Assembly (NCBI GenBank): GCA_023920165.1
Contig: CP089276.1
Coordinates: 3,100,001-3,164,000 of the forward strand
Origin: Curvularia clavata
Lineage: Eukaryota
Length of the DNA: 64,000 nt
Direction of reading: 5' to 3'
In this document: positions 1-64,000 of the stretch, piece after piece
Position numbering within the stretch: the stretch's first letter is position 1
How the letters are laid out: each line of letters starts with the position of its first letter
Program-made: the position numbers and the translations under genes
Notes under the pieces: model-generated
Databases searched by the model: none
What the model saw: only the letters and a program-made list of their open reading frames with translations
What the model was told of the DNA's origin: nothing

Positions 1-901
1 TCAGGAACGCATCAATCATCCTGCCAAATGGTGCCACAAGTATGTTGTGCATGATCGACCCGAAATTCCAGCCTTAGCTGACAACTTTAATCAGACTCCC
101 TTCCCACGTGTCCATGGAATCGGCGGCACTGTTAGAGCCTCTTTCTGTTGGCATTCATGCAACCAGAAGGGCCCAGATTGAGCAGGGTGATACCGTGATC
201 GTCTTTGGTGCAGGTACCGTTGGACTTTTGACTGCCGCAATGGCCAAGGTGTCTGGTGCTACGACTGTCGTAATTGCAGATATCGACTGCGGGCGCATCA
301 ATTATGCTCTCGCCAACGGATTCGCAAACAAGGGTTATATCGTGAACTCGCAGGCACAAAGAAGTGAAGGGACCGAGCAATTTGCGGCTGCGAAGGAGCT
401 AGCCACCGACATCATGCAGATTGCTTCTTTGGGCGAGGTTGACTTTGAGGGTGCTGATGTAACCTTTGATTGTACCGGCAAGGAAGTGTGCATGCAAGCT
501 GGACTTTATGTAAGCAAGTCTTCCAATTTCTATGGAATTCAACTGACAACTATTTAGGCAACAAGGCCCGGCGGGAAGCTCATCATGGTCGGCATGGGCA
601 CTCCGATACAGACACTCCCAATGTCAGCATCGCACCTGAAAGAAGTGGACATTATCGGCATTTTCCGTTACGCCAACACTTACCCCATCGGCATCAAGAT
701 CCTCTCTGCAGGTGTGCTTCCAAGTCTCGACAATATGATTACACATCGGTAAGCGCTACTTTCAGCATCTGTGGAGTTTAATTTCTCACATACACAACCA
801 GGTACCATGGCCTAGCGTCCACAAAGGAAGCGTTTGAGCTCGCCGGGAAAACCATGGACAAGGACGGCAAGTTGGTCGTCAAAGTCCTAGTTGAGATGTA
901 G
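1..901 (+). CDS. Zinc-dependent polyol (sorbitol/xylitol/L-arabinitol-type) dehydrogenase, 5'-truncated by window edge
   Basis: MDR-family motifs ALLEPLSVGIHA, VFGAGTVG (NAD binding), FDCTG, GIFRYANTYP. Introns 40-94, 510-557, 749-801; TAG ends 901. Confidence 0.88.
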
Positions 902-1428
902 ACGCGATTAATCTGCATTCATGCGTCGCACTCATTGAGAAGGAATAGAGGGAAGGCGTTTAAAGAAATAATCAACAGCCTTGGTCGGGCGTTCATAGTG
1001 GGACTTTGGGGCGATCTTCAAGACTGAGATACCATTCGTTTTTTTGGAAAAGCCTTTAGAGTACAATGTTTTGGGGTTATTTACTGGACTGGATTGAATA
1101 GAGGGGACAGCCCCTAATATGTAACAACTAGATAGCATAATGAAGTGACGATCGATAAACAGAGGCTGAAGCAAACGTGAAGTTCGATGGTAGTCATTAC
1201 CAGAGAATCGCGTCGCGTAGTCTACAAGTAATTGCGCGCTAGAGCTTCGGTTTAGCGGCTTGGCATGACCCCACGAACTGTGGCAGCTGCAGCCTAGCAA
1301 GCTCTCCCCACCATTGATGTTATCGCCGCCATTGCCTTACCGTGCAACCTCCACTCTTCACTTTTTGACTGCCGCTTCAGACTCCCCCTTGTGTGCCCCG
1401 GACAATCCTTTCTGATTTCACAGCAACC

Positions 1429-2856
1429 ATGGCAGATTCATCAGCAAATCCGCTCGTTTCGACGACCCGCGCCTCTGACGCAAGTCCCACAGTGCAGCTT
1501 CACCCGCTAGTCCTCCTCACAATTACCGATTGTGTAACACGGCACACGCTACGACAAAAAACAGGGCCCGTAGTAGGGGCTATACTGGGGGCACAGGATG
1601 GACAAAATATTACTATGGAGGTTGCGTTCCAGGCAAAACTCAAGTCAAACGAGGATGGCGAGACAATACTCGATGACGAGTGGTTCAGCAAGCGTATAGA
1701 GGATTGTAAGTTTACACTGGTGTGTTGTATAGATTTACTCGGAATCTTATGGTCGTTATAGTCAAGGACGTACACAAGGAGCCCCAACTAGACATTGTTG
1801 GATGGTTCACCCTCGGTCCTGTCTCCGGCCCTGAACCACATCTTCTTCCTATTCATTCACGCATATCAGAAGTCTACACCGAGTCGCCGCTCCTCGTACT
1901 GTTCCATCCCGAAAATGCTTTCTCCGAGGAAACTGCTGCTGGAAAGCTGCCGCTTACAGTTTACGAGTCGGTCACTGTTAGCGTGTCGAGCGAGCCAAAC
2001 GACAAGGCCATGGACATCGATGGAGCAGTACAACCAAAGTCAATCAAGTTCCGGGAGCTTGTGTACTCGATCGAGACTGGCGAGGCGGAAATGATATCTG
2101 TAGACTTTGTTGCTCGGGGTGGAGGAAACGCAGCTGCAGTGGAGGGTTCAGCTGATATCGCAGCGTCCAGCGCGGGAGCAGCAGCGGCCGATGAAGACGC
2201 TACGAAGCAAAATACACGAGGCAAGCAGAAAGAGAAGGAAAAGGAAAAAGAAGACGCTCCAATTGAGGAGTCGTTGGTTTTGAGCGCTGATGACGAAGAG
2301 AGTAGGTTGATGCTCTGAGCCGCAGACTTGATTCGCGCGTGCTAATTTTCTCGCAGTATTGTCGACACTCACAGCAAAGATGAATGCTATTCGCATGCTC
2401 GGTCGACGTATACGGCTGCTCCGCGCCTATCTTGACTCCCTTCCACCATCATATTTGTCGGACGCATCGCTCCCAATCAACCCTACACCAGACGAGCAGC
2501 ACCCACTACCTCTGAACCATTCGATTCTCCGAAGTATCTCAGCCATGCTAGCCCGCATCAACATTCTCGCACCCCCTGATTCGGTTGCATTTGCACTCGA
2601 GTCTCAGCAAGAAGCGTCCGACGTACAACTAGTCAACCTATTGTCATCCATCACCAACTCTGTCTCAGCAGCCAAGGAGTTCGGCCGCAAGAGCTCAATC
2701 GTAGAACACGGCAAGAACCAAGGCAAGAACCGCATGGGTGTCATGGGAGGCTACGGAGGAGGAAGCGGATACCCTAGTGGAGGCTACGGTAGCGGAGGCG
2801 ACGGCAACTTTTTCAACACTGTCATGACAGGAGGCTCAGGAGTGGACAGGTGGTGA
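1429..2856 (+). CDS. CSN6: COP9 signalosome subunit 6 (inactive MPN domain)
   Basis: VQLHPLVLLTITDC...VVGAILG, LDIVGWFTLG, YSIETGEAEMISVDFVARGGGNA, DVQLVNLL. Introns 1706-1761 and 2302-2356 join ORFs 1393/1722/2359 in frame. Confidence 0.9.
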
Positions 2857-2915
2857 TCTCACCCTGTCCAACGCTATTCTGATGCGCTCGCTCCTCGAAG
2901 TTTTACGCAAAATAG

Positions 2916-3227
2916 ATGACTAATGAAACGAGCAGCCGGGACAAGGCACCAGGCGTGTGTATGACGGACGAGCGGCGGCGACTTGCGCAGCTTGAGCCCG
3001 ACGATCTGGTCGGGCCCAACCAGCGATTTTTATACGTTGTGGCAAGCGTGCTGATGATGGGACCGGGTTACGTACTCTTATTCTTCCTTGCGCCGTTGAT
3101 CGTCGGCCTCGTCATTCTGCACGTGAATATCTGGGCGCTGGGCTGGACTCGTCGTGTGGTACGATTCGCGGTGGCTCGACTGCGGCGGTGGATCCGAGAG
3201 CGATTTGAGGTCTTTTTCGGGGCTTGA
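2916..3227 (+). CDS. Small hypothetical membrane protein (103 aa)
   Basis: ATG-initiated ORF with a ~38-aa hydrophobic stretch (FLYVVASVLMMGPGYVLLFFLAPLIVGLVILHVNIWAL) followed by an Arg-rich tail; no family recognised. Confidence 0.4.
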   Translation: MTNETSSRDKAPGVCMTDERRRLAQLEPDDLVGPNQRFLYVVASVLMMGPGYVLLFFLAPLIVGLVILHVNIWALGWTRRVVRFAVARLRRWIRERFEVFFGA

Positions 3228-4020
3228 GGTATGAAGAAACCTTAACTGGTGGGGTTCTCTTTTCTTTTTATGACGATTATGGGATTTGGCATGAGCATAC
3301 ATAGGCGCTTCTTACTAGGGCTGCGGTGGGATGGTATAGCGTAGCATAGTGTAGGTAGTCGGTATCGATACGAGATGTATCTTGTCTTTGTGTGCAAGTG
3401 ACAGCATGGTTTAGAGATATGATGGTGGTATCAAATGTAGTGATACTGTGTGTTGTGTTGATGTCGAGTTTTCTATGGAGTTCATTGAGTTCCATGTAAA
3501 ACCATCATGTGAAGACTATTCGCACCTTTCTTTCCTAAGAAGCAGGCAAAGATGTGCAATACGTTCAGTATCATATGGAGAAATTTGTGAAGATTAGAAG
3601 TAGCTTAATTAAGTCATACCCAAGTAAATATACTATTTCGATCCCTAAGTTTCCAGTCTTGTTCGAAGCAAAAAAGGTAGTCTGCATGATAAAATGACAA
3701 AAAATCTACAACTGGGAAAAGTGTGGATGTCGCGCAGTGACTGAGACAGCAGGCCCCCCCTGCTTTTTTTCTTTGGTCGTAGCAGCGTAAACGCATTAGT
3801 TTATAGGAGTAGTAATAGTAGTCATCATGCTATGTGTGTGTGTGTAGTAGTAGTATGTATGCATGTGTACATAGGTTATTGACACAACCTTTGATGCCGG
3901 GAGGGTATATTATGTCTAAGAGGGAAAAAAGGGGAAAACAGGAATAGAAACACACAAAAGAAAAGGTGGTAGAGAGAGAAAAAGAAACAGGAAAAGAGAG
4001 AGAGGGCAAGAAAAACCAGA

Positions 4021-5700
4021 TTAATAGCGCACAACGGGAGAGGCAAGGGAATCGTTGCCATCCTGGACAAGAACACCCTCTTTGATGCCTTCCTTTTCCA
4101 GCTTGTGCATCCAATCGTCCTTTTTGTCTTTCTTGTGGATCCATCCGCTAAAGATCTTTTTGAGTTTGGACTTTTGCTCTTCCTTTGCGGGGGGCTTTGG
4201 TTCGTGTGAGATGGTCTTGAGCGTGACGGGGGATTCTATGCTGAGGCGGTGGGAAAAGTTGGAGGCATGAGTGCTTCCGTTGCTGCCTCCGCTCCGTTGA
4301 CGAGTGTGACTGCTCGAAGCCTGGTCCGGACGCTGCTCGACTTTGGTGGCCGAGGACCTGTTTGTTCCTGACGTTTCGGTCTGACCGGGGCTGGCTGAGA
4401 CTGTGCTTGTTGGTTGAGGGATTGGCTGGGTGCCCTGCTTACGCGAAGACTTTCGGGCGGGGAAGGCATTGTTGTACTGCATAGCCAGGGTATCGGAACC
4501 ACTCCTCCTGTGTTGTCTCGAGCTGCCAGGTGAGCGGTCTTCGGGCTTGTCCTGTGACCGCATAAGACTTGCAATATGCGTCTCGGCTGTCGGAGATTTG
4601 GGAGTTTTTGGTGACTTGGGCGATATGATGGCTTCCTGTTTGGGCTGTTCGGGGTCCTTCCAGCTATCCAGACTGGGTAGGGGTGGAAGCTCTCTGTTGA
4701 GATTGACAGCATTTGATTCGGACTTCCTGGGCTGTGCGGAGTCGTCTGCCTGTCCCTGGGAGGCTCCGGACCTGCTGCTCGAACTTTTCATGCGACGGAG
4801 ACCCCAGCTGCGCCATGCAGAATTGGAGCCCCGGCGAGAAAGACTGCTTTCGTTTTCGGCTGGTGAGCGGAGGGATTCCTTGGATTGTGCACGGCTCAAG
4901 GCACGACTACGGGAGCCAGGGAAAACGTATTCGATGACGCTCTCCTTGATGCTGGCGGCGCGGCTCGGCGGACGGACGGATGTGGATGGACGGCGTTGGC
5001 GTTCAGCCATTTCCTGCTGGCGCTTCCTTTCGAATTCTAGACGCATCCACTCGGAGGCCTGTGCATCGGCGGCGGCGACAGGATCATCAAAATGGTGGGA
5101 CGACGAAGCAGGCACCGACGAGGACAGGTTTGATTTGGCGAGAGTGGAAGTGACAGCGACAGGGAGGGTAATGTCTTCATCCGAAATACTGGAGATGGCG
5201 GGCCTAGAAGCGTCCATGGAGGCTTTGCCAAAGTTGCGCAGCCGTTGTTCTTTTTCGGCGTCTCGATCCTGGAGCCAGTCTGCTCGTTTCCGGCTGCTGT
5301 TTGCTCGTGCTGGGAGGTCGCCATACTGCCTTGCGCGTATCTCCATATCTGCCTTGGCCCTGGTGCGGACCTTTGTGCTGCGCGATCGTGGCAGGAATGA
5401 CGTCGAGGCGGATTCTGCAGGGGCGCCCGTGGGCACACGCACGTTGACATCGGCGTGCTGGGGTCGGCTTTCCTTGCGCGGGCGTAGACCTCCAAAGTCC
5501 AGCTTTGGGTCGGTGTTCTCCATGCCATGGTCCGAGGGCTTGAAGTTCTTAAGGATGAGGCGACATGCTTCGCGCAACTCTTGTTCGGTCTGGTTGTCGA
5601 GGACACGGCGGTTGATGAAGGGCGAGTTGTTGCATATGGTCTCACCAGAAGAGTGTCTTCGGTGGGCCGAGGCGTGGGACAAGGTGGGGTCTGGGGACAT
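4021..5700 (-). CDS. Hypothetical Ser/Arg-rich, largely disordered protein (559 aa)
   Basis: Long intronless ORF with non-random islands (ELREACRLILKNFKPSDH, VNLNRELPPLPSLDSW, KDDWMHKLEKEGIKEGVL). Confidence 0.8.
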   Translation of the reverse strand: MSPDPTLSHASAHRRHSSGETICNNSPFINRRVLDNQTEQELREACRLILKNFKPSDHGMENTDPKLDFGGLRPRKESRPQHADVNVRVPTGAPAESASTSFLPRSRSTKVRTRAKADMEIRARQYGDLPARANSSRKRADWLQDRDAEKEQRLRNFGKASMDASRPAISSISDEDITLPVAVTSTLAKSNLSSSVPASSSHHFDDPVAAADAQASEWMRLEFERKRQQEMAERQRRPSTSVRPPSRAASIKESVIEYVFPGSRSRALSRAQSKESLRSPAENESSLSRRGSNSAWRSWGLRRMKSSSSRSGASQGQADDSAQPRKSESNAVNLNRELPPLPSLDSWKDPEQPKQEAIISPKSPKTPKSPTAETHIASLMRSQDKPEDRSPGSSRQHRRSGSDTLAMQYNNAFPARKSSRKQGTQPIPQPTSTVSASPGQTETSGTNRSSATKVEQRPDQASSSHTRQRSGGSNGSTHASNFSHRLSIESPVTLKTISHEPKPPAKEEQKSKLKKIFSGWIHKKDKKDDWMHKLEKEGIKEGVLVQDGNDSLASPVVRY

Positions 5701-6966
5701 TTTGTCGGCCAGGTCGTGCTTGGATGTGGTTTTCTGGAGACGAGTGAGTGAGTGAGTGGGCGTGGTTGGAGGTGGGTCGTCAGGTCAGGTCATACAAGAG
5801 GCGAGAGGGTGAAGGAGAGTTTGCGGGCCATGTGAATTACGACTAGAGGGGGGCTGTTTGATAGACCGAGGAACAGGAAGCTGGGGCGCACAAGCAGCGT
5901 ATAAGTGTGCGCGAACAAAAGTGACGATTGTGGTAGCGGTGATGGAGTATGGTCGGCTAGCAATGGCCAAACACAGCTACTGCCGACTAGTGCAGCGCAG
6001 CGGAAGCGCGAGCCGGGCAAGAGAGAGTGAATGGTATCTGGGTGAGGGTGGCATGCAGCGCCGGAAAAGAAAAATCAGGCACAAAGGCACTCAGATGGGG
6101 TGGGATAAGTATAGTATAGTAATGGTGGCTGCGGCCAGGAGGTGTTTTGGGTTTCAGGATGGCAGCTAGCAACCGACAGGGAGCGACGACGCGCGCAGCC
6201 AATGAGGAGCGCAGCTGCCATGGCTCAGCTTACCATGGCTACGCCTACCGCGTGCTGCCGCGGCGTGTACGCGTCTACTCGTCATATACGACCTGGTGCT
6301 CAGCTGTGCGTGGGTGCGTGTGCTGCCCGTCGCCTCCGCTGACTGGGCGCACGTCGAGGAACCATTGCTTGGGACACTGTCTTTTGTGAGCGTGCCTGGT
6401 CCCATGCACGCCCGCAGCGCAGAGCGGGCGGCGCTATTGAATCCAGGCGCATGCTCACGGACCGCCCAGTGGGAATCGTTGGATTCGATTCGATCCAGCC
6501 ACTCAACTGTCGCGTCGGCCTGCCTTGCGAGGTGCAGCATCCCCGACTTGGGACCGTGTGCGGCGTTGAATATGTCACTTGGGCGCGTCTGCTTGCTGAT
6601 GCCGTGGGTCCTGTTGTGCTTGCTTGACTTGAGATGGATGGTTTGGTTGCACCGCTTTCCGCTGCCCACGTGACCTCATCTCCCCATGCCCGCCCTGCCC
6701 TGCGAGGATGTCCCGGCGGAGCAATGCCGTGTTACCTCAGCGCACCGGCCTCCCAACGGTCGCTTCGACGCCTCGCCGCCTTGCATTGGACTTCGGGTCC
6801 CCAATTAATCACGGTTAAACCCGTCTCCTGCTTAAGCTTTCCACCTGCCCAACTGTCTGCAGCGCTGGCGCTTGCTTGTTGTCCCCCTGTCCCTGACCAT
6901 CATCAACGTTGGTGCCAAACACCAACAAACACCAGCAATGCCTTCGACGGAGCCAGCAAAGAACCT

Positions 6967-6994
6967 GCCATGCTATGCCATGCCATGCCATGCC
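6967..6994. repeat. (CCATG)n pentanucleotide microsatellite, ~5 imperfect copies
   Basis: ccatgctatgccatgccatgccatgcca read directly. Confidence 0.7.
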
Positions 6995-7332
6995 ACGTGA
7001 CACCACCCCCACGATGCATGCAAAGCGCCTGCAATTCTCCATGACATGGACGAGCACGCAGCCGAGAGTAATCACCTGTCGTCAGAAACGTACATCGACT
7101 TTGCAAAATACCATGCTTACGCGAGGCACTGGTCCACTGCGCACGTGCCCCATCGCCTTGCCATGACGACCATGACTACCAATCCACCCAACGCCCATGG
7201 CTGTCCCCAGTAACAAAAATTCAAGCAGAGCCATCCAGAGGCTGCAGCGTCGCAAGCCCTCACTCATGCCACCCGCGCCATCATGTGTCGATACAACAAA
7301 CACCCTCTCCACGGGCAGCCACGCCCTCCGAT

Positions 7333-7743
7333 ATGAAGTGTCCAACCCTCGACGTTGCCCTCAACTTCATCTTGCCCTGTCCAAGCCATCGCGCCAAAAA
7401 CGCCAAGCCTGACGCGTCTAGTATTCAATCCACTACGCAATACGCTAGGCTCCACGACGATACACAACAACAACGCATCTCTCCAAAGATATCCCGAGGC
7501 TCCCTCAAGACGCGACCCAGGCACGGCCGCATCCCCATTTCCAGGCTACAGATGAGCGAGGCATGGTCACGCATACGAGCCGTTTCTCCCATACCCACCC
7601 GATCCGACAATTCGACAGACAGCAACCACGACCATGACAGCCCCGACAAGAGGGTGAGATGGGGCGTCGTATATACGTGCGAGTTTGACCCTCGGTCTGC
7701 ACGCAGTCGTGGACCCACAGACAAGTCAAAGCGATACTACTAA
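7333..7743 (+). CDS. Small hypothetical protein (136 aa) with RVxF-type motif
   Basis: ATG at 7333 (MKCPTLDVALNFILPCP...) to TAA 7743; contains KRVRW. No family recognised. Confidence 0.4.
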   Translation: MKCPTLDVALNFILPCPSHRAKNAKPDASSIQSTTQYARLHDDTQQQRISPKISRGSLKTRPRHGRIPISRLQMSEAWSRIRAVSPIPTRSDNSTDSNHDHDSPDKRVRWGVVYTCEFDPRSARSRGPTDKSKRYY

Positions 7744-8378
7744 TCAACAAAAATACCAATCAATCAAAGTGGGCCATGGACTTCGGTCAACAGGAAAGGA
7801 CATGTCAAGCCTGCGGGATGACCAACACAAGGCTCTGTGTACCGAGCTATTTGTCTTGCAAAGCCACTCGGACGTCGTGGCATGCTTCTCCGCCTCGATA
7901 GTCCACCATTACCGAATACGGCCTTCCCCACCTCTGCCGCTTCTCCACACCCGCTACACATGCCAAACCTCAACCTCGTTGCACTGTGCCTACAGTGTGC
8001 TGTGGTGTACCTGAGTATTGAGCTTCTAATATAATTTGCATTCTCGCTTCCGTCCTTGATGCATGTCGTGCAGCTGCTGCATGATGACAAAGCCCAATGT
8101 TGTACCATCTTTGGCTGAAACTTGACACATATGGAAGGAGGGGAAGCTTTCCAGGTACCACCTCGGCCTAGCATTCCACTCTGGCCCCGCTGTTTGACTG
8201 CATCTTGCCAGCGTCATGCCGAAAGCCGTCACTTTGTCAGCGTTAGCATGCCTATCATCTTGGTCCGATCCGCAGTAACTATGCCATGCTACTTTATATA
8301 AATTCACCTAGTTTCTGTCCTACTTGATCTCCTCAATTTTTCTTCCCTGCTCTATTTACAAGCTTCCCTACAACCACA

Positions 8379-10256
8379 ATGGGCGGCTCCCAACCATGGC
8401 ACCAAGGCCCGGTCCGAAACAAAACCCACACTGATGCTGCAGTCGTCATCATCGGTGCTGGCATTTCTGGTTAGTAGTCCAAAATGCAATCTGTCCATAG
8501 TGTACTGAATGTCCAAAGGCATGTGCATGGCCATTGACCTCATGAAACGCAACCAATGCCATAACTTCATCATTGTAGAAAAGAGCTCTAGCATTGGCGG
8601 AACATGGCATGACAACAAGTACCCTGGCTGCTGCTGCGACGTCTGGAGCATGCTGTACAGCTACTCTTTTGAGCAAAATCCAGATTGGACGAGGGAATAT
8701 CCAGGACAAGAAGAGATACTGGTACGTGTTTGCCTCAAAGGCCTAATGACCCAGCATTTGACTAAAGCCATATGCAGGACTATCTCCGCAACGTAGCACG
8801 CAAGTACAATCTCTACAAGTACATCCGCTTCAACACCGCTGTCGAGTCGGCCACTTGGGATGACTCCAAAAACCGATGGAAGGTGGACGTCAACGTAATC
8901 GGTGCCAAAGACGCAGAGTTCAGCTCGTCTTATAGCATCGAATGCGATTTCCTAATTTCAGCAGTCGGCCAGCTCAATCAACCCCGTTATCCCGATATCC
9001 CAGGCCTAGAAGATTTTAAAGGGAAAATTATGCATTCTGCACGCTGGGACTGGAGCCACAGCCTCGAGGGCAAGCGAGTCGGAATCATTGGAAACGGTGC
9101 AACGGCTGCGCAAATCATACCAGAAATCATGCCTGAAACGTCCTCTCTCACAGTCTACCAGCGTTCTCCCAACTGGGTTGTCCCGCGTCTCGACGGACCT
9201 GTCAGTGCCTTCAAGCGTGCCGTGCTGCGGTATTTGCCTCCGGTCCGCTGGCGTCTTCGTAGTGCCCTGATGGATTTCCGCGAAAGCACCTACGACGCCA
9301 TATGTGACAGCCAGAGCGCCGCCGCCGAACTGTTTCGCAATATCGGTCTCGATTTGATGAAGAAGCAGATACCCAACCGACCCGACCTCTGGGAGAAACT
9401 CACTCCAAACTACAGCCCTGGCTGCAAACGCATAATTATATCCGACGACTTTTATCCCGCCATTGCGAACCCGAAGACGCTTCTTGAAACCACAAAGATT
9501 CACCGATTCACCGAATCAGGTATCGAGCTCGAAGACGGCACTCACCACGAACATGACACGATTGTCCTCGCCACGGGCTTCCGCACCCTCGAGTTTCTGC
9601 ATCCCATCCGTATCACCGGGACGCAAAATCGCGATCTCTCTTCAATCTGGAAAGACGGCGGCTACGCTCTGTATGGCATGTCTGTGCCCTCCCTCCCCAA
9701 CTTTGGCATGTTCTACGGCCCAAACACAAATCTCGGCCACAACTCCATCATCCTCATGATCGAAGCCCAGTCCCGTTATCTCAACGCCCTGGTCTCTGCC
9801 GTCTTGGATGCACGCGCTCGCGGCCAGAGAATCGGTCTTGTGCCCAGGGAAGATCGCACAAAGGAGTATAACGACGAGTTGCAGAAGAAGCTAAGCGACA
9901 GCTCTTTTGCAGATCCCAACTGCAGCAGCTGGTACAAGAATAAGGATGGCAGAATTACCAACAATTGGTCGGGCACTGTAGTCGACTACCAGAAGATGCT
10001 GAGTAAAGTGGATTGGGACGATTTCGAGGTCACAAGTGCAAAGGACGTAGAGCAGGCGAAAGAGGATATCAAGCAGCGTGGTGTGAGGGCGAGTAAAGTG
10101 GTATTTGGGGACGGCAAGCAAACGACTAATGTTGGTCGTGTACACGAAGAATCGATGGTGAGTAATACCACCTTGGTGCTAGGGACGCTGAGTGCAGCTG
10201 CGGCGGCTGCGGCGTGGATGTATCGAGGCAGCTGGACCAAGAGATTGTCAAGATGA
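8379..10256 (+). CDS. Baeyer-Villiger/flavin-containing monooxygenase with C-terminal hydrophobic anchor
   Basis: IIGAGISG, GGTWHDNKYPGCCCD, BVMO fingerprint FKGKIMHSARWD, IIGNGATAAQ, LATGF. Introns 8470-8518 and 8722-8777. Confidence 0.93.
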
Positions 10257-10444
10257 GAGGATGTACGTATGAAATATCTGCAACAGTGCTATCGTAATGC
10301 TTGAATTGTAGAGTATTCGCCTATATACTGTTCCCAGATCATAATTCATTCAGTTCATTAATCATCATAACAATCTCCTCTTCTCTCTCTCTTTCTCTTA
10401 CCCTTTTGCTCTTTCCCCCTCTATACCTACACACCTCCCCATCT

Positions 10445-12114
10445 CTAAAACCCCTGCATCCCTCTCCACTTCCCTTCCCACCCCTCAAACCACGGACTCT
10501 CCTCCAGCGTCTCCGCCTCCCTCCAATCCCCCTTGACCCACCCTTTCTTCACCTGCTCTTCATGCCACTCCCTCAGCGCCGGCTTAACCACATGCTCCAC
10601 ATGCCAAGTCCCCTTGTACTCCATCAGATTCGGCTTCCCTTCCTCCAGCACCCTGAGCAACAAGCCCGGCACACCTTTTTCATCGCGGAACTGCTCTACA
10701 GGCGTGAACAATGCTTTGAAGTTGAAGACGACGGCTCCAGACAGCGGGAGGCGCCGGAGGGTTTGCCAGTCTACGCGGAGGTGGACGTCGGAGAGGGGGA
10801 GCTGTGAGGGTGGCAGTTGGTGCGTGCGGTGGGTGAGGAGCGGTGAGTCGGGAGGGGCGTAGAGGGGGGTAGAGATTTCGAGGCCCCAGGAGCCACGTTG
10901 GATGGGCTTTTCGGTGGGCTTTTTGGTGAAGTATCTTTTTTTTGTTGGTAAGTTTGAGTAATATAGTGGGGTGCGTGGGTTTGGGGCGGGAATCATGCAT
11001 ATCCATATATGTATGCATGCACGTGTACATGTACATGGAGTTGCTTGTTTATTCCGTGAAGGTAGCAAAGAGTGGAAAGACAACTCACCTGTCCATGGAA
11101 AATTGCATCTTCTCTTTATAGTCTGGGATCGGTGCATGTATACCCGCGAGATTCCGTCCCATCTTCGTCCCTAGATTCCATCCCAACGCACTGCAAATGA
11201 CACCTGCACGCAGGATATACCGTCCAGTCTTATCATCTCTTTGCATGATGGCAAAGTCCTCTGGTACATGCTCCAGCAGCACGTTCAATGGGTGCATCTG
11301 ATCTAGCTGCGTTTCGATGCCGAGAATACCATTTCGGAAGGACTTTTTGTCCGGGGACAAGGAGAAGTAGTGAGGGTACCGGGCGCAGAGAAACTGAAGA
11401 GCCATTTCCATGAGTTCTTTGCAGGCGAGGTCCGAGCCGGGAAGAGCATTCAAGACGTCTTTAGTGTGTTGCTCGTAGAGCTTTTTGCGCTGCTGGATGC
11501 GTTCGATATAAGTGTTTTCGAGCTCGATCCACCAGTCGGGCTGCATTTTGGTGAGAGCTGGGTTCAGTTAGTAAATGGCCAAAATATACCTTTTGTAGTG
11601 TAAAGAACTTACACATCGTTTGGTGGTACGGCCATCGAAACGGTCGGTATGGCCGAGGTAGCGCTCTGGCAATGTCAAACTCTGGATAGGGCGCTGGAAG
11701 CGGTACACCGCTGAGCGTAGCGTAGTCTGGAAAATCGCCGAGAGCCTTGATTTCTTTTACGGAAATGCCGCACGGAAGGCGGCTCGTCTCGAAGGCATCT
11801 AGGTACGACTTTTCCATTTGTAGGACGTCTTTGGCCCAATCCTCTCCTGGCTCGTCGAGCTCCTCATCTCGCAAGACCTCAGCTAGAGCTGAACGTCGTG
11901 ATGGCGGGAAGCTAGTAGAATAATCGACTTCTGGAGTGATTTCGGGTTTCTTCTCAGGCGACAAGGACCTTGGTGGCGTTCTTGCACCAGATACTCTTCT
12001 TCCGCTGGCATGGAGTCGCTGCAGGAGGATGTTGCGTCTGCTTCGTCGAAGCAGAACCCACGTCGAGCCAATGAAGAAGGCTGCGCCAAGCAGCAAGAGG
12101 AAGCTGAATGCCAT
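10445..12114 (-). CDS. DUF3445 / heme-dependent oxidative N-demethylase alpha-like protein with N-terminal membrane anchor
   Basis: PRPYRPFRWPYHQTM, VPEDFAIM, LAGIHAPIPDY, IQRGSWGLE, LRVDWQTLRRLPLSGAVVFNFKALF. Introns 11558-11612 and 10935-11088. Confidence 0.85.
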
Positions 12115-14350
12115 TAGAGAATTATCGTCTTTAGCTTTCCCTCTGGTTGGTACTGTTCGTCCGTTCGGAAATGCTAGCGATGCGCGACCATACGTCCCAA
12201 ACTGAAACCGTGCTGAAAACCTGCAGGAAATCCCCGCCTCCTACAGCTTCACAAAAGGAAACAAATAACCAGCATAAAACCGACTCTACACCCTTTCGCT
12301 TCGCAGACAAAGAAACAAGATACGCAATTGCTTATCAATACGACGGGCGGGGTGTTTTCCGATTAAGTACATCGAGACCAGCGATATGCGCGGACTATTG
12401 AGATGAAAAGGGTAATCAGCAGGCCGCGATAACAACGCAGGCGATCGCGTTTGCACATCCTACTTCAGTAATGACGACTGCGACCTATAGGCCAGCATCG
12501 CCGTACTCACAAGGGGTGTGGTGGGCGGGGGTGGCCTAGCACCTGTAGATCGCAGCCCAAACTCACCAAACTAGCCTTGTACAGTATTCAAGTCCCTATC
12601 TGCTTGGCACAGGATGCGTGCCCAATTGTGCTGGCTGCATTTCACTGGCCTACCGATGAATCGGGACACCTGGGTTTAGTCCTGGTGTAGGGTGCATGTC
12701 ACGCGGGTGGCTGGCGAAGCGTCCCGCTGTCGACAACGGGTCCCTATCAGCACCCCGGATGCGCTGATACTCGTGGTAATGGATTAATGTGATTGGAAAG
12801 GGCGGCGTTTTCACTGCCATAGTGGTGTGATTCCCGGCAGTTAAATTGGTGATTGCTTTTATCGTCGATCTGGCTAGCTGAGGCGGTATAGTACTCCTGC
12901 ATAGTCCCTTGTATATAAGAGGTTAGCGCCATGGATGTGCTCGGCAAGGTACTGTTCTTGACCGAAGAGCATCATGTATGTATAGCAAATCTTCTGAATT
13001 TTGCATGCTTTTGAAGTCGGATGACGACTGATCCAGTATGTGGTCTATCTTGTGCCTTAAAGATTGAACAATTGCTGCGATACTCAGGTGGTAAGAGAGC
13101 CAGATGGTTTCAGGTATTCGGAAAGCCATTAGCCCAGCTGAGCGATCCTTACTGATTTATGCCGTGATTCCGAGAGTCACCCAAAGCCTCCGGTCTGGGC
13201 TGCCACATTTTGGCTGTAAATGGGGATAAAGATGTGGGGGGAATAGCCTGAGCGGCAGAACGAAGCACGGCTGGACTGCGGCAGCTAACTAAACGCGTCG
13301 TAAACCCCGCACTTCAGCGTAACCTACGGCTTCACCAGTCTTAGGGTTCAGGTTGTCATACTGTAAATAGTTCATAACTTGCTGCTGATATCTGGATTCA
13401 AAGTCTTCGGTCATCCAGCACAGGTCTTCAAGTATGATCATGGTATTTGGCAATACGGTATATTATAGTTGCGCATGAGTGCATGAGAAAGAATTTTATT
13501 CCCCCTGTCATTCTTATTGTTGGTAGCCTATCAGCTGGAGGTTTCAGCAGCCAAGGCTGCACAGCATGAATTCGAGACCGATGAACACACATTCGGGTTT
13601 ATACCGGAAACTATTGCTTTTTTATTTCTCCTTGCATAAGGCTCGACCTGAAGTGTCCGCCAAGATTCGTCTCGCAGGACATAAACCGTATACGTGATAG
13701 TATGACAATCCAGCTTCCATTGTTGACTATCCTCCCCTCTATGTGGAGCCCTTCTCAAGAATAACTTATATTGCTAACACACAGAGCTGCATGTTAATGG
13801 GAGGCTGTCAACTCACAGCGAGCATACATACGATACTGAAAGAACCTGTTGAGAAAGAATGAGGTAACGAGAGATGTTCCTGAAGAAAAGATTTTTGAAG
13901 TCAGTCATACCGAGATTACGGTTTCCCGCATTTGTGCTGTATGCATTGTTCGTTGTATGGACTGATCAGGCATTCGAACATAAAAATGAGAAGGCAAGAT
14001 AGTGATATAAAGGCATAACTGGGGAGGAAGTTGATGGAACCAGACTCACACCCTCGCTCTTTCTCTCACTCTCAATATGCTCATCTACGTATTTTATACT
14101 CATGGTCTTGACTTCGATAATCAGATGAACCAATGAGTCATGTCGCAGCACCTATTAGCTCGGTAAGATCCTCGTCATTGAAAAAGTGGTAGCCCATCGT
14201 CACAGGCGTGAATCTTGCGAAAGCCTAATCTATTAGGGCCTAGCTGCGCCTCTACATCGGCATAACGAACAGGCAAGCCGCACTGCCTCGCGTCGAGCCT
14301 CTCGCATCTGCTTTGTACTGCATGCGTCCGCCACGCATCCACTAAGAACA

Positions 14351-14950
14351 ATGCGTCATCTAGACCACAAAAGCGATAACGGGCTCGACGTCATGAACTT
14401 GGACGATAAGATAATACTTCCTGTGCAATTATTTGACATGCCTGAGTCCAGTTGAGCAGGTCAATTTGTGGAGTTTGTGAGAGGAAATGGTAAGATTAAG
14501 CGTGGCTGAGTGAATGCTCGCTTTTGTGGAGAACAAACAAGACTAAACAGCGTATGTGATTCTAAATCTACACACACTACACTAATCGGATAAGGCTAAG
14601 CTCTTCCAGGGTATAACATCTATCTTACTATTAGGAAAATGCGATAAATTGCTGTATCTTACATATCAGACATATCGACGAAGGAGTAGAAAGCTGATAT
14701 GATTTTTATCAAGTTTTCTAAGGAGCCTTCTTTCAGAGAGTAAGCGCCAAGCCCAATTTTAGCAAGACTGTCCTGGTAGCAGGATATGTCTCCTTGGATA
14801 ATAGCAGGATTAGTTGAAGAACTTGAAAAAGATATTTCGGCGGTTACAATAATGGAATCAGGAAGAATATAAGACGAAAGAAAAGGATGAGAAGAGGTAC
14901 AACATAAAAGATGTAGAGCATTTAGATTCTCAGAAAGGAGTTGAACGTTG
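14351..14950 (+). pseudogene. Possible decayed multi-exon gene
   Basis: aacaATG at 14351; the frame runs through intron-like segments 14552-14594 (GTATGT..CTAAT..AAG) and ~14654-14713 (GTATCT..CTGAT..AAG) but carries several TGA/TAA stops. Confidence 0.25.
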
Positions 14951-15070
14951 ATCAGTTGAGCTGAACTGTATTACAAAGTCAGTATTGCGTCTTATCCAAA
15001 ACACTGGGACGGTGAAATTGCATAAGCCAGAACATTCCAGATACGAAAGCATTAGATACTCACCTGTAGA

Positions 15071-18000
15071 TTAGCAAACCTCTGGTAGTCCGACGAGTTG
15101 ATAGAGAAACTGGTATTCAGACTTCGAGGCCCATTCCTTTTGCCCCTTACGTCCCTGGGATAGTACTTCTCGAAGTATGGGAAAAGCTGTGAATGTTGGT
15201 CGCCCTGGCATACTTATCGCTTTGTTGAGTAACTCTGTTCGCTTTCCCGTAATAGACATGAACAACCGTAGTATGTCGACACCCTTTTGTATACGATCTG
15301 GCCGGTCGTTACGTGCGGAACATTCAAACAACCTGTCGTCTCTTTGTGCAGACTTCAACAGATGTTCCTCTGGCACTTCGAGAAATGCATTATCAGACTC
15401 GTCAAACGGAGCAGCCATATTTTCCCTTTTTCGCTGTTTATCTCTTGCGAAATTTGTCTCTGGAAAATCTGAAGCTTGTTCTTCGAACTTCCGCTTTCGT
15501 TGCTCATTTATCTGGAACGCTGTGTGATTTCCCTCATAGGTTCGGTCTGTAAGAAGTAGCTCAAGTGGTATGTTTTGCCCTAGGTTTCCGTAAGCGAAAC
15601 TGTAATTATGTACTGATCTTTCGCCACGAATTGAACTTGGAAATGGGTCATCCGTGTTGGATATCTTGAAAGAAAATCCACTCGGAGAGGATGGCCGAAA
15701 GGGCGTCTGAGGAATCCCCATGAAAGCTGTAGGTAGTAAAACAGACGGATTCCTATATTCACGGTGCCCAGCAGAGAACAATTCGTCAGCGACTAACACT
15801 GCCAGTTCCCACAGCGTGTTTTGTCCGATTGGTATCTCGATCCCAAGCTGAGAACGATGGCCAAGCATCCGAAGCAAAAACCAAAGAGTCTCCCGCTGGC
15901 CTAGAAAGAGATGCTCCTCATTTTTCCAGCTTCCTAATGCAAGCACAATGAGTGACTCGATGTTTTCGAGCCTTGAGAGTCTATTCACGGCTTTTAGATA
16001 CGGAAGGATTCCTTTGTGGGCAGCAAAACTATGGATGTTGGCTTGAGCCGAAAGCGGCAGAACATCGGTAAGGCATTGTATCTCTTGACCGAGATAGATC
16101 GAACCCATCTGAATAGACCAATGCGTAGAAAATAGACGCGTTTGTTGATCAAGTGAGTTCCATCTTAGGTCGCGAGATTTCAACGCCATGGTCTTATCTA
16201 CAGCCTCCATGTATTGCAGTATAAACGACTCTTCAAAGGCAGTATTTCGGCGACATGCATCCATTGCGAGATCCAAGATTCTTTCAAAGTATTCTTTTCG
16301 CATGGAAATACTGGGCGCTCTTAGACCTTTTCTTTGGTCTGGTAAAGGATGCGAGCTCTTCAAAATGGACAGAAGTCCGCACGCGATGTGTGTACCAGGG
16401 TTGAATCTTGTATCGATAGTGAGAGAGTGGATTTGTTCCCATACATCTTGGCTGGCCACAAACTCAGCCACAGAGCGATGCAAATAGGCTACCATTGGAG
16501 TTGGAGGCCAAAATATGTTCGAAGTTGGCATCTCACGCACTTCGAGCAGACCGCAACAACGGCTTCGAACACGAGACGCCATTCTTTCCGACTGGCCTCT
16601 TTTTTTCTGTGTATCACAGGTATCTTTACTTGAACTGATTGCGATATGTGGCTGTTGAATAGCAAAGGACAGCAAAAGTAGTTCGAGAGGTTCATCGTTA
16701 CCATTAAGCCTCCACCACTCGAAGATTTGAAACATCTGTGAGGCCTGCACTTGATATTCTGATGGCATCTTCTGCATCATTCGATTATAGAGTTCCCGTA
16801 AATCAGTGGGCAGGGCACGAAGCTTGGGAAGAAGATCATCGAAGTCATCACCATCTTCCAAACCACGCAACAGAAGTCCGGTGACAAGCCGGACCCAAAG
16901 AAATACTCCTTCGGCTTTCTCCTGGATTTCAGCTTTCAGTGTGGTAGCCTTTTCTGGTGACTCGTCTTGGAGTTCAGCCATCATCGGATGTGAACCGAGT
17001 CTGTCCCGAATGAAGACATGCATGTCATCATGCGTCAAATCCTGAAGCCTCAGTGTTGGACAGCCCCTGAACACATTGAGACATGCATTGATTGGCCGGC
17101 TCGACACTACGACTTTGATCGTAGAAGACGCTAAGGAACAAAGGAACGTTGACATGTCCCGGTGGTCTCCTTCAAACTCGTCAACACCATCAATGAAGAT
17201 GCAGATACGCAAGAAGGATGCAGATCGAATCTTCATTCGTTCAAAGGCGCCTTTGAGCTCGATATAAGAGAAGGCCTCCTCGTCGCTAATGGGGGTTCCG
17301 CTGGCATACAAGGTCGGGAAAACAGCGGGTATGAGATCTTGATATTCAGCAAGTATGCTGTGTAGTAGAGAGCGTAGCAAGCCAGTATGACTCTTCTGTA
17401 ACTGGGTTCCAACATTCCAGAAGAAAAAGTGTGGACTGAGAAGCGTGTGGTGGCCGGCCCATTTCTTGAGTCCTGCTTTTGTTTTCGGGTGCGATATGAT
17501 GTATTTCATTAATGTTGATTTGCCGCTCCCTGCTTTCCCATTGATGAAGTAAGGTAAAGAAGTATCCGCTCCAGAAAGATAATCACCGAAGTCATGCCAC
17601 GGTGTATTAGCGCGCGGCTTTTGGAACACCCATTCAAAAGTTGTTCGATGTGCTTCCTCGACCTCCTCGAACCTCCATGTTCTTTGCCGGAAGTCCAGCC
17701 AGTGTAGAATTTTGGCCTCTCGGGTGTCAGTGATTGTGGACCGAATTACCTGTATGTCCCTCATGCACGAGTCCATCTGCCTTTGCAATATGTTTAGCTT
17801 CGAACCAGATTGCTGCTGGACAAGATCCTCTAAGAGGCTTAAGGCTCTTATCAAGTATTTGTCGCTCTGTTTTGATGCATCGTTTTCTGCCTCGATTGAC
17901 CTGAGATGTTCAAGAATTTCTTGGTGGTTACTAGCTCCCCGGGTGCGTAGAGAAAGCGTCGTTGCAAGCAAAAGAGACCCCTGCAACTTGTCCACCCTAG

Positions 18001-18430
18001 AAATGTACGCTTCAATGTGATGGTGGTGCCATTTTATCTTTACGCTGGACTGCACAATCCTCAAGTATGAGGATGGCTTGGATGTCTTCATGAAATCATC
18101 AATGTATGCGATGAACTCCTTTCCACCTTTTTCGCAGTCCGTGGCGACATCAAGTAAATGCTGCTCGCGTTATTACTTGTCCAAACTGTTAGCTGCTGTC
18201 GTTTCATGACACACCTGCTCTTCCTGCTCAAGTGTGGCTGCGTTCGCTTTGAGCCGAGTCACAATGACTCGGGTTTGTTGGGTAAGGCCTTCAGTGACTT
18301 TACGCAGTTCAAGCAAGGACGAGGGGGCGCCCTTCTTCTTGATCTCCTTGGCAAGGGATATGAGTTGTCCAGAGAATTGCACAAACTGTACGACATTTCC
18401 AGCAAGACCAACGGCCACAAGAGCCTCCAT
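15071..18430 (-). CDS. Fungal NLR-like NACHT NTPase (~1101 aa) with helical HeLo-like/SesA-type N-terminus
   Basis: Exon 1 18430-18215 (MEALVAVGLAGNVVQFVQFSGQLIS), phase-0 intron 18161-18214, exon 2 to 15071. AHRTTFEWVF, Walker A GKAGSGKSTLMK, Walker B IFIDGVDEF, VVSSRP, KAEGVFLWVRLV, LPTDLRELY. Confidence 0.9.
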
Positions 18431-18541
18431 GTTGCCAAAAAGATAGAATGAAGAAGAGTAGAAGTGGTGGAAAGAAGTTGCGACGCATTAGGCTGAAGAC
18501 GGGTTTCCAGTGCCATGCAGCTAAGGCGGGGCGCACAGTTT

Positions 18542-18595
18542 AAGAGGCTGAACGCATAGACGAAGAGGCTGAGCGCATAGACGAAGAGGCTGAGC
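18542..18595. repeat. 21-bp tandem repeat, 2.6 copies, upstream of the NLR
   Basis: aagaggctgaacgcatagacg / aagaggctgagcgcatagacg / aagaggctgagc. Confidence 0.9.
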
Positions 18596-19586
18596 TTCCG
18601 CTACTCGATTTGACGGACGATGCGCAATGTTTTGATTGGCGAATAGAAGGTGGCTCAGCGTAAATGTACCCAAGGCGGTGTGTCAAAGTGCTGGCAGATC
18701 TTAAAGGCTACGAAATGATTCTGTTCAGACACCAAAGTGAAGTAGCAATTACAGTTCAGTTTCATATTTTTTGCAAAAGGCAAAGTCAATGCTGCTTATC
18801 TAGAGATCTGGAGGTTCAACGTATGAAGCCGTAGGTAAAGCTCCCTGTATGCCTTGGAGTTTCCCAGAATATGGCGATGGCTCAGATGGGCTCCTAATAC
18901 CCCATTGGTACGCAGAAGCGCACTAGTCAGGAAACAGGTTCGTGGACATTCCTTCCCATAGAGCCATGAAAGCTCTCCAGGAATTCCAACACATTTCGTT
19001 CGAGTACTTCATGGCACGAGCAGGCTTCCGTGCGAGCATTGGCACTCCATAATCACTGGATGCCATGTCTCGAGATCTACCATATTACCAGCTAGTCACA
19101 TAGCGGGTAGACTAAATTCTCGTCTCTCTGCAGATGCGTCGCAATGCTGTTTTTCAATGTGCCAATCCGATGCTCGCGTCCAGATACACTGCTGAGAGGA
19201 ACAATGGTTTACAGACTCATGACTATCTAACGTCTCACTTATGCCAAGGAACATAGCCGCATCGAATGCTCATGACGTCTCCAGGTCCGTTCGTTGTGCC
19301 CTGATATCCGAAAGCTTATTTTATCTCATCCACTTTGGCTCGTTGTCTCGAGTCGTCCATCGGAAGACTGGCTGCTTGTGTCCTTATACTATATTCGCTG
19401 CGCAGTTTGGCAATCACATGAATATGGAACTTTTGGACATTGCAAAAGCCCCATAATGATCGCAGCCAGTCACAAGTTCCACAGCACTGGCTCAGTATTT
19501 GCACGTTTGAAGTAGGAATATCCTCGTTGAGAGAACATAGTAATGGTGCCATACTCCATGACAAGACGTCCAAGACGTCCAAGCCA

Positions 19587-20689
19587 TCAAAGCACTGAGC
19601 TCCAATCCTCGCCCTTCATATACTCCTCAATCGTCGTAATCTTCACATCAACATCCAGCTCCCATGGGAACACCACCTTCTCTCCACCATTAAACCCAAA
19701 CTTGTCAAAATACTCAAACATGTCAGCGACTTCAAGCCCATACACCGGCCCCATTGCCTCCTTCATAGCTTCCAGAGGCATCCTTTCAAACACACACTTT
19801 ACATTGTTGACGCGACTGAAGATCTCGCACCATTCATTGAAGGAAATGAAGGAACCGGCGCCACTGAGAATCGTTCCCGGAGGGAGTTGGACGAGCGCTT
19901 TTGTGAAGTGACCTTTGGAACGAGCGATTAGCTGAGACCACGGCTCCCTTCAAAAATGACAAGTACTCACCAGTATCCGCCGCGGCATCAGTCATCGGAA
20001 TCTTCCTATCCCCACTCATCGGCAAGCTGATAACGAAAGACCCATCATTCTGCTTCTTGGGTGTCCCGCTGAACGACTTCCAGTTCGTAGCATAGTATCC
20101 CAAGTGAACGAAGCTCGTCTTGGCTAGTAAATCCGGATACGTGGATTTTAAGTAGTTAACTGCTTCGGCTTTGGCATCAAAGTGCAGATTCCACTTGATG
20201 GCCCCGCTGCTCCACTTCCTTGCTTCGGACAGCGTGGATAACACGAAACGATCCAATGTATCAATGGTAGCGGCTGCAGCATCAATGATGGCTTTCGACT
20301 GGGCCACTTCTTTGTCATACGCCACTTCGTTGGGTGTGTGGTTCTGCTCGGCAGCGAGTTTGTGTGTGGCAGGATCACCTAGATGGCCCCAGAAGTCCGT
20401 GGTACCGAAGATTGCGTTCGCACCCTGGAAGGCTTTCTCAAGTGATGCTGGATCGTTGAGATCGCCTTGCACGATTTCGACGCCTTGAGAAGACCATTTT
20501 TGGGCTGATGGCTTGGAGGGATCACGGGCGATACCTCGGACTTTCCAGCCTGGTTCGTTAAGGAACACACGGGCGACAGAAGAGCCCTTGAGAAATGAGA
20601 TTCTTGCATGAAGTGTTTGGATGGTTATAGCTCTGATATACACTTACCTGATTTCCTGTTACTCCGATGACAGCAATTGTCTTCGTCAT
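19587..20689 (-). CDS. NmrA-like NAD(P)-binding atypical SDR
   Basis: TIAVIGVTGNQGSSVA, VRGIARDPS, QGDLNDPASL, AIFGTTDFW, HFDAKA. Introns 20587-20647 and 19913-19970. Confidence 0.92.
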
Positions 20690-21403
20690 GATTGTGTGGA
20701 AGAGATAATTGGATTGTTTGAATTGAGTATGATGTGTAGACACAGCACTGTTAGACAATGGAAGTAGGACAGCTTATATCCTCTCATTGCATATGACATG
20801 ATATTCCTTCCAGGCCTTTTTGCCCGAATGCTCCGTATGCCAGATCGTAATCGCGTCCTGGAATCATCCACATTAAATCTCTTGGCTGGACTGACATTCA
20901 CTACACGTCAGGCATAGTCAGCTACTCGCGTCTTGAGGTATACTGTGTCCAGCCAATCAAGAAATGCTGTCAACTTTGCTTTTGCAGCATTCTTGTTCTC
21001 TCGGCAGTGTCGGACATGAGCAGTCCCCGCGTCTCGCCACTCACAGGCACTCACACTACCGATTTCAGCTGCAGTACCCCGCGAGAACAGTGCGAAGAGG
21101 AAATCGGACGACGAGGGAGGCCGGGTTTACTAATCTGCGACACAACGGCGATGTTGTACTAGGTCTAAACAGGAAAGTCTCGGCATTTGTCATGCGTTTG
21201 GGAAGCGGTGGCGCTAACGAAGGATGTCTGTACCAAATCTGAACTACAGTTCACTCGGCTCTCGTCCCATTTGTACTCCGAATGCCGCCGCCAAGAGCTG
21301 AGGTAGTGTGTTTTTGCATCCATGGCCACATATACACGTGCACACATGCAATTGTCTAGACTTTTGTAATTCTCTAAACTAGTGACTACAAACGTCAAAG
21401 CAA

Positions 21404-23365
21404 TCAAGTCACCCTCGGCCTCCGGAATGGATGCGCTTCGGTATTGCTATGTAATCGTCAGCTCTTGCATTACCAAGATAGGCTCAAATCGATATTCAAG
21501 GGAAAGCACTTACAAGACGTAATCATCCAAGCTCACAAGGCTCGGCTCGCTAAAAATCAAGTAAAAATACTTGAGCGTCTCCGCCATCCAAAAGCTCTCA
21601 CATTCGTCCAGTTTGAGCGGTCCCTGTCCCTTAGGAACCGTCACGTCAGCGATGGCCGAGTGGGCAAACTCTGCCAGGGTTGCGTTTTCAATAGCCTCGA
21701 ACATGCGCCAGGCAGTGTCTTGCAGCGCGGTGTCACCGGTTATGCGGTAGAGAATGAAGACCGATTCGATGGCTTCGGGGCTACACAATGGAGTTAGATG
21801 AGTAATCCCAAAAACAGGCAGCAGGAAAAACAATGGTGCCACATACCGAAGGAGGAACCGGGGGTCTACGATTCTGGAGAAGCCAGGCTGAAGCCCCACT
21901 TCTTTGATAACATCTTGAACGTCGTAATGTTGGGCATGAAGGGTACTTGAATGTGCGAGCTTGACAGCGTTGTGCCACTTTGCGACGTCCCAGACGCAAT
22001 CCTCATCACTGACACATGGCACCATACTGAAAGCCTCAGGCATGATACCTGTCGGCATGGCCTCGTATGCCCAAGTGCAACCATCTACCAGCTTACGGGC
22101 AATGTCCAACTCGTCGGTACGATTGAATATCTTGGCACCAAGTCCAACCATACCACCTGCGAAACATGCCAGATGCTGGCCGTCAGGCTCAAGCTTGATG
22201 GAGCCACCACTGCTGATTCGTGCGTTACCCGGTACCAGAATATGCTGACCATGAGGAACCATGGCACGGAAGAACAAATGCTTCTTCGCAGGCTCAATGG
22301 CGTTCTCGTACATCTTTCGATACTGATCTGTAACACCCCCAAGAAGCAAGTGCTGCTTGGGCAAGTACTCGTATAACGAATCAGTCATACCGCCCATAGT
22401 GAAGGATCCATGGGCGTCGAATTCTTCTCGAAAGGGGCTGATGAGGATAGGAAACAGTCCAGGGATTTTGGTCCGACTTTGGTGTTTCTCGAGCATATTC
22501 GTGATCCTTTGCACTGCATCATGGTATTTGAGATCTCCTGTAATCTGTGAGAGGCGAGTAAACTCAAGAGTCAACGAGCCTATCTCCGCACTGAGCGCCT
22601 GCGCGTCAGCTTCTTGGTGACCATTCAAGGCAGCACTGTTGGATGTCAGAATATGGTGGTTGCACACAAGACACAAGCTTACTTTTCCCAGTCCCACCTT
22701 GTGACCGGCATCCTGTTCGGCGTATCAAATGCGGCGTACAGCATATCCCCTAGCTCAACCGCTTTATGCAGCAACGTTGAATGCTTCCCCTTACTCAAAT
22801 CATATGCGCTCAAAAGTCCACCGAGGTAGCGAATAGTTGTTTCAAACACATTCAGACGTTGAACGGCTGCGGTAGTAAAATCAATCTTCTTGATAGCATG
22901 TACAGCCTGCTCGAACTCTTCCTCTAATCCCATGATGAAAAGCGTATCCAACGAATCCACCAGGGTCGCTGCCCGCTGACCGAAGCCATTCTTGAAGCCT
23001 CCTGTTACCGGAGTAACTTCATCCTGCAACCATGCTTGCTGCTTGTAGCCCTGCCAAGAGTGCAAAAATGCCTTCTTCACCGCTTCCTGCCTCTGCTTCC
23101 TTTCTGCCTTGTTGTGCTCCGTCTCGATTCCAAACTTGTGTTGTATTTTGGGGATCTTTATCGGCGAGCCTGTTGGCAAAGGCGACAGGGAGGAGACTGG
23201 GTGTCGCAGCGGGACATTCTTCCACTCTACGGGGTTCGTAATGCGATTCGAAGACGTAGACGTAGGCAAAGGTAGGCTGTTTCGTGTACCAAGCTGGCGA
23301 AAGGCGATGATAATGAGCGTTGTGGATACAAATAGCACGATAATGCGTCGAATAATAGGGCTCAT
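21404..23365 (-). CDS. Class I alpha-1,2-mannosidase (GH47), type II membrane
   Basis: N-terminal TM; AATLVDSLDTL, VFETTIRYLGGLLSAY, AEIGSLTLEF, DSLYEYLPK, HLACFAGGM, RPEAIES, ESFWMAETLKYFYL, NTEAHPF. Introns 22636-22682, 21781-21846, 21447-21513. Confidence 0.95.
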
Positions 23366-23784
23366 GGTGGCCAAGGTGTATTTATTGAGGTTGTCTCATC
23401 CGGCAAAAGTCCAAAACGACGTCTAAAAATAAAAGGGATGTTGAATAATCGAAGCAGACAGCGGTCGAGGGAGCCGAAGGGAGTAAGCAAAGATGAGCCA
23501 ATACGAAGCAGACGGGCAAATATTCCAGAAACTATACAGAATTGGTGTCCAGAGGCTCAGGACACGATGCAATGCTAAGAGAAGGGATGAAGAAACAGGA
23601 GGTCCATGGTGGCTGCATGGCTAGCCCAGCACATGTTGGGGGACGACAAGGCTGACTGCGTCACCGGCCCTGGACTAGCAGGGGTGGCCATGTGCCGATC
23701 CCAAGCGGCCGGCCCCGTCATGTCCGACCAGTACCAGCCGCAAGTACTGGCGATACAGACCTCATCTTTTGCGCTTCCTCCAAG

Positions 23785-24676
23785 ATGAAGTACAGCGGGT
23801 AAGCACTCGGCCTTTCCGTCCTTAGTAGGGCATTTTCTTTTCTTTCAGACCGAGGCTAAAGCTCACAGGCTCTACTTCATCTCCAACCCCTCCACCAGCG
23901 TCGAAGCCGCCCTCTCCACCGTCACCAGCCTCACGCAGAACATTGAGACAAGCTTCCTGAACGCCACACGTCAATCGCCATGGACGCTATCCTACCGCGC
24001 ATTTCGCGATGTGATTCCTCCTGGTTACCAGCCACCCACCGGCCCCGACGGTAAACCAAAGCCATACGTCCATTCGTATCAGCACCTACTCCACCTCTCC
24101 ACTCTCGCCTCGAACAGAACATACGTCTACGCACAGCCAGCAGAGCAACCGGCGACTACCGCATCTATACCGCTGCGCCAGCAAGATGCGCACGCTTCTA
24201 TGCTCCGAAACCAATCCTCCGCGCTATGGGCACCAAGACACGTACTCGCTGTGCGCGAAGGGAGCTCATACACAGCCGGACTCTGCACCATACAGATTGG
24301 GGAACTGCGAGCAACGCGCGAGGGACCTCAATCAGGCGCTTTACTGTCTCCAGGTGTAGTCCTCTGCATTACCACGGTCGTTGGCGCAGACGAATCGGAC
24401 AACGACATTGAGTCTGGATACACGTCCCTAGAAAACGGCGCAGCTACGGACAACACGAATATCAAAAAAGAAGAAGGGGACAAGGAAGACGAAGTCGACT
24501 TCACGTACGCGCAGTCTGTGATCCGTGAGTGCTGGAATACAATCAAGCAAGGGAAGGATCTTGGGCGCTCTGAAGTTAGGGAGTTCATGATGGCACCCAA
24601 GGCTGAGGCAAACAAGGAGAAACAACGCGAGCTGGCTGTGCATATGTGGTGTGACGCATTGAGAATCAGGGGATGA
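23785..24676 (+). CDS. MED20: Mediator complex subunit 20 (Srb2-like)
   Basis: MKYSG|LYFI across intron 23799-23868; WTLSYRAFRD and LWAPRHVLAVREGSSYTAGLCTIQIGELR resemble fungal Med20. Confidence 0.72.
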
Positions 24677-25569
24677 GGTGCCACTCCTCTCCTCATTGTT
24701 ACTTGCTCGCTTGTTTTTCAATGGTGGCTTACAACCACAGCATATCGAAACAATGGATATAGCCGGGAGGCACAGCACACTCCACAAAACCGGGCATGCT
24801 ACCGGGGGTTCGCTTTGAGCAGCCAATTACCCTTAGAGCATGTCCTCACGAGTCTGAGCACATTGACATGTCTTGGCTAAGAATCCGCACGCTATAAGAC
24901 AGCGAGTCCACGTGGCGATGGTTTCAACTAGATTACTTTGGCGATTCGATTCTGCTACTACATTACCATAATTACTTTGCGGATACAATGAAACGAATAA
25001 ACACATTAAACCGCTACCTCACGCCTTGCCCTACACAGCTATCTGCTCGGCTGATTAGTTACTCTTCCTGGTCATTATCACAGCACAACAAGACTGAACA
25101 AACACATGAGCTTTATACAAGTCAATTGCCAACATCACAGGCCAACTCCTACCCAGTCACTCATGTCGACCTTTTTCCAGTCTCATGCCCCTACACCTAG
25201 TATCCTTAGGTATCCCTACAGGTATCTAAACAGAATAACAAACGTCGAATAAACGTGTCAAAACATGAAGAAGGTAAAGAAGAAAGGTAAAAGAAGAAGT
25301 AGAAGTGAAAGAAGAAACGAAGGTGGTAAAGTCAAGTATTAAGGCAAAGCGCGCATATTCCAATTACAACACATAGTTGGCGAATCAGATCCAGGACAAC
25401 AGAGCGACGCCCTTTCCGTAAGTACCCTAGACTTAATAATTGCAAAAAGATAAAGAAATGAATGAGAAAGAAGGTAGTGAATGGCAACCGGTGAGGTGCA
25501 GTCATAGATTGAACGAGATATCGCCGATGTGAACATGACATTTGCGAGTATCCAAAATGGCCGGAATGC

Positions 25570-28038
25570 TTACTGCGCACCAACCTCCTCTTCAGCCCAG
25601 CCAGGCAAGCCACCATCGCCCTGGATTGCGAGGCCGTAGCCACTGTTGCCGCTACCAAAACCACCAATGCCGGAGCTCAGACTGCCAAAAGATCCTTGTT
25701 GAGGAGCTTGAGTCTGAGGCATAGAGTGGTTGAAAGGACCTTGGGTGAAAGCAGGAAGGCTTACGGCACGAGAGTGTTGACCACGAGAGTTGAGGTTAGA
25801 GGGCGCAAGAAGACCGCCAACGGTGGTCGTTCCAGAGCCACCAGCTGAGGTGCCGTTGATGAGGCTAAAGCTTGAGGTGCTTTGGTGTGAGCTGTGGGAG
25901 TGATGAGGCTGAGGCGTGTTGAGATCGGCACCGTAGAAAGCAGCTTGAGGCGATTGGAATGATGACTGCTGTTGCTGTTGCTGCTGCTGATTCTGCTGCT
26001 GCATGCTAGCCTCCACCTGTTGCTGTTGAGCTTGTTGCTGCTGGGCTTGAAGATACATCATCAACGGGTTGTTATTGCCGCCCGCGTTCAGGATGTTACC
26101 CGAAGCAGGTGCTTGGACAGAGGGGAACTGTCCATTAGTGCTCTGGCCAGAACCAGGCGCACCCGAGCCAGTAGGCGAGACGGATGCACCAGCACGGTTG
26201 GGGTGCAGGCCGTTGATGGGCGAAGGCGACTGAAGGCCGTCGCTACCGGCTTGCTGGCCCTGAGCTTGCTGGTTGTTCATTTGGCGTGGAGGGTTACCAC
26301 ATCGGTCCTTTCCGAAGTTGACCTTGAATCGCTTGTACTCCTCACGGCCTCGGATCGCCTCGATCGCCTTGATAGCGTTGGCAATGTTGGTGAAGTTGAC
26401 AAAGGCGCAGCTCTTCTCACGGAGGGTGTTGACCAGCTCAATCTCGCCGTACTCAGAGAAATCCTGCCTCAAACGGTCCTCGGTCCAAGACTCGTCGAGG
26501 TTACCAACGTACACATTGCGGGAAGCACCGCCGCTAACTGCAAGAGCAATCGCCGGAGGAAGAGCACCAGAGTGCTTGCCCCAGCCAATCTTGAGGCGGC
26601 GGTTGTGAATCATTAAACCTTGAAGGTTGCTAAGAGCGTAAAAAGACGCTGCGGAAGTAGGATCGATAAACGTAACGAAGCAAATGTGCTTGTCAGGAAT
26701 GTACCTGATGTGGTGAAGAAGACCACCGCGCACGACGTTGCAAATCTCTTCAATGGTAGTCTCGGGATGGATGTTACCTAGATAGACAGTTCGGTTACCC
26801 AGGTTGTTGACACCACCAGCCGAGGTTGCGACAGCAGCTGCGGCGACAGACTGCTGAGCAAGGGCGTTGGAAATCATATCACGGTCCGCGCCGTTCAGAA
26901 CATGAGCGTATCCAGGCGCAATGCCCAGGTACTGAGCAGCGTTTTGTTGCTGAGTCTTGGAAACATAAGCGCATCGGTCCTTGCCGTAGTATACGCGCCT
27001 GGGAGCCTGCCACTTAGGCTCCTGGGGAAGCTGGGAGACAGCCTTGATGGCATTGCCAATCGACAGGAAGTGAACGAAACCAATCGCCTTCTCCCGAACA
27101 ATCTTGACGGTATCGATTGGTCCAAACTTGCTGAGATCCTCACGGAGCTCATCTTCTGTAACATCCTCTGGCAAGTTACCCAAGTAGACGTTACGAGAAG
27201 CGCCAGACTGTTGGACCGCCAAGGCCACAGATGTGGGTACCTGCGACGGCTTTCCCCATCCGATCTTGATGTCCTGGCCCCTGATGGACAGCTTTTTCAA
27301 GATGGCATCAGAGTGGAAGTGGGTAGCAGAGCTGCTGTCCAAGAAGGAGATGAAAGCGCAGTTCTTGTCGGGAAGAAGCCTGACAGACTCGATCTGTCCG
27401 CTCCTCACGTGACCCAAGATCTCCTCAGCAGATGTCTCTGGGGGAATGTTGCCCAAGTAGACGGTTCTGCTAGTTCCAGAGACCAGGCCAGGGGCGATGG
27501 GCATCGAGGAGCCGAGACCGCCAAGACCTTGCGCACCAAAACCAGAGAAACCTCCGGTGGGAGACTGAGGACCACCGAAAAAGCCGCTCGTAGGAGAAAC
27601 CATGTTCTGATACAGCTGAGGCGAAAGCGGCTGCTGCAAGGGGCTACCGACGTGGTTGGACTGGTTCTGCTGCTGGTTTTGGTTCTGGCCCGCAAATTGT
27701 GCAAAATTTTGGAACTGCGGGGAAGCAAAAGCGGAGGGCGAGCCGGGCTGGAAAGGGCTGCCGAGAAGCAACTGCGAAGGCAGCAGAGGGGTGAAGTTCA
27801 TGTCAAAGCCAGTTCCAGGGGTCTGCAGATCAGCGCCGTTTTGGTTACCCGGGTTAAGTCTGCCGGTGTTGATGGACATGTTGTTGGCCCTCTCTGGGTG
27901 CCTGTCGCCATAGCCGGGCTGGTTGGTGGCAAAGGCGCCGTGAGAGAAGCCATGGTGGCCTCCGTTCATCTGCCTGGCGAAGCTCGTCTGGAGACGGGGT
28001 CCGCTGGGTGCATTGGGGGCACCATCGTGTTGCTGCAT
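25570..28038 (-). CDS. MRN1: Four-RRM RNA-binding protein (S. cerevisiae Mrn1 / S. pombe Nrd1 type)
   Basis: Four RRMs starting [41 protein letters not shown] motifs; Q/N-rich flanks. Confidence 0.88.
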
Positions 28039-28238
28039 GTCGAGCAGGTGCGGGGGCAGGTTGAAGCTGTCCCGCGGGTTTTGAGATAGAACCGCCGTGG
28101 TGAAGATGTATTACTGCGTCCGGGACTCGTTGGACCGGACGACGAAATATGTATGGCAGAAGGGGAAGTTGCAACCGGTTGCAGGATGGTCGCTGGGCTT
28201 GCGAAGTATGCTACTGTATTACAAGGCGTAAGAGCGAC

Positions 28239-28297
28239 CTGGGCACAGCGTTAGTCTTGGCCATGGCGGAGAGGCGAAAGGAGGTCAGCAGACGTAC
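28239..28297 (-). promoter_or_regulatory. 5'UTR intron of the Mrn1-like gene containing a uORF start
   Basis: Minus strand GTACGT donor (28297), CTAAC branch, CAG acceptor (28239); internal GCCATGG with ATG at 28264. Confidence 0.6.
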
Positions 28298-29572
28298 TCG
28301 GGAAAGCACAATGGCAGCGAGAGAAGGCAGGAAGTGGACCGGCGACGGAGTGCTGGCGACGAGGCACGGCGACGACTGGATCGGTTGCGGATGCTCCGAG
28401 TGCACAGGCACAGGTTCACGGCGCAGCAGAGCGAGGCGAGGCGGTCGAGATATATGGATCGAGGTCCAATGGCGGACGCGGGGGGGAGGGCAAATTAAAT
28501 GCTGTGGCCCGAAGGAAGCTGGCGAAGAATAAACTCGCGTGGCCTAAGCTGCTACGTGCACCAAACGATGGAACCGGGAGTCGAAGAAGGAAGGGCAAAG
28601 AAGGGCGCCTTGGTCAAGAGCGTCGGTGCGGGGGAGAAGAGGAGGTAATGAATGAAGAGATCGAAGAAGAGGGATGCGACCTGACACGGTGGGGAGGAGA
28701 GAGCAGGAGGAGGTCGGTGAGAAATGCTCACTAGCAGGGCCCATTAGGAGGCAGGCGCAAATGAGGCAGCCAAAAGCGGACAGCTAGCGCGCTGCTTATT
28801 TTAAACGCGCAGGCCCACCACTGAATCGGACAGCAGCCGGTACGCAACCAGCGCTGCCCTGTCGTTCGGGGGTGCCATGGAGATGCTGGCATTGTATGTA
28901 AAGTACGGGGCCTCGACGACGACGTGGTGCAGCGACGCGCCATGGAGCCTGGCGCGCGCTGACGAGAGCTTTGTGTTACACGTGCGAGAAAGTAGGACAC
29001 ACTTCGGAGCCTCTGCCTGGAGCATCTGCGGCCAGCGGGTAATTGCAGGCGTGCAGCTTCGGTCCCTGACTAGACGGGCGATGCATGCCGTGTGGAATAG
29101 TGCGCGCCATGGTGATAGTGCTGCTCTGCTAACGCCCCTCTACCAGCCGAACGCCAAAGGGTCCAGAGCCAAATGCCGCTCGCTCCACGGGCGCGAGAGG
29201 CCCCAGGTCTCGCAGCGAAGAGCCTGCTCACGTGCCGTGTTCCCGCCCGCTCCTTCCTTGAACGCTTGCTGCGAACGAACCAGCCCAAAGGAAAAAAGGA
29301 GGAAGACAAAGACGGAGCCTCTGCCGCGTGTCAAATGTCAAACATCGTCATGCGCGAACCGTCAGTGGCACCCCCTTGGAGTGTTTGCATTGTTCTGGAA
29401 ACCATATTTGCTTATTCTGCCGTTTGGCTTCATGCTCGCTGGGAATGGGTAGACAGGCCAACGCTCCGCGACAGGGGGGTCCCATAAGCGAACACGTGAC
29501 CATCAACTACGATCGACACCTCAATCCGTGCTTCGTGGTCCTTGTGTGCCTTCACCCGCTGTCAGTCTCGCC

Positions 29573-31391
29573 ATGGCAGAGCTGTATCCGTCGCTTGCGC
29601 AGTGCGCCATTGTGGCCACGGCGCTCAAGGTCCTCCTGTTTCCTGCATAGTATGTCTGCGCGCCGCAATGCCAAACCTCCGACCCTCCCACCGCTGACCC
29701 TTGGGCCAGCAAGTCGACCGACTTTGAGGTTCACCGCAACTGGCTAGCTCTAACCCACTCCCTGCCCATCAAAGAGTGGTACTACGAAGTCAGCCCGCCA
29801 TGCCCACCAAGATTGTATTGCTACCGCTGTCTAACGCCATGGACAGAAAACATCAGAATGGACCCTTGACTATCCCCCCTTCTTCGCCTATTTCGAATGG
29901 CTCATGTCTCAGGCGGCGGTATACGCCGACGCCGGCTTGCTGAATGTGAAAGACCTGGGCTACGACAGCTGGCAGACCATCTACTTCCAGCGTACTACCG
30001 TCATTGTCACCGAGCTGGTCCTGGTGTATGCCTTGCATCTGTACTGCTCTCCTACCCCACGTGACCCGTATAGTACTAACTTCTCCTCAGCTACGTGAAG
30101 ACATCCAAATCCAAAGTCACTGCTCACGCTGCTGCGCTTTCAGTTCTACTGTCTCCAGGCCTACTCATTATTGACCATATCCATTTCCAGTACAATGGCT
30201 TTCTCTACGGTATCCTGGTACTGTCCATGGTCCTGGCACGCAACAACTCCACGCTTTTGCTGTCTGGTCTGCTCTTTGCTGCTCTCCTGTGCTTCAAACA
30301 CATCTATCTCTATCTTGCACCTGCGTATTTCGTCTATCTTCTACGTGTCTACTGCTTGGGGCAGCGGTCTTCGTTCCCCTACTTCAACATTCAATTTTTC
30401 AACTGCATCAAGCTCGGCATAGCCATCATTACCGTATTCGCAGCAGCCTTCGGTCCTTTTGCACTCTGGGGTCAACTCGACCAATTGCTCAGTCGCCTGT
30501 TCCCATTCTCGCGAGGATTGTGTCACGCGTACTGGGCACCAAACGTTTGGGCCATGTACTCGTTCGTGGACCGAGTGCTGATTTACTGTAAAAACAAATC
30601 TTCCCCATCTTCTGCTAAGCAACGCTAATACCAACAGTGGCTCCCCGGCTCAATTTACATGTCGATCAAGACGCAGTGAACAGCGTTACGCGAGGCCTAG
30701 TCGGGGACACGTCCTTCGCCGTGCTTCCTGACATAGTTCCGTTGACTTGCTTTCTCCTTACGCTCGGAGCACAGATAGTATGCATCGAGCCACTCCGCAA
30801 CCATGACTCAACTAACGTCTTTCAGCCCGTTCTTCTCCGACTGCTCTTCAAGCCCACCTGGGAAGCCTTTGTCGGCGCCGTGACGCTCTGCGGATATGCA
30901 TCCTTTCTATTTGGATGGCACGTTCACGAAAAGGCAATTCTGCTCGTCATCATTCCGTTTAGTTTGATCGCACTTCAGGATCGCAGGTACTACGGGGCAT
31001 TCCGGCCTTTGGCTGTTGCTGGCCATGTGTCCCTGTTCCCTCTACTGTTTACTACCGCCGAGTTCCCTGTAAAGACGGTCTATACCATTTTCTGGTTGGT
31101 CTTGTTTCTGATCGCCTTCGACAGGCTGGCTCCAGCGTACGTGAAGCTCAACTTTGCTCAATTATTTGCTAACATGTCAGATCACCGAAACCCCGCATTT
31201 TCCTGCTCGACAGGTTCTCTTTGCTCTACATCACGCTTTCAATACCTCTGATTGCCTATTGTTCGCTGGTTCACGGCTTGGTGTTCGGATCTCGTTATGA
31301 ATTCTTACCACTCATGTTTACAAGCTCCTACTCTGCCATTGGTGTGGTGGGCAGTTGGGTTGGCTTTTTGGTAGTATTCTTCGACTTGTAA
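29573..31391 (+). CDS. ALG8: Dolichyl-PP-Glc1Man9GlcNAc2 alpha-1,3-glucosyltransferase
   Basis: [72 protein letters not shown]; six GT-AG introns restore a continuous frame to TAA at 31391. Confidence 0.95.
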
Positions 31392-32481
31392 GCTAAAATT
31401 CATATTGAATGTGCTTACGATCATGTTCATCCTCTTCGCCATTCAATGTTATTTTCAATTGCGAACTTTGCAAACGACTCTCGCCTTCCCGCATGTTTGC
31501 TTGATTGTCACATCCTCAACCACTGAATGAAATCAGGAAAATGCGATAGTATCGGTTTTCTTAGACGCTCGACAGTCTAGAGAGGTCTAATGTGACTTCC
31601 TGAGAGCTCGGTAGTTTTGAACCGTCACCTCTATCCGATCGAAAGAGATAAAAATGGTGCATATGGGCAAGGGAACAGAAGGATAACTTGCCCAGTCACC
31701 ATGATAGTGCTTTGCCTTTCATAGCAACTCCTGTTTCATTGTAGTTGTTTAGCAATCTCACGTGTACGTGTACGCGGCTATTAAGGATGGCGTGTCTCAG
31801 CAAGTGGGTCAGCTTGCTCAAGGGTTTGCTCAAGGTGGCTCGGTGCATCCAACTTCACCACGGCTTGCTTTCCCGGGATCTTGATGATGCAATAATCTTT
31901 CATTTGCTGTAATACCAAGTCGGATGGATGACGCAGTGTGATTGCTCTCGTTTTGACGAAAAGAACGAGTCCAAACATGCCAATATTGTAATTGTGGTGG
32001 GGTCCGTAGCTTTGTTGCGTGGGTGGTAGGGTGCGAAAGCGGTCCTTACCGAATGCAGTATGGCACCTCGCGCCAAGGGACTATAGGCTTCTCCTACTAC
32101 CTTTCACTGACTTTTGTTCTCATTAACTGTCCTCTGACTTGTTCCTGTCGACTCTGCCGCCCGTCGCTCCCACGACTGCGCCCACAACCTCTACGAACCA
32201 AACCTCTCGCCGCATAACGCGCCTCGGAACTGGAAGACGCGTCTCGGAACGCTTTTCGGACCACCGAAGAGTGCGACAGCAATTTCTAGACAGCATTTGC
32301 TGACGCGTGAAAGTCACAAACTTATAGAAACGCCCGCGGAGGGGCCATTGCTTCCGCCTCTCTCCACGCTGTACCCTTAGAAAGGGCAAGCGACGCGCTT
32401 CGATCATCGCGACATTTCCGAAGTTTGCGACGCGGTGCATCAGTGACCAAGAACCCTACATGAGCTGGGTCTCGTCTCAAC

Positions 32482-35400
32482 ATGGTACAGACTCAATCGC
32501 AGTATATATGCGAACGTGCACTGAGAACATTGCAGGTCCTCTTCAAGCGCAAACCCGTCAAACTCGAACCCTTACCTCAAAATCTCGACGATAACGCCGA
32601 GGTGCGTCACACAACTAGACGAAGCCGGAGGCTGTAGATACTGAGACCCTTTGTTAGGTTTGGCATATTCGGCAGACTGGAGAGGTTTTCGTCGACTATG
32701 AGCGGTACCTTGAGCGGTAGGTAAATCTATGGAAATGACGTCAGGCGTCAGATATGGCTAACACAATATAGGTTGGACTTTTACCAACAGGTAAGAGAAT
32801 CACGGGGCAAAGGCCCTGGTGCGAACATGGCTAATCAAGATGTCAGCGGGGCTTCACATGCCAGGCGACCGGACATTCCGGCTACACTTATTTCGAGGCC
32901 CTAGAGAGCGAGGTAGGCTCCACGTCCATACTCGTCAAGGCCGACGAGGAGGTAACATCCGTGCAGACGGAAGCTTCCAAAGAGATCAACAACGTCTTTC
33001 CTGATAGCTTGAAATCTCCTGTTCTTCACTATGTCCAGTTCCAAGACCACCATCGTATGGACGACCTAGGTAAGCCGGCATCAAATGTTTTGGAACTGAC
33101 CCCTTGTTAACACATAATGTAGTGAATGACGTTTACGATGTACGTTCCCATGATCGCTGACTATTCCGCAAGGGTTTTGTCACTAATCCCATTCTCTCCA
33201 GCATTTCAAGGAACACTTCATGCTACATGACCGGGTATCTGTCGAAGGTGACAACCCACGTCGGTTCGGTCAAATCACTCAGATCACCGACAGCAGCCGC
33301 GTTCATAGCATGTTCACCGGCCAATCGATGGACGACAGCATCCGAACATACACTTACGTAATCACCATGGACGACACTGGTGAGACTGTGACCAAGTACA
33401 AAGCGTCAGAACTCCAGCGAGACAAGAAATCATTCTCTAAGCTTCTCCTGAAGGCCTTCCTTCGCAATGCCCTCAATCGTGAAGAATGGATTGGCGCTCC
33501 TTGGATGGTCAAGGACAGTTACGCTAAGCGTTATAATATTCCAACCACAATCCCTGAGAACCAAACAAGGGAGTCCGTGGTGGCTGCTAAGAGGGCGTTC
33601 CAAGATATTCCTAATGGTGTCAATCATTCAGTTCAGCAGCCATATCCACCTCATATAACAAACGGTCACGGTCCCCATACAAATGGTCAAATGGCATCAC
33701 AACCTTCCGGGCCAGGTCAGCCCGCATTTGTCAACTTTCCCGCAAACGGTCCACCTTATTCCCAACACAATCCCACCCCTCCTTTCGTTCACGTCAACGG
33801 TCCCCCGCTGCCGTATCTGGGCAATCCTCCACCAATGTTTAATGGCGGGCCACATCCTATCCAAACCTTCCCGCTACCACACCAGATGGTGACTCATATT
33901 CCACCGCATCTCGGTACTACGGTGCTACACATGCCCCCGCAGGGAAATGGCCTTCCCTTAAATCTTCCATTCCAAACGAGCTTTCATCACCAGCAGGCGC
34001 CCCGACCTACCAACCTTCCGCAGTCGCAACCACAGCAGGCACCTCCACCAGCCCGCCCCGTCGAGTACGTCAAGTATCCATGTGAAGACCTGGAAATTAA
34101 GCATCCTCGCCTTCAAGTAAATCGTCCACCCCTGAAATTCTTCTCCGATGACGTGCCCGATGGAGTCGAGCCTCCCTCGGAGGAAAAGAAAACAGGCATC
34201 CTGATGAAGAGCATTGGTCCGCTGCTCTGCATTTGGGAGACACTCAATGTTCATGATACGGTCTACATGCTCGATTCTTTTACGTTTGATGATTTTGTTG
34301 ATGCTATGCGCTTCTCACACGACACGGTTGAGTGCGAGCTATATGTTGAAATGCATTGTGCTATCCTGAAGCAGATCATCAATGAGTCCGGAAAAATCCA
34401 AAGCTCTCTGCCAAACATGGATGATGAAGATTCATCAGAAGAAGAGTCGAGTAGCGAGTCAACACCCACTCCTGAGCCTGAGCCGCCTGTTAGAACTACG
34501 CGAAGTAGCTTGAGAAAGTCCGGTGCCGCGCAGCTGCTTGCCAAACAACGCACACCTACGCCTGAACCGCCAAAGGAGATTCACAAGGCCGCTGAATTTG
34601 TCAGTGAGTTTGACTGGATCGAGCAGTGCAAGGTGCGCAACTTCACTGAGGGTGGGTGGCAGGCCATTGTTGTCGCCTTGCTCCATCGTCTATCCTTTGA
34701 TCCTGCAAGAAAGGAGTCTTGTGATGAGATTCTTGCCCAGCTTGTCCCACCAGACGAAGAGGAACCGTGCGCCGCTACTATTGCTGAAAATTACAAAGAA
34801 CTGGACGTCAATCTCCGTGTCTCGGCACTCGAGATGCTACTAAGCTTGACTATTAATACCGAGAACTTCCGAGATCAACTCACTGCCGCCGCCCAGGAGA
34901 TGACTCGTTTGCGGAAGGAGAAGATTGAGTTTCAGCGCAAGAGAAAAGAGTTGGCTGACGAATTATGCAAACTGGACCTGGAGCGAAAGATTCAGCTACC
35001 CGAAAACACACCAGCTTCACCTACCAGTGCCAAGATGAACGAAGATCCCGATGTCTCGACAGCCAGTATCAACGAGGACTCCAAAGATGCAGTTGCTGCG
35101 GATGCCAACGACGACGATGACTCTACGACATCGAAGACGAGGACACGTCCATCAAACAAGAACAAGCGCAAGGCGGCTGCTGAAGATGCCCGCAAAGAGA
35201 AAGCCAAGAAGGCCAAAGCCGAAGCTGAGAGGAACAAGAAGCAAAAAGAATGGGAGAAGCTCCTAGCAGCCATCGAAAAGAAGAAGGATGAGCTCAAAGA
35301 TTGCGAGGCCAACATCAATGAGCTCGATGATGATCTCCGCGAGACCTTAGTGCACCGCAGCAAGATTCTTGGCAAGGACCGTTTCCTGAACAAATATTAC

Positions 35401-36003
35401 TGGTTCGAACACAATGGCATGCCTTTCGGCGGCGTTCCTAATAGTTCTACCGCTGAATACGGTTATGCCAACGGTCGCATTTGGGTGCAAGGTCCTTCAG
35501 AGCATGAACTTGGGCCAAATCTGGAGGAGCCAGCCCTTTCTCAAGACATGGAGCGCTTTGGCTACACTGTTCCACAGCGCAAGGAGCGTGAAGAAGGTCC
35601 CACGCATCTCTCGACAGCTACTGAGTGGGGATATTACGATGATCCTGAAGACATTGACAAGTTGTTAGCCTGGCTCGACGAGCGCGGATTACGGGAGCGC
35701 GCACTGCGTAAGGAGCTACAGGCTTTCCGCGATCGCATTGCAGAATACATGCTCAAGATGCGGAAACATCTGGAAGAGTCTATTAAGGCTGAAGAGGAGG
35801 AAGCTGAAGACGAGGAAAAACCCCGAGTATCGACGCGAAACAAAACCCAAGCCGACGAAGCGCCAAAGGACCGCTGTCTCCAATGGACCAACAGCATCAT
35901 GCGTGAAGAGTTTGGTCACAACCACTTTGAGGAGTATGAGCCACCGAAGAAGGGCAAGGCAAAGGCCACGAAGGCAAACAAAGGCAAGGGTCGAGGACGC
36001 TAA
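32482..36003 (+). CDS. ITC1: ISWI chromatin-remodelling complex subunit Itc1/Acf1 (WAC, DDT, WHIM domains)
   Basis: M|VLFKRKPV, TGEVFVDYERYLER, FTCQATGHSGYTYFEAL (WAC); LLCIWETLNVHDTVYMLDSFTFDDF (DDT); LGKDRFLNKYYWFE (WHIM). Seven introns between 32485 and 33201. Confidence 0.92.
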
Positions 36004-36809
36004 CTTCTACGGTTCGAGAAACCTATGCAAAGAGTCGAGAATGGTTGGAACATTTGCGTATATTCACGAATGACGAAACAGCATATTTTTTGGCGAACTT
36101 CGGAGATTTGATACCAAGCGCAATAGCGCTCAGAGTACATTACATGCATTTTAAGGCGTTTGGCAGGGTATGGCATTGCGCTGGCGTCGGTGGCTAGAAC
36201 GCTCGATCCTGGCTCATTGAGCATTATAACTTGCATTGGGCGGATATTCTCTACCAAACAGCATTTCGAGCAGCTATGGGCTGCTTGTTGTTTGGAACAA
36301 ACAATCAAACAATGTAACAAAATACAATTCACAAAGTTGTAATTCAATACGTCGTGTAAATGATGATCAATATCCTGTTGCTTCACCAGAAAATCAGCCC
36401 ATGCCAACTTACCCAGCGCTGTCTACTTTACACAACATCTCTACTACTTGACAATCGTAAAAGCCTCGAGTAAGATTTCTATCAAGGAAAACTAAACGAG
36501 AATAGTAAGTCTCTGGAGAATTCTACAATAGTAGGTATTTACACAAGATTGACTTTTTCGTAGAGGTGCAGTGTCATGCCGGAGTAGTAGTGGCGCGCGC
36601 ATGTGACGTATCGACCGATACGGACTAGCGTGTCAGCACCATGCGACTCCCGACCGGAGGTCTTCAACAACACGCGCCTGTATACCCCATCATAAGTCCT
36701 TCGTTTCAAGTAATCAGGCATCGGCGCTATTGACACCATATTCCGGAAAGCCTCTGCAACTCTTCAGAAGGCCAGGAGAGAGCTCCGCCGATATTGAGCA
36801 GCCGTCAAC

Positions 36810-38230
36810 ATGGCCGCGAATGGGGCGCGAAAGGGTGAGCTCATGCCGCAGCGTCCGCACCCCACACGCGCGTCGGCACTAATGCGCTACAGAAACTCCC
36901 ACAGCTGCAGAGAGAAACTCCGGTCTGCTCGACTCAAGCATAATCAAAGGTGTCGTCAAGCCGGAGAAGTCGAGGATCAAGTTAAGGATCAAAAAGCCGG
37001 TGCCTAAGCCATCGATACCGGGGAACTGGAAGGAAAGCGATGCGACAAGTACGTCCACCTTTGCATGCCACACACCAATCTCGCAGATGTCCGCTACAGT
37101 ATGCTAACATAGTTTCTAGATATTGAGAACAAACCCTCGGCTACGTCGACAACTTCACCCGTGATCAACCCACTCGATGAGAAGACGATATCTGGCTTCC
37201 CCAGCGGCCGCCCGTTGGATGACAAAGTAGACACTGTGCAATGCAAGCACTGCCGTCGGCCAGTACTCCGTGCATCCTCAGCAGCACATATACGCGAATG
37301 TCTCCACAAGAAGCAAGAGAAACTCAAGAAGAAGAAAGAGGCGAAAGAGGCGAAAGATGCTGCGCTTAGAAAAGAAAAAGGAGAAGATGAAGAAGGCGGC
37401 AAGTCGCGCAAGTCAGCCATCAAAGGTGCTTCCATGGATGGGGAAGGCGCAAAGAAGGGCAAGAAGCGGAAGCTTGATGGTGACGCTGAGAAGGCACCCA
37501 ATGCCAAGAAAAAGAAGAAGGACGAACCCAAGCAAAAGGGCGCAAAGCCCAAGGGGCCTGTTGATGTTGAGAGACAATGCGGTGTATCTTTACCAAATGG
37601 CGGATACTGCGCTAGAAGCCTGACCTGCAAGAGCCACTCAATGGGTCTTAAGAGAGCTGTCCCAGGACGCAGTTTGCCCTACGACATGCTACTGGCGCAA
37701 TACCAAAAGAAGAACCAGGCCAAGATACAAAGTATGTTACTGCATGAACAAGGTCAAGAAAACACCTGCTAACATGATCTCCAGGATCGCTTATTGATGC
37801 CAACGCTCCTCTTCCCGAAGACCTTGAGCCCTCTGGTGCTGTTGATTCTGATGAAGAGAAGGACTCGATAATGGCAGCCCTGGGTCGACATCGACCACGT
37901 CCCCTGGCAACATATACCCATACATCCCAGCGATCAAAATACCAATACATACGTATGAAGGGCATGATCCGCTCAGCACTTGGAGCGCCACCCGGCGGAG
38001 GAGGTTCCATGTTCTCGGGAGGAGACAACACTAGTACCGGACGGGGAATGGCATTGGGTATGATGGGCGCGCCTCTAAGCGCGACCAACGAACATTTTCC
38101 GCAAAGCGCCGGCTTTGGAGCACCGCTAAGTGCTGGACTTGACAGCGGAGCGGGAAGTAGGCGGCAGAGTACTATCAGTTCTGGTGGGCCACGACAGTTG
38201 CTGCCCGGACATCTACAGAAGGTGTCATGA
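36810..38230 (+). CDS. SGF73: SAGA deubiquitinase-module subunit Sgf73/ataxin-7 (SCA7 domain)
   Basis: CKHCRRPV...HIRECL zinc finger; KGPVDVERQCGV...CARSLTCKSHSMGLKRAVPGRS. Introns ~36835-36892, 37049-37119, 37732-37784. Confidence 0.93.
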
Positions 38231-39055
38231 GGCAAAGTGTATGTATAACGGATAGGCAAGGGCGTTGGTAATGGTTTTGGCTCGAAGCTCAGGTCTAGGC
38301 GTTATGATACCCGTGCAGGCACAAAGGTTTTTTCCATGCCAACACCTGGCTAGGCACTAGCTATTCATGTATAATTATGATTGAAAAATGACATATGTTG
38401 GTTGTTGGACGCTAGGTGCGCAGAGCCCTGTGGTGTGAAAAGTATACAAAGGCATTGCGGTGAGGTGCCGCATCAACCAAAAGCACAAAGTCCGAAGCCA
38501 AGAAAGATAGAGAGAAGGCGGTGGGCAATGTGGCGGATCCACCACGGCACTCCAAGCTCGGAGGCCTGTCCAGCCATGTTGCGTGGGATGGCGGGGCTGT
38601 TGCCCGTGTCAACATGGCTTTCGAGCCTCTGCCTCCCCCTCCTCCGATTCCGCTTCCCCAATCGCACTCTTCCCTTCCCCCTTCTCGACTCTGCGTCAGC
38701 CCCAATTGAGTCTAAAACCCCTTTCTCTGAATAATCCTCTCTAGCCATTGGCGGACTTGACCGTGGAGCTTGCATGATCACACACCCTTGGTAAGCCGAG
38801 CTCCTCCTGCTACTTCCAAAAGCAACCTGGGCTGGTGGGGAAAGCAGAAATCGTCTACAAAAGTGGGATTGCCCGCGGAACATGACGACGGAGCGGTTCA
38901 CTTCTGTTCTAGCATCTCCACATGCAAATCGTCGTCATATCGTCACTGACACGAGCTTCAAGGTTCCCACCTATCACTCTCAACCTCTCGATTTGAGACA
39001 CAACACCTATCACGATAATACTCCTCCTATTTAATTCACCTTTACCACCGCAATC

Positions 39056-40659
39056 ATGGTGCTGCTAGGCGCAAAGAAGCCACCGTCCCGCAAGGGTATG
39101 TTCGACAATGGTTATCACAAAGATTGAGGGAGTAACAACTGTGCCAGGCTCCATGGCGGACATGCCCCGGGATCTCAAGGAACAAATCGACAAACTGGAA
39201 GAGCAGTTTGTTGTTACCACAGACAAGCTAAAGCACATCTCCGACCACTTTGTCAAAGAGCTTGAGAAGGGACTTTCGGAGCAAGGCGGAAGCATTGTGA
39301 GTTGTAGCTCGCTCAGCGGCATTGACAAGCGGACACTGACACGGATAGCCCATGATTCCTACATGGTGCATGGCCTTCCCTGATGGCAACGAGACCGGCT
39401 CCTATCTTGCGCTCGACATGGGTGGCACGAACTTGCGTGTCTGTGAAGTCACCCTGACTGAAGAGAAGGGCGAGTTTGAGATCATACAGTCCAAGTACCG
39501 CATGCCCGAAGAGCTCAAGACTGGAACTGCTGAAGAGCTATGGGGCTATGTTGCCGACTGCCTGCAGCAGTTCATCGAGTACCACCACGAGGGCGAGCAG
39601 CTCGCGGATCTGCCCCTCGGATTCACCTTCTCCTACCCCGTTTCGCAAGACGCCATTGACCACGGTGTCCTTCAACGGTGGACAAAGGGCTTCGATGTAC
39701 AAGGCGTGGAAGGTGTAGATGTTGTGCCTGGATTCAAGGCGGCACTGGAAGAGCGCGGCGTGCCTATCAAGCTCGCTGCGCTGGTCAACGACACCACCGG
39801 TACCATGATTGCGTCAGCATACACTGATACCTCTATCAAGATTGGCTGCATCTTCGGCACAGGCTGCAATGCTGCCTACATGGAGGAATGCGGTGCCATT
39901 CCCAAGTTGAAGCACATGAACCTAGACCCAAAACTGCCCATGGCCATCAACTGCGAATGGGGTGCCTTTGATAACGAGCACCAAGTTCTGCCAAGGACAA
40001 AATACGACGTCATCATTGACAAGGAATCACCTCGGCCAGGCCAGCAGACTTTCGAGAAGATGGTCGCAGGTCTGTATCTTGGCGAGATCTTCCGTCTAGT
40101 TCTTCTCGACCTTCACAAGGGTTCTGAATGTAGCATGTTTGAGGGTCAGAACACCAGCAAACTCGACAAGCCATACTCGCTCGACGCTGGTTTCCTCTCG
40201 CAGATTGAAGAGGACCGCTTTGAGAACTTGCAGGATACCGCCGATCTGTTCCAGGAACAACTTGGCATCACCTGTACCAAGCCTGAACTCGAGCTCATCC
40301 GCCGCCTCGCCGAGCTCATCGGTACCCGAGCTGCTCGCCTGACTGCCTGCGGTGTCTCCGCCATCTGCAAGCACAAGAACTGGAGCGAGGTGCACGTTGG
40401 TGCGGACGGCTCCGTGTTCAGCAAGTACCCTCACTTCAAGATCCGCCAGGCTCAAGCGCTGAAGGAGATCATGGACTGGCCTGCTAAGTACGGCAAGGGC
40501 AAGAACGACCCAATTGAAGTCCTGCCTGCTGAGGATGGTTCCGGTGTCGGTGCTGCATTGATTGCGGCGCTTACTGTCAAGCGTGCGCAAGAGGGACAGT
40601 TGGCTGGTATCCAGGATCAAGAAGCGCTGCTTGCTATGGGAAAGAGGAGCAAGAAATAA
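39056..40659 (+). CDS. HXK2: Hexokinase
   Basis: N-terminus KKPPSRKGSMAD like yeast Hxk2; LALDMGGTNLRV, LGFTFSYP, WTKGF, VNDTTGT, INCEWGAFD, EDGSGVGAA. Introns 39096-39147 and 39297-39348. Confidence 0.96.
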
Positions 40660-42065
40660 TTGTTGAATTGGGAAATGTCTGATATATAGCGAATTTATTC
40701 ACTTGGATATTGTGGAGATACTGCTAGAGTATGCATGCACTTATGTCACCAGAAAACGAGAATAACTCTTATAAAATCTTTCTCCTCTAGAAGAGCCGAG
40801 ACTATAGCTTAGCTTCTACTAGGACGTATAGAAGCTGGTAAGCTAACAATTGTCAAGTACCTGAAGTAACCCGAAAAATACCGCCGCGCTGCTCCTCTCT
40901 CTTCATGAAATTTTGCAAGCGGCCTTATCACATGGAGACCCCATGCAAATAGGTATGGAGCACCCAGCGTGCGGGTGTGGAGTATCCAGCGTGGGCAGAG
41001 GTAGGGTCAAGGGTCACTAAGACTAAAGGAGAGGTAGGAGTAGATTACGTAGTCTTTGGATTAGAGTAGGGGTGCGTTACTTGGCATGTAGGTAGGTCAT
41101 GATTCAGGTAGACTAGAGTTAGATATCATATGATTATAGTCTAACCCTGACTTTGCAGATCTTGGCTCTCTTCGCTCCTACCTCTACTCAAACTCCGATA
41201 AACTAATCGATATTTACAATGTAAAGTATATACATGTCTAGATTACTTCTACTTTCTGGAGCCTTTATCGTGGGTTTGAGTAGAAAGCGGGTCTAGTTGA
41301 GTCGATTAAGAAAATCATGGCTGAAGAATGCAGTTTCCTTTTGTAAAGGTAGGCAGGGAAGGGAAGTTCATGTACACGGATACCATTTTCCCACCCCATT
41401 AGCTTACTGTGAGCTAGATAGTACATAATCCCGTGCAGAGAGCTACTCTTATCTACTCAGGTAAGTTTGAGATGCTTTAGATCCTATCAAGTGCAAAGCT
41501 GATTCAAATCATGGTGTAGTGATACAATGTCAACAAAAATTAGAGTTCGCGGTTTAGGAAGATATACGCCTACATCATTTTGATTGGATATGGCCAGAAG
41601 TATTATCTACCTGATCGTCGGCGTTTCATGATCCAAGATAGCACAACCTAGTACCAAGACCTCTTTCTATGTTGATTCTGCTTAGCTCTTACGCCAAGTG
41701 AACCTCATATAGACTGACAATTGGGTAGAGGTAGGGGTGGACAAAAGTCACCGAGATTTAGGTGGGGATAGGTTAGGGGCTACTAGAAGCTGCCAAGACT
41801 TGGTTTAAGGTAGGGTCAGGGTTGTTAAGACTTGGTCTTATTGTGTTTTCGCCGAAGGTGACCCGGTACGTTCTGCATGCAGAGACAGCCAAGTAACCCA
41901 CCTCTACTTCTCTAACCTTGACGCGTGTATCAACATATAAGCGTCTATCGCCAACGGGCATTAAATTCAATGATTTATAGATTGCTGTGTTCAAAACGCC
42001 GCCATTTCTTACATCACCTAAGCTCAACAAATAGCACCATTCTGCCAACTAGAAATTTAGTCAGA

Positions 42066-43102
42066 ATGGGCAATCAACTGAGCGTGTTTTTTCCTCCAGC
42101 GCCTTCATTTACCGAAGCTTCGCTGCCAGACCTCAGAAACAAAGTTTATATTGTGACCGGCGCTTCCGCTGGCGTGGGAAAAGAGCTCAGTCGACTTCTC
42201 TATTCCCGCAACGGGACCGTATACCTGACCGCACGCTCCTTTGAAAAGGCAAAAGCAGCCATTGCCTGGATCAAAGAGCAACACCCATCGTCCCAAGGCA
42301 AACTATCCTACCTATATCTTGAACTGAACGATCTCGAAGGCATCAAGACGTCTGCAGCAACCTTTCTCGCACAGGAAAGCCGCCTCGATGTCCTTTTCAA
42401 CAATGCAGGCATCATGGGTACACCCAAAGGGGGAAAGACAAAACAAGGATACGAGGAGCATCTTGGCGTCAACTGTGTTGCACCATTCTTATTTACCAAG
42501 TTGCTTACCCCGTTGCTTCGCGCGACAGCCGAGAAAGAGGAAAAGAAGGGAAGTGTGCGAGTAGTCTGGGTATCGAGCATGGCGGCGTTCTTAGCAGCGC
42601 CAAGCGGAGGCATCGATATGCGAAATCTAGACTATAAGAAAGATGCTTGGCAGACTGCTAAATATGGCATTAGCAAAGGTGGGAATATTCTGCATGCATT
42701 GGAGTACCGGCGGCGGTACGGAGGCGATGGCATAGTCAGTATAGTATGTTTGTCCCTTCCAACCTCCTTACTTTTCCCTTGATACTTTGCTTTCATTGTT
42801 GTGACTAATGTTCTCCGTTCCAGACACTTCATCCTGGAAATCTAGACTCTGAGCTCTCTCGTCACCTCTCATCGTGGCAGTATCTCATGGCCAAGGCTCT
42901 CTTGTATCCACCTGTGTACGGCGCGTATACGGAGCTTTTCGCGGGCTTGGCGCCTGAGGGAGCGACGCTCAAAGAGAGCGAGTGGGTTTTACCTTGGGGA
43001 CGCGTGGTGAAGTTGAGGAAGGATTTTTATTCTGATAAGGGCAAAGACAATGCGAAGGCGTTTTGGGAGTGGAGTGAGAAGCAGGTCGAGCGGTTCACTT
43101 GA
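42066..43102 (+). CDS. Short-chain dehydrogenase/reductase (retinol-dehydrogenase-like)
   Basis: VTGASAGVG, LFNNAG, VVWVSS, YGISK, intron 42744-42823 then LHPGN; N-terminal MGNQLS (possible myristoylation). Confidence 0.92.
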
Positions 43103-43121
43103 AATGTTTAACGACAGTTTT

Positions 43122-43355
43122 TTACATCACTTTCCTGCATTTCTTCTTGGGGAGAACACCATTGCAAGGTAAAAGGTCCTTTATTTCTCTTCCTTCGGCA
43201 CAGCCCATGAAACAAGGGTTGTCCGGATTATGTTCAGTGCTGGACGATGCATAACTAGCGGAGGTTCGGCTATCGCGTTTGATAGATTCTCTTTCTGGTA
43301 ACGCAGATGCGAAAGCGGCGAGTACCGTGAGAGTAGTAAAGGCGACAAACTTCAT
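43122..43355 (-). CDS. Small secreted cysteine-containing protein (77 aa), effector/peptide candidate
   Basis: Signal peptide MKFVAFTTLTVLAAFASA, pro-segment LPERESIKR (Kex2-type KR), 50-aa mature part with 4 Cys. Confidence 0.65.
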   Translation of the reverse strand: MKFVAFTTLTVLAAFASALPERESIKRDSRTSASYASSSTEHNPDNPCFMGCAEGREIKDLLPCNGVLPKKKCRKVM

Positions 43356-43899
43356 GGCTAGTGTGTAAAAGATCGAATGTGTGTTCATGGAGGAAAAGGT
43401 AGAGGTTCGATGGTATACAGCAGGGAAGTTAGCAGAATAATTACGATTGAAGAAAGAGTCGATCTGAATATGACTGTGATGTGAGATGATTTGATACCCA
43501 TTCTGGCTTTTGTACAGTCCTAGTATTGACATTGGCAAGTCTATTCGCACCATGTATACTTAAAACAACGATACTTGCCTTACCCAGAGTCAATTAAAGG
43601 TTTTAACAAACGAAGTACCATTACTACTTCCCAACATCTTAGCTCGGGTGCACTGATATATAAGCAACTAAGGTCTTGACGGCAAAGAGTGCGATTAATT
43701 TCAGCCTTGTTTGACAGGATGGATTGTAGGAGCTGACGAATAAAGTTCAAAATAGATCTTACATATGCAATGCTGCATGAGCGAGAGCGAGAGTCAGGAA
43801 CGAAGGAAAAGTTAGGTATTCGAATCGTCACGGAGTTATCGTCTCAACCTCAGGCAGCTCAGCCAAGGCATTAGAATGTATTCAGTTACGGAACCGAAG

Positions 43900-45156
43900 C
43901 TAGAAGATCGCGACGGCATTTGGTGGACTAGCCACACCACCTGGGACCTATAAACCGTTATAGTCAGCTTTGCGTCTTCTGTTACTTTATTTCTTCCATT
44001 CAACATCCTCGCGCAGCCTTTACCACCCAAGTAACAGAGAAAGGAAAAAAAGTCCACATACCTTCAGCGGCACACTACTCACAAAGCATGTGCTCCTCCT
44101 CAACTCTACACTCTTCTCACACAGTGCTTCCAAATCCCACATTTCGCCAATCATCACGCCCCAACCACCAAGCAGCCACTGATGTAGCAATCCACCACCT
44201 TGCATCTCTTTTTCCCAAGACTCGTTGGCCCATATGCCGCCGGGGGCATTGTGCGGGCCTACTAAAGGCGACATTTCGAATGAAGGAGCATCGGATGCTG
44301 TAATTTGGTTAAATAACATGAAAAACAAAAACTTCAAGATGAGGAAAGGAGGTGAAAAAAAACCTAGATTGAAGCGAAGAGATAACAAATGTAAGTCAGA
44401 AAAGCTCTTACCAACAGCCGCGAACCCACTTTCCCAAATCCACTGTAAACTCTGCTTATCTGATTGAACGCCCAGGAAATTTGGTGGCTTTTCCTTGAGC
44501 GCTTTACGTTCTTCATCACTGAGCTTCATGTAGTCCTGTGTAAACCCTGTTCTAAGTAGAAGCAAGTCTCCGTCTCTTGGCTGAACTTTAGCATCTTTCA
44601 ACATATCCTTTAACACGTCTGCAGTGATGCTGTTCGCCTCTAGAGCATTGACTTTCTTTTCACCTCTCTTCTCGAGATAACGCGGATAGTCTAGGATAAT
44701 GCCTCTGGTGGTGATACCGCCGGAGTTGGCTACACGATCGATGCCAATGACTTCTGAAGACTCAATGTCTTGCTGTGAGCGTCCGCCGTAGTATTTCTTT
44801 GCGCTCTGGTATCCGTAGTGCCGGAAGCCGTCCCACTGGCTACTTCCCTGCGTATTAAAATCCAAATGATCGTCGTTCACGGTTCGTTTCGTCCCATCTG
44901 GGTGCACCTTGTTTTTCATCTCCCAGGAGAATGATGGTCGGTTGAAGGATGGGTAGGATGGTAGGTTGAGGTACCAGTCCAGAGACACGCGGTCGCCGGT
45001 TTGGATTTCTTGACCGGCGGCTTTGACGACAGAAGGAGTGATCATGTTGAGGGCGCCGAGCTCATCGTTGTCACCGTAGAGACCCCATGCATTTCCTGGA
45101 GGACCGCTTTTGTCAAGCGGAAGCTCTGTGAAGGGAGGCCGAGATGGTGGCGCCAT
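43900..45156 (-). CDS. Putative cyclase / kynurenine formamidase-like metal hydrolase
   Basis: NAWGLYGDNDELGALN, FNTQGSSQWDGFRHY, GDLLLLRTG, LHQWLLGGWGVMIGEMWDLE, VPGGVASPPNAVAIF. Introns 44298-44411 and 43948-44061. Confidence 0.92.
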
Positions 45157-45576
45157 GGGGGATGTAAAAGGCTAGTCTTCTCCTAGAATTTCCTAGTCGA
45201 GCACACAAGTCAAAGTCCAGATGACTTGTGATTTGCTTTCCAGTGAGAGGACTAGGCAGAAGATATTATGTTTTATTATGTACCCAACACCGAGGTACAT
45301 GCAAAGCCGTGTGACTTGTAGTGGGGTAAAGGGCGGGGTAGCGGCCGACTATTATTACTACTCGGTATTTGAGCCGATCCTGATGCATTGCAGAGATAAC
45401 AATGTTGCCCTGATACTAGGCGTAACATTCCGAAAGTATAGGCCAAGAGTTCCGGAACTCGGTTGTCTTGGCAGCCGTGAGAACAACTCTCGCGGTATCC
45501 ATGCACAGGATCTCTGCAATCTATGCGCTTTCGACATGACTGCCATTCATCTAATCAACGTACAATATCGGGACTT

Positions 45577-47645
45577 TTAGAAATCGGGACCCATTCCTAC
45601 ACCAGTCCCTCTTGAGCCTGTGTTCTTCAGATGGGCACCGCTGCCCTTGAACAAGCTTTGCCAGATGAAGGCTTCGCTCAATAACAACTCAATGTCCTTC
45701 TCGGTCCATTGACGAGTTGGCAATGACTGCAAAAACATCATGATTTCCTGGAAATCCATCTTGCGAAGCTGGTCTGACCATTTTACAAGGAAGGCAGCAC
45801 ACACATAGAGATGGAAAGATGAAAACCCATCTTCTTCAGCCTAGTAGGCGTCAGCTATATTTCTCATATTAGATTCAGAAACACTTACCAGATAGGTATC
45901 CCACATGCGTATTGTGTTCTTTACAGATATTTCACGCATCAGCAAGCAGTTCATCCAACGGAAACTGAATTGGATGAACTCGACGCCTTCGTTTTGGAGA
46001 TGCTTTGCCAATCCGTCGTCGATACGTGTAGTGAGATCTCTTAGGTCTGACACCTGCCTCTGAATTCCTGGTTGGTGGGCGATGTAGTTGTCCTGTATTC
46101 CATCAAGCAGCTTGGTCAAACACCAGAATGAATCGGCTTCAACGGCGTCGAGAACTTGCTTTGGCAGCTGCCCAGGGTCCATGCCGAATTCTATATCAGG
46201 ATCTGAGATGTAGGCGCCAAGGAAGACCTGCCAGAATGGGGTGACCAGGTCGTTGATACCTTGGACATAGCCAGAGGCAGGGTGCCGTATGGCCCAAACG
46301 TATAATATACGTTCGAGCGACCGCTGTGTTGCTTCGTAGCTGTAAAGTTCGAGGTGTGGATTTGTCCGGGGCACGTCAATGCTGATCTGATGCCATATCG
46401 CTTCGTCCAGTCCTCGCCCTCGCCCTCGGTTTGTTGCAGGGTATGATGCGCCGCCAGCCATGCCAGATGCGACAGCGCCGGCACTGCCAGACGTTCCTCG
46501 CTCGAAAGCCTGTCTCACTCCCTCGAGGTATTCCTTCCTTTTTCGCTCGAGCGTAGCGACCCTTCTTTCGCTGCTAGTAGGAAGATATCCCAACAATACC
46601 TGCCAGGTCATGGCGCGCACCTCAGATGGTACCCCTGACCACGCTGAATCACGCAAGTCTGAAAGCGAAATGGTGCTGGCTTGGAGGATCCGTTTGAACT
46701 TGTTGATTCTTGTTGTTCGCGCCGAGTGCTCTTCGATTTGCTTAGCTGATGCATTTGGATCTATGGCGGGGTGTGAGATGAGATGCAGAGAGTTTGCAGG
46801 GTCGCGTAGGATTTCTTGATATTGCGGTCGCAGTATTTTCCCTTCTGTCTTCTTGGCAGTTGGGTAGCTGGGTATGCCTCGTTCTTCGGCTATGTCACCA
46901 CTGTCTATCGCTCGCCATGCGGTCGAACCCAGACTTGCCCTGGTACCGCCTGGGTCTTTTGGCTTTGTTGGCTGTTTCCGGCGGTCCTTTCTCCGCACAT
47001 TTGCAATACTCGGTAGGCCAAACTCGTCCTCGTCATCTTCAAACATGTTGTCTGTGTCGTCATGGTCAACGCCATGATTCCAATCCGACTCTGTATCGTT
47101 AAGAAAATAGCTGTACGTTGGGCGCGCGGGGCGGGGTGATGTGGTCTTGCTCGATCGACTGGGAGCAATGCTCGATTCACGACTATGTGTGGCCGAGGGC
47201 GGGGTGCGAGGCCGTGACGTCGACCCAGAGACGCTCCTTAAGGATCATTTTAGAACAGACAGCTTAAGCCAGTGGCAGCAAAACGTACAGTGCGTTGAAG
47301 TTCAGTATGTCGGCATGGGAGTAGGATGCGCCAATGACCTTCTTGCCTGGGGGAGAGGTAGCCGTGTTGGATGTCGTCCGCCAGAAGGGAGAGGCAGAGC
47401 TGCGCAAGCAATGTCAGTATCCGCGGCGTGGGTGCGACTCGAGCAGGGCAACGTACGAGGAGCGGTCTGTGTGCAGGGAAGCGACGTGTTAGCTACCCCG
47501 GATATCGTGATCAATGTACGCTTGGTGGTTTGGATGGACACGAACCGACCTGCACCATTTCCTAGGAACGTGTCAGCAAAACAGTTGTTGTTTGCGCATT
47601 CACGGGTGAAGAAAGACAAACCTGCTGCTGCTTCTTGGACGCCAT
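45577..47645 (-). CDS. GYP1: Rab/Ypt GTPase-activating protein (TBC domain)
   Basis: WSGVPSEVRAMTWQVLLGYLP, QISIDVPRT, GYVQGINDL, EADSFWCL, FSFRWMNCLLMRE. 5' micro-exons give MASKKQQQ-EMVQVDRSSSASPFWR; last intron 45841-45888. Confidence 0.93.
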
Positions 47646-48064
47646 GGCCGAATGGGTTTGTAGAGATTGTGTCTCGACAACGCCCCGCTGCGAGGCCCCG
47701 AGCTTCAAGTCGCCCGACCACGGCGGTGCTGCTCGCGCACCGTCCATCCATCGCGCCTGCCACGCCAAGCTCCGCCCACACTAGCGCGACTGCCCGTTGC
47801 TTCTCCTCTCCCAACCTCAGGCAGTCTCTTCTCCCCTCACTCCAGCTTCACCGCCGCTTCTCGCGTCAATCCATTGAACTAACAGACTACGGCTTTGCTT
47901 TCACGCGTTTCTGCAACCCGACTTTTGTCCAGGTTTTTCTTCTCGGGCTGAAGCTTCTGATTAAAGCACAGTGCTGGGTACTCACCTGTTAGGGGCTACC
48001 TTTCTCAAGGTCATTTTCTGGCTCTGCTCCTTGATCGCGTACAGCTGTAATTCACACATTCAAA

Positions 48065-51000
48065 ATGGCCGACGAGAACTATGAAGATGATATCTTCGAC
48101 GATCTGTAAGTGATCGATCTGGATGCGCCGCGCTCAGCCATGCAGCGACACTTTACTGCTCATTGCTAACCGCCACGCAGTTATGACGACGAGCCCACGT
48201 CTCAGCAAGCCCCAGCGGCATCAGCGCCAGCGCCAAAGACCGAACCAGAGCCAGCAGCGACCGAACTTACAAGCGCGCCACCCCAGGACACTACTCAAAG
48301 CCACGGCCAAGATGCGGAATCACCTTGGCCAGCCCAACACGGTGCAGCAGGCGAGGATACTCACATGGATCAGTCTGGTCCCAATGCAGGAGCGGAGCAG
48401 TCTTTTGACAATGCGCCTGCGGAAGATGACAACTATGGCCCCATCAACGTGAAAGAAGACGGGTAAGTCGTGTATGCTTGATATCATGTTAATAATCCAG
48501 AGGCGCATCACAAGGTAAACTCGTATTCACAAAGCACAAACATGTGCATCACCGAACGCATACCCTTGCAAGGATCAAACCTATAATCCAACGTATGAGG
48601 AGTAGTATTAGAGCATCAGGCGGCACCAGAAAGGGTACCTCTATTGCTTGATCAGTCTGGGCGCATGATTATGGAACATGCGCTGGACATTTTCATGCAC
48701 ATGTGTCGCCTGAGAGCGCCTTGGTTCATGACTGGCCAGTCTGGTGTGAAGGCTCAGGAGTTGGCAAAAATTTGCAGTCCACGTCGCCCATTTGGCGAGG
48801 CGCTCTAAATATGGCAGATGAGGCCGCCAAGTTTGAATGTTGGAAGAAGCTGGAAGACACGGGTCAACGGCTCTGCGATACTCAGATCAACTATCAACGC
48901 GCCTTTCGCGAGGACTATCGTGGCTTGCCCGAACTTTGGCAGCGCCCCATGTCGATATATACCTAGGTACTTGATAGCGCGTACCAGCAACGCAAGCAGA
49001 GGATAGCTACCGAGTTGTAAGAAAGTCCGTTCGGACGTCTGCACTCGAATCCATAGCAAAACACAGACGCTTCATCCGAATCATACTGTGCCTTTGCAGG
49101 GCTACTTTTGAACCTCGAAACATCGATCTTGAGTACGTGGCGTGCGTTGCTAGTCTGCATGATTAGTCTACGCCACAAGGTGTCGACATGGTGGGATTGA
49201 GATGCGGCGTAGAGGCATGGGTTCGCTTATGTGCTGTACTTGGTCAACACCACAACCAACCAACATCGAAACAGCAAGGGTGTGCGAATGCCAAGTACCT
49301 AATTCACCGACACAACTTGTTCTAGAGTACAGTGGTACCATGAGCTTGTCTTTTCGGAATTACCATCGCAACCGACGGATATTTTCATCCGAACTGGTCC
49401 ATACCTTCGGCCACCAAGGGTACATGGTAGCCTGGCAACTCCGGTGAACCCCAAATCGCATCCGAAACTACGCATCTCAATCCGTCCGATGCGCCCAAAG
49501 CCTCATCGTATACCCACCCTGGATATCGGCTACAGTTTTACGGTTGAATGACTTGGTGTAATCAAGTCAGGGCGACCACTCTGTACCTCTTCGACATTGG
49601 AATACGGTGGAATGTCGTATTCACTGCTCACTGATCTGGAGCGGCCCTGGATACCTATTATCGACAGCCTGTGATGCGCCTCTGCGACCTTCTTTTTGCT
49701 TTTATTCGTTAATACAATGGCAACATACTGACATCAACGATAGCAAGATGTTCATCGGTGGTCTGAACTGGGAGACTACTGAAGGTATGTGTATTCATTT
49801 TACTGCAAGAAGAGATTTCCAGTCTGTACTTTCCCGAGCTGTTGCTTCTGGACCTTGCGCATATTGTTATACTTTAGTATACTGGAGTTTTACTAATTCG
49901 ACACACAGATTCCCTTAAAGGTTACTTTTCACAATTCGGCGAAGTCAGCGAGTGCACAGTCATGCGCGACTCTGCAACTGGACGATCCCGAGGCTTTGGT
50001 TTCCTCACCTTCAAGGATCCCAAGTGCGTCAACATTGTCATGGTCAAGGAGCACTATCTTGACGGCAAGATTGTATGTTGGATACCGTTTCAAATGGAAG
50101 TCATATACTTACGGCTATCAGATTGACCCGAAGCGAGCCATTCCCCGTGAAGAACAAGAGCGAACTAGCAAGATCTTCGTCGGAGGCGTTAGCCAAGAAG
50201 CGACAGAGGAAGACTTTACAAACTTCTTCAAGCAATTCGGTCGTGTGGTCGATGCCACGCTCATGATGGACAAGGAGACAGGTCGCCCTCGAGGCTTCGG
50301 TTTTGTTACCTTTGATGGCGATGCCGCAGTCGATGCCACACTACGCGGTCCTCTTCAAATTCTCGGCAAGCCAATCGAAGTCAAGCGTGCACAGCCTCGC
50401 GGCAACATGCGTGACGATGACAACGATGGAAACAAGAAGTTCGGTCGTGGCAACAAGTTCAATAAGTTCAATGACGGCGGAAATGGTGGTCAAGGTGGAA
50501 ACGGTTACGAGAACGGCGGAAATATGCAAACACAAGGCGGTAACACTGCCATGTCTCCAGCCATGATGGCTCAATACTGGCAGCGAATGCAGCAATACTT
50601 CCAATCTATGCAGCAAACGCTCGCTCAACAGCAGGCCAACGGTGGCATGGCAGGCAATCCTATGGGTGGCATGGGTGGTATGAACCCGATGCAGATGCAG
50701 CAGATGCAACAACAGATGATGAACCAGGGCATGAACCGCGGCACCGGCTCACCAAACCCCCAGATGATGGGAGGCATGGGCGGTATGAACCCTATGCAAA
50801 TGCAGCAAATGCAAATGCAACAAATGCAAGGCGGCGGCGGCGGCGGACCCGGAGGACCAGGCGGAATGAACCCTCAAGGTGGCCAAAACGCCGGTCCACG
50901 TCCCGCATACACCGCACAAGACCAGCTCGCCTTCGAGCAGCAAAAGTACGAACAGCAGCAAGCACGTCGGCAGCAGCAACTCTCCGGTCCTGGCGGCTGG

Positions 51001-51276
51001 GGCGCGGCACAAGGCAGCGGCCCAGCTAGTTGGGACGGCATGTACGACGATGCTCCTCCGCCAAATGTCCCTTCTGGACCCAGCGGCGGCCGTGGAGGCG
51101 GCTTCAGAAATAACAGGTCTCGTCAGGGCTCCAGCCAGCCTCCTGGCGGCCAGGCTCCTATCAACGCGCCCACTGGTCCTAAGAATGCAGGTGTCAGGGG
51201 TGCGAACTACCGCGGCGGAGGTCACCGTGGAGGCGGTGGCTTCAGGCACCAGCCTTATGGAGGTCGCGGTGGATAA
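48065..51276 (+). CDS. HRP1: hnRNP A/B-like two-RRM protein Hrp1/Nab4 (cleavage factor IB)
   Basis: KMFIGGLNWETT, RSRGFGFLTF, IDPKRAIPREEQERTSKIFVGG, G/Q/M-rich tail, C-terminal R..QPY (PY-NLS-like). Introns 48106-48180, 48463-49743, 49785-49908, 50073-50121. Confidence 0.92.
50662..50814 (+). repeat. Internal duplication encoding MGGMGGMNPMQMQQMQ twice in the Hrp1 low-complexity domain
   Basis: 48-nt units at 50662 and 50767 differ only at synonymous positions. Confidence 0.8.
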
Positions 51277-52450
51277 ATTATCCTCTGTTCGACTTGGTTT
51301 CATGGTTTGCGACCAAGTAAACGGATACCCCATATAAGGGGATGAGAAAAGTGTATACTCCAAGGGCAGACAGGAGGCGTATTCCATATGGAGACGGAGA
51401 AGAAGCACAAAAAAACGGACCGTCCACGTCCTTACTCTTCCCAATGTCCTTATCTCACCAAAAACAACAAAAAAGTCGGGCAACCCATACCTCCTTTTCG
51501 CAAAATGGCAGGTGGGCGGAGTTAATCGGGATCCTTTTTTTTTTCTTCTTTTCTCTTGTGTACTCTCTTTTTTTTTCACCAAAGAAGTGTCTTTGTGTTT
51601 GGAATGTGCAATAAGCTCTGCTTTATGGGGGGATGAGAAAACGGGAGTTTCTTTCGTGATTGTACTACTTTACCATTATGGAAATTCTCTCTTTCGATTG
51701 ATCAAGAGTTGGAGATGCGAAAAGAAAAAAGTGGGGGTTAAATTAGTTTAATGGTATGCGATGGTTGTTTGAGGAGTTGACAAAAGAAGATGCGTGTATG
51801 TATGTATGTGTGATTTGCGACATGGCGTGCTTGAGTGACGTGTGTAGTTTCGTGCATTGTATTCATGACGTGGTTTTGTTGAGTTGGTCTAAGTGTTCGT
51901 TTAGCACTCAACCATATCAACATGCTGTATGGGGGAGACTGCTACACGATATTGGAATCTATAGCACAGGATATACTTCTGAAAATCACTCAGGATACAA
52001 AATAGGCATGATCGAAACTGACAATTCCATTGCATTACGACATGACATCGTCTCCATTACTCTATAATCTCGTATGTATGCACACGATGAACCATCGCAG
52101 TTCCAGTCCGAATCTACTCCACGCTTGCGGATATGATACAAAAAGACACAAAAAAACAATACGCCTAATGCCAACCCAACGCTATGCAATCAAAAACCAA
52201 GAAGCAGCCGAAGCCAATTCCAAAGCGCTCCGTACGTTTTTTTCGTTTCTTTGTGACCCCTATACTTGTATTTCCATGTCCAGCTGGCATCAGGCCAAGG
52301 ACCCGCCCAAAGCTTCAGGGAGATTTTAAAACCAACATATCCTTTCGTAATCACACTCATTAGACATGTGCACATCGCGACGATACCAGCACCCATGACG
52401 GAGTAGGCTGGTCCGAAGTCCACGGTTTCCCATAATTTTACCCAGCCCGC

Positions 52451-53894
52451 CTAGTAACCGAGGCAGCCTGGGATATGGAGGATCAAAATTGTCCAGGGCA
52501 AAATGCTCGAGAGCATAAGTCGCCAAGAGCCTGCTGCTGCAGGGGCCGCGGGAATAGCCACTCCAGCGTTGCCCTGCGGTCCACTGGCTGAAGGTGCTGC
52601 AGTCGCCTCGGGATAAATGGTGCGGATTGTCGTGAAGCCACGGTCGTCATAACCTGTCACCGTCTTAGGCCCATTGGCGGATGAATCCGTAGGCAAAGCT
52701 TGCGGCGAGGAGACATATGAACCTTGAGGGGACATCTGCGGAAACACAATCAGTAAATTGTTGGGAAGATTAATCAAGGGCTCAAGAAATGGCTTACTAA
52801 CAGTGGCCGAGCTGGGTGGAATGACCTTTCCGGAGTTCGAAACGGTCCACCCGCTCGGTAGCCCTGGATAGTTTGCAAATGTGGGCTGAGGAGTGGGGGT
52901 CGCGTTCGGGTCGGGAATCCAGGGGTAAACGCTGGGGCGCTCAGGGTTGGAAGTCTGGTGAGGAGTAAAAGGTAGTGGCGCGCCAGTAGCTGTGGCAGTG
53001 ATTGCTGGCGCATCTGCAATTGGAGCCTTGCCTCCCGCGAAAATGGTACCTCCATTGGACCGAATAGATTTCCAAGTACCGGATGAATCGCCGTAAACGT
53101 ACTGGGTTCCGGTGGAGTAATCTTGAACCTTGAGCGATTTGACATACATAGAGAATGGTCCCTGAGAGTAGTCGGTAGGACCGCGAGCCCAAGAGATGGT
53201 ACCTGCGGGGTTTGCTGAATCTCCGCCGCTCCATGCGCCGAACTTGATCTGCATGGGCGTTTGAGGGTACTGGTTGTTGGCATTGGCGGGTTCGAGAGTA
53301 CGAACAGTGGTGCCGTCAATTTGCCATACAATTTGCTCAGGCGTCCACTCGATGGTGTATGTCTTGAATCCTGACTGGCTTCCGGGGTCTGAATGGAAAG
53401 CACCGCGGTTGTAGTCGGTAGTCTGACCTGGGCGTTGTTAGTAGGTATTCAGACGAGCAAAAGTCACATTTCCTACCTTTTCCGAAGTAGTTTGTTTGAA
53501 CCTCGTCTGGGTCTGCACCAAGCCACTCCCAGTCAATCTCGTCGAGGGTGTCCGACTGCAAGACAAAACTGCTAACAATGCCAGCACCCGGCGCGGCTTT
53601 GACTTGAATGTCGACTTTGCCGAACATAATGTACCACAGCGAGGTGAGCTGGGGTGCATCACCTGACTTTGAGATGGTAAAAGCTACACCATCTTTGCCA
53701 TATGTCGGGTTACCCTGGGGTGTGAAACTGTCCGATTTTGAACTAAAGTCAATGTTTACAGTCTTGCCCAAGGCAGAGTCGGCAGGGCAGTCGCTCTGCC
53801 GTGTTGGATTGCAGTTGGACCATGTTTGTGCTGCTGAGGGAAGATAGAGAGCGGCAGAGGCCAGAGCTGCGAGGGCCCTTGTTGTGGCGCGCAT
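52451..53894 (-). CDS. GH16 Crh-type cell-wall transglycosylase, secreted, probably GPI-anchored
   Basis: Signal peptide, CNPT..CP.D.ALG, YIMFGKV, catalytic DEIDWE, QTNYFGKG, QYPQTPMQIKFGAW. Intron 53428-53476; last intron 52736-52801 or 52736-52797 (alternative stop at 52665). Confidence 0.93.
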
Positions 53895-54752
53895 CTTAGT
53901 AAAGGCGACGGCCGTAGCGATAGTGACGTGGGATTAGAATAGAAGGCCGCCGCGGAGAAAAGGACAGTTGAGAAGTGCTATAGTGTTGAGCGAGGACTAG
54001 CAAGCAAACACGTGAGTACCGTAGAAAGAGTGAAGAAGATGGCTGGGTACCGTCTCAGCACTTGAGAGGTAACTGGGCGACAGGTGTAAGGGTGCAGGGC
54101 TCGTGGCCGGCGACCCTGCAGCTTTTGTACATTGCCAGACATCTCTGAGCGGTGACCTACGTGGTAATGTCCAAGAGAAAACAGGATAGCGGGGCCGGGT
54201 TGGGTGAGGGCGATGCGCGAGTGGATGGAATTGGACGAGGTTGGCAGGGTGACGGTGAGGTGGTTGGTAGACTTCCCAGCCACACCAAGCCCCTGCCCAG
54301 CACTCGACCGCCAGACGCTGCTGCCAACACGCAATCTGGACGCGCGTGAGAAGGCCAGTCTATGACGAAAGCTGGCAACTTTCGATACCTGCCGGCAACC
54401 CCGTTGGGCAGCGTCTCGACTATGCAAGGAAGGATTGTAAGCAAGGATGGAGGCGTTGGCGTGAGGAGAACACCCTTGCCCGCAGATGGGCGGGTGTGGC
54501 GTCACGCATCCAGACCCCGCAACACCACCCAGTCCATCCCACCATGAAGAATCCCGTGGCTTTTTTTAGCTCTCGTCACAACCTCTGCATACGACCCGCC
54601 GTGAGATCCCCAATAGTATCTGCAGTGGAGCCGGACCCTGCATATCAAGGATTGGCATTGACTATCCGACATTGAGTCACACACATCCGAAGACTTTGCC
54701 GGTTGCACGACCTCTCACCACCTCTTAACACAAGGCAGTCCCGAAAGAAGAA

Positions 54753-56168
54753 ATGTCTCTCACCAACGCCACCCCTCTCGAGGTCGCCCAGGCAGCCAGG
54801 CTCGGATCCCGGAAACTGGCCATCTTGTCTACCGAGAAACGGAATGCGGCCCTCACAGCCATCCACGATGCACTGGCGAGTGCCAAGGACGAAGTTTTGG
54901 CTGCCAATGTCCAGGACCTCGAGGCCGCCAACAAGGCCGCAGCAGGAGGCACGCTGAGTGCAAGTCTGGTAAAGAGGCTGGATCTGGGAAAGCCGGGAAA
55001 GTATGAGGATATGCTGCAGGGGATTTTGGATGTGCGAGATTTGGAAGATCCTATCAACAAGACGACTGCGAAGACGCTGCTCGACGACAACCTGGTTCTA
55101 TCGCGGATCACGTGCCCTATTGGCGTGCTGCTCATCATTTTCGAAGCGCGACCCGAAGTCATTGCCAACATCTCCGCGCTAGCTATCAAGTCTGGAAATG
55201 CCGCCATCCTCAAGGGTGGTCGCGAATCCAGCAAGAGCTTCGCGGCGATCGCATCTGTCATCTCCAAAGCCTTGGCCTCAACTGCAGTACCGCCCGACTG
55301 TCTCCAGCTCGTTCAGACTCACGATGTGATTGCCGACCTCCTCAAGCAAGACACATATATCGACCTGTGCATTCCACGTGGCGGCAACAAGCTAGTCCGC
55401 TATGTCAAAGACACAACCACGATCCCGGTCCTCGGCCACGCAGATGGCATATGCTCCACTTACCTATGCGCCGACTACCCTGCAGACAAGGCCACCAAGA
55501 TCATCATCGACGCAAAAACAAGTTACCCCGCCGGCTGCAACGCGCTTGAACAACTTTTGGTAGAGGAATCAGCCCTCAGCACCAGTCTTCCGGTTGTAGC
55601 AGAAGCACTCCTGCAAAAGGGTGTTTCACTCCGCTGCGACCAAGCGTCACTAGCTGCTCTCAAGGGCAAGTTAGACCCGCACTCTGCCGCACTATTGCAA
55701 GACGTAGGACCAGAAGACTATGACACTGAATTTTTGGACTACATCCTCGCCATCAAGACAGTTTCAAACGTCGGCGAGGCTGTTTCTCACATCAACGCGC
55801 ACGGATCCCACCACACCGATGCTATTCTAACTCTCGCAGAAGCCACTGCCAAGTCGTTCCTCGCTGCCGTAGATTCCTCCAGCGTGTACTGGAATACCTC
55901 TACCCGCATGGCCGATGGACAGAGATATGGATTCGGAACCGAAGTCGGCATCAGCACGAACAAGATCCATTCGCGGGGACCCGTAGGACTAGAGGGCCTG
56001 ACAATCTACAAGTGGGTGATTGTAGGCGATGCGCAGGTGAGTGCCGAGTATGGGGCTGGAGGCAAGCAATGGAAGCACCAGCGGTTGCCTGTCGGCGACG
56101 AGGAGAGTGTGGCACAGAATGAAGAAGAGAGAGAAGTCTTGAGGAAGTTTAGGGCGAGCAAGGCATGA
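54753..56168 (+). CDS. PRO2: Gamma-glutamyl phosphate reductase
   Basis: CPIGVLLIIFEARP, KSGNAAILKGGRES, IPVLGHADGIC, YPAGCNALE, FGTEVGISTNKIHSRGPVGLEGL; intronless. Confidence 0.96.
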   Translation: MSLTNATPLEVAQAARLGSRKLAILSTEKRNAALTAIHDALASAKDEVLAANVQDLEAANKAAAGGTLSASLVKRLDLGKPGKYEDMLQGILDVRDLEDPINKTTAKTLLDDNLVLSRITCPIGVLLIIFEARPEVIANISALAIKSGNAAILKGGRESSKSFAAIASVISKALASTAVPPDCLQLVQTHDVIADLLKQDTYIDLCIPRGGNKLVRYVKDTTTIPVLGHADGICSTYLCADYPADKATKIIIDAKTSYPAGCNALEQLLVEESALSTSLPVVAEALLQKGVSLRCDQASLAALKGKLDPHSAALLQDVGPEDYDTEFLDYILAIKTVSNVGEAVSHINAHGSHHTDAILTLAEATAKSFLAAVDSSSVYWNTSTRMADGQRYGFGTEVGISTNKIHSRGPVGLEGLTIYKWVIVGDAQVSAEYGAGGKQWKHQRLPVGDEESVAQNEEEREVLRKFRASKA

Positions 56169-56988
56169 AGATAGACACTGATCTCCCCTTATTGTTACGC
56201 GTCGTTTGATGGGTATTGGTCACGTGTAGTAAGCAGTCATTGACTAGATCCAAAACATCACTTTACCATGTTTCCTCTCGATGCAAAATACGAAACCCGG
56301 TGATAATGTCGAAACGGGCCGCTCGTGCTTGGCCGAAGTGCTTAACCCTACGTTACCCACTGCGCTGTCAGATGTAAACTACCTCACCATCTAATCGTGC
56401 TTGTATGCTCCATTATCACGAACGCACCCCCTCCGATCCCCCATGCCCCAGGTTCAGCCCAGGAAAAAATAAATACAGGTTTCAACATCGAACCATGAAT
56501 CCACTACCTATCAGAAACGCGCCAAACGATCCAAATTTCACCCTGAAATAACTACCAGACAGAACCGGAGACCAATAGAAAAACAAAAAGCATAGCATGA
56601 CCCAAATAACAAAATGACGTATGGTTACGCGTCCCGTCCCCATGTGCATCCCACATCGTTTACCGCACCCCCCACCCACTCATCCCCCCAGCATGGAAAG
56701 CGAGAAATTAACCCGCTCACTTCTATGTACTTACTCAGCATCCCTTGCAGCAATCAAACTACTACGTGTAACTAAGCAGATCCAAGTCTCCACTTGTCAT
56801 GTACCCTTCTCTTCCCCCCCACCCTCATCTCTTCTCATGTGAAGATATGCTAAGAGTGTAAATCATATTATCCTCTACCTTGCTAATTTCCCACTCTAAC
56901 CGTTTTTCTACTTTCGGGCCGAAAACTCATTTGTAAAAAATCACAAACAAGGAAGTTGCAAAGATAATGATAATAATAAAAAATCAGT

Positions 56989-56990
<2 letters not shown>

Positions 56991-57036
<46 letters not shown>
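56991..57036. repeat. (AG)23 microsatellite
   Basis: Perfect AG dinucleotide run in the convergent PRO2/glfA intergenic region. Confidence 0.97.
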
Positions 57037-57037
<1 letters not shown>

Positions 57038-57613
57038 AAGATATGACCTGAGCGGTTTTTTTAATGTTCCTTGAAGCAAACGAGTCATGGGCCAATTGAA
57101 GGGACACACGGTGGGATTTTCGCGATTGCTTGCTGCATGTATAGTGTGTTTTTGTCGATCGGCCGGTCAATCAGTCGGTGAGATTGATTTTTTAGCTTTG
57201 CATGTAACTTGTAGAGTGGAGCAAGGGAATGCTGAAAATGAACAAGTGCAAAGAGGAAGAAGTTGGGTTTGGCGATCGGGATCGGCGTGGGTGGAGAAAG
57301 CATGAGTGAAGAGTATCAGATGAACATGAGCGGAAGGTTCAGATGGGTAATGGAAAGATGGGATGAACAAAAGTCACACATCACACACACATTCAGACAG
57401 TTGATTCAAGACCATATTGCAAAAAAAGGGCAACGTCTATCCTTTTATCCTGCCAACATCACCCAGATGCCGAGCAGATGCAACTCTACCTAGTTCTTTG
57501 CATTGCATACATGCGCCAACTCCCAGTTCCCATGCCGTCCGATATTCGTAAATAAGCGTTGGTATCCCGTAAATGACTGCCAAAAGTTCCATAACACTGC
57601 TCAATTATGCCGT

Positions 57614-59336
<1,723 letters not shown>

Positions 59337-59731
59337 GGTGCCCTGAAGTATTTCCTGGAAACTTGGAACTCGCTTTAGTGTCTGGCGGGCGAGATTGAGC
59401 ATGTAGGAGTGAAGCTAGGTGGAGCAGTAGCAGCCAAGCAGGACTCGGGGCGTGGTGGAGGAATATAGAGCCAGTCGAGAGGAACTAAGGATGCCAAGGA
59501 GAATGCTGCGAAAAGCGGGCCCAGGGTAGGTGGTGGAGGGGCGCGGCGGCGGCGAAGGACAGGCCTGGGGACCTTGAGCTTGCGGCGGCAGAAAAGGGGC
59601 AGAGGGCCATGGGGGGCCCCGTCGCTGCAGCAGCCGTGGCTACTCGTGGGGGCTATGATTGGCTGCAAATTTGTGCAACACCTGCGTCGCCTTGTCGATG
59701 GTGCTGGCCAGCGCAGTGAATACGATGAGCC

Positions 59732-59786
59732 AGGACGAGACGAGGACAAGATGAGGACAGGATGAGGACAAGACAAGGACAAGCAA
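59732..59786. repeat. 11-bp tandem repeat (AGGACAAGATG-like) x5 in the glfA/glfB shared upstream region
   Basis: aggacgagacg aggacaagatg aggacaggatg aggacaagaca aggacaagcaa. Confidence 0.85.
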
Positions 59787-60635
59787 GGGGCGGGAGGCTG
59801 TGTACTCTGCTGTAACCCGCAGGCCGGGCAGGATATTTTGAGCCGCCTGGCATACATTGCTGCGTGTTACATGGAGTGTCTATCTCATGCCAACCACGGC
59901 GTCAGAAGCGGCCTAGTGCGACGGTGTAATGAAGCGTGTACGAACAGAGGGCCCCTATTGTACGCCATTGTGCGTCGCCAGGCCTGCCTATTTGCCATGT
60001 CGCGCGTCATGGCCCGTTGCTCCTGCAATGTCAAGCGGCTACCATGGTACGCGTACCCTCTACTCGAGTTGCTGAGAAGCACCATGAGGCGGCTCAAAGG
60101 TACCCAGTCCCAGCACCTGCGATTGCGCGTCCACTGGCCCGCTCCACAGCAGATCCGTTTCACCTCGCCGTGTCCCGCTGCTGCCGGCGCATCGTCATCT
60201 GTCTATCTCTACATAGTCGGCCGTTGCCGTTCAAAGAACCCCTGTTGCCCCCCGATTCTCCAAGCACACGCACCAGCACCAGCAACTCTGGCTGCATTTC
60301 CGCTCCGCCCCTCCCCTCGCTAGCGCATAACGCATTACCGTCACATTTACTCTCTCTCCCAACAATCTTTTGCTGCTCTTCATCTTCTTCTCTGCTGCCC
60401 CGAGTGCGCGCTCCTTCCTTCCTTCCACCCTCCCCCGGTGCCACAGACCGTTTCAGTGTCCCCTAGACGCGCAAGACGGCATCAGTCAGCGGCGCTAGTC
60501 CGATTGTAACCCCAACTGCAACTGCAACTGCAACCACTTCTTCGCCGCTCTTCTCTCCCTAGACCTCCCCCGACGCTCAATCCTCTCTCTGCACTCCTCT
60601 GCACAGTCCCTCGTTAGCCACCACTCCTCCCAGCC

Positions 60636-62057
60636 ATGTCTCAAGACGAGAAGGTCAGGTCCTCGGTCGAGGCCGCCCGCGACACCTCGCTGCCAGTCCT
60701 GCCCACCGTCAACCCAGACGCGCAAAAGTCGGCCCCAGAGCCTCCCTCCTTTCATCCCGCCGTCTACATTGCGTATGTCAAACACCCCCTTCCTTTTCAG
60801 TACCGCATGCTAATCGACATCCAGCACCTGGATCGCCCTCAGCTCCAGCACAATCGTCTTCAACAAGTACATCCTCGACACGGCCAAGTTCCGTACGTCT
60901 ACCCGCCAGCCCTGCGACCAAAGCCTATATACTGACCACGGCCACAAACAGACTACCCCATCTTCCTCACAACATGGCATCTGGTCTTCGCCACCGTCAT
61001 GACCCAGATCCTCGCCCGCTTCACCACCATCCTCGACTCGCGAAAGAAGGTGCCCATGACGGGCCGTGTCTACCTGCGAGCCATTGTCCCTATCGGCATC
61101 TTCTTCAGCATGAGTTTGATTTGCGGTAACCAGGCCTACCTACACCTCAGTGTCGCTTTTATCCAGATGCTCAAGGTATGTCGACTGTGCCTCATAACTC
61201 AAACGCCACCAATGCTAACTTTTCTAGGCCACCATGCCTGTCGCTGTCCTCATCACCACCTGGGTTCTGGGTGTCGCGCCTGTCAACCTCAAGACTCTTG
61301 GAAACGTCTCTTTCATCGTCATTGGTGTTGTCGTTGCCTCCATGGGCGAGATCCATTTCGTCATGATCGGTTTCCTCTTCCAGTGCGCTGGTATCGCTTT
61401 CGAGGCTATTCGTCTGGTCATGGTTCAGCGCCTACTCAGCGGTGCCGACTTCAAGATGGACCCCCTTGTTTCCCTCTACTACTACGCCCCCGCCTGCGCT
61501 GTCATCAACGGTGTTATCCTGCTCTTTACTGAGCTTCCCTCGATGACCATGGCTGATATCGACCGTGTTGGTCTCTTCACCCTGCTCGCCAACGCCTCGG
61601 TCGCTTTCTTGCTCAACGTCTCGGTCGTTTTCCTGGTATGTAGATTGCTCTTGACTCCCTACAACACATGCTTACAAGTCCCCAGATTGGCAAGACTTCC
61701 TCGCTCGTCCTCACCCTCTCCGGTGTGCTCAAGGACATTCTCCTTGTTTTGGCATCCATGTTCCTCTTCAAGGACCCCGTTTCCCCTCTCCAGGCCTTTG
61801 GCTACAGCATTGCGCTCGGCGGTCTCGTCTACTACAAGCTTGGTGGCGAGAAGCTCAAGGAGTACCTCGGCCAGGGCAGCATGAAGTGGCAGGAGCTCGG
61901 CCACAGCAGGCCCGTTCTCCGCAAGCTCATGGTCTTCTCTGCCGTTATCATCTCCATGTTCCTCATCTTTGGCTCCCTCGGACCCCGCTATGCCCCCGCC
62001 TCGACCAACCAGGTCTACAACGGTATTGGCAAGCTTATGGGCGACAAGGCTGTCTAA
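60636..62057 (+). CDS. glfB: Nucleotide-sugar transporter (TPT family), likely UDP-galactofuranose transporter
   Basis: YIATWIALSSSTIVFNKYIL, YPIFLTTWHL, LSVAFIQMLKA, KMDPLVSLYYYAP, GKTSSLVLTLSGVLKDILL; four introns. Divergent from glfA, matching the known glfA/glfB linkage in Aspergillus. Confidence 0.88.
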
Positions 62058-62795
62058 AGCACTCTCCACCAGCAAACAACAACAATGCTTAAAGTCCCAA
62101 GCCAGCTTGTCAACGCACTCTGCTACTACGTCGCGCCTTCTTCTTCTTTTCTTGTTTTTTTATTGTCAACTTGGAGCAGGCTCGAGGTGTATGGTGACCA
62201 GTATGATACATATAGACTAGCGGGCCTCTCAACCCGAGTGAGCCTGCGTTGAGAAGCTCGTGGTATAGGATACAGCCCTGGATATTAGATGTTTGGGCAC
62301 AATGACGGGGAAACGATGAAGTGACATGTTCTTGTCGGATATAGATCTTGCAGGCCTTCACAGCGACTGCGAGCGAAAGGTACATACTTTCTAGCTACAT
62401 AATGATAATGCTTGTGAAGCATCTGCAGTGTGGCGTCTACTTGACTGTATTGAGTACTGAACTGTTCTGTCTAATGTGAAGAGTTGGAATAGCTCTGCAT
62501 ATCGCAAACCCATCCTCAATTCCGAATTTTCGACACTGTAGTGCCAATGCGAACGTGCACTGTTACACTCTGAAAGCCGTGTAAAACATTCTAAGGGTCT
62601 GACCGTTCGAACTAGGTAGATCAAGTGGAGTGGCTGGCGAGGCGCTATGTAGCGCGTGCAGGTGGAGTTGCCATTTCTCGCTTCGCACGGACCACACCAC
62701 GCCAAGCTGGCCTATTTCGCAATTTCCTCTCCGCGACAACTTCAACTCTTCAGTCGTTACTAACCCCCAGCACAACCCGCTCAAAATCAGTCAAG

Positions 62796-63605
62796 ATGGG
62801 AATCGACCTCGACCGCCACCATGTTCGAGACGGGCACCGCAGTATGTGATCCCCCCGTCGAGTCGGCGCAGCAATGCGCTGGCGTTAGCTGTCTTTAAGA
62901 CGCAACATGAGCTTTCGAGAGGATAGAGATTGACGAGTGTACAGAGGTCCCTAAGTCCACCAACCCTTATGTCAAGCTGTTGGTGCGTCTGTACAAGTTC
63001 CTGGCTCGTAAGTACTGCAAATTCAATTTCGCGCATAGTCTGTGCTAACTGCGGACAGGCCGTACCGATGCCCCCTTCAACAAGACCGTTCTGCGACGTC
63101 TTATGATGTCCAAGACCAACCGTCCCGTAAGACGCCAACGATACGAATAACCGCCGAACAAAATCACTGACATGCCATAGCCGGTCTCTCTCTCCAAGAT
63201 CGTCTCCAACGCCAAGAACCACGAGGGCAAGACCATTGTCATCGTACGAGTCCCGAATCCAGCATCGCAGACGACTGGCTAACATGGGATTAGGTCGGCA
63301 CCGTTACTGACGACAACCGCATGCTCGAGCTCCCCAAGCTCTCCGTTGCGGCTCTCCGCTTCACTGCCTCCTCCCGCGCCCGCATCGAGAAGGCTGGTGG
63401 TGAGTGCCTCACCATCGACGAGGTTGCTACCCGCTCCCCCACCGGATCCAACACCCTCCTTCTCCGTGGACCCAAGAACGCCCGTGAGGCTTTCAAGCAC
63501 TTCGGCTTCGGTCCCCACTCCGGCAAGAAGCCCTACGTCGAGAGCAAGGGCCGCAAGTTCGAGCGTGCCCGTGGACGCAGAAGGTCGCGTGGTTTCAAGG
63601 TCTAA
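62796..63605 (+). CDS. RPL18: 60S ribosomal protein eL18
   Basis: [56 protein letters not shown]. Introns 62842-62944, 63008-63058, 63127-63180, 63244-63293. Confidence 0.97.
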
Positions 63606-64000
63606 GCGTGTGCTACAAGTGGTTCGGTTTCTCTGGTTTGGCGTGGTCAAGGTCATGGGAATTCACTTATGAGGCGTGCATCATGACTAGCAATGGCTCT
63701 TTGAAGGCCTGCAAAAAGATACTCAATGCAATGAAAGCATACAATGGGCTCCGAGCTCATGGTCAGCCCAGGATTTTTTTTTCACTCAATATGTCTCGGT
63801 GTATATGCGGTGATTTCAGAACAAGACCCGATCCGACAGGCCAGTTCTCTGTATTCGGCAATCCAAAAAATCATTTTGGGTTGTTGGGCTTTGCGACAAA
63901 TTTTCCTGCGGCTCCTCCACATCCAATGAACACCTGCATGGGTCACTCCGGTCCAGGCAATGATAGCACCATACTCCACAATAGAAACTAACCAATTCCT

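Follow-up and report, generated by a model that had tools for sequence, protein, structure and literature searches.

In animal surface proteins such as NCAM, acetylcholinesterase, and CD58, splicing of alternative exons replaces a GPI signal with a membrane span, or one C-terminal tail with another. Mammalian dual-coding exons are known from INK4a/ARF and GNAS XLas/ALEX, in which purifying selection acts in two frames and synonymous divergence is lowered; these exons owe their two frames to alternative first exons or start sites, and the proteins they encode are unrelated. In fungal glycolytic enzymes, a splice choice at the 3' terminus produces a cryptic C-terminal peroxisomal targeting signal. 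Conserved alternative splicing that diversifies proteins is rare in fungi, and SKI7/HBS1 is described as one of the rare ancient cases (PMC3597508, partial text). Tandem donors 4 nt apart are usually dismissed as noise. At the GYNNGY sites of human and mouse, GT donors with this spacing compete within one U1/U6 region and shift the reading frame; most of this splicing is noise or is coupled to mRNA decay, and where the choice is regulated, the site is conserved and its two donors are similarly strong (PMC4267661, partial text). Within the Crh/Crf family, C-terminally different products of A. fumigatus (Crf1, Asp f 9, Asp f 16, and Crf2) have been claimed to come from one gene. The partial text of PMC2721682 defines Crf2 as Crf1 residues 1-327 joined in frame to residues 390-395, reports that its authors found no splice sites there, and casts doubt on Asp f 16.

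Here, we describe a gene of the same family in a 64,000-nt stretch of Curvularia clavata contig CP089276.1 (hereafter the window; coordinates count from its first letter). This gene probably carries an alternative 5' splice site that is real, ancient, and dual-coding; the anchor types and the functional consequence discussed below are inferred. Like the GYNNGY sites of human and mouse, the site has two GT donors 4 nt apart that compete in one U1/U6 region and shift the frame. Unlike at those sites, the downstream exon is conserved as coding sequence in both frames, each of which has its stop within this last exon, and the arrangement is kept across fungal classes. As in NCAM, acetylcholinesterase, and CD58, one gene would supply surface proteins that differ only in their C-terminal anchoring signal, putative in the case of the Crh proteins; here, however, the gene is fungal and the same exon is read in two frames through a 4-nt shift of the donor. 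As in INK4a/ARF and GNAS XLas/ALEX, purifying selection acts on two frames of the same DNA, but in the Crh gene the two products differ in their tails only, and donor choice sets the frame. The peroxisomal glycolytic enzymes and SKI7/HBS1 share conserved fungal splicing with the Crh gene and differ from it in gene family and compartment; neither is known to involve a dual-coded exon with two hydrophobic tails. PMC2721682 concerns the crf1 gene and, in the part of its text that we cite, describes neither a 4-nt donor shift nor a second frame. We considered Crf2 of A. fumigatus as an instance of the same phenomenon and rejected it, given that it lacks an internal segment in frame and has no splice sites there. 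A dual-frame Crh tail was not described in the literature searched, a body of work that has most subscription journals outside its coverage. The main text of PMC11694984, on splicing in Fulvia fulva, makes no mention of GH16, glycosidase, GPI, transglycosylase, or A5SS.

The Crh gene lies on the minus strand. Exon 1 (53477..53894, with the ATG at 53894-53892) begins with MRATTRALAALASAALYLPSAAQT, which by eye resembles a signal peptide, and encodes the first half of a GH16 domain with DEIDWEW. Its translation contains SDTLDEIDWEWLG, with the E-x-D-x-E motif (DEIDWE) that we take to be the catalytic motif. Intron 1 (53428..53476; 49 nt, GT..AG, phase 1) is skipped in contigs of all four sequencing runs described below (joint 53425>53475, cut +2) and is missing at the same site in most relatives. 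Exon 2 (52802..53427), which is present in both isoforms, encodes the second half of the GH16 domain and a linker ending in ...YPGLPSGWTVSNSGKVIPPSSAT. A profile search placed the GH16 beta-jelly-roll catalytic domain, Pfam PF00722, in the translation of exon 1 with E 2.4e-21 (profile 9-92) and in that of exon 2 with E 1.4e-19 (profile 99-175), and full-length relatives matched it with E values of 1e-45 to 1e-47. No Pfam family matched the 116-aa tail, even at E values up to 1. Among named relatives, the best are GH16/Crh proteins of Pleosporales, and those in Eurotiales include a protein listed by one source as 'Crh-like protein 4' of A. fumigatus. By its domain matches and relatives, the gene is a predicted Crh-type (AfCrh4-like) GH16 chitin-glucan transglycosylase. 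Transglycosylase activity from chitin to glucan or chitin has been demonstrated for the Crh proteins of A. fumigatus (PMC6458159, partial text). Crh enzymes, some of which are known antigens, form the links between chitin and glucan in the fungal wall, and one gene may place such an enzyme at two depths of the cell surface.

The last intron (52736..52801) begins with GTTAGTAAGC (52792..52801), in which two GY dinucleotides lie 4 nt apart at the exon-intron border. As the original prediction held, this element contains two donors, with donor A starting at the G at 52801 (GTTAGT) and donor B at the G at 52797 (GTAAGC), and a single acceptor common to both, the CAG ending at 52736; a branch-point-like CTGAT lies at 52753-52749. 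The intron measures 66 nt from donor A and 62 nt from donor B (52736-52797). Splicing from donor A, in phase 0, keeps frame 0 and continues as MSPQGS...TVTGYDDRGFTT...GSWRLMLSSILPWTILILHIPGCLGY* to a TAG at 52451..52453. The resulting 442-aa protein has a stalk of ~70 aa rich in Ser, Thr, Pro, and Ala, a YDD+GF motif, and a second hydrophobic end that resembles a GPI signal. Splicing from donor B shifts exon 3 by one base and gives ...SSATV-N-VPSRFICLLAASFAYGFIRQWA*; after 23 more codons, the 372-aa protein stops at a TAA (52667-52665), with a basic residue after its hydrophobic tail. The original prediction had described both of these ends, and the translations reproduce them.

The first 71 nt of exon 3 (52665..52735) are read in two frames, as MSPQGSYVSSPQALPTDSSANGPK in the long frame and as (N)VPSRFICLLAASFAYGFIRQWA* in the short frame. 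This stretch can code in both because hydrophobic codons of the form NTC or GCC in one frame are read as TCN or CCN (Ser or Pro) in the other. The pairing of hydrophobic NTC with serine TCN provides a simple search rule for further cases and, if our reading is true, the complementarity between a hydrophobic tail and a Ser-Pro stalk could be a general route to such switches in other fungal surface proteins. The remaining coding sequence (52454..52664) belongs to the long isoform only and encodes the S/T/P/A-rich stalk, which includes TGYDDRGFTT, and the hydrophobic C-end ...SWRLMLSSILPWTILILHIPGCLGY. The 3' untranslated region spans 52070..52450 in the long isoform and begins at 52664 in the short one; its end is approximate, placed from contig ends only, with spliced contigs of two sequencing runs (X1 and X8) extending 227 and 232 nt past 52300.

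We examined both junctions in contigs assembled from four sequencing runs (X1, X2, X4, and X8), which are labelled as RNA by guess only and are taken to hold RNA from their spliced contigs, and in cDNA contigs of relatives. The assembled contigs are non-quantitative and give no isoform ratios. The donor B junction (62-nt skip) was present in contigs of all four runs, with a shorter side of 255 letters in X1 and X8. It is carried by a 1900-nt contig with 3 mismatches in X1 and by a 2252-nt contig in X8, and the contigs of these two runs contain the short form only. X2 and X4 also carry a second donor B junction, in a variant distinguished by a silent GTT>GTC change. A joint that fits donor A (66-nt skip) was present only in X2 (depth 9.9) and X4 (depth 28.3), two of the four runs; it is weak, with a shorter side of 24 letters and the label 'between: not known', and it could be a donor B junction of a variant. 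In the window's own species, the contigs establish only the downstream donor firmly, and they indicate donor A weakly. In a relative, the cDNA contig L001, which aligns to genomic L005 and L006 at 99.3-100% identity, lacks exactly the 64 nt beginning at donor A. Another cDNA contig, L014, lacks, relative to genomic L013, the 58 nt beginning at donor B. Both of the junction types that had been predicted occur in RNA, rather than one of them alone.

These junctions bear on the explanation that only the long isoform is functional and that the +4 donor reflects GYNNGY splicing noise, as at most such human sites. The ordinary donor consensus itself includes a GT at +5/+6, and the short frame is often open by chance, both of which fit this explanation, as does the statement that GYNNGY alternative splicing is mainly noise (PMC4267661, partial text). 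We consider it very improbable. The +4 donor gives the dominant contig in all four runs and is used again in L014, and the conservation and divergence data below also argue against it.

We compared 18 distinct genomic sequences, the window included, ranging from Dothideomycetes to Eurotiales. Among 43 metagenome loci, 16 that were without the YPGLP.GW / GKV.PPS.A linker, or that ended before it, were excluded; L040, for which the first-pass tblastn match stops short of the linker, was also left out (17 in all), and L027, which has the linker and no GT at the expected place, was excluded from the counts. All 18 sequences retain the donor pair and both open frames, as the original prediction required of orthologues, and the position of the intron is conserved from Dothideomycetes to Eurotiales. 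Each of the 18 matches GT[ACGT]AGT[AG]AG[CG] (that is, GTNAGTRAG[CG]). Intron positions +1 to +10 are near-invariant (entropy 0-0.5 bit, except at the wobble position +3), and the introns are unalignable from +11 on (1.1-2.0 bits). Judging from this alignment, conservation of the donor pair is more than chance. Positions +7 to +9 are RAG in 18/18 sequences; because these positions lie beyond the normal donor footprint, their conservation counts against a noisy +4 donor.

Both protein ends are conserved as well. The short tail extends for 21-25 residues after the split codon, alongside the long S/T/P frame, in 18/18 sequences. It retains the residues P-S/T-R-F-x-Y and G-F, and its conservation extends to Eurotiales and to a Podosphaera protein, which would not be expected if only the long isoform were functional. 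In 15 sequences, the locus contains the whole long frame, which has a hydrophobic stretch at its end in all of them except L011. Its YDD+GF motif and hydrophobic C-end are retained across orders, and the long-only region is conserved in annotated orthologues. The tandem donor has been kept over a very long evolutionary span along with two coding frames and, if this reading is true, the 10-nt switch would rank among the most ancient conserved dual-coding splicing events known from fungi.

Conversely, only the short isoform from the downstream donor might be functional, with the long frame being a decaying relic or an artefact of predictors that favour the longer ORF. This explanation accounts for the assembly of the short junction in all four runs and for the difference between the donors, with donor B matching GTAAG and donor A having C or T at +3 in most lineages. 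It also agrees with the report of predicted GPI sites (PredGPI) for AfCrh1, 2, and 5 only, AfCrh4 as annotated there not being among them (PMC6458159, partial text). Nevertheless, we regard a functional short isoform alone as quite unlikely. The cross-order conservation of the long C-end argues against it, as does L001, a spliced transcript contig that uses donor A. The GT and AGT of donor A are also invariant; this is a weak argument, given that its first G, its T, and its second G are shared with the Val codon and with donor B.

We quantified selection in both frames using pN/pS in 6 related sequences; all such values are from pooled pairs, which are non-independent, and involve no tree-based model. 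In the long-only region, pN/pS was 0.31 in frame versus 1.36 and 1.84 out of frame; in exon 2 (last 190 codons), it was 0.12. By these values the long frame is coding, which runs counter to its being a relic. In the overlap (52665-52735), where a drop in synonymous divergence had been predicted, pS was 0.152 in the long frame and 0.233 in the short frame, compared to 0.444 in exon 2 and 0.586 in the long-only region. The raw nucleotide distance was 0.105 in the overlap, 0.148 in exon 2, and 0.288 in the long-only region. The pN/pS of the overlap was 0.52 in the long frame and 0.26 in the short frame, and the latter value is further evidence against a nonfunctional short isoform. On these estimates, the overlap is under constraint in both frames, as in a dual-coding exon.

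An open short frame is cheap beside an S/T/P-rich frame: in 13-61% of synonymous resamplings of the long frame, the short frame was open to about the observed length. The observed hydrophobicity of the short tail, however, was reached in ≤0.9% of these long-frame synonymous resamplings in 19 of 20 sequences, and in 2.7% in the other one. By this comparison, the short tail is selected and its hydrophobicity is no by-product of the long frame, so the protein sequence of a solely functional long isoform would leave this tail unexplained. Codon-position entropy in the 20 sequences was 0.97, 0.60, and 0.86 bit at short-frame positions 1, 2, and 3, respectively, a mixed pattern that fits double constraint and is not decisive alone.

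The original prediction also included a third form, made by intron retention. In the window, the 66-nt intron is indeed stop-free and in frame, and 52451-53437, with the intron read through, is a single open frame of 328 codons. This property is not conserved: 11 of the 18 sequences have an in-frame stop, and the length of the intron modulo 3 varies. We rejected retention as a conserved third form.

We compared both tails to a fungal GPI pattern, which was matched by 7 of 16 complete long tails and by 0 of 20 short tails. The short tails fail because of their terminal basic residue. The long tails of the window and of other Pleosporaceae fall outside the pattern, with a His in the last 10 residues, and omega-like tripeptides are present in all long tails. 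Each short tail has a single conserved SSA/SAA located 26-30 residues from the end, a spacer of 7-8 residues, and an uncharged run of 14-19 residues, and the 1-4 residues that close the tail after this run include a basic one. A short membrane span fits these features as well as a GPI signal does.

Given these tails, we can outline how the switch may act. Because both stops lie within the last exon, neither mRNA would be an expected target of exon-junction-dependent decay, and both proteins would be made. The short form would be held at the plasma membrane, through either a GPI anchor at the common SSA/SAA site or a short membrane span, and the long form would have the classical stalk and GPI signal of wall-bound proteins. 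With one form membrane-held and the other wall-bound, the register of U1/U6 at a single 10-nt element would set the position of a cross-linking enzyme in the wall. We propose this full scheme tentatively, as a possibility that falls somewhat short of probable: a 10-nt donor switch older than the split between Dothideomycetes and Eurotiomycetes, perhaps extending to Leotiomycetes, that chooses between a membrane-held and a stalked, wall-bound transglycosylase.

An alternative with both forms made is that the switch mainly tunes the amount of wall-anchored enzyme, with the short product being inactive or a retained sink. The short tail has a hydrophobic stretch of just 14-19 residues before a basic residue and, because the length of a membrane span affects sorting, so short a span could keep the product in the early secretory pathway. 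In addition, regulated GYNNGY sites mostly tune expression (PMC4267661, partial text). We consider this alternative unlikely. With the two stops placed as they are, coupling to exon-junction-dependent decay would be unexpected. The short form retains the whole GH16 domain and the linker, and the conserved residues of its tail exceed the needs of a mere sink.

Finally, we sorted 305 database proteins using a crude regex, which classified 73 as long, 54 as short, 135 as unspliced read-through ORFs, 42 as without the motif, and 1 as other; on inspection, about 11 of the 54 short proteins were truncated or other. The two forms are mostly annotated in different species, and Crh families comprise about five genes in Aspergillus (PMC6458159, partial text), which would be compatible with the short and long forms being products of paralogous genes rather than of one locus. 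For the loci examined, this explanation is refuted, and we assign it a negligible probability overall: both tails are encoded in the same DNA in each of the 18 distinct genomic sequences, and the locus that L001 matches is that of L005 and L006. The annotation of Aspergillus wentii includes both forms, P0243 (371 aa) and P0251 (452 aa), which share an identical 348-aa prefix and diverge exactly at the junction. Work that expressed 'the' cDNA of the Crh4-like paralogue may have covered one isoform only. Dual donors at a single locus, the reading we prefer, explain why annotations of the same gene disagree, with proteins of about 370 aa in some cases and about 450 aa in others.

The Crh/GH16 gene lies on the minus strand, where exon 1 covers 53894 (ATG) to 53477, intron 1 (49 nt) covers 53476-53428, and exon 2 begins at 53427. 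The last intron opens on the tandem donor element GTTAGTAAGC (52801-52792, minus strand), carries CTGAT at 52753-52749, and ends with an acceptor CAG at 52736. The upstream donor (donor A, G at 52801) falls between codons and defines an intron of 66 nt; exon 3 then reads MSPQGSYVSSPQALPTDSSANGPKTVTGYDDRGFTT...GSWRLMLSSILPWTILILHIPGCLGY, with its stop at 52453-52451, giving the long isoform. With the downstream donor (donor B, G at 52797), exon 2 gains GTTA and the intron is 62 nt long, after which exon 3 reads V-N-VPSRFICLLAASFAYGFIRQWA, with its stop at 52667-52665, giving the short isoform. The last intron is stop-free and in frame, so 52451-53437 forms one open frame of 328 codons. We re-read the sequence, and what the original prediction had stated about the donors, the acceptor, both tails, and the open intron was correct throughout. 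Pfam GH16 (PF00722) matches in exon 1 and exon 2, the gene's translation contains DEIDWEW, and among named proteins the closest matches are GH16/Crh members from Bipolaris, Alternaria, Exserohilum, and Pyrenophora (71-89% identity), so that the source is a Pleosporaceae-like fungus. The divergent neighbor on the plus strand (54729-56168) is a 479-codon open frame with an aldehyde dehydrogenase family match (PF00171, E 3.2e-10).

We aligned contigs from four sequencing runs (X1, X2, X4, and X8) to the window. None is recorded as RNA; however, contigs of all four lack both introns, and we therefore treat the runs as holding RNA. The 62-nt skip expected from donor B was present in all four runs, on a 1900-nt contig with 3 mismatches in X1 and a 2252-nt contig in X8 (shorter side 255 letters), and on short pieces only, with sides of 30 and 29, in X2 and X4. 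X2 and X4 also contain a 64-nt skip with TG between its sides, which we infer to be the donor-B junction of a variant carrying a silent T>C at 52799. A 66-nt skip with GT..AG ends, as expected from donor A, appeared in X2 (depth 9.9) and X4 (depth 28.3), with a shorter side of 24 letters and the letters between recorded as not known; because it could be the donor-B junction of another variant, we count it as weak evidence for donor A. Neither X1 nor X8 contained intron-retaining contigs. Firm evidence of upstream donor use comes from a relative, in which a metatranscriptome contig (L001) matches two genomic loci (L005 and L006) at 99.3-100% identity, minus exactly 64 nt from donor A. In another contig of the same sample (L014), compared with its genomic counterpart L013 (92-96% identity), 58 nt from donor B are absent. 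The downstream donor is dominant in the assembled contigs of the window's species, and the upstream donor gives the junction assembled in the species of L005 and L006. Over 52300-54000, X2 and X4 contain two gene versions approximately 9-10% apart, seen as equal-length contig pairs with 0-1 versus 43-49 differences; a single sample may have included two related strains or species, or the gene may be present in two copies.

A metagenome scan provided 43 loci, from which we excluded 16 that lacked the linker region or ended before it, and L027, which has the linker and no donor where expected. Together with the window, the remaining loci comprised 20 distinct exon-3 sequences (18 genomic, 2 cDNA). 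The donor element GT[ACGT]AGT[AG]AG[CG] was present in 18 of 18 distinct genomic sequences, with entropies at intron positions +1 to +10 of 0, 0, 1.5, 0, 0, 0, 0.3, 0, 0, and 0.5 bit, rising to 1.1-2.0 bits from +11 on. Only +3 is free to vary, and it corresponds to the wobble base of a Val codon in the short-isoform reading. The RAG at +7 to +9 is outside the ordinary donor footprint and fits a second donor. The last intron was kept in all 18 genomic sequences, unlike intron 1, which is absent at the corresponding site (53428-53476 in the window) in most relatives, where the frame reads through as G-Q-T.

Both frames of exon 3 are conserved as well. In 20 of 20 sequences, the short frame extends 21-25 residues past the split codon, following the type [D/N][V/I/L]P[S/T]RF.Y, a hydrophobic run, then W-R-F/I. 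The long frame encodes an S/T/P-rich stalk in the 20 sequences, includes [Y/W][D/N].[R/K/Q/H]GF in all except the Eurotiales one, and has a hydrophobic end wherever it reaches a stop within the locus, except in L011. The L011 long frame ends ...SATSQSVSTLTNALTNATI, whereas its close relatives P0028 (a database protein) and L013 do have the hydrophobic end; an extra intron, a frameshift, or real loss could explain this. The extended stalk motif [Y/W][D/N].[R/K/Q/H]GF..T (~52616-52651 in the window, minus strand, and L010-L030) is present as a single copy in Pleosporaceae (TGYDDRGFTT) and as two copies in many other lineages, and it matched no Pfam family. In protein searches, L030 was nearest to Teratosphaeriaceae proteins and L023-L026 to Thermoascus, Paecilomyces, and Aspergillus proteins; the arrangement is therefore shared between Dothideomycetes and Eurotiales. 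The same type of short tail also terminates a Podosphaera protein (P0304).

We calculated pN/pS from six Pleosporaceae sequences with pairs pooled; the sequences are related and no tree model was used, so these values and the resampling indicate direction rather than calibrated probabilities. Downstream of the short stop, the long frame had pS 0.586, pN 0.184, and pN/pS 0.31 (raw distance 0.288), and the other two frames had pN/pS of 1.36 and 1.84. The last 190 codons of exon 2, in the exon frame, had pS 0.444, pN 0.052, and pN/pS 0.12 (raw distance 0.148). In the 69-nt overlap read in both frames (within 52665-52735; raw distance 0.105), pS was 0.152 in the long frame (pN/pS 0.52), 0.233 in the short frame (pN/pS 0.26), and 0 in the third, where synonymous changes were absent. 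The overlap thus shows the lowered synonymous divergence that had been predicted for it, and it is the most conserved DNA in the gene's 3' half, though no catalytic part is encoded there. If the short frame were a by-product of the long protein, its properties should recur when that protein is held fixed and its codons are redrawn from the gene's own usage (1000 draws per sequence). In 13-61% of draws the short frame remained open over roughly the length observed, which makes its openness cheap; a 14-residue window of the observed hydrophobicity arose in ≤0.9% of draws for 19 of the 20 sequences, the exception being L016 at 2.7%. In the real codons, the short-frame TTC, CTC, ATC, and GCC are TCN and CCN when read in the long frame, which explains how a hydrophobic short tail coexists with the long frame.

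The short tails share a single conserved tripeptide, SSA or SAA, contributed by the shared exon 2 and located 26-30 residues before the end, followed by a 7-8-residue spacer with Pro and Arg, a 14-19-residue uncharged run, and a basic residue among the last 1-4. A fungal GPI pattern matched 0 of 20 short tails and 7 of 16 complete long tails; the window's long tail fails it because of a His among the last 10 residues. By sequence, the long tail resembles a typical stalk followed by a GPI signal; the short tail is compatible with a GPI signal or with a short membrane span. Ser/Thr-rich stretches favor wall fate. In ascomycetes, according to the available text of PMC3280450, residues directly before the omega site influence plasma-membrane versus wall fate, and in that of PMC6458159, PredGPI sites among A. 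fumigatus Crh proteins are given for AfCrh1, 2, and 5 only.

Two overlapping donors, a one-base frame shift, two conserved tails, and both junctions in RNA are established. The dual-frame Crh tail is real and ancient; its functional consequence we infer. Both mRNAs should be stable because both stops sit in the last exon. The short form may remain at the membrane, and the long form, its stalk glycosylated, may be passed on to the wall, with the isoform ratio potentially set by the U1/U6 register on the 10-nt element. Precedents for anchor-swapping isoforms and for dual-coding exons exist in animals. The splice element here is a GYNNGY tandem donor, a type known in mammals, where, in the available text of PMC4267661, such donors are mostly noise or expression tuning. 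The arrangement is distinct from the A. fumigatus Crf1/Crf2/Asp f 9 "variants". We found no description of it in full-text searches that covered main texts and few subscription journals, and the available part of PMC6458159 contains no mention of "splic" or "isoform"; as far as could be seen, the dual-frame Crh tail is unreported.

A crude regex sorted 305 database proteins into 73 long, 54 short (approximately 11 of which were truncated or other when inspected), 135 unspliced read-through ORFs starting V-S-K/E, 42 without the motif, and 1 other. The short form is annotated in, for example, Exserohilum turcicum, Alternaria atra, Botryosphaeria dothidea, Aspergillus niger, and A. terreus, and the long form in Bipolaris, Alternaria rosae, Parastagonospora, Fulvia, Dothistroma, and A. 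fumigatus ("Crh-like protein 4"), among others; no short-tail model for A. fumigatus was among the proteins listed. Two A. wentii proteins, P0243 (371 aa, short tail) and P0251 (452 aa, long tail), have an identical 348-aa prefix and split exactly at the junction; thus, one gene is annotated both ways, and public annotations of the gene are inconsistent across fungi. Several full-length ORFs of either form are on 1.6-2.3 kb contigs of assembled run data, which are probably transcripts, assuming that their sources call ORFs without splicing. Two A. fumigatus Crh4-like models of 400 and 450 aa (P0244 and P0257) differ in an internal stretch just past the junction and have identical C-ends, pointing to a third gene model in which the last intron is longer.
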